In this document: piece after piece, positions 1-18,120 of the stretch
Position numbering within the stretch: the stretch's first letter is position 1
Layout of the letters: each line of letters opens with the position of its first letter
IMG/VR virus record: IMGVR_UViG_3300045988_002049
Length of the DNA stretch: 18,120 nucleotides
Origin: a virus
Direction: 5' to 3' (one strand)
Position numbers and translations under genes: made by a program
The notes under the pieces: generated by a model
What the model saw: only the letters and a program-made list of their open reading frames with translations
Database searches by the model: none
What the model was told of the DNA's origin: nothing

Positions 1-19
1 ACGTGTGCTCTTCCGATCT
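1..19. other. Illumina TruSeq adapter remnant (ACGTGTGCTCTTCCGATCT); not biological sequence
   Basis: Exact match to the 3' part of the TruSeq read-2 adapter. The exact reverse complement sits at the other end of the window. Confidence 0.95.
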
Positions 20-282
20 AAAAGGAGGGGAGGGGCCCCAGCAGCTAGCCTTTTTCCACAACTGCTCTGTTGTGTATTTTGTCCTTGCTCTCTGCCCTGT
101 GTTTTTCATTGTCGCTCCTGTCCTGTCTTTGTTTATCTCCTTTGTTGTCTTCTATTTTACCTGCTTTTTTTTTGTTGTCAATTTCGCGTGTTGTTTTGCG
201 TGTATTTTTTTTGTGTGTGTTGGGTGTGTTGTTTTTGTGGTGTGGTATGATGTGAGTATTAGCCGATAAGGAAGGAAGTAAA
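20..282. repeat. Left inverted terminal repeat (263 bp)
   Basis: Reverse complement of 17839-18101. Identity follows from identical ORF translations in three frames (3..269, 5..250, 70..255 versus the mirrored ORFs) plus manual comparison of 261-282. The first mismatch is at 283 versus 17838. Confidence 0.95.
243..251 (+). promoter_or_regulatory. Extended -10-like box TGgTATGAT inside the left ITR, facing inward
   Basis: TGnTATGAT lies 34 nt upstream of ATG 285 and is followed by the SD GGAAGGAAG (270-278). No good -35 was found. Confidence 0.4.
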
Positions 283-284
283 GA

Positions 285-542
285 ATGATTAACCTTAACG
301 CTTATGTTATCGAACTTGAAGAGGACAATTGGTACGAAGTTTGCGTCGAAGGCGTGCTCAAGACTTCCGTTCGTGATAATGGTTGTTTTGATGATACTGT
401 TATTACGTTCGAGTCCGCCCTTGCGGCGGTTATCGAACTTTCTTTGAGCTACGATTATGATTACGTTGAAATCAAGCGGTGTTTGTCTAAGAAAGGTCGC
501 CCGTGCCGTAAGTATGTTGTCTCGGTCGACAACGGCGATTGA
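285..542 (+). CDS. Hypothetical small early protein (85 aa), the only plus-strand gene
   Basis: ATG lies 6 nt after an SD (GGAAGGAAG) contributed by the ITR. The ORF ends just before a bidirectional terminator. No recognisable motif. Confidence 0.7.
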   Translation: MINLNAYVIELEEDNWYEVCVEGVLKTSVRDNGCFDDTVITFESALAAVIELSLSYDYDYVEIKRCLSKKGRPCRKYVVSVDNGD

Positions 543-554
543 CATATAAAAAGT

Positions 555-584
555 AAAATCCCTAGGCAATAACCTAGGGGTTTT
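555..584. terminator. Bidirectional intrinsic terminator between convergent genes
   Basis: AAAATCCCTAGG-caataa-CCTAGGGGTTTT. A 7-8 bp GC-rich stem is flanked by an A-run and a T-run, so either strand reads as hairpin plus U-tract. It lies between stop 542 (+) and stop 597 (-). Confidence 0.8.
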
Positions 585-596
585 GTTTATGTCGTG

Positions 597-1484
597 CTAC
601 TGTTCATCTGTTACGGTGATTTTCAGACTGTCCAGCTTTGCTTTTACCGCGTCCTGCACGGTCTTGGCAATGGTGTCGGGGTTGGCTCCCATAGCTTCGG
701 ACAGTGCTTTGACAGCGGCCGTAAGCGCTGTCACTTGTGCGGTTAATGCTGGTAGCATGGTGTCGTGGATACGGATTACGTCGCTGGTTGCATCGCTTAT
801 AATATCGCGGGCGTATCTGCCGTTTGGAAGTTTGTGCATCCATTGTCCGCCGACAAGTCCGGTGTCGTGCATTCGGATTACGTCGCTGGTTGCATCGCTG
901 ATGATGTCGCGTGCTGCGCGTCCGTTTGGAAGTTTGTGTGTCCAGAATCTCATAATATCTTCGTCGGTCAATGCCATTTCGTCGTCTCCTTTTAGAATTT
1001 GATTCGCTTTGTTGATGACATAATTTATGTCGAGTCCGTTTGGCGCTAGGTCGGGACAGCCGTAATGGTCGGTGCCCGGCACTTCGCGGTGTAGCCATAT
1101 GTTACCGTTGAGTCCATCGTGCCATAGGTGCGTCCAACCGTACCGGCGCGCTATGTCGGCACAGAGTCGAGCGGAAGCGTTCATGCATGCTTGCGTACAA
1201 GGTATTCCGTTCATACCCCCTTCGTGTTCTATGCTGATTGTCGAATTGTTCGACGTGAAATTGGCGTCGCTGTAGCTGCCGTCGTTTTCGCTCACGTATT
1301 GATGGATTGCACCGTCCGCGCCGATACCATAGTGCGCACTTGCCTGCGAGTTGGCGTTCAAAAATACGCTATCCGTTCCGGCGAGATGGCCGACCATGAT
1401 ATGCAGCGTTATGTGTGTCACGGCGTATCCATTGCGTCCATTGTAATGGTTTGGCGAGCCTATCCATATGACGCCGTCCATCAT
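597..1484 (-). CDS. Endolysin: N-acetylmuramoyl-L-alanine amidase (Amidase_2/PGRP type) with a C-terminal tandem repeat and a coiled-coil tail
   Basis: Amidase_2-like motifs are present: SAHYGIG..G.I.QYV, STISIEHEG, and H...(11)..CP as in T7-lysozyme-type zinc amidases. The ATG overlaps the holin stop (ATGA). It is the last gene of the lysis cassette. Confidence 0.9.
   Translation of the reverse strand: MMDGVIWIGSPNHYNGRNGYAVTHITLHIMVGHLAGTDSVFLNANSQASAHYGIGADGAIHQYVSENDGSYSDANFTSNNSTISIEHEGGMNGIPCTQACMNASARLCADIARRYGWTHLWHDGLNGNIWLHREVPGTDHYGCPDLAPNGLDINYVINKANQILKGDDEMALTDEDIMRFWTHKLPNGRAARDIISDATSDVIRMHDTGLVGGQWMHKLPNGRYARDIISDATSDVIRIHDTMLPALTAQVTALTAAVKALSEAMGANPDTIAKTVQDAVKAKLDSLKITVTDEQ
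762..944 (-). repeat. Two tandem copies of a 34-aa (102-nt) unit inside the endolysin C-terminus
   Basis: WTHKLPNGRAARDIISDATSDVIRMHD versus WMHKLPNGRYARDIISDATSDVIRIHD. The DNA copies are visibly similar (about 775-850 versus about 877-950). Confidence 0.9.
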
Positions 1485-1843
1485 TCCGCCTTATGTTTGT
1501 CATTTGTGGATTGTGCGAAAATCTGCATGAATGGCGCGTTTTTTAATTCGGGATTGATTTCGGTGACGTTTTCGAGGATTGACGTGAGTTCGATTAGACA
1601 TACTCCGCCGACCGTGCAGACAAACACGGACATTGGTAGCCCTAAATCGATATGCCGGTTCACTTCGTCGATGAACCACGACACCAGCACAAGTATAAGA
1701 TAGGCGAACTTGTGCCCTAGTCCCTCCCGCATCTTTCGCGAACTCAGATTGTCCCGCATGATTGCTTTCGCCACGCCAGTAACGTAGTCGATGCTAATAA
1801 AAAATATGACTGCAATGGTACACCATATGTCTGCTTGCGTCAT
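1481..1843 (-). CDS. Holin (Phage_holin_4_1 / LL-H-like family), 120 aa
   Basis: Three hydrophobic segments and the family-typical D..TG...A......SS....G..K and E..SILEN motifs. The start is moved to ATG 1843 (SD GAGGA 5 nt upstream); the track start 1855 is a GTG inside that SD. Confidence 0.85.
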   Translation of the reverse strand: MTQADIWCTIAVIFFISIDYVTGVAKAIMRDNLSSRKMREGLGHKFAYLILVLVSWFIDEVNRHIDLGLPMSVFVCTVGGVCLIELTSILENVTEINPELKNAPFMQIFAQSTNDKHKAE

Positions 1844-1851
1844 TATTATCC

Positions 1852-2961
1852 TCACTTTCTTATGCCTGATTGTTGCAACAAGCCGCCAAGAATCATGCTA
1901 AACTCCGCTTTAATTTGCGGGGTTTCGAACCGTAATCTACCGACGCGATAAGCATTCAATATTTTTTGCGTCATGTCGTCGGAGCGCTTGAGCATTATGC
2001 AATTATTGTCTACAAGTCGATAATCGAACGTAAAATTACGGGTGATTTTCGGCTGTTTTTTTGTGATTATATATAGCACTTCGTCAGTGTCACTTAGTTG
2101 CTGATAAACGTTGAAAATACCGTATTCGGTGGTTTTTAATGTGAACGCATATCCGGCGTTGTTAAAATCACTAATGAGAGCATTGGCGTTGTCTCTAAAA
2201 TCGTTGTTGATTGCATAATTCGCATAATTTTCGTCGTATCTGTGCAAAAATTGCCCGAATTTGGATGTGGCAACCTTGGCGCTGAATCCGCCGTAATCAG
2301 CTAATTCCACCATAATAAACCCGTCGCAATATCGTTGATATTGCACGCGATTATCCAGCTGCGGTTTTAGATTGATGTTGAACGCGCTGAAATACGGGTT
2401 AGCCAACGTTACGGCGTTGCTGCACATGATAACGCGAACTCTATCGTTCCAGCGGTCAACCGTGTTGTAAAATTCCTCAAGCGCGGTGACTTCGCCGCCC
2501 AAGTACCGCATGTTGTCGGGGAAGATTTCATCAAAAATAATGGTTCGCACTTTGGGGTATGCGACTGATTTCACTTGTCCGGCTTGTGATAGGGCGATAA
2601 AATACCCCATGATGTGCCATGTGGGGCGCGTCTTGCCGTGCTTGTCGGTGGCGGCGTCCCGGTCGTCCATCCAGTGACATTCGGCTTGATTCCCAGATAC
2701 GCGAAACTCTAATTCCGGGTATTGCTCCGCGATATCCGCAAACCAAGTCCCTTTATTTTTCTGTTCCTCTGCCGTTCGGCGTAGGTAGATGAATTGCCAG
2801 CGTTTTTTAATCCAGTCGCCTATGACCAGCTTTTTAGCACCATAGGTCTTACCGAGGCCGCGCGCGCCGATTACAAACATCCAAGACGCGTGATATGACA
2901 GCACGCGCCCATAATCGTAATAATCACCCTCGCTTAACAGCCTTTCCATAATATTCATCAT
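1852..2961 (-). CDS. DNA encapsidation ATPase (phi29 gp16-like)
   Basis: Walker A is GARGLGKT and Walker B is IIFDE. LSYHASWMFVIGARGLGKTYG resembles phi29 gp16 LSYDRILNFVIGARGIGKSY. The start is uncertain: the track start 2973 is a TTG inside a hairpin stem, ATGs occur at 2961, 2958 and 2949, and none has an SD. Confidence 0.9.
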   Translation of the reverse strand: MMNIMERLLSEGDYYDYGRVLSYHASWMFVIGARGLGKTYGAKKLVIGDWIKKRWQFIYLRRTAEEQKNKGTWFADIAEQYPELEFRVSGNQAECHWMDDRDAATDKHGKTRPTWHIMGYFIALSQAGQVKSVAYPKVRTIIFDEIFPDNMRYLGGEVTALEEFYNTVDRWNDRVRVIMCSNAVTLANPYFSAFNINLKPQLDNRVQYQRYCDGFIMVELADYGGFSAKVATSKFGQFLHRYDENYANYAINNDFRDNANALISDFNNAGYAFTLKTTEYGIFNVYQQLSDTDEVLYIITKKQPKITRNFTFDYRLVDNNCIMLKRSDDMTQKILNAYRVGRLRFETPQIKAEFSMILGGLLQQSGIRK

Positions 2962-2970
2962 ATCATATGG

Positions 2971-3008
2971 CAACGATAAACCGGTAGATATTTACCAGTC
3001 TATCGTTG
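2971..3008 (-). promoter_or_regulatory. 16-bp stem-loop between the hydrolase and ATPase genes; strand-specific, stable only in the minus-strand RNA
   Basis: Minus-strand RNA reads CAACGATAGACTGGTA-aatatc-TACCGGTTTATCGTTG. The two non-Watson-Crick positions are G.U on the minus strand but A.C on the plus strand. Confidence 0.55.
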
Positions 3009-3010
3009 TA

Positions 3011-4276
3011 TTAGTTGGTGATGTACCGGCGTATCTCCCACCGACTCGCCAGATTCATTTCACCCGACGCGGTGAACAGATTCGGCCCATTGCCCGGCCC
3101 ACCGTGCGATAATGTTTCGTCCTTGGAATCTCCGGTGAACATTTCCACATGGTCCCATGCCTGAGTATACGCGCCCCAGTCCAGTAATAGCAGGTCGGCG
3201 GCTTGTGCCTTGGCTATGGCGCCTGATACGCTGGTGTCGGAACTGCCGCATACGCGCGTGCCCTTGCCGGCCATCTGTCCCGTCCATGTGCCCACGTCAA
3301 TACCTAGCACGTCCTGATAGGCACGCCAGCACACGCTGGAACAATCGCCGTACCCGCTCGACTCCGGGTCTAATCGCCCCGCGCCCTGCGAATAAGCGTA
3401 TTTGCCGATACGTGAACGCAGCCATTCTACGACACGTTCCGCGTCCTCGCTGCCACTGCCGGAACTGGAACCGCCGCCAGTCTGGCCGCCGCCCGGCTTG
3501 GTTGATTCGGAAGTCTTGTATACCCATGTCTGTGCGACGCTTTTTACAAAAATGGCGGTACTGTCCCCGCTATGGTAGATAAGGTTATCGCCCTGCAATT
3601 GTATCCACGCGGTACTCGCGGGTTTCCCGTCGATGCCGGGCCGGTCGCCTCCCGGCGTATCGGACGGTTCGGAGGTCTGGCCAAAATCAGGCGGCGCGGA
3701 CGTGCCATCCCACGATTTCAGTAGATTATACGCGGTCGTATACCGATTACGGTACTGGCTTAGCACGCCATCCGCCAAAATCGTGGTGTAAATCAATTCC
3801 AGCGTGGCGGTTGCCGAGCATGATGCAAGCACGCGCTGCGCCTGCGCCGGGCTCTGGTGGTAGGCGCAAGCCCACATGGTACGCTCTCTTACATTCCCTG
3901 ACGGGAAACCATACCCGTCCATAGTAGACTGGTAACTATTCCAATCCGCCTCCCATTGCGCCTCCTGAAACGCATGGTTTTCGTCGCGTTGCGCCCACGT
4001 TTTCCACGCATTACCCTCGGCGGTGGATAGGTAGCGTGCCGTCCAGTTGATGTCATTCGCTTGCACCTGCTGCGCCAGTGTGGGAGCCGCCGAGGCGAAC
4101 GTGTTCCACCCGTCCAGGTCGGCGGTGCGCCCTCGTTCCAAGAGATTGCGGGCGCGAGTGCCGTACCACTGCATCATGCCCACAGTGATGGCGTCAACGT
4201 AGTTGCACGCGCCCCAATCGCAATTGCTTTCCACCGTGCCGATAACATACATCGCGTATAGTGCTGTATTATCCAT
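3011..4276 (-). CDS. Tail-associated peptidoglycan hydrolase (positional analogue of phi29 gp13): C-terminal NlpC/P60-type endopeptidase, N-terminal lysozyme/transglycosylase-like region
   Basis: The C-terminus has GYGDCSSVCWRAY ... DHVEMF (Cys-His NlpC/P60 signature). The N-terminus has GTVESNCDW (candidate catalytic Glu). The start is set at ATG 4276; the track start 4294 is a GTG inside a hairpin stem. Confidence 0.75.
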   Translation of the reverse strand: MDNTALYAMYVIGTVESNCDWGACNYVDAITVGMMQWYGTRARNLLERGRTADLDGWNTFASAAPTLAQQVQANDINWTARYLSTAEGNAWKTWAQRDENHAFQEAQWEADWNSYQSTMDGYGFPSGNVRERTMWACAYHQSPAQAQRVLASCSATATLELIYTTILADGVLSQYRNRYTTAYNLLKSWDGTSAPPDFGQTSEPSDTPGGDRPGIDGKPASTAWIQLQGDNLIYHSGDSTAIFVKSVAQTWVYKTSESTKPGGGQTGGGSSSGSGSEDAERVVEWLRSRIGKYAYSQGAGRLDPESSGYGDCSSVCWRAYQDVLGIDVGTWTGQMAGKGTRVCGSSDTSVSGAIAKAQAADLLLLDWGAYTQAWDHVEMFTGDSKDETLSHGGPGNGPNLFTASGEMNLASRWEIRRYITN

Positions 4277-4284
4277 GATAATAG

Positions 4285-4315
4285 TATACCCCACGGCGCG
4301 GAACCGTGGGGTATA
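4285..4315 (-). terminator. 12-bp perfect stem-loop (TATACCCCACGG / CCGTGGGGTATA), a possible terminator or processing signal
   Basis: Perfect inverted repeat with a 7-nt loop, followed on the minus strand by CUAUUAUC. It overlaps a -10-like TATACT (4283-4288). Confidence 0.4.
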
Positions 4316-4407
4316 TGTTATGGGCTATGCCTCACGCCCTAATGTAATGGTGCGCCGTCCATATCCCAATACCGGCCTTGAGTCTATCTAATCCAATCGT
4401 CAAAAGT

Positions 4408-4442
4408 AATAGCCATGCCACCATTATAGCGGCATGGCTATT
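4408..4442 (-). terminator. Intrinsic-terminator-like hairpin after the fibre gene
   Basis: AATAGCCATGCC-11 nt loop-GGCATGGCTATT, followed on the minus strand by ACUUUUG. It starts 13 nt after stop 4455. The loop contains TATAAT. Confidence 0.55.
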
Positions 4443-4454
4443 GTTGATAGACTG

Positions 4455-5483
4455 TCATTTGGAGATACGGAACACGCTCAACACAGCATAGTTGATAGTG
4501 CCGGAGATTTCCTTAGTTGTGTCGTTCGACCTGATTTTCAACGCAACCTTGTCCCCCGACGTCAACTTGTAGGGACGGCACGGAAACGCCGCGTACTGTG
4601 CGCCACGAATCGCGCCGTTTGCTCCTACCACCATTGATGCCGGAGCCGTCGCCACAATAGAGTTGTTTACGTAGACGAGCAATTCGACACCTCGATACGA
4701 GTCATCGTCCGTAAAGGTTATCGACCCGACACGCATGTCCGACGAAACAAGATAAACGCCATCTTTTGAGACGGTCATGCTTTTGCGGTCGGTGGATAAG
4801 GTGATTACACCGTCTTCATCATCAAATGACGTGGTGGTGTCATGTTCGTCGAACGTGATTGTCTTCGGTGTCGAAGCGTTCGCGGCGACGGTAAACTGCA
4901 TGTTGTTGGCCTTCGCCACCGCAACGTTTGCGTGCTTCAAAAACGTGCTATTGACATACTGCTTCGTCGCGTAATCCGTCTTAATTCCAGCAATATCCGT
5001 AGCGTGGCCGTCTATCGTGTTTTTGAGGTCAGCGGCCTTAGCGGCCGTGTCGGCATCGAGGGCCGTTAATGCCGTCTTGTTTGCGGCGGCGTCCGAGCTT
5101 GCTTTATCCCATTTGACTTTAGACCGGGTTGCCTCTGACGTGCTATTCACGCCGAGGGCTGTTAGATTGGCATCAATCCCCGCAATGGCGCTGTCTGTTT
5201 GCGTGGCCTTGCTTTGCAGTGCGGCGATACTTGCATTGGTGGTGGTTTCGAAACTATCAAGGGCGGACTGTGCGCCGCTCGCCGCCTCTTTCGCTTCATC
5301 CGCCGCCGTCTTCGCGTTGTTCGCCGCTGCGGTCGCCGTGGTGATATTGGTGGCGTTGGCGTACATTTGATTGTCGATTTTCGTCATCGCGTCGGTGAAA
5401 TCGCCACGCCACGACGGCCGGTCATTCGGATTGTCGCCAAACGTCGGCAGATTGTAGTGTCCGGTATGCTGTGTGGTAGACAT
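4455..5483 (-). CDS. Tail fibre / receptor-binding protein (342 aa): N-terminal anchor motif, Ala-rich coiled coil, C-terminal beta-rich head
   Basis: SD AGAGGAGA lies 7 nt upstream. The N-terminus YNLPTFGDNPNDRPSWRGDFTDAMTKID is shared with the next gene. The central A/T/K/D-rich region shows heptad-like repeats. The C-terminus (GVYLVSS...ELLVYVNN...LTSGDKVAL) looks like a C1q/TNF-type jelly roll, which is an inference. Confidence 0.7.
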   Translation of the reverse strand: MSTTQHTGHYNLPTFGDNPNDRPSWRGDFTDAMTKIDNQMYANATNITTATAAANNAKTAADEAKEAASGAQSALDSFETTTNASIAALQSKATQTDSAIAGIDANLTALGVNSTSEATRSKVKWDKASSDAAANKTALTALDADTAAKAADLKNTIDGHATDIAGIKTDYATKQYVNSTFLKHANVAVAKANNMQFTVAANASTPKTITFDEHDTTTSFDDEDGVITLSTDRKSMTVSKDGVYLVSSDMRVGSITFTDDDSYRGVELLVYVNNSIVATAPASMVVGANGAIRGAQYAAFPCRPYKLTSGDKVALKIRSNDTTKEISGTINYAVLSVFRISK

Positions 5484-5501
5484 TGTTATTCTCCTCTTTT
5501 T

Positions 5502-5921
5502 TTAGGCTTCAGCGTTACCAACGCGAACGATGCCGTTCGCGTCCTTGTACATCGAATCAAGTTCGGTCGCCGTCAATCCGAGCGTGCCGGGCTGCGAAGC
5601 GGTTTTATCGACCTTACCCGCAAGCCCCGAGGTGAGTGCGGAGGTGGTGGCGAATCCGCTCACGTCCGGGATATCGGTTTTCTTGGCGATGGTGCTCGCC
5701 ACGCCCAGCGGTGAACCGGACGTACCGTTGCCGGTGAGGTCGGCGGTGTGCGACACCGACGTAAGCCCGCCCGCAGTGGCAGATGCGATGTCGTCCGCGT
5801 TCTGCTTCAGCTGCGTATCGATTTTCGACATATCGCTGTTGTAATCTCCGAGCCACGTGGGGCGGTCAGTGCCGACGAACTGGCTGAGTTCGTAATTCGC
5901 CGTCTTGTTGGTCGCAGTCAT
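5502..5921 (-). CDS. Short fibre-like protein (139 aa) sharing the fibre N-terminal anchor motif
   Basis: SD AAAGGA is present. NYELSQFVGTDRPTWLGDYNSDMSKID aligns with the N-terminus of the 342-aa fibre. Confidence 0.65.
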   Translation of the reverse strand: MTATNKTANYELSQFVGTDRPTWLGDYNSDMSKIDTQLKQNADDIASATAGGLTSVSHTADLTGNGTSGSPLGVASTIAKKTDIPDVSGFATTSALTSGLAGKVDKTASQPGTLGLTATELDSMYKDANGIVRVGNAEA

Positions 5922-5926
5922 AGTAG

Positions 5927-6574
5927 TTATCCTTTCTTGTCGAAATTGTCTGCGGTTGGATTGCGTTCGACATATCGTGCGTCGGCTTCCGTCTGCGTGA
6001 TAAACGACATGTCGGCGGGTGGATTCTCGGGCATGCTCTTACCGTAGGGGAATTGTGAGCGGCCCGGAAAATCGCCGGGAACACAATTGTCCACAGCGGT
6101 GGCGCGTAAATCATATTCGCGTGCGCCGAGCGTAAGCCCGTCGTACTCCTGAGCGGTCAACTGCATGGCGTCGTAGTCTCCCCAGAATAATCCGTGGTTG
6201 CGCGAATTATCGTACATGCCGCCAAGTACGTCCCCGAGCGGCTGCGTGGTACCGTACACTGGGGAGGTCGCCACGCCCTGCTGCTCCATTTCACGAATCA
6301 GTGCCAGCAATTCCGCACGCAATGCGGCCATGTCCTGATTGAGCTGTGCAATGGTATCCGCGAAAGCCTTGTCCACGGATACCGCTAGGTCGGCTGTGGC
6401 CTCTTCGACTTTGCTTAAGTCGCGCTGGGTGATATCGAGATTGTGGCGCAAGCATTCAATCAACTGTAAGGTTGTCAACCCATCTCGATAGGTGAACGGA
6501 ATGGATGTAGGCACCCCGTCAAATAAGCGTTGCCGTGGAATTAAAGCGTTAACAGTGACCATGATTGCTCTCAT
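5927..6574 (-). CDS. Hypothetical structural protein (215 aa, central coiled coil); tail/appendage component by position
   Basis: The ATG overlaps the upstream stop (ATGA). It lies between the lower collar and fibre genes. A coiled-coil-like segment (DLAVSVDKAFADTIAQLNQDMAALRAELLALIREME) is present. Confidence 0.6.
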   Translation of the reverse strand: MRAIMVTVNALIPRQRLFDGVPTSIPFTYRDGLTTLQLIECLRHNLDITQRDLSKVEEATADLAVSVDKAFADTIAQLNQDMAALRAELLALIREMEQQGVATSPVYGTTQPLGDVLGGMYDNSRNHGLFWGDYDAMQLTAQEYDGLTLGAREYDLRATAVDNCVPGDFPGRSQFPYGKSMPENPPADMSFITQTEADARYVERNPTADNFDKKG

Positions 6575-7359
6575 TCTCCATAATTATGGCAGTTACCGAA
6601 AATTGTATCATAAGAGCCCCATATCTGCATGAAACACGGTTCAAGGCTCCGCACGACTTCCATGTCCACATTGATAATCGCCTGCCGGTACTCTTGAATC
6701 AAGCTCATGGCGCTCTGACTACGCCCGCTCACATGGCTCTTGCCCTTGGAATTGCTCGAATCATGCTGGTAGTCGGTTGCGCTTTGCGCCGTGGTGTGGC
6801 TGGTTGAATCCTGCGAACTGGACGCGGTGCCGGAGCTGTCCGCCTGCGATTCGTTCGCATGTGAGGCGTAGCGGGCGAAGTCGCCCACAACGCCGGTTTG
6901 CGGCACGTCACTATCGAAACTCTTGGACGTGGTGGTACTGGAATTATCCGACTTGGACGTGCTGGAACTGGTCGAATCCTGCGTACTGGACGCTTTGCCG
7001 GACGACTGGGATTCGCTGCCGCTCTCGCTGTCCGTCGTCATATCCATAGAATCCAACGGGTTATATTCCATGTCCAACGTCCGATAGCGTTCATTAAAAT
7101 ATGGCATGATTTCCGCCATAGTCATTCCCAAGTAGAAAATGAACTGTTGGGCGGTTTCCTGACCGATTTCCCTTAATGCGTAATGGCGGACGATTTTCTC
7201 GTTCAACTCTGCGCGGTGAGATTCGTTGTAAATCGGGTAATAGTCGGCGCTAAGGTGCAGCTTGTCGTCGGTATCATAGCCGAACGCAATAAGATTGCCG
7301 AGGGTTTCGGTGTATTCTCCCGGCGTCGCCATCGCATAGGCGCTAAAATCCTGTGTCAC
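6571..7359 (-). CDS. Lower collar protein (phi29 gp11-like) with a Ser/Thr/Asp-rich insertion
   Basis: YPIYNESHRAELNEKIVRHYALREIGQETAQQFIFYLGMTMAEIMPYFNERY matches the motif I recall from lower-collar proteins of small podophages. The GTG start overlaps the portal stop (GTGA), with SD GGAGGTG. It sits directly after the portal, as in phi29. Confidence 0.7.
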   Translation of the reverse strand: MTQDFSAYAMATPGEYTETLGNLIAFGYDTDDKLHLSADYYPIYNESHRAELNEKIVRHYALREIGQETAQQFIFYLGMTMAEIMPYFNERYRTLDMEYNPLDSMDMTTDSESGSESQSSGKASSTQDSTSSSTSKSDNSSTTTSKSFDSDVPQTGVVGDFARYASHANESQADSSGTASSSQDSTSHTTAQSATDYQHDSSNSKGKSHVSGRSQSAMSLIQEYRQAIINVDMEVVRSLEPCFMQIWGSYDTIFGNCHNYGE

Positions 7360-8309
7360 AATACACCTCCGATACCCGCGTCATATGATGCGGGCATATC
7401 AATGTCCGTCGTGCCGCTTGCGCTCGAATCGAGCGCGTTTGGTACGCCGGAGCTTTGCGCGTCCGCATACTCGACCCACACGTTCAATTGCGGCCACAAT
7501 CGGTTAATCTCAGTTGCCGCAGCCTGCCGCGCCTTGAGGAAGCTCAGGCGGAACACGTCTACTTTCTCGTTGGCTTGCGCCACTTCATCCGAAATAAGCC
7601 GTTCTTTCTTCTCTGTGCCAGACGATTGGATGCCGAGATATCCCAGCACCTCGTTAGTCACCTGCGCTTTTTGCTGGACGAACTTGTCCAACAGATAAGG
7701 TGTCGTGTTGGGCCACGGTTGGAACATGCTACCGGGGTCAAGCGAGTCGTATCCGATGATATAATCCTGACCGTCCTGCCGTTGCTGAAGCATGTTCTGC
7801 ACGGTGAGTTTTGTGCGGGGGTCGGCTGTGATGATGGTCGGTAATTTCAGACTCTCCAAATTAACGTCATACGCCTTGTCGATATCGGCGAGACGCCGCG
7901 CGTACTGCCATAACGTCGGCTTGAATCCGACGCGCATTCGATTGTCCCATATCGGAATGCATTCCGAACCTGCTTTAAGCTGCCTATAATGGTAGTTGAC
8001 GCCTACCGGCTCGAAACATGTCGGATTATTATACACATTCAATCTGCCTTGATAACCCGCCTGAGTCACAAGAAACCTGCCGATACGCTTGTCCTCGAAA
8101 AACAACGCGCAACCGTACTCGCACAGACATATTTCCAACCAACGCTCATCTACAGTGGGCGGCAGTCCGCGCCAGCTGAAGCGGTTCAACGCCAGTTCCA
8201 TCAGCAAATGAAGATACATGTCATCAAGCGTGGCAGCGCGTGCTTTCGCGTAATTGCCGCGTGGATGCAACGCGCCGCCAACTCGACTCTTTTTTTTAGA
8301 CCTACTCAT
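7356..8309 (-). CDS. Portal / upper collar (connector) protein (phi29 gp10-like)
   Basis: RFSWRGLPPTVDERWLEICLCEYGCALFFED and LGIQSSGTEKKERLISDEVAQANEKVD closely parallel phi29 gp10 ([58 protein letters not shown]). At 317 aa it is close to the 309 aa of gp10. Confidence 0.95.
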   Translation of the reverse strand: MSRSKKKSRVGGALHPRGNYAKARAATLDDMYLHLLMELALNRFSWRGLPPTVDERWLEICLCEYGCALFFEDKRIGRFLVTQAGYQGRLNVYNNPTCFEPVGVNYHYRQLKAGSECIPIWDNRMRVGFKPTLWQYARRLADIDKAYDVNLESLKLPTIITADPRTKLTVQNMLQQRQDGQDYIIGYDSLDPGSMFQPWPNTTPYLLDKFVQQKAQVTNEVLGYLGIQSSGTEKKERLISDEVAQANEKVDVFRLSFLKARQAAATEINRLWPQLNVWVEYADAQSSGVPNALDSSASGTTDIDMPASYDAGIGGVL

Positions 8310-8315
8310 ATTGCC

Positions 8316-8324
8316 ATTATATCA
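8316..8324 (-). promoter_or_regulatory. Perfect extended -10 box TGATATAAT; its TGA is the tail-knob stop codon and its hexamer ends 6 nt before the portal ATG
   Basis: Minus strand reads tac gag TGA TATAAT ggcaat ATG. There is no SD upstream of the portal ATG. Confidence 0.5.
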
Positions 8325-10649
8325 CTCGTAACCAATGCCCGGAAGTGGCTCATTGTCGGCCCAATCGGTCACACCGATATACTCAGGCTTGTTCCAAACC
8401 GTCACGCCACGCTCGAACATGCCCTTGATAGTCAATCGGTATTCTTCCGGCAACGTTCCTCGCACATAGGCTTCCTGCATCTGCCAGAACGTGAATTTCT
8501 CCATGCATTCCAGCGAAGCAGGCGGAGTGACGAATCGTTGGACAAAATATCCATAGCGTAGCATGTATTCGCCTGCCGCCCTCAACGCGCTTGGCGCACA
8601 CGTTTTGAATCTCACTAGCACGCCCATGATTCCATTGCTCAGATTGAACATGTCGCCGCCGAGCGCTCCTGAAGTGGTCGGGGGAGTCAGTTGCATTTGC
8701 TGCACTTGAGCGTTGATTCCGGCAATGGCGTTCTGGTAGTCACCTTGAGCCGCATAGTCGGCCAGTCCGTAATTGGCTTGCGAGGTGATGGCGCTGAGCT
8801 GGTTGCTCAATCCGGTTGCACCGCTTGCGTATGCGTTGGCCTGTGACGTGGCTGCCGCATTGGTGGCAAGCTGATTGGCCGTACTCGCCGCCGCCGTGGA
8901 ATTGGAGACAGCGGCAGACGAATTGATGCCGTAATTGGCGATGTCCGTATGTGCGGAACCGAGGAACGCACCGCCAACCGCGTTCACCGCACCCAATGGA
9001 CTGCGTGACGCAATGGCGTTCAATCCCCCACCGATAATACCGGCCATGCCGTTGAGATTGTTGCTCTTAATGTTCTGTTCCACTTGGAGATTAGCCATTT
9101 GACTGGTTTGATTCTGCCCGATGGCGAGAGACTGGTTCAGCGAGTTTGCTGTGATGGCATTGGTTGCCGTCCTGTTTTCGTTTGCCCAATTGGTTTGCCG
9201 TGTGGCGTATTCGCGCTGCAATGCGGCATTGGAGTTGGCCACGTTTGCTGAAGTCAAAGCTTTTTCTCTAGTCCATTGGGCTGATTCCTGCGCGTAGGCG
9301 CGGGTGTATGCACTGTTTGCCATTGCCAGTGCGCCGCCATTATTGACGACGGAAAAGTGGGGCAGGTTGGTGATACCGAAACTTGCGTTAAGCATTTCTC
9401 CGCCGTCGATGGGCAGGCCCATGTCTTTGCCGTTAATGCGCAGCGGGACCGTAGTACTCGCTCCGGCCTCATTGTATCCGGGGATGTAGAAATTGATTCT
9501 TGCGCCGGACGGCGCGTAAGTGTAGGTTTCGCGGACGGTGAGCGTGTCGGATTGGATGTCTTCAGGCCGGTAAGTAATGACCGTACCGTTCAGACAGCTA
9601 CATTCGATAACGCAGAACGGATAGCAATAGAGCTTGCGCAGATTCCGGTATCGGGCGGGGATGTTGAATTTATTACGAAAGTTCGCAACGGACATAACAT
9701 CTTCGTAGCGTAAATCCGAATCGAGAGAAGAATTAAAAGAATAAATGTTGCCATATTCCTCGGACACCGCCTGTCCGTAAATCTCCGTAACCCTATGTCC
9801 ATATCGGCTCACGTAATCCTGTGGAATCTTCGGCACCATGTAGACGGCGCAAATACCTTGCGTCACCCAAGGAAACAGCGTGCCAAGAGCCATGATGTTG
9901 GCGACATACGCCATTCGGTTCTCGCAATAATAGACGGAACAGCCGTCCGTCTCCTGCTCGAAGATGGCCCCGGTTGCGGTGGTGAGCTTTGGTTCGGAAG
10001 TGCTGCCGGGGTCGTCGGTGAGATTCGTGGTACTGACCACAATCAAACCGTAGTCTACCCAATCGACCCCACCACCGTCTATGTCATAGTGCTGGCCTTC
10101 GATGATGCTCTGGTATTCCTGCGATGTCGTGACCATCTCGCTGCCTGTGTCCAAACCTTCCGGCAAAGCGAGATACGTGCGTCCGTAATCGTTCCACTGG
10201 TGTTCGTTGGCGACGCCGATATGTCCGCGCGTCACATAGCAGCTGCCGAATGTGACGTCATGCTGGAAACTCTGCCACACGTCCAACATCAAAACCAATT
10301 GCGTGCAATGGGCGTTGACGTATTCGACGCGCTGGATGAAGTAATACCATGCGCGTGGCCCCTCCAAACCGGGATAATCGTTATAGGCGACAAGATAGTT
10401 CCAGTTCGACGCCTCGTTAAACGGCAGTTCGACGCGGGCGGGCGCGTTGAAAATATGCATGGTGGCCGGACGGCATTCCACGCCGTCCAGTTTGTCGAAC
10501 CATTCCCGCTGCGTTTCACGTGAAACAAACCGCACAATATCACGATATGAAGCATCCCACGGCACGCGGCAGAGTTTTAATGTCGTGTTTGGCGTCCATT
10601 CCGCCCAAGAAAAATTAGATTCCACATAAGGATTCGCGTCGTCAATCAT
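8322..10649 (-). CDS. Tail knob / major tail protein (phi29 gp9-like), 775 aa
   Basis: AWYYFIQRVEYVN...LMLDVWQSF, CYVTRGH, CYPFCVIECS, YMLRYGYFVQRF and VTVWN parallel phi29 gp9 (WFYAFVTELEF...EIDVLQTWMF, REH, MYPYCVTEI, FFHKYGYKINRV, ITLWH). The start is set at ATG 10649 (SD GGAGGA 6 nt upstream) rather than the track start 10682. Confidence 0.9.
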   Translation of the reverse strand: MIDDANPYVESNFSWAEWTPNTTLKLCRVPWDASYRDIVRFVSRETQREWFDKLDGVECRPATMHIFNAPARVELPFNEASNWNYLVAYNDYPGLEGPRAWYYFIQRVEYVNAHCTQLVLMLDVWQSFQHDVTFGSCYVTRGHIGVANEHQWNDYGRTYLALPEGLDTGSEMVTTSQEYQSIIEGQHYDIDGGGVDWVDYGLIVVSTTNLTDDPGSTSEPKLTTATGAIFEQETDGCSVYYCENRMAYVANIMALGTLFPWVTQGICAVYMVPKIPQDYVSRYGHRVTEIYGQAVSEEYGNIYSFNSSLDSDLRYEDVMSVANFRNKFNIPARYRNLRKLYCYPFCVIECSCLNGTVITYRPEDIQSDTLTVRETYTYAPSGARINFYIPGYNEAGASTTVPLRINGKDMGLPIDGGEMLNASFGITNLPHFSVVNNGGALAMANSAYTRAYAQESAQWTREKALTSANVANSNAALQREYATRQTNWANENRTATNAITANSLNQSLAIGQNQTSQMANLQVEQNIKSNNLNGMAGIIGGGLNAIASRSPLGAVNAVGGAFLGSAHTDIANYGINSSAAVSNSTAAASTANQLATNAAATSQANAYASGATGLSNQLSAITSQANYGLADYAAQGDYQNAIAGINAQVQQMQLTPPTTSGALGGDMFNLSNGIMGVLVRFKTCAPSALRAAGEYMLRYGYFVQRFVTPPASLECMEKFTFWQMQEAYVRGTLPEEYRLTIKGMFERGVTVWNKPEYIGVTDWADNEPLPGIGYE

Positions 10650-10665
10650 TGTTATCCTCCGGTAC

Positions 10666-10708
10666 GACAAGGCCCGAAACAATCACGTGGATTGCTCCGG
10701 GCCTTGTC
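10666..10708 (-). promoter_or_regulatory. Long interrupted stem-loop immediately upstream of the tail-knob SD
   Basis: GACAAGGCCCG/CGGGCCTTGTC (11 bp), a 3x3 internal loop, then CAATC/GATTG (5 bp) with a 5-nt loop. It ends 8 nt before the GGAGGA SD. There is no U-tract, so it is not a classical terminator. Confidence 0.6.
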
Positions 10709-10722
10709 TTGCATCACATCGT

Positions 10723-10749
10723 GAGAGAGAGAGAGAGAGAGAGAGAGAG
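10723..10749. repeat. (GA)13 dinucleotide microsatellite, (UC)n in the minus-strand transcript
   Basis: GAGAGAGAGAGAGAGAGAGAGAGAGAG read directly, in the intergenic space between capsid and tail-knob genes. Its 3' part (plus strand) pairs with 10759-10770 to form a short hairpin (10745-10770). Confidence 0.95.
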
Positions 10750-10770
10750 TAGCCAACCGGCTACCCTCTC

Positions 10771-10779
10771 ATTATATCA
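10771..10779 (-). promoter_or_regulatory. Perfect extended -10 box TGATATAAT whose TGA is the capsid stop codon
   Basis: Minus strand reads acc gcg TGA TATAAT gagaggg. A transcript starting here would carry the 115-nt hairpin/(UC)n leader of the tail-knob gene. Confidence 0.45.
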
Positions 10780-12507
10780 CGCGGTCACGGTCACACTCTT
10801 CTTTCCGGACACGCCGAACAGCGTGGCGGTGATATCAGAGTTGCCCGCCTTGACGCCAGTCACCACGCCGGACTCGGATACGGTGGCATTCGCCGGAGTG
10901 CCGGACGTCCATGCGGCCTGTGCGGTCACGTCGGCGGTACGTCCGTCAATCATGGTTGCCACGGCGGTCGCCTGCGCCGTATGTTCCACAGTCACGTTCG
11001 GGACGGTCACGGCAATGGACGCGACGATAGACGGGTTGAATCCGATAACACCGTCACCGACCACTGGCACGTCTAGGGCTGCGGACACGGTGCCCGGCAC
11101 TTCCGGCGTCGCCGGATTCGTATATAAGGCGGTTGCAGTAATCGGGATGGTGGTGTTCGGTTCGTCAAGGCCGACCACCAGCACGCCGGTAGGCGAGATA
11201 TATGTGTAATCGCTCTTCGGCTTGGCAGTGTCACCGATACGATACTCGACCGCATCCGAGCGGAACGTGGCAGTACCGTCATTAGTGATAGTCGTGTCGG
11301 CAGTGACTTGCACCGCGCCACCACGCGCCACATCGCTCGGAGTTTCCGAGCCACCGCCATACATGGCAAGTTTGAGTTGGAATGTCGGTGTTTCGGCCTG
11401 CGTGCCGGTAGGTGTCACCACGTTGGCGGTGGAACCTGCGCCAGTCCAGAACATCACGGCCGGGGCGAAGCCGGACACTGAGATGATGTGCTGGACATGC
11501 AGATAATGGTTGACCGAATTGATGTTTACCGGATTAGTCTGCTGAGTCATCTCGTTAATGACCGGAATGTCAATCAGGAACTTGTCGGTCGTAAGAATGG
11601 CCTGAACACCATCCATGCCGAACCTATCTTGCGGAATGACGATAATCCGGTCAATGGTCGGCTCGGCGTCCGTACGCTGGAATACCGTGGCGAGGCCCTG
11701 CACGTCAAGCGCCGACTTGACTTCAGGCGAGCAGAACAATACGAGTTCGTCCGGACGGGCGAACGTCGGCATGTGGCGGGCGTTGTACTTGGTGGACACG
11801 AATTTAAGCGTGTCGGCCCATGCGCGAATCTGGCGCAGCATGTCGCGGGCGTCCGTTTCCGAACTGCCCATGTTGTTCAGGTCCTTATCCATATGCACTC
11901 GCCAATATCCGCCGAGCTTCGCATATTCGACGAACTGGTGGCACAAGGCTTCGAACAAGTCAACTTCAGCCGCGTTATAGCAGGATGTAAGAATCTGCGA
12001 AGTGAGCGAGGCCAGACCGTTTTCGGACGTGAAAGCACGCTGCAATGTCTTGTCGTCCGTAGTCGCGGGATACCAGTGAGCGAAATCCAGACGGTGATAG
12101 AGCGAATCCACGTCGATTTTCCACTTGCGGAAGTTGTCTGCGCCGAGATATTCCGCATTGGGGTCATAGACCTGCGCGAGCGGCATTCCCACGGCGATTT
12201 CCTGCCACGTGTCGCCATACGCCTGCGATGCTCGCTGGAAAACGCTGAGAGGATTGTTCCAACGCCACGTGTTCACATAGGTGCCGCCGATACGGTTCAC
12301 CAGTGCCGAATAAAACTCATTCTTGAGCTGGGTGGACGACATAAGCGTGGCCATCTGCCTATCCATATTCATCTGAGTGGCCGAGGGCATTCGTCGCTGG
12401 TACTCTGGCGACGCCTCGTTGCGAATCATATTCAAAATTTGAGCGTTGTTAAATTCGGTGAGCGGGCGAAGCTGCTGCTTCGGCGTCACCACTGGAGTGG
12501 TTGCCAT
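10777..12507 (-). CDS. Major capsid protein (phi29 gp8-like, HK97 fold) with a C-terminal Big_2 Ig-like domain
   Basis: ILNMIRNEASPEYQRRMPSA, NEFYSALVNRIG and ILTSCYNAAEVDLFE parallel phi29 gp8 ([45 protein letters not shown]). The C-terminal approximately 75 aa (VTAQAAWTSGTPANATVSESGVVTGVKAGNSDITATL...VTVTA) is a textbook Big_2 pattern. SD is AGGAAGGAA. Confidence 0.95.
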   Translation of the reverse strand: MATTPVVTPKQQLRPLTEFNNAQILNMIRNEASPEYQRRMPSATQMNMDRQMATLMSSTQLKNEFYSALVNRIGGTYVNTWRWNNPLSVFQRASQAYGDTWQEIAVGMPLAQVYDPNAEYLGADNFRKWKIDVDSLYHRLDFAHWYPATTDDKTLQRAFTSENGLASLTSQILTSCYNAAEVDLFEALCHQFVEYAKLGGYWRVHMDKDLNNMGSSETDARDMLRQIRAWADTLKFVSTKYNARHMPTFARPDELVLFCSPEVKSALDVQGLATVFQRTDAEPTIDRIIVIPQDRFGMDGVQAILTTDKFLIDIPVINEMTQQTNPVNINSVNHYLHVQHIISVSGFAPAVMFWTGAGSTANVVTPTGTQAETPTFQLKLAMYGGGSETPSDVARGGAVQVTADTTITNDGTATFRSDAVEYRIGDTAKPKSDYTYISPTGVLVVGLDEPNTTIPITATALYTNPATPEVPGTVSAALDVPVVGDGVIGFNPSIVASIAVTVPNVTVEHTAQATAVATMIDGRTADVTAQAAWTSGTPANATVSESGVVTGVKAGNSDITATLFGVSGKKSVTVTA

Positions 12508-12529
12508 GATGGTTATTCCTTCCTAATTG

Positions 12530-12871
12530 TCAGTCTTCATATAAATCGTCAAACGTGCTGTAGGTGCCGTTATAGTCGTCGTCGGTCATTTCAGCCGATT
12601 CCGGAGTCGCATCGTCGTCGGGGCCATCGTTCAGTACATGGTCGGCGGCGGCGTCGCGCATCGCTTCGACGGTTTTGGACAATTCTGCCACGGTCGCCTC
12701 CAATGCGCTCAGCCGGTCGGACATGTCGGCGGTTTTGTCGTCGCCTGCGTCGTCGGGGTCGTTATCGCCCTGTGCTTCAGTCTCCGGGTTCGGCGTATTG
12801 TCGTCGGCGGTCACGTCCGGTTCGGTGTCGGGCGTGGTGTCCGGCTTGTCATCATTTTCGGTGTCGTCCAT
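12530..12871 (-). CDS. Highly acidic 113-aa protein; scaffolding-protein candidate (position of phi29 gp7)
   Basis: It lies immediately upstream of the capsid gene. A central helical segment (LSALEATVAELSKTVEAMRDAAA) is flanked by D/E/T/P-rich tails. ATG 12871 is preferred over the track GTG 12877, which is part of the SD AAGAGGTG. Confidence 0.55.
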   Translation of the reverse strand: MDDTENDDKPDTTPDTEPDVTADDNTPNPETEAQGDNDPDDAGDDKTADMSDRLSALEATVAELSKTVEAMRDAAADHVLNDGPDDDATPESAEMTDDDYNGTYSTFDDLYED

Positions 12872-12891
12872 AATCACCTCTTAAGGTAGAT

Positions 12892-12919
12892 GGCACGGCA
12901 GCAATCACGCTGCCGTGCC
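12892..12919 (-). promoter_or_regulatory. Perfect 11-bp GC-rich stem-loop 15 nt upstream of the scaffold SD
   Basis: GGCACGGCAGC-aatcac-GCTGCCGTGCC. There is no U-tract on either strand. The flanking AGCAATC / GATTGCT can form an alternative pairing. Confidence 0.6.
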
Positions 12920-13056
12920 GGATTGCTAGGCTGTGCGGGTTCCCTCGCCGTCGATGGGCGTTGGCTACGCACGTCTACATCCGACCGAATCGCCTTACCG
13001 ATTGCCTACCGGTCGGGCCACTGAATCGGCTTAGGACGCACACCCCGCTACCGGTC

Positions 13057-13065
13057 ATTATAGCA
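13057..13065 (-). promoter_or_regulatory. Perfect extended -10 box TGCTATAAT overlapping the DNA polymerase stop codon; candidate late promoter or ncRNA promoter
   Basis: Minus strand reads gtg cta TAA tga, that is TGcTATAAT. It is followed by the 180-nt non-coding structured region and then the scaffold and capsid genes. Confidence 0.5.
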
Positions 13066-14518
13066 CAAAAAAACAGCCGTCATCGTTGACATGGCGTGAC
13101 CTCGGTAGAAAATCATCGTAGGGGATAGGGGCTGTCCGATGCACGCCACTCAACCGCATGACGGTATCGCCGTCTGTTTCCACGCCGCAGTATTTGCGAT
13201 TGCCGAGAATGCGAAGTTTTTTGTAGGTGTGGTCGTTTTTCCACGCGCCCAGTTTCTTGTCGTCCGTTTCGATGTTTGCGGGCGCATCCAGTCCGTCCAA
13301 TATCATGCCGTCTGTGTCGGCGTAGAGCACGCGGTCGGCGTTCGCGTTCATCGCGCGTGACAGTATTTGCCTCCCGTAGGCGTTGACGTATGCGGCGGTT
13401 GGCAGCCATGCGAGTGAGTTGATTGACTCAGGTTTGTCTACAGTAAAATCCACACCGCCATCACCGGAAGGCTTCGGGTGAAGCATAGGCCGATAAAGCG
13501 AGGCCCCGAATTTCCCTACCAGCGAGTTTAACAATAGTTTCGCCATTTGCCGACGTTCACCGGTTGCGGTTTGTTTCACGTGAAACCATTTGTCAACATA
13601 GTTGTAATAAAGTCCATGCGATTTACGGAATTTCCAGCCGCCGATATAATCCCACACATGGACGTCATAGTTTTCCGTCAAGGTTTGCCAATCCACGTCG
13701 GTCACGGGCATGGTGACGACGCCCAACGTACTATCCAGACGTTCGCCCTCATACCCCCATACTGGTAGGATATTAGTGAGCGTCGCCGTTTTTCCCGGTT
13801 TCAGCCGCGCATCGAACGCGATAACGTCGATGTGCAGCGGACAGTCCGCGTCATAATGATATTCTCCCTCATACCATAGGGGGGAGCCTATCGGCATGGC
13901 AAAGTCTCGCATGACGCTCGGATAGAGACTATTCACGTCCCAGCTGTTGCAATCCCGATATTCGCCCGGCCTGCTGTACACTATCGCTCCATAGTACGCG
14001 GGGCGCATCCTGTGATAATCCGCTTTATCCAATGGCGGGAAATGTCGTCTGAATCCGGCGTAATCTCCGCCGATATAGTCGTACATCGCCATAGATGCTA
14101 TGGTTGTGCCCTTGAGCCGCAGGGCGTCGCATTCCTGTGCGATGTTCCATGTGGTTTCCAAGTCATCCACGCCGCCAAATGTTTCGCGTGAGACATTCAA
14201 CCCATCATCGCGCGTGATGTTGCGCACATCTATAAAATCCACGGTGATACCGCCCATGCGCACCCGGAAACTGTAGAAATGGCCGCGAATGTTGAAAGTG
14301 CCCCAGACTCCATCCTTTGCTGGATTCGATTGCAATGGCAGTCGTTTCAATAGTTGAGCGGCTATAGGCTTGATGTCCTGCCATCCGTGAGCGCACCATA
14401 CGCGCGTATGATGGTCCAGCATGGTCAATCGAATGACGGCATTCGCCGTCAATGGCGCTATACCGTCGTCCGTTAATAGTGTTGCGCCATCTGTTGCCGC
14501 CGTTCGACGCTCTCGCAT
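13058..14518 (-). CDS. Protein-primed family-B DNA polymerase (phi29 gp2-like), unusually compact at 486 aa
   Basis: Motif A is WDVNSLYPS, motif B is KLLLNSLVGKFG, motif C is LYADTDG, and KxY is GNRKYCG. Several blocks are collinear with phi29 DNAP (RVWCAHGW, FRRHFPPL, WKFRKSHGLYYNYVDKW). SD is AAGGA. Confidence 0.95.
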   Translation of the reverse strand: MRERRTAATDGATLLTDDGIAPLTANAVIRLTMLDHHTRVWCAHGWQDIKPIAAQLLKRLPLQSNPAKDGVWGTFNIRGHFYSFRVRMGGITVDFIDVRNITRDDGLNVSRETFGGVDDLETTWNIAQECDALRLKGTTIASMAMYDYIGGDYAGFRRHFPPLDKADYHRMRPAYYGAIVYSRPGEYRDCNSWDVNSLYPSVMRDFAMPIGSPLWYEGEYHYDADCPLHIDVIAFDARLKPGKTATLTNILPVWGYEGERLDSTLGVVTMPVTDVDWQTLTENYDVHVWDYIGGWKFRKSHGLYYNYVDKWFHVKQTATGERRQMAKLLLNSLVGKFGASLYRPMLHPKPSGDGGVDFTVDKPESINSLAWLPTAAYVNAYGRQILSRAMNANADRVLYADTDGMILDGLDAPANIETDDKKLGAWKNDHTYKKLRILGNRKYCGVETDGDTVMRLSGVHRTAPIPYDDFLPRSRHVNDDGCFFVL

Positions 14519-14533
14519 AATTCCATCCTTTTT

Positions 14534-15478
14534 TTAGTGTCTTGCTGCGCTGGTTATCCATTCGTCAAGTCGTGTCCCTACATCTCCCGCGTCTGCTTTA
14601 GTCTCCCATTTATGCGCCTTATCATTATACCATGTTGCCTCGCGCACTACGGTGCTGAAATTCGTGTTGTTTATCAGCCATCGTTTCTGACGGTTCGACA
14701 AGGCGGCGAATCTTTGAGCCACGCTAAAGTCGAACGCTTCAAGCTGTTGCGCGACCTTATCAAAATCCGAAACACCCTCGTTCTCGGGAATACGCCTAGT
14801 TCCCGTGCGTAATGGCGCACGTCCTACAAGTCCGGCGTATTCAAGCATCTCCCGTTCAAGTTTCCTACGACTTCCCCCTCGCATCATCGCGCGTGCATGG
14901 CTTATACCACGCTCTGTGCCGAACACGTTCGCACGGCTTCGCATGAGTTCGTCACGTGCTGAGCCGCCGACCGTGTGTGTGCCTAACACGTCGTACGGAG
15001 ATTCCCCAGCGCGTTCCATTTCACGCATTTCACCCACGGTATAGCGGGCCATGCTCAGCGCCTCGAATTGTTTAGCACGCTTGATTTTCTCCCGTGCCTC
15101 GACTCGGCGGCGCTGCTGCTGCCGTAATGTTTTCCGACGTTTCGACGGAGCTGCGGCAATTTCCGCATCGCTTATTAGAGGGCGCGACGCCATTTCACGG
15201 TCAAGTTTCGTGACATGGACGTCGGGGACAACCTGATACGGTTCATTATCTCGCGCCCTTAAGGCTTGCTGTTGTTCTCCAAATTCCTGCCCGATACGTC
15301 GTGCTACCTGTTCAAGCTGTTGGGCACTGAGGTTTCCTAAAAACGTTTCAGTGATTCGTTTAGGGAGTCGTCCGGTACTGTAGTCTCTGACTGCCCGTTC
15401 TCGGCGTACCTGTGCCGACCTGATTGCGGCGTTGCGTTTCAGATTGTCAGCGCGTCGGCGGTTTTTGCGTTTTGCCAC
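14534..15478 (-). CDS. Terminal protein candidate (314 aa, strongly basic N-terminus)
   Basis: It lies directly upstream of the protein-primed polymerase, as in phi29 and Cp-1. The N-terminus AKRKNRRRADNLKRN and a second KRRKTLRQQQRRR block are basic. No sequence motif was recognised. The start is set at GTG 15478 (SD GGGGGA) because the 34 codons upstream (to ATG 15580) are occupied by two hairpins. Confidence 0.6.
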   Translation of the reverse strand: MAKRKNRRRADNLKRNAAIRSAQVRRERAVRDYSTGRLPKRITETFLGNLSAQQLEQVARRIGQEFGEQQQALRARDNEPYQVVPDVHVTKLDREMASRPLISDAEIAAAPSKRRKTLRQQQRRRVEAREKIKRAKQFEALSMARYTVGEMREMERAGESPYDVLGTHTVGGSARDELMRSRANVFGTERGISHARAMMRGGSRRKLEREMLEYAGLVGRAPLRTGTRRIPENEGVSDFDKVAQQLEAFDFSVAQRFAALSNRQKRWLINNTNFSTVVREATWYNDKAHKWETKADAGDVGTRLDEWITSAARH

Positions 15479-15500
15479 GGTTCCCCCTGTGAGTATGAAA

Positions 15501-15536
15501 CACCCCTCGCCGCAAGGATGGAAACGGCGGGGGGTG
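15501..15536 (-). promoter_or_regulatory. 12-bp GC-rich stem-loop in the region upstream of the terminal-protein gene
   Basis: Plus strand reads CACCCCTCGCCG-12 nt loop-CGGCGGGGGGTG, with one position that is not Watson-Crick (T opposite G). A second imperfect hairpin lies at 15545-15570. Confidence 0.55.
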
Positions 15537-15598
15537 AGTCTGGCGGCAACATCCCTATAGGGACATTGCCATAATATCATATGGTGCGGACAATCGTG

Positions 15599-16036
15599 TT
15601 ACTTGCGCTTGTTTTCCGACACCAGTTCGAGGTCGAAGAACTTGTAGCCACGGCGACTCTTTTTTTCCACTACCTTGAGGGCAAGTGGCTGATTCCACGT
15701 GTCCGGCGTCCCGAAAATGGCGAACAGATTGCCGAATGCGTGCGCCAGCGTGGGGGAGGCTGCGGCAAAGTCGCCTTCCTCCGCGTGGATAACGACGCGG
15801 GTGGACGAATTGATTTCACCAGTCTCTTGATTGGCGACTTCGATGGCCTGCGCCAGCACGTTGGTGACGTGCAGCGGCTCGTTAAGGTGTTCGTCCACTT
15901 TATCGGCGGTCTGCATGGCGTTGTACAGCGCCATCTTGCCGTCCATCGTGGAAGTATCAAAGAAGTGGGATACGGCGTTAGTGCCGTTCGCAGAAAAATT
16001 GTTGCCGTTCGCTACGGTTAGTTCGTTGTCAGCCAT
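15599..16036 (-). CDS. Hypothetical early protein (145 aa); single-stranded-DNA-binding candidate by position only
   Basis: SD AAAGG is present. It occupies the slot just upstream of the terminal-protein and polymerase genes, where phi29 encodes p5/p6. No motif recognised. Confidence 0.3.
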   Translation of the reverse strand: MADNELTVANGNNFSANGTNAVSHFFDTSTMDGKMALYNAMQTADKVDEHLNEPLHVTNVLAQAIEVANQETGEINSSTRVVIHAEEGDFAAASPTLAHAFGNLFAIFGTPDTWNQPLALKVVEKKSRRGYKFFDLELVSENKRK

Positions 16037-16062
16037 TAGTGTTGCCTTTCTTATAGGGGTTA

Positions 16063-16377
16063 TTAATTATTTTCCTCGGTGATAATATCATCTTCGACTA
16101 CGTTGCCGTTAACCGGCCCCGGATAGTCAATAATGGTATCGTCTCCAAATTCGCAATTAGCCCAATAGATTGCTTCGTCCATGCGTGTTGCCTGCGCATG
16201 ATATTCGGCGGACATGGGTAGCATGTCCTTGTTGATTTTGCGGGCTTTTTTCATAGCCATGTCAGCTGTACGGCACGCGCCATTCACGACTACCTCAGTG
16301 TCAACGAGTTCGCCGTTTTCACCGCGCGTGATGCCGTGTACGATACTGTAATGCTTGGCTCTTTTGATGTATGCCAT
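16063..16377 (-). CDS. Hypothetical early protein (104 aa, acidic C-terminal tail); dsDNA-binding (p6-like) candidate by size and position only
   Basis: ATG 16377 has SD AAGGTGG 7 nt upstream; the track ATG 16383 is only 1 nt from that SD. The C-terminus is VEDDIITEENN. Confidence 0.3.
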   Translation of the reverse strand: MAYIKRAKHYSIVHGITRGENGELVDTEVVVNGACRTADMAMKKARKINKDMLPMSAEYHAQATRMDEAIYWANCEFGDDTIIDYPGPVNGNVVEDDIITEENN

Positions 16378-16400
16378 AGTCATGCCACCTTATCTTATTG

Positions 16401-16925
16401 TTACTGCTGTTGCGATATTCTTGCAATGTCTTCATCAGTATACCGCACGTCGGTGAGATTGTCAAAACATCGACACGCGATTTTGACAACGGTCTGGGCA
16501 AATTCGTTGCCATCCCAGACTTTGCACATTTCGTAACATGTCGCACCCTTGACATGACAGACGGCGCACCACGCCACCATTGCCGGTGCGTAAATGACGC
16601 CGCCCAGCATTTCAATATCCTGAGTTCGCGCCAACGCGCCGATACGCGACGTGTGAGGGGACAGTGATAAACAAACGTTTGCCGCATGTTCCACGCCGTC
16701 AGCGAACGCCACTTGCGACCCTTGAGGCTCGTAAAAGTCCTTGAGCAGTGTTATACTACGGCATAATGTTTCCCAATCGCCCTCGCCTCGATTGTATTCG
16801 CGCAAGTGCAGATTGCGGCGGCGTCCCCGAATGACACGGCGCACACGGTCGTCATCCAGCACGCCATCGTCAAACCAGTTTGTACGTTTTTCGCTTTTAT
16901 CAAAATTCAAATTCTTCAATTTCAT
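16401..16925 (-). CDS. Hypothetical early protein (174 aa) with a C-terminal cysteine cluster
   Basis: SD TTGGAG lies 8 nt upstream. The coding gene is tightly packed. A Cys cluster WCAVCHVKGATCYEMCKVWDG...ACRC is present. Confidence 0.6.
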   Translation of the reverse strand: MKLKNLNFDKSEKRTNWFDDGVLDDDRVRRVIRGRRRNLHLREYNRGEGDWETLCRSITLLKDFYEPQGSQVAFADGVEHAANVCLSLSPHTSRIGALARTQDIEMLGGVIYAPAMVAWCAVCHVKGATCYEMCKVWDGNEFAQTVVKIACRCFDNLTDVRYTDEDIARISQQQ

Positions 16926-16927
16926 AA

Positions 16928-17131
16928 TTAAAACTCCAATGTGTCTTCATTACTATCATAACCGTCCAGCCACATCGTTTTCCACAGAAAACCGCTCGGG
17001 CAACGTTTTGGCGGATTATCCGCACTACGTCTATGCTTCACACCTGCCCAAAACGCACGTAAACGCCAATATATGTTAGCGTCAAGACAGTTGCCGCAAG
17101 TCCATGAATGAACCCAACCACGAAAATACAT
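16928..17131 (-). CDS. Hypothetical early protein (67 aa, Trp-rich, one CxxC)
   Basis: SD GAAAGGAA is present. The ATG lies 2 nt after the upstream stop. HSWTCGNC plus a distal Cys and His could form a small zinc-binding fold, which is speculative. Confidence 0.55.
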   Translation of the reverse strand: MYFRGWVHSWTCGNCLDANIYWRLRAFWAGVKHRRSADNPPKRCPSGFLWKTMWLDGYDSNEDTLEF

Positions 17132-17133
17132 GA

Positions 17134-17379
17134 CTAATTCCTTTCCAAAAGCGGAGTGAGCGCCAAGTTAGTAGCGTCAACGATGATATCGACCACTTGG
17201 TCATAGTCGCATGCGTCATACGGAGTTAATGCAACTGCGTCAGTCAATCCGTCCATTGAATAAAATCGGACATCATACCGAAGTTCGTACACACTGCGGT
17301 GAGCGCAATACCATAGCCCAACGTCACCGCCCCTGAATGGAGAATGGAACGTAGCAATCTTCTTATCAATATCAACCAT
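17134..17379 (-). CDS. Hypothetical early protein (81 aa)
   Basis: The start is moved to ATG 17379 (SD AAAGGA 8 nt upstream). The track start 17457 is a TTG whose N-terminal extension overlaps the better-supported small membrane ORF in another frame. Confidence 0.6.
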   Translation of the reverse strand: MVDIDKKIATFHSPFRGGDVGLWYCAHRSVYELRYDVRFYSMDGLTDAVALTPYDACDYDQVVDIIVDATNLALTPLLERN

Positions 17380-17384
17380 TTCAA

Positions 17385-17558
17385 TTATCCTTTCCACATC
17401 ACAGAAACGAAAACCAACACAGTGGACACGCTCACAGCAAGCATGACCAAAAAACAAAAAACGTCACGCGCATTACGAGGCAGTTCGCAAAACACCGTAG
17501 CCGCCATTATAAGAAACAGCACGGAAATGATACATACGGCAACAATCATACCACCCAT
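17385..17558 (-). CDS. Unannotated 57-aa two-transmembrane-helix protein (below the ORF-track size cutoff)
   Basis: Hand translation gives MGGMIVAVCIISVLFLIMAATVFCELPRNARDVFCFLVMLAVSVSTVLVFVSVMWKG. The ATG overlaps the upstream stop (TAATG), and an alternative ATG lies at 17549. The stop TAA lies 5 nt before the next gene's ATG. It fills an otherwise 100-nt gap in a tightly packed operon. Confidence 0.6.
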   Translation of the reverse strand: MGGMIVAVCIISVLFLIMAATVFCELPRNARDVFCFLVMLAVSVSTVLVFVSVMWKG

Positions 17559-17830
17559 TACAGCAACACCACCTTTACTACGCCGACCATAGTACTATCC
17601 ATGTCAAACGTAGCATTATCGATATTCACGTCCACATCAACACCGACGTACATATTCCTTACATAAGACAGCACGCCGTCTAATGAGGATTTCAGAGACG
17701 CCGTAAGAAACATGCCGCTAGGCTTCACGCAATCGGGCAGAATCTCGAACACCTGAAACCCATCGTCAGTGATAATGAAATGCCACACTTCAGACCTCCT
17801 CAACACGGCTAGAGCGGTAATAGTATTCAT
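17558..17830 (-). CDS. Hypothetical early protein (90 aa), first gene inward of the right ITR
   Basis: The ATG lies 12 nt after the ITR-borne SD GGAAGGAAG. No recognisable motif. Confidence 0.65.
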   Translation of the reverse strand: MNTITALAVLRRSEVWHFIITDDGFQVFEILPDCVKPSGMFLTASLKSSLDGVLSYVRNMYVGVDVDVNIDNATFDMDSTMVGVVKVVLL

Positions 17831-17838
17831 TTTTATTT

Positions 17839-18101
17839 TTTACTTCCTTCCTTATCGGCTAATACTCACATCATACCACACCACAAAAACAACACACCCA
17901 ACACACACAAAAAAAATACACGCAAAACAACACGCGAAATTGACAACAAAAAAAAAGCAGGTAAAATAGAAGACAACAAAGGAGATAAACAAAGACAGGA
18001 CAGGAGCGACAATGAAAAACACAGGGCAGAGAGCAAGGACAAAATACACAACAGAGCAGTTGTGGAAAAAGGCTAGCTGCTGGGGCCCCTCCCCTCCTTT
18101 T
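17839..18101. repeat. Right inverted terminal repeat (263 bp)
   Basis: Perfect reverse complement of 20-282. Confidence 0.95.
17870..17878 (-). promoter_or_regulatory. Mirror copy of the ITR extended -10-like box, facing inward (candidate early promoter of the minus-strand gene train)
   Basis: Same sequence as 243-251 because it lies in the ITR. It sits upstream of the SD GGAAGGAAG and ATG 17830. Confidence 0.4.
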
Positions 18102-18120
18102 AGATCGGAAGAGCACACGT
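18102..18120. other. Illumina TruSeq adapter read-through (AGATCGGAAGAGCACACGT); not biological sequence
   Basis: Canonical adapter-trimming string. The leading A is the A-tail added to the genomic 3' end. Confidence 0.95.

Follow-up and report, generated by a model that had tools for sequence, protein, structure and literature searches.

The two ends of this viral genome carry runs of T spaced so evenly that one must ask what the spacing is for. The original prediction took the array for a built-in scaffold, present at both origins, for a nucleoprotein filament analogous to that of phi29 protein p6. The window analyzed here, a record of 18,120 nt, is a complete 18.1-kb phi29-like genome. Its outermost letters, read directly, are non-phage DNA: a remnant of the Illumina TruSeq adapter, ACGTGTGCTCTTCCGATCT, at 1..19 (+ strand), and the same remnant at the right end (18102..18120, − strand). 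Position 20 is therefore the true phage end, starting AAAAGGAGG, and the junction between adapter and AAAAGGAGG recurs in two independent contigs from relatives (L012 and L070). The exact inverted repeat of 282 nt at 1-282, defined by reverse-complement identity, includes the adapter; by the same identity, the phage DNA within it forms a left inverted terminal repeat (ITR) of 263 nt (20..282, +) and an identical right copy (17839..18101, −). The G+C-rich terminal core AAAAGGAGGGGAGGGGCCCCAGCAGCTAGCC (20..50, +), presumably the minimal origin, is kept in all relatives whose sequences reach the end, and its terminal A-run would be compatible with a sliding-back start, a role suggested by analogy with phi29 (PMC4974454).

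The gene content is that of a phi29-type protein-primed replicon, resembling the podophages of the Salasmaviridae, with a linear genome, ITRs and defined ends. A protein-primed family B DNA polymerase is encoded at 13058..14518 (−; PF03175, E 1.2e-31; phrog_1907, E 6.8e-53), and the phi29-type major capsid protein, connector, gp16 ATPase and SSB are all present (PF25622, PF05352, PF05894 and PF17427), the SSB lying at 15599..16036 (−; PF17427, E 4.4e-15; phrog_6243). The 348-aa product of 14534..15580 (−) matches no family in profile searches, and we consider it a putative terminal protein from its position between SSB and polymerase, as in phi29. Two genes run inward from the ITRs: an 85-aa gene without family match on the left (285..542, +) and, on the right, a 90-aa gene (17558..17830, −), the first of a long minus-strand operon. 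DNA-level search of INPHARED gave no close match; in IMG/VR we found about 115 close relatives. The host of this uncultured clade is probably Bifidobacterium.

We confirmed the eight runs of four or more T described in the ITR (51-55, 77-80, 102-106, 155-158, 165-173, 194-197, 205-212 and 232-236), as well as the claim that their centres all share one phase (0.0-1.0 modulo 13). Written as rows of 26 nt starting at 46, 72, 98, 124, 150, 176, 202 and 228, the array forms eight modules (46..253, +; by ITR identity, 17868..18075, − at the right end). Every row (8/8) has a T-run in columns 5-10, although in two of the eight it is merely TTT or TTTGTTT; the latter had been described as a single TTT run centred at 131, but consists of two TTT runs, at 129 and 133. 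Rows 124-176 contain extra tracts at the 13-nt half-step, which also fall on the lattice. For the eight tracts of at least four T the best Rayleigh period is 13.0 (R=0.987), and regression of tract centres gives a slope of 12.97 bp with a residual SD of 0.29 nt. Taking the maximum over periods 5-40, this phase coherence is rarely matched by shuffled sequences (p=1.5e-4 for 20,000 mononucleotide shuffles; p=5e-5 for 20,000 dinucleotide-preserving shuffles, of which one equals the ITR) and by none of 4,282 random tract placements. The power spectra of TT and TTT peak at 12.9-13.0, with 0 of 3,000 shuffles equal. In a scan of 895 sliding 220-nt windows across the genome, the ITR copies rank first, the right copy tying for the top score, and no 13-bp signal appears outside the ITRs; internal tracts give merely a weak 11-bp signal, and we rejected a genome-wide 13-bp code. 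The T-tract lattice at both origins is thus real and far beyond chance. The 13-bp period stands as predicted, but the 26-bp period is looser than claimed (R at 26 bp is 0.50 for the eight tracts), and the word strict applies to this genome but not to some relatives, which are much looser.

The marked strand asymmetry of the array was also confirmed, the segment 61-250 having 11 A, 105 T, 43 G and 31 C. Over the whole 263-nt ITR, the top strand has 118 T versus 35 A and 66 G versus 44 C. This asymmetry, as opposed to the periodicity, could be a by-product of mutation and single-strand exposure: the 5' part would be displaced first and stay single-stranded longest, suffering C-to-T deamination, and a T/G-rich, A-poor strand would be unfoldable. 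Such an origin accords with the very weak folding of both ITR single strands (−13.5 and −12.8 kcal/mol for 263 nt, z about 0), with skews that peak in the outermost kilobase of either end, and with the T-rich, A-poor ITRs of phage BP1 and of a sister clade. Nevertheless, the gradient of skew across the whole genome expected from strand-displacement mutation bias is not seen, the ITR of Cp-1 is biased in the opposite direction, and mutation bias is unable to create a 13-bp phase; we regard this explanation as very improbable. Hairpins and cruciforms in the ITR were rejected as well, as there are no inverted repeats and both single strands fold weakly.

Arrays of A/T homopolymer tracts on one strand are also known from phased A-tract DNA, such as kinetoplast DNA and promoter-upstream regions. 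Curved DNA, however, requires phasing at about 10-10.5 bp, whereas the tracts here are phased at 13 bp (R at 10.5 bp is 0.27). Since the tract period of 12.97 bp exceeds the helical repeat, we expect the naked ITR to form a straight right-handed corkscrew whose bendability is anisotropic. In the wedge model, whose geometry is a model result only, the axis is a right-handed corkscrew with positive torsion above that of 99.8-100% of shuffles; the ratio of end-to-end distance to contour is 0.975-0.983, straighter than 96-97% of shuffles. Curvature prediction thus yields a corkscrew of the same handedness as the p6 complex but not a planar bend, and we rejected planar curvature on the basis of both the 10.5-bp coherence and the straight model axis.

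The array could instead be promoter architecture only, its tracts being UP-element-like or curved DNA that boosts an early promoter. Indeed, an extended -10 element, TGgTATGAT (243..251, +, with the -10 at 246-251; right copy at 17870-17878, −), adjoins the array downstream, and from its sequence it is predicted to be a promoter for genes at either end. Exact copies of the motif GTGTGGTATGATGT are restricted in this genome to the two ITRs, and relatives conserve it. A common ribosome-binding site, GGAAGGAAG, follows at the inner ITR edge (270..278, +), upstream of ATG 285 (+) and ATG 17830 (−), and the first gene that it serves differs between the two ends. The last lattice tracts (205-212 and 232-236) overlie the -35/UP region, the tracts at 194-197 and 205-212 are within UP-element range (roughly -40 to -60), and an internal promoter of BP1 has a comparable T-rich stretch upstream. 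However, RNA polymerase could reach only the proximal two or three tracts, while the array runs about 200 bp upstream, to 30 nt from the end; a UP-element role leaves six more distal lattice points unaccounted for. Nor do the period of 13 rather than 10-11 bp and the straight predicted axis suit such a role, and other promoter-like sites of the genome have no similar array. We therefore judge a purely promoter-related function quite improbable. A constant phase between lattice and -10 was rejected, as the distances in the clade (141, 164-168, 181, 192, 214-215, 238-243 and 263-266) vary modulo 13. Relatives do not conserve an outward-facing TTGACA-16-TAAAAT site found at 181..154, which probably arose by chance in A-rich DNA.

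The relatives show how the array changes over time. The expectation that related ITRs share the periodicity holds in part: of the 35 usable ITRs of relatives, 23 have a best period of about 13 bp, several of them with a stronger lattice than this genome (among these L046, Z=10.4; L054, 10.5; L070, 9.9), but the other 12 have another best period (e.g., L007, L011, L023 and L074), and in several of those with a best period of about 13 bp the signal is not significant. Only one shallow clade, its polymerases at least 86% identical, has the lattice. The sister clade (L102, L103 and L106) has T-rich ITRs without lattice, as do the more distant Bifidobacterium phages BP1, BadAargau2 and BadAztec1; Cp-1, Av-1 and Curtobacterium phage Prophecy also lack it. 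BD811P2 and the Logan contig L084, whose termini are not assembled, are uninformative. Several of these phages (Cp-1, with 236 bp; BadAargau2, with 227 bp; Av-1, Curtobacterium phages and BP1) likewise have long non-coding ITRs with early promoters and a G- or C-run near the extreme end; none of them has a T-tract lattice, and the strand bias of Cp-1 is A>T and C>G. Within the clade, the array is conserved and T-tract columns are the best conserved of the alignment (retention 86%; other T 79%, non-T 61%). Internal ITR indels measure 25, 25, 25, 26, 26, 26, 28, 28, 75 and 102 nt, one of them a fresh 25-nt tandem duplication in L040; a single indel, of 62 nt, departs from this pattern. As the indels are module-sized, the register between lattice and genome end is preserved while ITR length varies from 180 to 317 nt; measured against the first terminal tract, the promoter-proximal tracts are for the most part unshifted in phase across this range (about -1.5 to 0 nt modulo 13).

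These indels, together with the 26-nt register, reveal a repeat ancestry: the scaffold reading had overlooked that the array is anatomically a degenerate tandem repeat, its unit about 26 nt long, which grows and shrinks one unit or more at a time. The main rival to a filament scaffold is accordingly that the array is only this, a minisatellite-like repeat amplified by slippage and without phase-specific function, in which T-richness or spacer length alone matters. Tandem Repeats Finder (TRF) reports a 24-nt repeat at 188-244 (2.3 copies, 78% matches), and our repeat search found two-copy families only, spaced by 24, 38 and 39 nt at 74-83% identity. Replication slippage would give module-sized indels such as the duplication in L040 without selection on phase, and the restriction of the lattice to a shallow clade, its lack in the sister clade and the loss of coherence in some members all fit. 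On the other hand, the units are near-random outside the tracts, and yet the tracts lie within 0.3 nt of the lattice; slippage leaves unexplained why the tract columns are best conserved, why the half-step tracts also keep to the lattice, how the register with the genome end survived about 10 separate indels, and why ITRs of 180-317 nt in an 18-kb genome retain the array at all. We consider a functionless repeat unlikely, although it is the alternative that deserves most attention.

We favor instead a protein that reads the phase. The properties of phi29 p6 quoted in the prediction are correct: its monomers bind at intervals of 12 bp and its dimers at intervals of 24 bp, and it recognizes bendability rather than a specific sequence (PMC10899789, PMC4974454). 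The p6 of GA-1 has a pitch of 11 bp (PMC10899789, PMC4974454), so that pitch varies between orthologues. phi29 p6 contacts the minor groove of A/T-rich DNA, forming a right-handed superhelix; it nucleates near the ends, unwinds them and represses the end-proximal C2 promoter (PMC10899789, PMC4974454). Does this genome encode such a protein? Two small early proteins had been named as candidate binders. That at 15599-16036 is the phi29-type SSB described above and not a duplex binder, but the other, of 106 aa (16063..16383, −), is likely a remote homologue of p6, judging from fold, gene order and profile alignment with hhalign. Two AF2 models of it (pLDDT 79.6 and 86.4) both had as best match, among 350,542 PDB chains, 8pw4_A, which is phi29 p6 (E 0.12 and 0.011; prob 0.99 and 1.00), aligned over 79-81 of 83 residues with TM 0.55-0.57, the Foldseek E-values being modest. 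Matches in BFVD include annotated p6/dsDNA-binding proteins of the Bacillus phages Aurora, DLc1, VMY22 and SRT01hs. The gene lies directly upstream of that for SSB, as in phi29, Nf, GA-1, PumA2, Karezi and an Enterococcus phage, and its product has the length (about 100 aa) and the acidic C-terminal tail typical of p6.

Sequence-level proof of this homology was sought and failed. The Pfam p6 model gave no match even at E<=10, nor across 22 family members, and hhalign against a six-member p6 alignment reached a probability of 0.5% with a narrow profile; only a widened profile gave E 5.5e-4, at a probability of 30%. In that alignment R7 of p6 (Arg6) is paired with R8, which alone is invariant across the widened family; the other pairs (p6 first) are DG/NG, G38/G35, A45/A43 and F77/Y or W, while K3 and K11 are unmatched. 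The remoteness of the relationship (no Pfam match, hhalign 30%, Foldseek E 0.01-0.1) counts against a filament, as do the relatives without lattice, the 12 of 35 clade ITRs with another best period, and the distance from array to -10, which is not a constant multiple of 13. Moreover, the lattice is not required for the p6-like family, because the sister clade, whose p6-like protein is 60% identical, and BP1, BadAargau2 and BadAztec1 do without it.

The array might also resemble the iterons of plasmid and phage origins, with which it shares tandem direct repeats at an origin, variable copy number and an overlapping promoter that the bound protein could autoregulate. Another protein would then bind a motif like GTGT-N(0-2)-TTTT, for example the terminal protein/polymerase heterodimer, the 174-aa product of 16401-16925, a phage repressor or an A/T-preferring host nucleoid protein. 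GTGT or TGTG does precede five of the eight tracts of at least four T, the longer ITRs of relatives have extra repeated TAAGCGCGTAG motifs at about 26-27 nt with an operator-like look, and several early proteins received no family assignment in profile searches. Iterons, however, are defined words of 17-22 bp spaced by integral helical turns, whereas here only the tract and a loose GTGT flank are kept, at a spacing of 2.5 turns (half-step 1.24) that alternates the faces of the helix, unusual for classical iterons. As no candidate has a recognizable sequence-specific DNA-binding domain either, we find an iteron-like array decidedly unlikely.

We thus suggest, with a probability of roughly 0.45, that the array consists of dimer sites of about 26 bp on which a p6-like filament nucleates, at each origin and across the early promoter of the ITR. 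The scaffold reading gains from the lattice at both origins, the p6-like gene and the right-handed wedge geometry, but has to accommodate a protein family for which the lattice is dispensable. Each 26-bp module of the non-coding stretch 46-253 would offer a rigid T-tract with a narrow minor groove, some modules having a second tract at the 13-bp half-step, and flexible TG/GT-rich spacers would separate the tracts. The 106-aa protein would nucleate on this bendability pattern, with one monomer per 13 bp and one dimer per module, and a right-handed nucleoprotein filament would polymerize inward, starting some 30 nt from each end. If it acts as phi29 p6 does, this filament may help to unwind the G+C-rich outermost 30 bp so that terminal protein and polymerase can prime initiation, and, covering the extended -10 promoter in both ITRs, may shut off very early transcription. 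The array would have arisen, and would still change, by duplication and loss of whole modules, by which the register with the genome end is kept. A more complete version, in which the clade wrote the filament pitch into its DNA as copy-number-variable 26-bp dimer seats on right-handed, pre-shaped ends, a p6-fold filament binds at 13 bp per monomer, selection keeps the end phase through whole-module indels, and the twin ITR promoters are switched off, is possible, but as a whole we hold it rather doubtful.

Such a filament would have much in common with the p6 system of phi29 (and of Nf, B103 and GA-1). Shared are the linear protein-primed genome, a small protein of the abundant dsDNA-binding type (about 104 aa) encoded directly upstream of SSB, a period slightly above the helical turn (12 bp in phi29, 11 in GA-1, 13 here) and overlap with an early promoter near the end (C2 in phi29, a predicted one here). 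A dimer unit (24 bp in phi29, a proposed 26 bp or so here) may be shared as well, as may minor-groove A/T contacts, right-handed superhelical geometry and a nucleation zone in the outermost 50-125 bp at either end. The differences are also clear: phi29 has an ITR of 6 bp and a subtle bendability pattern, while here an ITR of 263 bp has an explicit, regular lattice on one strand, identical at both ends, unlike in phi29, and the candidate protein is only a fold-level, remote relative of p6. The ends of phi29 themselves gave a weak, non-significant 12-bp WW signal, of which the ITR array would be an unusually explicit version. Similar in design are the synthetic C24 concatemers, high-affinity substrates in which the 24-bp recognition unit of p6 is repeated head to tail as a dimer-sized array that forms a regular nucleocomplex (PMC10899789); these are artificial, whereas the array here is natural and degenerate in sequence, with a copy number that differs between phages.

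Because the signal in phi29 is a faint bendability pattern, the choice and activation of ends by p6-type proteins has been hard to study. If our hypothesis is true, this clade provides a natural substrate with sharp T-tract landmarks and variants in module number, on which stoichiometry, phase dependence and superhelical geometry could be tested, and phased arrays might be used to build stronger artificial origins for protein-primed amplification. A third p6 pitch, 13 bp, would join those of 11 and 12 bp. The p6 homologues seen in this work belong to phages of Firmicutes hosts (Bacillus and Enterococcus), and the fold would extend beyond these to phi29-like phages of Actinobacteria. If the array is merely a decaying tandem repeat, it would be a clean case of ITR evolution in module-sized steps, of limited interest.

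Finally, we searched for structured RNAs. A pRNA gene in the ITR was rejected, as the Rfam pRNA models gave no match at E<=1. Elsewhere in the genome, a conserved structured RNA with compensatory changes sits between the polymerase and scaffold genes.

We observed a strict 13-bp spacing of T-tracts in the inverted terminal repeat (ITR; 20-282 and, at the right end, 17839-18101). The original prediction gave eight runs of at least four T with centres at phase 0 to 1 modulo 13, and strong strand asymmetry at 61-250. All coordinates are correct, the centres fall at 0.0-1.0 modulo 13, and 11 A were counted versus 105 T. A Rayleigh scan of periods 5-40 peaks at 13.0 (phase coherence R=0.987), and fitting a straight line through the tract centres yields a step of 12.97 bp (residual SD 0.29 nt). 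The accompanying claim of a 26-bp lattice held more loosely: for the eight tracts R drops to 0.50 at that period, and when 46-253 is written in rows of 26 nt, columns 5-10 contain a T-run in 8/8 rows, two of them merely TTT or TTTGTTT. When the maximum over all periods was taken, 3 of 20,000 mononucleotide and 1 of 20,000 dinucleotide-preserving shuffles equalled the observed coherence; random placement of the tracts never did so in 4,282 trials. Power spectra of TT and TTT peak at 12.9-13.0, above all 3,000 shuffles. Among 895 overlapping 220-nt genome windows the ITR copies rank first and no 13-bp signal was found elsewhere; T/A-tract density in the ITR is five times the genome mean. Mutational or single-strand effects might produce the strand asymmetry on its own, but we consider this highly improbable, since a genome-wide skew gradient is absent and the ITR of Cp-1 (L092) has the opposite strand bias. 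Our literature searches turned up no account of phage ITRs with phased T-tract arrays.

The window spans a linear phage genome from end to end. Illumina TruSeq adapter remnants, read from the sequence, occupy 1-19 and 18102-18120, so the true ends are 20 and 18101; both start with AAAAGGAGGGG, and the same adapter/end junction occurs in the independent relatives L012 and L070. TruSeq or Nextera remnants were seen on contig ends of the window and of L012, L038, L059, L062, L070, L074 and L103. Up to position 282, the left end is a perfect inverted copy of the right end. With few exceptions the genes are encoded on the minus strand and read from the right end; among them are a protein-primed family B polymerase (13058-14518, minus strand; PF03175), a phi29-type SSB (15599-16036, minus strand; PF17427), a phi29-type major capsid protein, a connector, a gp16 packaging ATPase and an amidase. 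Family models match the polymerase only from about residue 134 on, and its N-terminal exonuclease region is thus short or divergent; the protein has 486 aa versus 572 aa in phi29 (CDS 1145-2863). No deposited phage matches the window at the nucleotide level. Judged by its polymerase, the window is closest among isolates to phi29-like phages of Bifidobacterium (~36% identity). In IMG/VR, 115 close relatives were found; polymerase identity is 86-95% among the 80 retained. The GenBank record of Bifidobacterium phage BP1 (L083, 1-~292) carries ~290 nt of unrelated sequence plus adapter before the left ITR, and the BD811P2 record retains only 55 nt of ITR.

Each ITR comprises a G+C-rich terminal core (20-50), the T-tract lattice (46-253) and a regulatory segment in which the extended -10 box TGgTATGAT (243-251) is followed by a ribosome-binding site (270-278) common to both ends. 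Because promoter and ribosome-binding site lie within the repeat, a single cassette (270-278 / 285; 17843-17851 / 17830) would drive an unrelated first gene at each end, 285-542 (plus strand) and 17830-17558 (minus strand). End-to-end identity stops 1 base before the left start codon and 9 bases before the right one. The final two T-tracts cover the -35/UP region of this promoter; that the entire array is promoter upstream architecture and nothing else seems to us quite improbable. No inverted repeats were found within the ITR, and each strand alone is nearly structure-free, a compositional effect (z ~0). An outward-facing, near-consensus sigma-70-like site (TTGACA-16 nt-TAAAAT; 154-181, minus strand, and 17940-17967, plus strand) is not conserved in relatives and is thus probably a chance occurrence in A-rich DNA. 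Just inside the terminal A-run, a G/C homopurine or homopyrimidine run is present in the window (20-50, GGAGGGGAGGGGCCCC), phi29 (L096 1-20, GCCCCCACCC) and Cp-1 (L092 1-25, CTCCCCCACCCC), the window's being on the opposite strand.

Periodicity in relatives was counted over 35 clade ITRs, those extending sufficiently far into the repeat. The expectation that related ITRs share the lattice was borne out in 23 of the 35 (best period 12.8-13.1), with coherence lost in L007, L011, L023 and L074; several relatives have a stronger lattice than the window (L046, Z=10.4; L054, 10.5; L070, 9.9). The lattice is clade-specific: we found no periodicity in the short, T-rich, A-poor ITRs of the sister clade (L102, L103 and L106; polymerase 57% identical), and no T-tract lattice in those of BP1, BadAargau2, BadAztec1, Cp-1, Av-1 or a Curtobacterium phage. 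Clade ITRs are homologous over their whole length and vary in size, with GGAGGGG-to--10-box distances of 180, 203-206, 219, 230, 253, 278-280 or 301-304 nt. Their internal alignment gaps (25, 25, 25, 26, 26, 26, 28, 28, 62, 75 and 102 nt) are near multiples of 25-26 with a single exception. As a result, promoter-proximal tracts keep phase with the first terminal tract, mostly at -1.5 to 0 nt modulo 13, over ITR lengths of 180-317 nt. Given these gaps, a fresh 25-nt tandem duplication in relative L040 and the clade restriction, the array has the anatomy of a degenerate tandem repeat with a ~26-nt unit, expanded within the clade and still changing by whole units. TRF recovers only a fragment of it (24-nt period at 188-244), as does a repeat search (two-copy families with spacings of 24, 38 and 39 nt). 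Slippage alone would yield module-sized indels without selection, and the array could then be a functionless degenerate repeat, which we regard as unlikely although the strongest of the alternatives; T-tract columns are the best retained in the clade alignment (86%; other T columns 79%, non-T columns 61%).

Some relatives carry additional TAAGCGCGTAG repeats, two to three copies ~26-27 nt apart (L040 ~182-230, L012 ~208-230, L045, L052, L056, L037 and L041), which in longer ITRs sit between the T-tract array and the promoter and resemble operators to which a sequence-specific regulator might bind. The window's only counterpart is a degenerate version, TTTCGCGTGTTG, at 182-193. This spacing would suit an array of iteron-like sites bound by a different protein of the phage or the host, a reading we find less likely still than functionless repetition.

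The phi29 protein p6 binds as a dimer every 24 bp and a monomer every 12 bp, contacts the minor groove in A/T-rich regions, wraps DNA in a right-handed superhelix of ~63 bp per turn, recognises a bendability pattern near the ends (46-68 left, 62-125 right), aids end unwinding during initiation and represses C2, a promoter close to the end, while GA-1 p6 binds every 11 bp (PMC10899789; PMC4974454). At the phi29 ends the best WW periodicity, 12.0-12.4 bp, is not significant (p 0.26-0.93), unlike that of the window ITR, which at 12.9 bp lies above all shuffles. A candidate counterpart of p6 is the 106-aa ORF at 16063-16383 (minus strand), directly upstream of the SSB gene. Nf, GA-1, PumA2, Karezi and an Enterococcus phage all have gene 6 at this place; in phi29 the small gene 5.5 is all that separates gene 6 from the SSB gene. 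AlphaFold2 models from a shallow and a wider alignment (pLDDT 79.6 and 86.4) both had the phi29 p6 crystal structure 8pw4_A as top match among 350,542 PDB chains (probability 0.99 and 1.00, E 0.12 and 0.011, 79-81 of 83 residues aligned, TM 0.55-0.57), and BFVD matches include annotated p6/double-strand-binding proteins of Bacillus phages Aurora, DLc1, VMY22 and SRT01hs. The acidic C-terminus, modeled with low confidence, also resembles that of p6. Once its profile had been extended by remote homologues drawn from 1.8 billion representatives, the ORF aligned collinearly with a six-member p6 alignment (E 5.5e-4, probability 30%), placing R8, the family's sole invariant residue, opposite p6 Arg6, a residue that p6 needs to bind DNA (PMC4974454). 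Searches of Pfam and PHROG gave no match for the ORF. Fold and gene order, though not sequence-family membership, thus indicate that it is probably a remote p6 homologue.

With R at 10.5 bp of 0.27, tracts 13 bp apart do not sum in one plane. A dinucleotide wedge model, whose parameters and output are indicative only, predicts an ITR axis straighter than 96-97% of shuffles with consistent positive torsion (above 99.8-100% of shuffles). This would describe a right-handed corkscrew, as simple geometry predicts for a period longer than the helical repeat, with the same handedness as the phi29 p6 complex.

We suggest, with a probability of roughly 45%, that the array forms ~26-bp dimer seats that nucleate a filament of the p6-like protein at both ends, in line with the scaffold originally predicted. 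Each ~26-bp module would seat one dimer, with the T-tracts, at 13-bp intervals, marking where monomers make contact and the TG-rich spacers supplying flexibility. The right-handed filament so nucleated could help protein-primed initiation by aiding the opening of the G+C-rich terminal core, and could occlude the twin ITR promoters. Alongside the observed lattice, its conservation, the register-keeping module-sized indels and the p6-like gene, we infer protein binding to the array, its pitch and its function. Against the filament stand the absence of the lattice from sister clades encoding a 60%-identical protein and the remoteness of the p6 homology.

Two non-coding gaps are predicted to be structured. 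The one between the polymerase and scaffold genes (12878-13057, minus strand) begins with an extended -10-like TGCTATAAT, and its predicted fold is much more stable than those of shuffles (-88.6 kcal/mol, z=-4.0). Comparison of this clade with its sister shows compensatory changes that preserve two helices. Its RNA could be a packaging pRNA, which Rfam did not recognise, or a late-operon leader/terminator. The transcript of the second gap (4290-4460, minus strand; -64.5 kcal/mol, z=-4.3) includes a 16-bp perfect hairpin. A further hairpin, CCCTAGG-N-CCTAGGG, at 560-579 has T-runs on both sides and lies between the convergent genes 285-542 (plus strand) and 597-1484 (minus strand), where it is likely a bidirectional terminator; BP1 and BD811P2 have a similar hairpin, GGGGC/CCTAGG.

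Follow-up and report, generated by a model that had tools for sequence, protein, structure and literature searches.

The gap between the DNA polymerase gene and the first late gene in the window, by which we mean the whole 18,120-bp stretch of DNA analyzed here, likely holds the gene for a prohead (packaging) RNA of the kind known as pRNA in phi29, a function that we infer from comparison with related phages. Somewhat more guardedly, we lean towards the fuller reading that we are dealing with a true prohead RNA, the first from outside the Bacillus phages (Salasmaviridae), and that it has become the 5′ leader of the late operon, to which it is fused, in the window's clade. A 2024 review describes pRNA as unique to phi29 and related Bacillus phages (PMC11476376), and a 2025 structure-based search added 12 more pRNAs, all of them from Bacillus phages (PMC12670572).

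The window is the complete linear genome of a phi29-like podophage, with every gene on the minus strand and with ends formed by 282-bp perfect inverted terminal repeats. The outermost 19 nt of the window are Illumina adapter, and the true ends begin AAAAGGAGG. Read from position 18120 down to 1, the genome carries small early ORFs, the SSB gene, a 348-aa ORF that is possibly the terminal protein gene, the DNA polymerase gene and the gap. The gap is followed by the scaffold-like, capsid, gp9-like tail knob, gp10 connector and lower collar genes, then lysis and tail genes, and finally the gp16 ATPase gene (Table 1). Phi29-type motor genes and a protein-primed linear genome are therefore both represented (connector, gp16 ATPase, MCP, DNA_pol_B_2, SSB and inverted terminal repeats). 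The connector has a basic N-terminus (MSRSKKKSRVGG) and is the presumed docking partner of the RNA, and the gp16-type ATPase is the presumed partner of its terminal helix. A nucleotide search of the whole window against GenBank phages returned no similar phage. By capsid protein, the nearest cultured phages are the Bifidobacterium podophages BadAztec1/2/4, BadAargau2, BD811P1-3 and BP1, at 36-42% identity, and for this reason the host is probably a gut Bifidobacterium (Actinomycetota).

Table 1. Genes and RNA features of the window, with positions in the 18,120-bp sequence; RNA elements are predicted, and functional likenesses are to phi29 pRNA.
Feature	Position	Strand	Description
Packaging ATPase (phi29 gp16 family)	1852-2973	minus	Pfam Podovirus_Gp16, E = 9e-44, model positions 6-319 of 331
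Connector (phi29 gp10 family)	7356-8309	minus	Pfam Phage_connector, E = 4e-42
Capsid protein		minus	Phi29_MCP, E = 6e-86
Scaffold-like protein		minus	114 aa, acidic; first late gene, downstream of the gap
Scaffold-like start codon, ATG	12871-12869	minus	N5 after the Shine-Dalgarno sequence
Shine-Dalgarno sequence, GAGG	12880-12877	minus	precedes the scaffold-like gene
3′ hairpin, 12-bp stem, loop CGUGAUUG	12892-12919	minus	resembles pRNA domain II
Linker AAUCC	12920-12924	minus	
Terminal helix, 3′ strand CCAUCGACGGCGAGGGAACCCGCACAGCCUAGC	12925-12957	minus	supported by covariation
Second hairpin GCGU-AGCCA-ACGC	12958-12970 (loop 12962-12966)	minus	like pRNA helix D and D (left-hand) loop
Three-way junction strand AUGUAGACGU	12971-12980	minus	near-invariant in clade A
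Helix C-like, 3′ strand CGGUCGG	12981-12987	minus	pairs with 13010-13016
Inner hairpin AUCG-GUAAGG-CGAU	12989-13002	minus	like pRNA helix E and E loop
5′-side internal loop GUAGGCA	13003-13009	minus	like pRNA CE (right-hand) loop
Helix C-like, 5′ strand CCGACCG	13010-13016	minus	double changes at 5 of 7 pairs
Terminal helix, 5′ strand GCGGGGUGUGCGUCCUAAGCCGAUUCAGUGG	13018-13048	minus	pairs with 12925-12957; like pRNA helix A
Predicted transcription start	13048-13050	minus	7-9 nt past the -10 hexamer; placed from conservation and spacing
Extended -10 promoter TGTGCTATAAT	13057-13067	minus	read from sequence; activity predicted
Family-B DNA polymerase	13058-14518	minus	486 aa; DNA_pol_B_2
348-aa ORF		minus	no family match
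SSB, phi29 type	15599-16036	minus	

The segment from 12872 to 13057 (186 nt) contains no plausible genes and, as the initial annotation had recognized, is the largest internal ORF-free gap of the genome, the next largest being 4295-4454 (160 nt) and 10683-10776 (94 nt). It was also described there as GC-rich and highly structured, which is correct on both counts: its GC content is 63%, compared to ~53% for the genome, and its folding energy lies well below that of shuffled controls on both strands (z = -3.6). Likewise, a perfect extended -10 box does overlap the polymerase stop codon, with the TAA (13060-13058) lying inside TGTGCTATAAT, and the far end of the gap does coincide with the scaffold Shine-Dalgarno sequence. 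The motif TGnTATRRT is kept in all lineages examined, while the stop codon embedded in it varies between TAA, TGA and TAG. The 7-nt spacer that follows (13050-13056) is variable, with a column identity of 0.72, and conservation and the first helix begin at 13049 and 13048, respectively. The onset of conservation thus coincides with the expected start of the transcript. A spacing of 5-8 nt between promoter and helix is common to all lineages examined. Two other places in the window were considered as pRNA sites and rejected. In the inverted terminal repeat a promoter-like site faces outward, but the transcript predicted from it is unstructured (z = -1.05), and the 4295-4454 gap holds one long hairpin that resembles a terminator.

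The encoded RNA would be read from the minus (gene-sense) strand, from about 13049 to 12892, giving ~160 nt. Its proposed fold lies within 0.6 kcal/mol of the minimum free energy of the window sequence. IMG/VR contains about 100 distinct close relatives with capsid identities of 91-98%, 98 of which were used for conservation. Among these, the mean column identity of domain I (12925-13049) is 0.96, against 0.76 for third codon positions of the polymerase gene and the value given above for the spacer between the -10 box and the start; on this comparison domain I is evidently under purifying selection. Folding and covariation analysis with homologous regions, which had been proposed as a check, found a conserved structure in the relatives. 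Two more divergent clades, with capsids 77-83% identical, have compensatory changes in every helix. An alignment of 83 sequences was compared with controls in which the 3′ partners had been displaced by a few columns. Of its cells, 95.8% are paired (controls, 31-42%), 24 pairs are changed on both sides (controls, 3-7), and the covariation score reaches 0.262 (controls, at most 0.071). A cross-clade alignment, which was fitted to the model and so favors the structure, has double changes at 49 of 53 pairs and 92.5% of cells paired.

The kind of change seen at these pairs also bears on the strand and on whether the conserved object is RNA at all. There are 320 G·U cells and 26 A·C cells, which indicates that the RNA is read from the minus strand. 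The initial annotation had offered, as an alternative to a packaging RNA, that the repeats in this region are operator sites of a p4-like early/late switch. More generally, the region could be a DNA-level element, either such operator repeats or a signal for replication or packaging, in which the structure would be incidental. The repeated GGTA(A)GGC(A/G)AT(T)C and GAATCG(C/G)C motifs and the position at the boundary between replication and structural genes are in keeping with this idea. However, the substitutions are of the RNA type, preserving RNA pairs, and the 320 G·U cells would turn into A·C mismatches if the opposite strand were read or the DNA formed a cruciform. In addition, the repeats are not conserved as repeats in clades other than the window's, but the helices are. 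We therefore regard a purely DNA-level element as very improbable.

The RNA has two parts, a domain I closed by pairing of its 5′ and 3′ ends and a separate 3′ hairpin. The terminal helix comprises ~26 bp in five segments and closes a three-way junction; an example of its covariation is the change from UGUGCG/CGCACA to CAUGCC/GGCAUG in clade C. The first arm of the junction begins with the CCGACC...GGTCGG helix that had been pointed out from the window alone. This helix is real, in the form CCGACCG/CGGUCGG, with covariation behind it and 99.7% of cells paired. Above it, the 4-bp helix E-like stem covaries as well (AUCG/CGAU, CGCG/CGCG and CGUA/UACG), and the size of its 6-nt loop is that of the E loop in the Rfam pRNA consensus. 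An inner CCGG/UCGG helix suggested by single-sequence folding was dropped, as only CCGACCG/CGGUCGG and AUCG/CGAU covary. The direct repeats said to be enclosed by the CCGACC helix do exist as motifs, but they are actually the 5′ internal loop and the inner hairpin of one arm; similarly, the GAATCG(C/G)C repeats are present in two copies, but these belong to different helices.

The junction strand that connects the two arms has look-alikes in distant lineages (AUGUAGAG in L347 and AUGUGAGUAGA in L257; L numbers are our labels for lineages). In the second arm, the helix D-like stem becomes GGUA/UACC in clade C with the GCC of the loop retained, and all 4 of its pairs show double changes across clades. 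The 3′ hairpin was correctly described as a perfect 11-bp hairpin, in that it has 11 Watson-Crick pairs, and these are extended by a closing G·U beneath a UGAU loop. It shows double changes at 10 of 12 pairs across clades, has the same loop in most lineages, and is terminator-derived. An alternative helix between AGCAAUC and GAUUGCU, which would be mutually exclusive with this hairpin, can indeed be drawn in the window. It is not conserved: most relatives have AGCAAAC, with A in place of the U, and a switch between the two helices was rejected on this ground.

A feature of pRNA that can be looked for in sequence is complementarity between the loops of the two arms. Adjacent pRNA molecules are joined by pairing of the CE loop of one with the D loop of the next, over 2-5 bp, as few as two G-C pairs being enough (PMC4201828, PMC12670572). 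The corresponding segments in the window's clade (clade A) are GGC in the internal loop and GCC in the second hairpin loop, which are complementary. Complementarity of 3-5 nt, with differing sequences, is present in 13 of the 15 lineages, the loops having been defined by hand. Given as internal loop/second hairpin loop, the segments are UGGCA/UGCCA in clade C, GACUA/UAGUC in L327 and L329, GAC/GUC plus one G·U in L328, ACC/GGU in L336 and BadAztec1, UCA/UGA in L347, GUU/AAC in L348, UUGC/GCAA in L349, UGGU/ACCA in L257, ACCAC/GUGGU in BD811P2 and GCCA/UGGC in BP1. Between BD811P2 and BP1, an A-U pair is switched to G-C in the same register. Only 2 nt are complementary in L331 and none in L334, and both were kept in the statistics as negatives. 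Control loop pairs, formed with the E loop, gave 0-3 nt. For nine lineages including the negatives, the Fisher-combined p with these hand-defined loops is 0.007 under a shuffle null and 3e-4 under a composition null; the window taken alone has 3 G-C loop pairs (p ~0.18). The sequences are compatible with loop pairing between molecules or within one molecule, and cannot tell the two apart.

To follow the element beyond close relatives, covariance models were iterated, the first (R1) being built from clades A-C and followed by R2 and R3. R1 found matches in the polymerase-scaffold gap of phages with capsids 58-70% identical (E = 7e-9 to 4e-5). R2 reached L349, L347 and L336, where capsid identity is 42-46% (E = 8e-6 to 2e-3). 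R3 reached L348 (E = 2.5e-6) and Bifidobacterium phage BadAztec1, the latter at E = 0.011 in exactly the expected place, together with a genus that has a small ribbon-helix-helix gene upstream in place of the polymerase gene (E = 0.003-0.006). On 80 loci of more distant genera R1 had no matches, and R3 reached two of these. In total, the iterated models place a same-locus element in 12 further lineages. With the filters off, L332 gave a marginal full-length match (E = 0.029), BP1 a match over the terminal hairpin only (E = 0.029) and BD811P2 a partial match only (E = 0.19). The element of BD811P2 and BP1 was identified by eye, and is linked to the others by synteny, manual parsing and the terminal hairpin. 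L334 was placed by synteny and manual parsing, its covariance-model links being marginal or partial. Scans of IMG/VR with P0081 and P0281 brought back the same clade-A contigs, and the P0081 and P0281 clades are absent from IMG/VR. Whichever gene is upstream, the RNA always adjoins the prohead genes (scaffold and capsid). In all of the Bifidobacterium phage records, the polymerase-scaffold gap is unannotated.

The arrangement of the transcription unit differs among these phages. In BD811P2 and BP1, TGCTATAAT at the polymerase stop is followed by an RNA of ~150 nt with the same layout, then by a terminal hairpin with a GUGAUU loop and a U tract (GUUUUAUUU or AUUUUAUUUU), and a second extended -10 box, TGATATAAT, precedes the scaffold Shine-Dalgarno sequence. 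The hairpin and U tract of BD811P2 were called an intrinsic terminator by a terminator scan. As judged from these signals, the RNA of BD811P2 and BP1 is a predicted promoter-to-terminator unit of its own, that is, a stand-alone small RNA. In the window, by the same scan, the hairpin at 12892-12919 was not called; its tail, AUCUACCUUAA, has no canonical U tract. In most close relatives the tail is ACUUACUUUAA, a degenerate U tract. No downstream promoter was found between the RNA and the scaffold-like gene in the window's clade, where the interval of 11 nt between hairpin and Shine-Dalgarno sequence is too short for a separate promoter. Since both the U tract and the downstream promoter are missing, the RNA of the window's clade probably makes up the 5′ portion of the transcript of the late genes (scaffold and capsid), from which it may be freed by partial termination or processing.

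For the same reason, the RNA in the window's clade could act only as an mRNA leader. Such a cis-acting 5′ leader would stay in the scaffold/capsid mRNA and control late expression, with possible mechanisms being antitermination (as in HK022 put or Bacillus EAR), attenuation at the 12-bp hairpin, or binding of a protein that times late translation. The placement in the window's clade would suit it well, as the RNA sits directly between promoter and first late gene with no canonical terminator or second promoter in between, and the end of the 3′ hairpin is 11 nt away from the Shine-Dalgarno sequence. The hairpin loop CGUGAUUG is moreover kept even in genera whose upstream part differs, such as L248, and this points to a distinct role of the loop in protein binding or regulation. 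In BD811P2 and BP1, however, an intrinsic terminator and a further promoter stand between the RNA and the late genes, and a transcription unit of its own counts against an action solely in cis. The leader and antiterminator families of Rfam gave no match, and a leader role leaves both the end-pairing helix and the covarying loop complementarity unexplained. We consider a leader acting in cis to be unlikely as the explanation, although it is compatible with a packaging role, and the two are not mutually exclusive.

The stand-alone unit in some relatives could, on the other hand, belong to a structured small RNA that acts in trans but has nothing to do with packaging, such as one that titrates a protein of host or phage (as a sponge or decoy) or one that regulates the change from early to late expression. 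Strong conservation of sequence and structure and the lack of any known RNA family to which it belongs would fit this as well. Against it, the element always lies beside the scaffold and capsid genes, and the detailed match to pRNA in layout and sizes would have to be a coincidence. A non-packaging RNA of this kind seems to us quite unlikely. None of these rivals explains the full set of pRNA-like features.

For the packaging RNA that we prefer, we infer the transcript ends, ring formation, prohead binding and the packaging role itself from sequence, along the following lines. Host RNA polymerase would start ~8 nt past the extended -10 box TGTGCTATAAT. The first ~125 nt would fold so that a long end-pairing helix closes the three-way junction, one arm of which carries the internal loop GUAGGCA and the hairpin AUCG-GUAAGG-CGAU, and the other a hairpin whose loop is AGCCA. 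Neighboring molecules would be linked by pairing between GGC in the internal loop of one and GCC in the hairpin loop of the next, so that a ring of RNAs is built on the prohead connector. From this ring the terminal helices would protrude and hold the gp16-type ATPase, which would pump the protein-primed DNA into the head. The 12-bp 3′ hairpin would be the counterpart of pRNA domain II, the terminator hairpin.

To our knowledge, pRNA has for almost 40 years been the sole RNA known as part of a viral DNA-packaging motor, and we know of no other natural RNA that multimerizes by kissing loops between identical molecules. If our reading is true, there is a large unannotated pRNA family in the phi29-like phages of Bifidobacterium and the gut, with the same design in unrelated sequence, and a missing gene would be added to the annotation of hundreds of gut phage genomes. 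The motor RNA would go back to the ancestor of a far larger share of the phi29-like lineage than has been supposed and would be old and widespread, not a peculiarity of Bacillus phages, and in the window's clade the motor RNA and the prohead proteins would come from one transcript. The family would also offer a natural comparative set for asking which pRNA features matter, and new GC-rich three-way-junction scaffolds for RNA nanotechnology. What would be new is thus not the design or the presumed job, which are those of pRNA, but the sequence, the genomic position and the host phylum. The availability of cultured phages (BD811P1-3, BP1, BadAztec and BadAargau) makes the pRNA reading directly testable.

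Comparison with the known pRNAs, all from Bacillus phages (RF00044-type pRNAs are known from phi29, PZA, M2/Nf, B103, SF5, GA-1, DLc1 and others; PMC11476376, PMC12670572), was made first at the level of families. When the left end of phi29 was searched with Rfam, RF00044 (Phage_pRNA) matched with 145 bits. The same model had no match, either at its gathering score or at E <= 10, in the whole window, a 211-nt slice of it, L336 or 7 related loci, a negative result that the initial annotation had allowed for. With all models of Rfam 15, including leaders, riboswitches and ribozymes, matches were at chance level only (E >= 4). Conversely, our family model on the phi29 pRNA locus gave a non-significant 6.5 bits (E = 3.7). 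With no match to RF00044, the RNA falls outside the curated pRNA family and homology to the Bacillus pRNAs is undemonstrated; the likeness may reflect convergence or be mere resemblance. The earlier proposal of a packaging RNA thus stands in so far as there is a covarying, strand-specific RNA with pRNA-like architecture in a genome with phi29-type motor genes, but not as a match to RF00044.

Three-way-junction RNAs are common, and the likeness to pRNA lies in details beyond the junction. Placed on phi29, the RF00044 consensus runs through helix A, helix C, a 9-nt 5′-side CE loop, a 4-bp helix E with the 6-nt E loop UUGAGU, no 3′-side nucleotides, UUU, a 6-bp helix D with the 5-nt D loop UGGUU, and then the 3′ strand of helix A. 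The RNA described here has the same order of elements, with the same or similar sizes, the internal loop having 7 nt as against 9. It shares a domain I of ~120-125 nt, a terminal helix of >20 bp and the three-way junction. The sequence TGCTATAAT recurs as promoter A1 of phi29, where 7 nt separate it from the 5′ end of the RNA, a distance that is ~7-8 nt here. Complementarity between the CE and D loops covers 2-5 nt, varying by lineage, and the domain II hairpin followed by U residues forms a terminator, as in BD811P2 and BP1. Both systems belong to small protein-primed podophages with a gp10-type connector and a gp16-type ATPase. Even the E loop of phi29, UUGAGU, has a counterpart in the UUGNNU of many lineages here (UUGAAU, UUGAUU, UUGGGU and UUGACU), whereas in the window's clade it is GUAAGG.

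There are also clear differences from phi29. GC content is 63% here and 41% in phi29, the junction strand has 10 nt in place of UUU, and there is no detectable similarity in sequence or by covariance model. The phi29 pRNA gene lies at the left end of the genome and points outward, while the one described here is internal, in the polymerase-scaffold gap, and points the same way as the late genes. It has no clear terminator of its own in the window's clade and is probably fused there to the late mRNA. The hosts, finally, are probably Bifidobacterium (Actinomycetota) and not Bacillus.

Other structured RNAs resemble the element mainly in position. The HK022 putL and putR RNAs consist of two stem-loops in ~70 nt, and the EAR of the Bacillus eps operon is a pseudoknotted leader. 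What they have in common with the RNA of the window is a place right behind a promoter, where a long operon begins. As their folds are generally described, however, they are without an end-pairing helix, a three-way junction or complementary loops, and in relatives of the window the RNA is terminated before the late operon. A further point of comparison is the Lactococcus phage asccphi28, which like the phage of the window is a small protein-primed podophage outside Bacillus with a gp16-like ATPase; no evidence of a pRNA was reported for it, and its ATPase forms rings alone (PMC7823558). The phage described here differs from asccphi28 in that a pRNA-like gene is present.

Run with its filters off, R3, the third-iteration covariance model of the new RNA family, gave a single match in the left end of phi29 (L337), which was the gene for the prohead or packaging RNA (pRNA), at 144-325 on the correct, minus strand. 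The match is suggestive, but at only 6.5 bits (E = 3.7) its score is not significant. Among the cultured Bifidobacterium phages, BadAztec1, BD811P2 and BP1 carry the RNA inside the gap between the polymerase and scaffold genes, a gap without annotation in their GenBank/RefSeq records (coordinates in the table).

The surroundings of this locus vary in more distant genera. In the IMG/VR contigs L257, L302 and L325, a small ribbon-helix-helix-like ORF (e.g. MAKKNITVSIDRKLDEFIEEKQW...) replaces the polymerase gene directly upstream of the non-coding region, at a site ~300 nt away from the scaffold gene on its 5' side. The RNA is still present in L257 and L260 despite such an ORF upstream. In L263, L296 and L323, from other genera, the scaffold Shine-Dalgarno sequence is closely preceded by a strong hairpin, which has an extended -10-like box (TGATAGTAT, TGATATGAT) immediately 5' of it, and the GGCGUGAUUGCC loop of the window's 3' hairpin recurs in the hairpin of L248. 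These sequence features suggest that the 3' hairpin may play a separate role where the late mRNA begins.

Two further gaps of the window contain hairpins. The perfect hairpin in the second-largest gap probably serves as a terminator downstream of the 342-aa gene, but it does not account for the remainder of the gap (z = -3.3). The two hairpins following the highly expressed capsid gene, for which the Rfam matches were microRNA-like and at chance level, are probably a terminator or attenuator.

Features outside the RNA locus of the window, and polymerase-scaffold gaps of cultured phages
Feature	Sequence	Position	Strand
Polymerase-scaffold gap, BadAztec1	L351	2865-3042	
Polymerase-scaffold gap, BD811P2	L352	2960-3186	
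Polymerase-scaffold gap, BP1	L353	2960-3189	
Second-largest gap	window	4295-4454	minus
Perfect 16-bp hairpin AAUAGCCAUGCCGC-UAUAAU-GGUGGCAUGGCUAUU, then ACUUUUGA, in the second-largest gap	window	~4408-4442	minus
Two hairpins between capsid and tail-knob genes	window	10683-10776	minus
Promoter-like site, near-consensus TTGACA-16-TAAAAT, outward-pointing, one per terminal repeat	window	154-181; 17940-17967	minus; plus
348-aa ORF preceding DNA polymerase	window	14534-15580	

Both termini carry the Illumina adapter ACGTGTGCTCTTCCGATCT (1-19 and 18102-18120), and the true genome ends start with AAAAGGAGG..., so that the real inverted terminal repeat is ~263 bp rather than 282 bp. The promoter-like site in each repeat would yield a transcript of ~130 nt, which we rejected as a pRNA candidate because the predicted RNA is unstructured (z = -1.05).

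No family match was found for the 348-aa ORF, which occupies the expected location of the terminal protein gene. The Pfam DNA_pol_B_2 match of the adjacent DNA polymerase (13058-14518) begins only at model position 173. The enzyme is only 486 aa long (474-496 aa in all relatives), whereas phi29 DNA polymerase has 575 aa.

Follow-up and report, generated by a model that had tools for sequence, protein, structure and literature searches.

A compact phi29-type DNA polymerase that probably retains a degenerate exonuclease domain as a scaffold

We analyzed an 18,120-nucleotide stretch of viral DNA (IMG/VR record IMGVR_UViG_3300045988_002049, hereafter the window) and conclude that the DNA polymerase it encodes is likely a proofreading-dead, protein-primed replicase that retains its former exonuclease domain as a scaffold, as suggested by profile alignments and structure models. 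Phi29-type polymerases are the standard single-subunit replicase, uniting priming, processivity, strand displacement and proofreading in one enzyme. The exonuclease active site of the phi29 enzyme is made up of 4 carboxylates, Tyr165 and Lys143 (PMC4974454). The exonuclease motifs have been described as universally conserved in phi29-type polymerases (PMC1635332), and a 2024 survey reported the exonuclease domain as conserved in all family B polymerases except that of mavirus (PMC11161782).

Results

The polymerase gene is real, and the phi29-like genome in which it lies is linear, complete and bounded by inverted terminal repeats. It occupies positions 13058..14518 on the minus strand and encodes 486 amino acids plus a stop codon (ORF list and translation). 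A sequence-only reading of this DNA had proposed the open reading frame without stating its strand; a plus-strand reading was dropped because that translation is riddled with stops, which places the gene on the minus strand. The protein matched the Pfam family DNA_pol_B_2 (PF03175) with 110.6 bits (cut-off 25.8) over amino acids 135–341 alone, equivalent to profile positions 173–390 of 468, and PHROG 1907 with E=7e-53. A PDB search retrieved phi29 DNA polymerase (1xhx, E=1e-43, approximately 40% identity) over amino acids 156–444, and Foldseek gave the AF2 model of the protein (pLDDT 91) a TMq of 0.85 to phi29 DNA polymerase (2pyj_B) versus at most 0.47 to other family B polymerases. The assignment to the phi29-type family B polymerases that had been made from the sequence was thus confirmed.

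We considered whether the short N-terminus could be an artefact of a wrong start codon, a frameshift, an assembly error or a decaying gene, since adapter sequence is present at both contig ends and a 118-aa ORF (14205–14561) overlaps the gene in another frame. However, this ORF contains no polymerase-like sequence, the start ATG of the polymerase lies 15 nt past the stop codon of the upstream gene, and the same 486-aa reading frame, free of stops and indels, recurs in more than 80 independent contigs, which also led us to reject a hidden N-terminal exon. In addition, the dN/dS ratio is 0.08, AF2 modelled the protein confidently from its first residue, and cultured Bifidobacterium phages share the architecture. 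An artefact or a pseudogene is therefore effectively refuted.

The genes of the genome are phi29-like and include those for the gp16 ATPase, connector, lower collar, gp9 tail knob, Phi29_MCP and phi29 SSB. The left inverted terminal repeat (1..286) is a 286-nt arm that is 100% complementary to the right arm (17835..18120). Bases 1–19 of the window and the last 19 bases of the right arm are sequencing adapter; adapters at both ends point to physical termini of a linear genome, and the true left end is probably base 20, AAAAGGAGG. Directly upstream of the polymerase gene, in the position that the terminal protein gene has in phi29 and in actinophages, a 348-aa ORF (14534..15580, minus strand, start codon uncertain) encodes a candidate terminal protein. 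This ORF is homologous to the equivalent unannotated genes of BadAargau2 (E=1e-23) and BD811P2 (E=8e-17); it had no Pfam or PHROG match, and a BLASTP comparison with terminal proteins annotated in phi29, Evcara, Ayka and Swim gave no hit. Further upstream lies the gene for a phi29-type single-stranded DNA-binding protein (15599..16036, minus strand; Pfam Phi29_Phage_SSB, E=4e-15; PHROG 6243). The nearest named protein to the polymerase is 'MAG: DNA polymerase [Bifidobacterium breve]' (87%), and the host is most likely Bifidobacterium.

The polymerase has approximately 11,000 relatives and belongs to a short clade of 27 sequences of 445–496 aa, isolated Bifidobacterium phages among them. Its polymerase domain (amino acids 156–486, 13061..14053; this and all features of the protein given below are on the minus strand) comprises palm, TPR1, fingers, TPR2 and a shortened thumb, and aligns continuously to phi29 residues 207–550. 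Motif A (D194-VNSLYP, 13919..13939) provides the catalytic Asp and the steric-gate Tyr199, both in invariant columns and corresponding to phi29 D249 and Y254; 193 residues precede this Asp versus 248 in phi29, in line with the approximate counts of the sequence-only reading. The TPR1 insertion (about amino acids 206–300, 13619..13903) aligned to phi29 TPR1, and its elements in the AF2 model (E208–217, E228–239, E268–273, H274–283 and E284–300) match those of the canonical model, with low AF2 confidence in the loop 251–257. Motif B (K327-LLLNSLVGKF, 13511..13540) carries Val333 in place of the family-B invariant Tyr (phi29 Tyr390), a position that is V/I/T/A throughout the short clade and Tyr in about 106/115 canonical representatives. 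The TPR2 β-hairpin (about amino acids 343–363, 13430..13492), delimited by alignment and by AF2 strands E345–350 and E356–361, is shorter than the canonical one (E414–422 and E428–437) when AF2 models are compared. Motif C (Y399-ADTDG, 13307..13324) contains the catalytic Asp401 and Asp403, and the KxY motif is present as K442-Y443. In the thumb (amino acids 445–486, 13061..13186; AF2 strands E475–477 and E483–485, alignment gaps), the terminal hairpin is reduced from about 11+10 residues in the canonical AF2 model (E549–559 and E562–571) to 3+3. Motifs A, C and KxY, TPR1 and TPR2 are hence all intact and Val333 in motif B is the sole deviation, as already recognized when the motifs were first read with NSLVG in motif B.

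The N-terminal domain (amino acids 1–155, 14054..14518) appears to be what is left of the 3'-5' exonuclease domain, reduced in size and catalytically degenerate. Both profiles and models indicate that it is homologous to the DnaQ-like exonuclease fold of phi29-type polymerases: hhalign matched it to the canonical exonuclease domain with a probability of 97–99%, and its order of elements in the AF2 model, E-E-E-H-E-H, is the β1-β2-β3-αA-β4-αB order of P0120, a canonical homologue that was modelled alike. The domain is approximately 55 aa shorter than the exonuclease domain of phi29. It is under strong purifying selection and is not decaying, with a dN/dS ratio among 79 relatives of 0.080 versus 0.073 in the polymerase domain at a dS of 0.6–0.8. 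All of about 115 canonical representatives, actinophage enzymes included, show the set D12/E14/N62/D66/K143/Y165/D169, and every member of the short clade is devoid of it. No canonical DxE, NxxxD or YxxxD set could be placed in any alignment of the N-terminal domain, no acidic column within amino acids 1–165 reaches 70% in the 27 clade members, and neither profile nor structural alignment put Asp or Glu at all ExoI–ExoIII positions. The proposal of a degenerate exonuclease site in a compact terminal-protein-type replicase therefore stands: our alignments give no counterpart in the window polymerase for the Glu of ExoI, the Asn of ExoII, the Lys of Kx2h or the Tyr of ExoIII.

The individual positions differ from those first proposed. 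Residues were mapped using sequence profiles and secondary-structure anchoring between 2 AF2 models, which settled D119, placed D48 to within one position and gave 3 competing registers for the first 22 residues. The sequence-only reading had been aligned by eye on 2 flanking blocks. One of them, FRRHFPPL matched to phi29 FKKVFPTL, was upheld by alignment. The other, TRVWCAHGW, had been equated with phi29 CRVWAYGY, and was instead placed on the ExoII strand (phi29 ADLYFHNLKFD) by profile-profile alignment, MAFFT and large-profile hhalign. The CRVWAYGY register arose only in global hhalign, with near-zero column confidence, and with a shallow 8-sequence profile; we rejected this β2 placement because larger profiles, MAFFT and the AF2 order of elements place the strand at β4. 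It follows that the segment L-D35-H-H37-T (amino acids 34–38, 14405..14419), taken for ExoI, is the αA-β4 loop (AF2 coil 32–36 between H25–31 and E37–42), in which D35 changes to N/E/G and H36 to Y/R/C among the 79 close relatives. Similarly, N76-IRG-H80 (amino acids 76–80, 14279..14293), taken for ExoII, aligns in hhalign with 'IISRMGQWY' of phi29, the Arg96 region, as the turn of a β-hairpin (AF2 E70–75 and E81–88), and H80 changes to R/N among close relatives. The ExoIII register was likewise misplaced. The idea that His had replaced the acidic residues is not supported: the His residues named sit in the loop and the hairpin, H36 and H80 vary, and no His is conserved clade-wide.

The remnant of β1–β3 consists of 3 short strands within amino acids 4–22 (14453..14509; AF2 E4–9, E13–16 and E19–22) with a conserved T9-D10-G11. 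The competing registers equate D10 with Asp12, equate D10 with the loop residue Asp21, or have β1 deleted. An ExoI DxE was not found on this segment in any register, and there is no DxE or DxD within amino acids 1–90. Position 12 is A/V/T among the 79 relatives, and the ExoI Glu position is A/V/T/R/S/G across the short clade and never acidic. The ExoII-equivalent strand and helix (amino acids 37–59, HTRVWCAHGWQD48IKPIAAQLLKR, 14342..14410; profile and MSA alignments) form AF2 elements E37–42 and H46–59 versus E53–57 and H60–73 in the canonical model. Here, phi29 Asn62 corresponds to Gly45, or to His44 in 2 alignments, and phi29 Asp66 to D48 in 4 alignments or, by pure secondary-structure count, to I49 (off by one). 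In the ExoIII region (amino acids 114–132, FGG-VD-D119-LETTWNIAQECDA, 14123..14179), alignment gaps locate the deletion site, which is followed by a truncated ExoIII helix (H119–132, 14 residues versus 23 in the canonical AF2 model). A deletion of approximately 28 aa (gaps of 23–28 residues across alignments) takes out the Kx2h Lys and the ExoIII Tyr. An ungapped anchor, T139 with T196 of P0120, sets D176 of P0120 on D119 and Y172 on G115. Judging from alignments and models, this subclade thus probably still has D48 at the position of Asp66 and D119 at that of Asp169. Hence, the earlier statement that 3 of the 4 carboxylates are missing overstates the loss in this protein.

The persistence of these residues raises the alternative of a minimised proofreading domain, still active, in which D10, D48 and D119 bind metal and His44 or another residue is the general base (DEDDh-like or one-metal). 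In its favor, D10, G11, H44, G45, W46, D48 and D119 are invariant in the 79 relatives despite the dS given above, most alignments pair D48 with Asp66 and D119 with Asp169, and the domain is under strong purifying selection. On the other hand, the ExoI Glu position holds no Glu or Asp in any register, and the segment bearing Lys143 and Tyr165 is deleted. Furthermore, more distant clade members, isolated viable phages among them, carry T or V instead of D48 and V, A, P or R instead of D119, and a metal site with D48 and D119 is therefore not a feature of the clade. Conservation of W41 and H44 is equally explained by terminal-protein binding: W41, H44 and I52 lie at or near the positions of phi29 Tyr59, His61 and Phe69, ExoII residues given as essential for binding this protein (Eisenbrandt 2002, as cited in PMC1635332). 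We consider an active exonuclease unlikely. A residual or altered metal site may nonetheless exist, with D10, H44, D48 and D119 clustering, by homology, around the old active site.

A host exonuclease or an unannotated early phage protein could also proofread in trans, which would make the polymerase site dispensable at no cost in fidelity. The site loss is tolerated in a large, successful clade, and several small early ORFs (16063–16383, 16401–16925, 16928–17131, 17134–17457 and 17558–17830) have no family detectable with Pfam or PHROGs. However, searches of all 20 main ORFs against Pfam and PHROGs detected no separate exonuclease, and a PDB search with the 174-aa ORF found no relative. Moreover, on the phi29 model, the genome is copied within a single binding event by a polymerase that surrounds the primer-template (PMC4974454), which would leave little access for a proofreader acting in trans. 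This explanation is, in our view, very improbable.

The compact architecture is common to isolated, viable Bifidobacterium phages (BadAztec1, BD811P2 and BadAargau2). The genomes of isolated Bifidobacterium podophages are syntenic with the window and their polymerases fall in the same clade in an NJ tree, which is indicative only. The model of the BadAztec1 polymerase matches that of the window polymerase with a TMq of 0.87 and an rmsd of 2.3. Apart from this clade, at least a dozen other metagenomic phi29-like lineages have a similarly decayed exonuclease site.

Discussion

We propose that the polymerase is the replicase of a phi29-like podophage whose linear, terminally repeated genome measures approximately 18.1 kb. 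The enzyme would start DNA synthesis on the terminal protein at each genome end, as phi29 DNA polymerase does, and would then replicate the entire genome in a processive manner, with displacement of the other strand. Because the ExoI DxE, the ExoII Asn, the Lys and the Tyr are missing, no useful proofreading is predicted. Of the former carboxylate positions, D48 and D119 (perhaps also D10) alone would remain, and the deletion of approximately 28 residues would also remove one wall of the exonuclease site. From sequence and models, we thus expect that exonuclease activity has been lost and that fidelity is lower. In phi29, the exonuclease domain takes part in building the template tunnel, and its Arg96 contacts the terminal protein (PMC4974454). 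By analogy, the remnant domain would serve as a scaffold, and the strong selection on it could be explained by a continuing contribution to the downstream-template tunnel, on which strand displacement depends, and to the surface where the terminal protein docks.

A more far-reaching reading, which we regard as possible but doubtful, is that the loss of proofreading is adaptive. An exonuclease-free replicase with a relaxed nascent-base-pair pocket (the Tyr to Val change in motif B) would make these phages natural hypermutators, the domain would have been repurposed, with D10, H44, D48 and D119, for terminal-protein or 3'-end handling, and the same route would have been taken independently in at least a dozen phi29-like lineages. 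If true, Bifidobacterium podophages of human and bee guts would form a widespread clade of hypermutators among tailed dsDNA phages.

Returning to the scaffold reading, a large clade under selection that keeps the domain and not the active site would be a natural separation of function, distinguishing what terminal-protein docking and strand displacement require of the exonuclease domain from what serves catalysis alone. Phages of Bifidobacterium, which is a keystone genus in the infant gut, are predicted to mutate at unusually high rates, 10–100 fold or more per base above those of exonuclease-proficient actinophages such as Ayka or Evcara, and this prediction is directly testable because isolates exist (BD811P1-3, BadAztec and BP1). 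Exonuclease-minus phi29 variants have been engineered for sequencing and for the incorporation of modified nucleotides. A naturally exonuclease-free, strand-displacing enzyme that is 15% smaller would be a useful starting point for biotechnology. In open-access papers and preprints, we found no description of a phi29-like phage polymerase, from Bifidobacterium podophages or otherwise, that has lost its exonuclease.

The closest characterized system is phi29 itself. The window polymerase has the family B protein-primed palm, fingers, thumb, TPR1 and TPR2 in common with phi29 DNA polymerase (gp2; PDB 1XHX, 2PYJ and 2EX3), and the gene order SSB, terminal protein (a candidate here) and polymerase in a linear genome with terminal repeats is also the same. 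It differs in being 86–89 aa shorter, with shorter TPR2 and thumb hairpins, and in the length of the inverted terminal repeats, which is about 267 bp here versus 6 bp in phi29. The same compact polymerase (445–470 aa as annotated), with a degenerate N-terminal domain and a non-Tyr motif B, occurs in Badaztecvirus BadAztec1, BadAargau2, BD811P1-3 and BP1, where the records annotate it plainly as 'DNA polymerase'. The polymerases of these isolated podophages are 35–37% identical to the window polymerase and also lack D48 and D119, and that of BD811P2 has N instead of the first Asp of motif C. At this identity, the window phage probably represents a lineage related to Badaztecvirus but of another genus.

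Among cellular enzymes, the eukaryotic family B polymerases Pol α and Pol ζ kept the exonuclease fold as a structural module after its catalytic carboxylates were lost. Pol α and Pol ζ are, however, RNA/DNA-primed enzymes that work with accessory factors and not sole viral replicases. The pPolB of mavirus and polinton-like viruses is also a protein-primed family B polymerase in which the exonuclease is a remnant or lost and for which lower fidelity has been predicted; these are eukaryotic viruses with TP-vOTU fusions in which the loss is coupled to the gain of a helicase (PMC11161782). In contrast, the window polymerase keeps the fold of the domain, the window encodes no helicase, and TPR2-based strand displacement is presumably retained. 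Finally, the engineered exonuclease-deficient phi29 DNA polymerase (for example D12A/D66A, PMC1976434), which polymerises without proofreading, is hence a functional analogue. It was made by point mutation in the laboratory and its domain is intact, whereas the window enzyme is natural, remodelled, shortened and maintained by selection.

A phi29-type polymerase domain with an altered motif B

The polymerase (486 aa; 13058-14518, minus strand, ATG at 14518, stop codon at 13058-13060) is the sole ORF in its interval; a plus-strand reading was ruled out by its many stops. Residues 156-444 matched residues 207-501 of phi29 DNAP (E=1e-43), and profile comparison extended the match to residue 479. 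Motif A (D194-VNSLYP), motif C (Y399-ADTDG), and the KxY motif (K442-Y443) are intact, and both TPR1 and TPR2 were found. The AlphaFold2 model (pLDDT 91, pTM 0.88) gave TMq values of 0.80-0.85 against phi29 DNAP structures versus at most 0.47 against other family B polymerases. By profile, fold, and polymerase motifs, the protein is a member of the phi29 DNAP family. Its TPR2 hairpin and terminal thumb hairpin are shorter than those of P0120, a canonical homologue modelled identically. The only low-confidence stretch of the model (pLDDT <50; 13748-13768, minus strand, residues 251-257) is a loop within TPR1, which in phi29 is the subdomain binding the terminal protein.

As the sequence-only reading had noticed, motif B (13511-13540, minus strand, residues 327-336) lacks its tyrosine: the residue invariant in family B (phi29 Tyr390, RB69 Tyr567) is Val333. 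This position is V, I, T, or A throughout the short clade, the compact exonuclease-degenerate polymerases that include the window protein and the enzymes of isolated Bifidobacterium phages. Asn replaces the leading Asp of motif C (YxDTD) in some clade members (P0094, P0121, P0122, P0124, P0126, P0128, P0131, and P0161, and phage BD811P2, L001:3387-4724), giving YANTDG or YMNTDG; the window polymerase retains Asp401.

The closest isolates by polymerase are the Bifidobacterium podophages BD811P1-3, BadAztec/BadAargau, and BP1 (35-37% identity). Metagenomes hold hundreds of relatives at 85-95%, one of them labelled 'MAG: DNA polymerase [Bifidobacterium breve]'. The BD811P2 polymerase, annotated at 445 aa, starts approximately 38 residues later than that of its metagenomic relative P0126 (483 aa), and the 143 nt upstream (L001:3245-3386) carry no annotation; the deposited start codon may thus be too far downstream.

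The N-terminal region is a shrunken exonuclease domain with degenerate motifs

Simple searches (Pfam, PDB sequence search) did not align residues 1-155; profile-profile comparison matched them to canonical exonuclease domains with 97-99% probability. The model contains strands 4-9, 13-16, and 19-22, helix 25-31, strand 37-42, helix 46-59, three hairpin strands, and helices 107-114, 119-132, and 140-149. The P0120 model shows beta1, beta2, beta3, alphaA, beta4, alphaB, the hairpins, helix 137-143, a 23-residue coil, alphaC (helix 167-189), and helix 197-212; the order is the same and every element is shorter in the window polymerase. Residues 1-155 are a shrunken exonuclease domain.

The by-eye reading had equated TRVWCAHGW with CRVWAYGY of phi29 beta2. 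Three alignments (a 13-versus-17 profile comparison, a MAFFT alignment of 36 sequences, and a 27-versus-135 profile comparison) instead placed it on the ExoII strand, ADLYFHNLKFD, and the element order supports this because a helix precedes the strand and the long alphaB follows it. The by-eye register was recovered only by a global alignment of near-zero confidence and a shallow 8-sequence profile. With TRVWCAHGW on the ExoII strand, L-D35-H-H37-T is not ExoI but lies in the alphaA-beta4 loop, and N76-IRG-H80 is not ExoII but forms the hairpin equivalent to phi29 'IISRMGQWY'; D35, H36, and H80 vary among 79 close relatives. The equivalent of phi29 Asn62 is then His44 or Gly45, and that of Asp66 is probably D48. 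Four alignments agreed on D48, and a pure secondary-structure count gave I49, one position off.

For ExoIII, every alignment placed a 23-28-residue deletion directly ahead of the helix, with loss of the Kx2h Lys and the Tyr. When the alignment is anchored without gaps at the invariant Thr (T139; T196 in P0120), the ExoIII Asp falls on D119 and the Tyr on G115; one hhalign run favoured T123 for the Asp. For ExoI there are three rival registers (D10 as Asp12, D10 as the conserved loop Asp preceding beta2, or loss of beta1). None yields Asp-x-Glu, and residues 1-90 contain no DxE or DxD. The earlier observation of degenerate exonuclease motifs is thus borne out in part, and so is its interpretation as a degenerate proofreading site: the degeneracy stands, together with the motif B valine, and none of the three exonuclease motif placements does.

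The N-terminal domain is still functional

Among the 79 relatives (full-length IMG/VR sequences without stops or indels; Nei-Gojobori), dN/dS was 0.080 for codons 1-155 versus 0.073 for codons 156-486, with dS of 0.6-0.8. D10, G11, H44, G45, W46, D48, D119, W124, and N125 are invariant. In phi29, the exonuclease domain forms with TPR2, palm, and fingers a narrow tunnel that forces strand displacement, and it touches the terminal protein through Arg96 (PMC4974454). Binding of the terminal protein by phi29 DNAP requires the ExoII residues Tyr59, His61, and Phe69, in the account of Eisenbrandt 2002 cited in PMC1635332; W41, H44, and I52 of the window polymerase lie at or near these positions. We infer that the domain may have been retained for the strand-displacement tunnel and the terminal-protein contact.

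Exonuclease residues across the family

Searching 1.84 billion representatives with a profile yielded 11,302 relatives, the best 150 of which were mapped onto phi29 together with earlier matches. All of the approximately 115 canonical enzymes in this mapping have D12/E14/N62/D66/K143/Y165/D169, including those of the Actinomycetota-host phages Eggerthella LE1-1, Microbacterium Evcara, Curtobacterium Ayka, and Arthrobacter Swim. The short clade (454-496 aa in metagenomic representatives, slightly less in BD811P2 as annotated) has none of these seven residues, and a crude NJ tree recovers it as monophyletic. When 27 clade members were aligned with L-INS-i, N100, R103, T139, A144, F160, and P161 were the only positions in residues 1-165 with at least 80% conservation, and no acidic column there reached 70%. 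Only the subclade of the window protein has D48 and D119; elsewhere in the clade, position 48 is T or V and position 119 is V, A, P, or R. A residual non-canonical exonuclease site made of D10, D48, and D119, which are invariant in the 79 relatives, seems unlikely to us.

In the same mapping, approximately 19 longer metagenomic phi29-like enzymes (516-584 aa) likewise have degenerate exonuclease motifs (P0133, P0135, P0138, P0155, P0169, P0171, P0178, P0201, P0202, and P0208; P0221, P0231, P0236, P0237, P0243, P0244, P0260, P0262, and P0264). They are scattered over roughly a dozen positions of the NJ tree; in P0133, for example, ADFETT has become AYFLTT, and P0262 is a further case. P0135, P0138, and P0155 look like intermediates in which part of the pre-ExoIII deletion is present. 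The motif B Tyr is missing in about half of these longer enzymes versus approximately 9 of 115 intact ones, a raw count that ignores phylogeny and comes from a sample biased towards query relatives. The contrast suggests that loss of proofreading and an altered nascent base-pair pocket are linked.

Genome, termini, and neighbouring genes

The window comprises an entire phage genome, with perfect inverted terminal repeats (ITRs) of 286 nt and a phi29-like gene set throughout (Pfam, PHROGs): amidase, holin, gp16 packaging ATPase, lower collar, connector, gp9-type tail knob, Phi29_MCP, polymerase, and phi29-type SSB. The major capsid protein (10777-12507, minus strand) carries an Ig-like Big_2 domain at its C-terminus (Pfam E=4e-4), a feature shared with phi29 gp8. 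The ORF occupying the terminal-protein position (348 aa; 14534-15580, minus strand) is a candidate terminal protein and matched no family; alignment with its BadAargau2 and BD811P2 homologues leaves out its first approximately 38 residues, so that its start may sit further downstream. Between the polymerase and capsid genes, an extremely acidic 115-aa ORF (12530-12877, minus strand) occupies the scaffolding-protein position of phi29 and Ayka; its only PHROG match is a weak one to spanin (E=0.009).

The outermost 19 bases at each end (1-19 and 18102-18120) are Illumina adapter. The opening sequence, ACGTGTGCTCTTCCGATCT, is the reverse complement of the TruSeq adapter AGATCGGAAGAGCACACGT, and its complement lies at the opposite end via the perfect ITR. 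The true termini therefore probably begin at base 20 (AAAAGGAGG / AAAAGGAGGGG), which would give an ITR of approximately 267 bp, much longer than the 6 bp of phi29, and a genome of approximately 18,082 bp. Adapter ligation at both ends argues for physical linear genome ends. The ITR (20-286, mirrored at 17835-18101) shows a strong strand bias: it is rich in T and G and contains long stretches of T, and the AT skew of the first kilobase is approximately -0.34. The A-run at the extreme terminus would be compatible with a sliding-back start.

Predicted replication and comparison with known systems

The genome would be replicated from both ends by terminal-protein-primed, processive, strand-displacing synthesis, as in phi29, with no exonucleolytic proofreading, so that fidelity would be left to base selection only. 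We consider it probable that the window polymerase has no useful proofreading. Proofreading in trans and artefact share the small probability that is left; among the window's 20 main ORFs no nuclease family was found (Pfam, PHROGs), and no PDB relative was found for the sole unassigned ORF of suitable size (174 aa). The motif B change may reduce base selection further: in phi29, Y390S lowers insertion fidelity and abolishes discrimination opposite 8-oxoG (PMC1976434). The natural enzyme may make up for it elsewhere.

Exonuclease loss is absent from a 2024 review of phi29-like phages, we found no report of it for phi29-like phage polymerases in open-access papers and preprints, and isolated Bifidobacterium phage records annotate only 'DNA polymerase'. 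The window polymerase resembles phi29 DNAP in its predicted working mode and differs from that family in its degenerate exonuclease. Among described protein-primed PolBs, the closest parallel for exonuclease loss comes from mavirus and polinton-like viruses, where it occurred alongside helicase gain (PMC11161782), whereas the window encodes no helicase.
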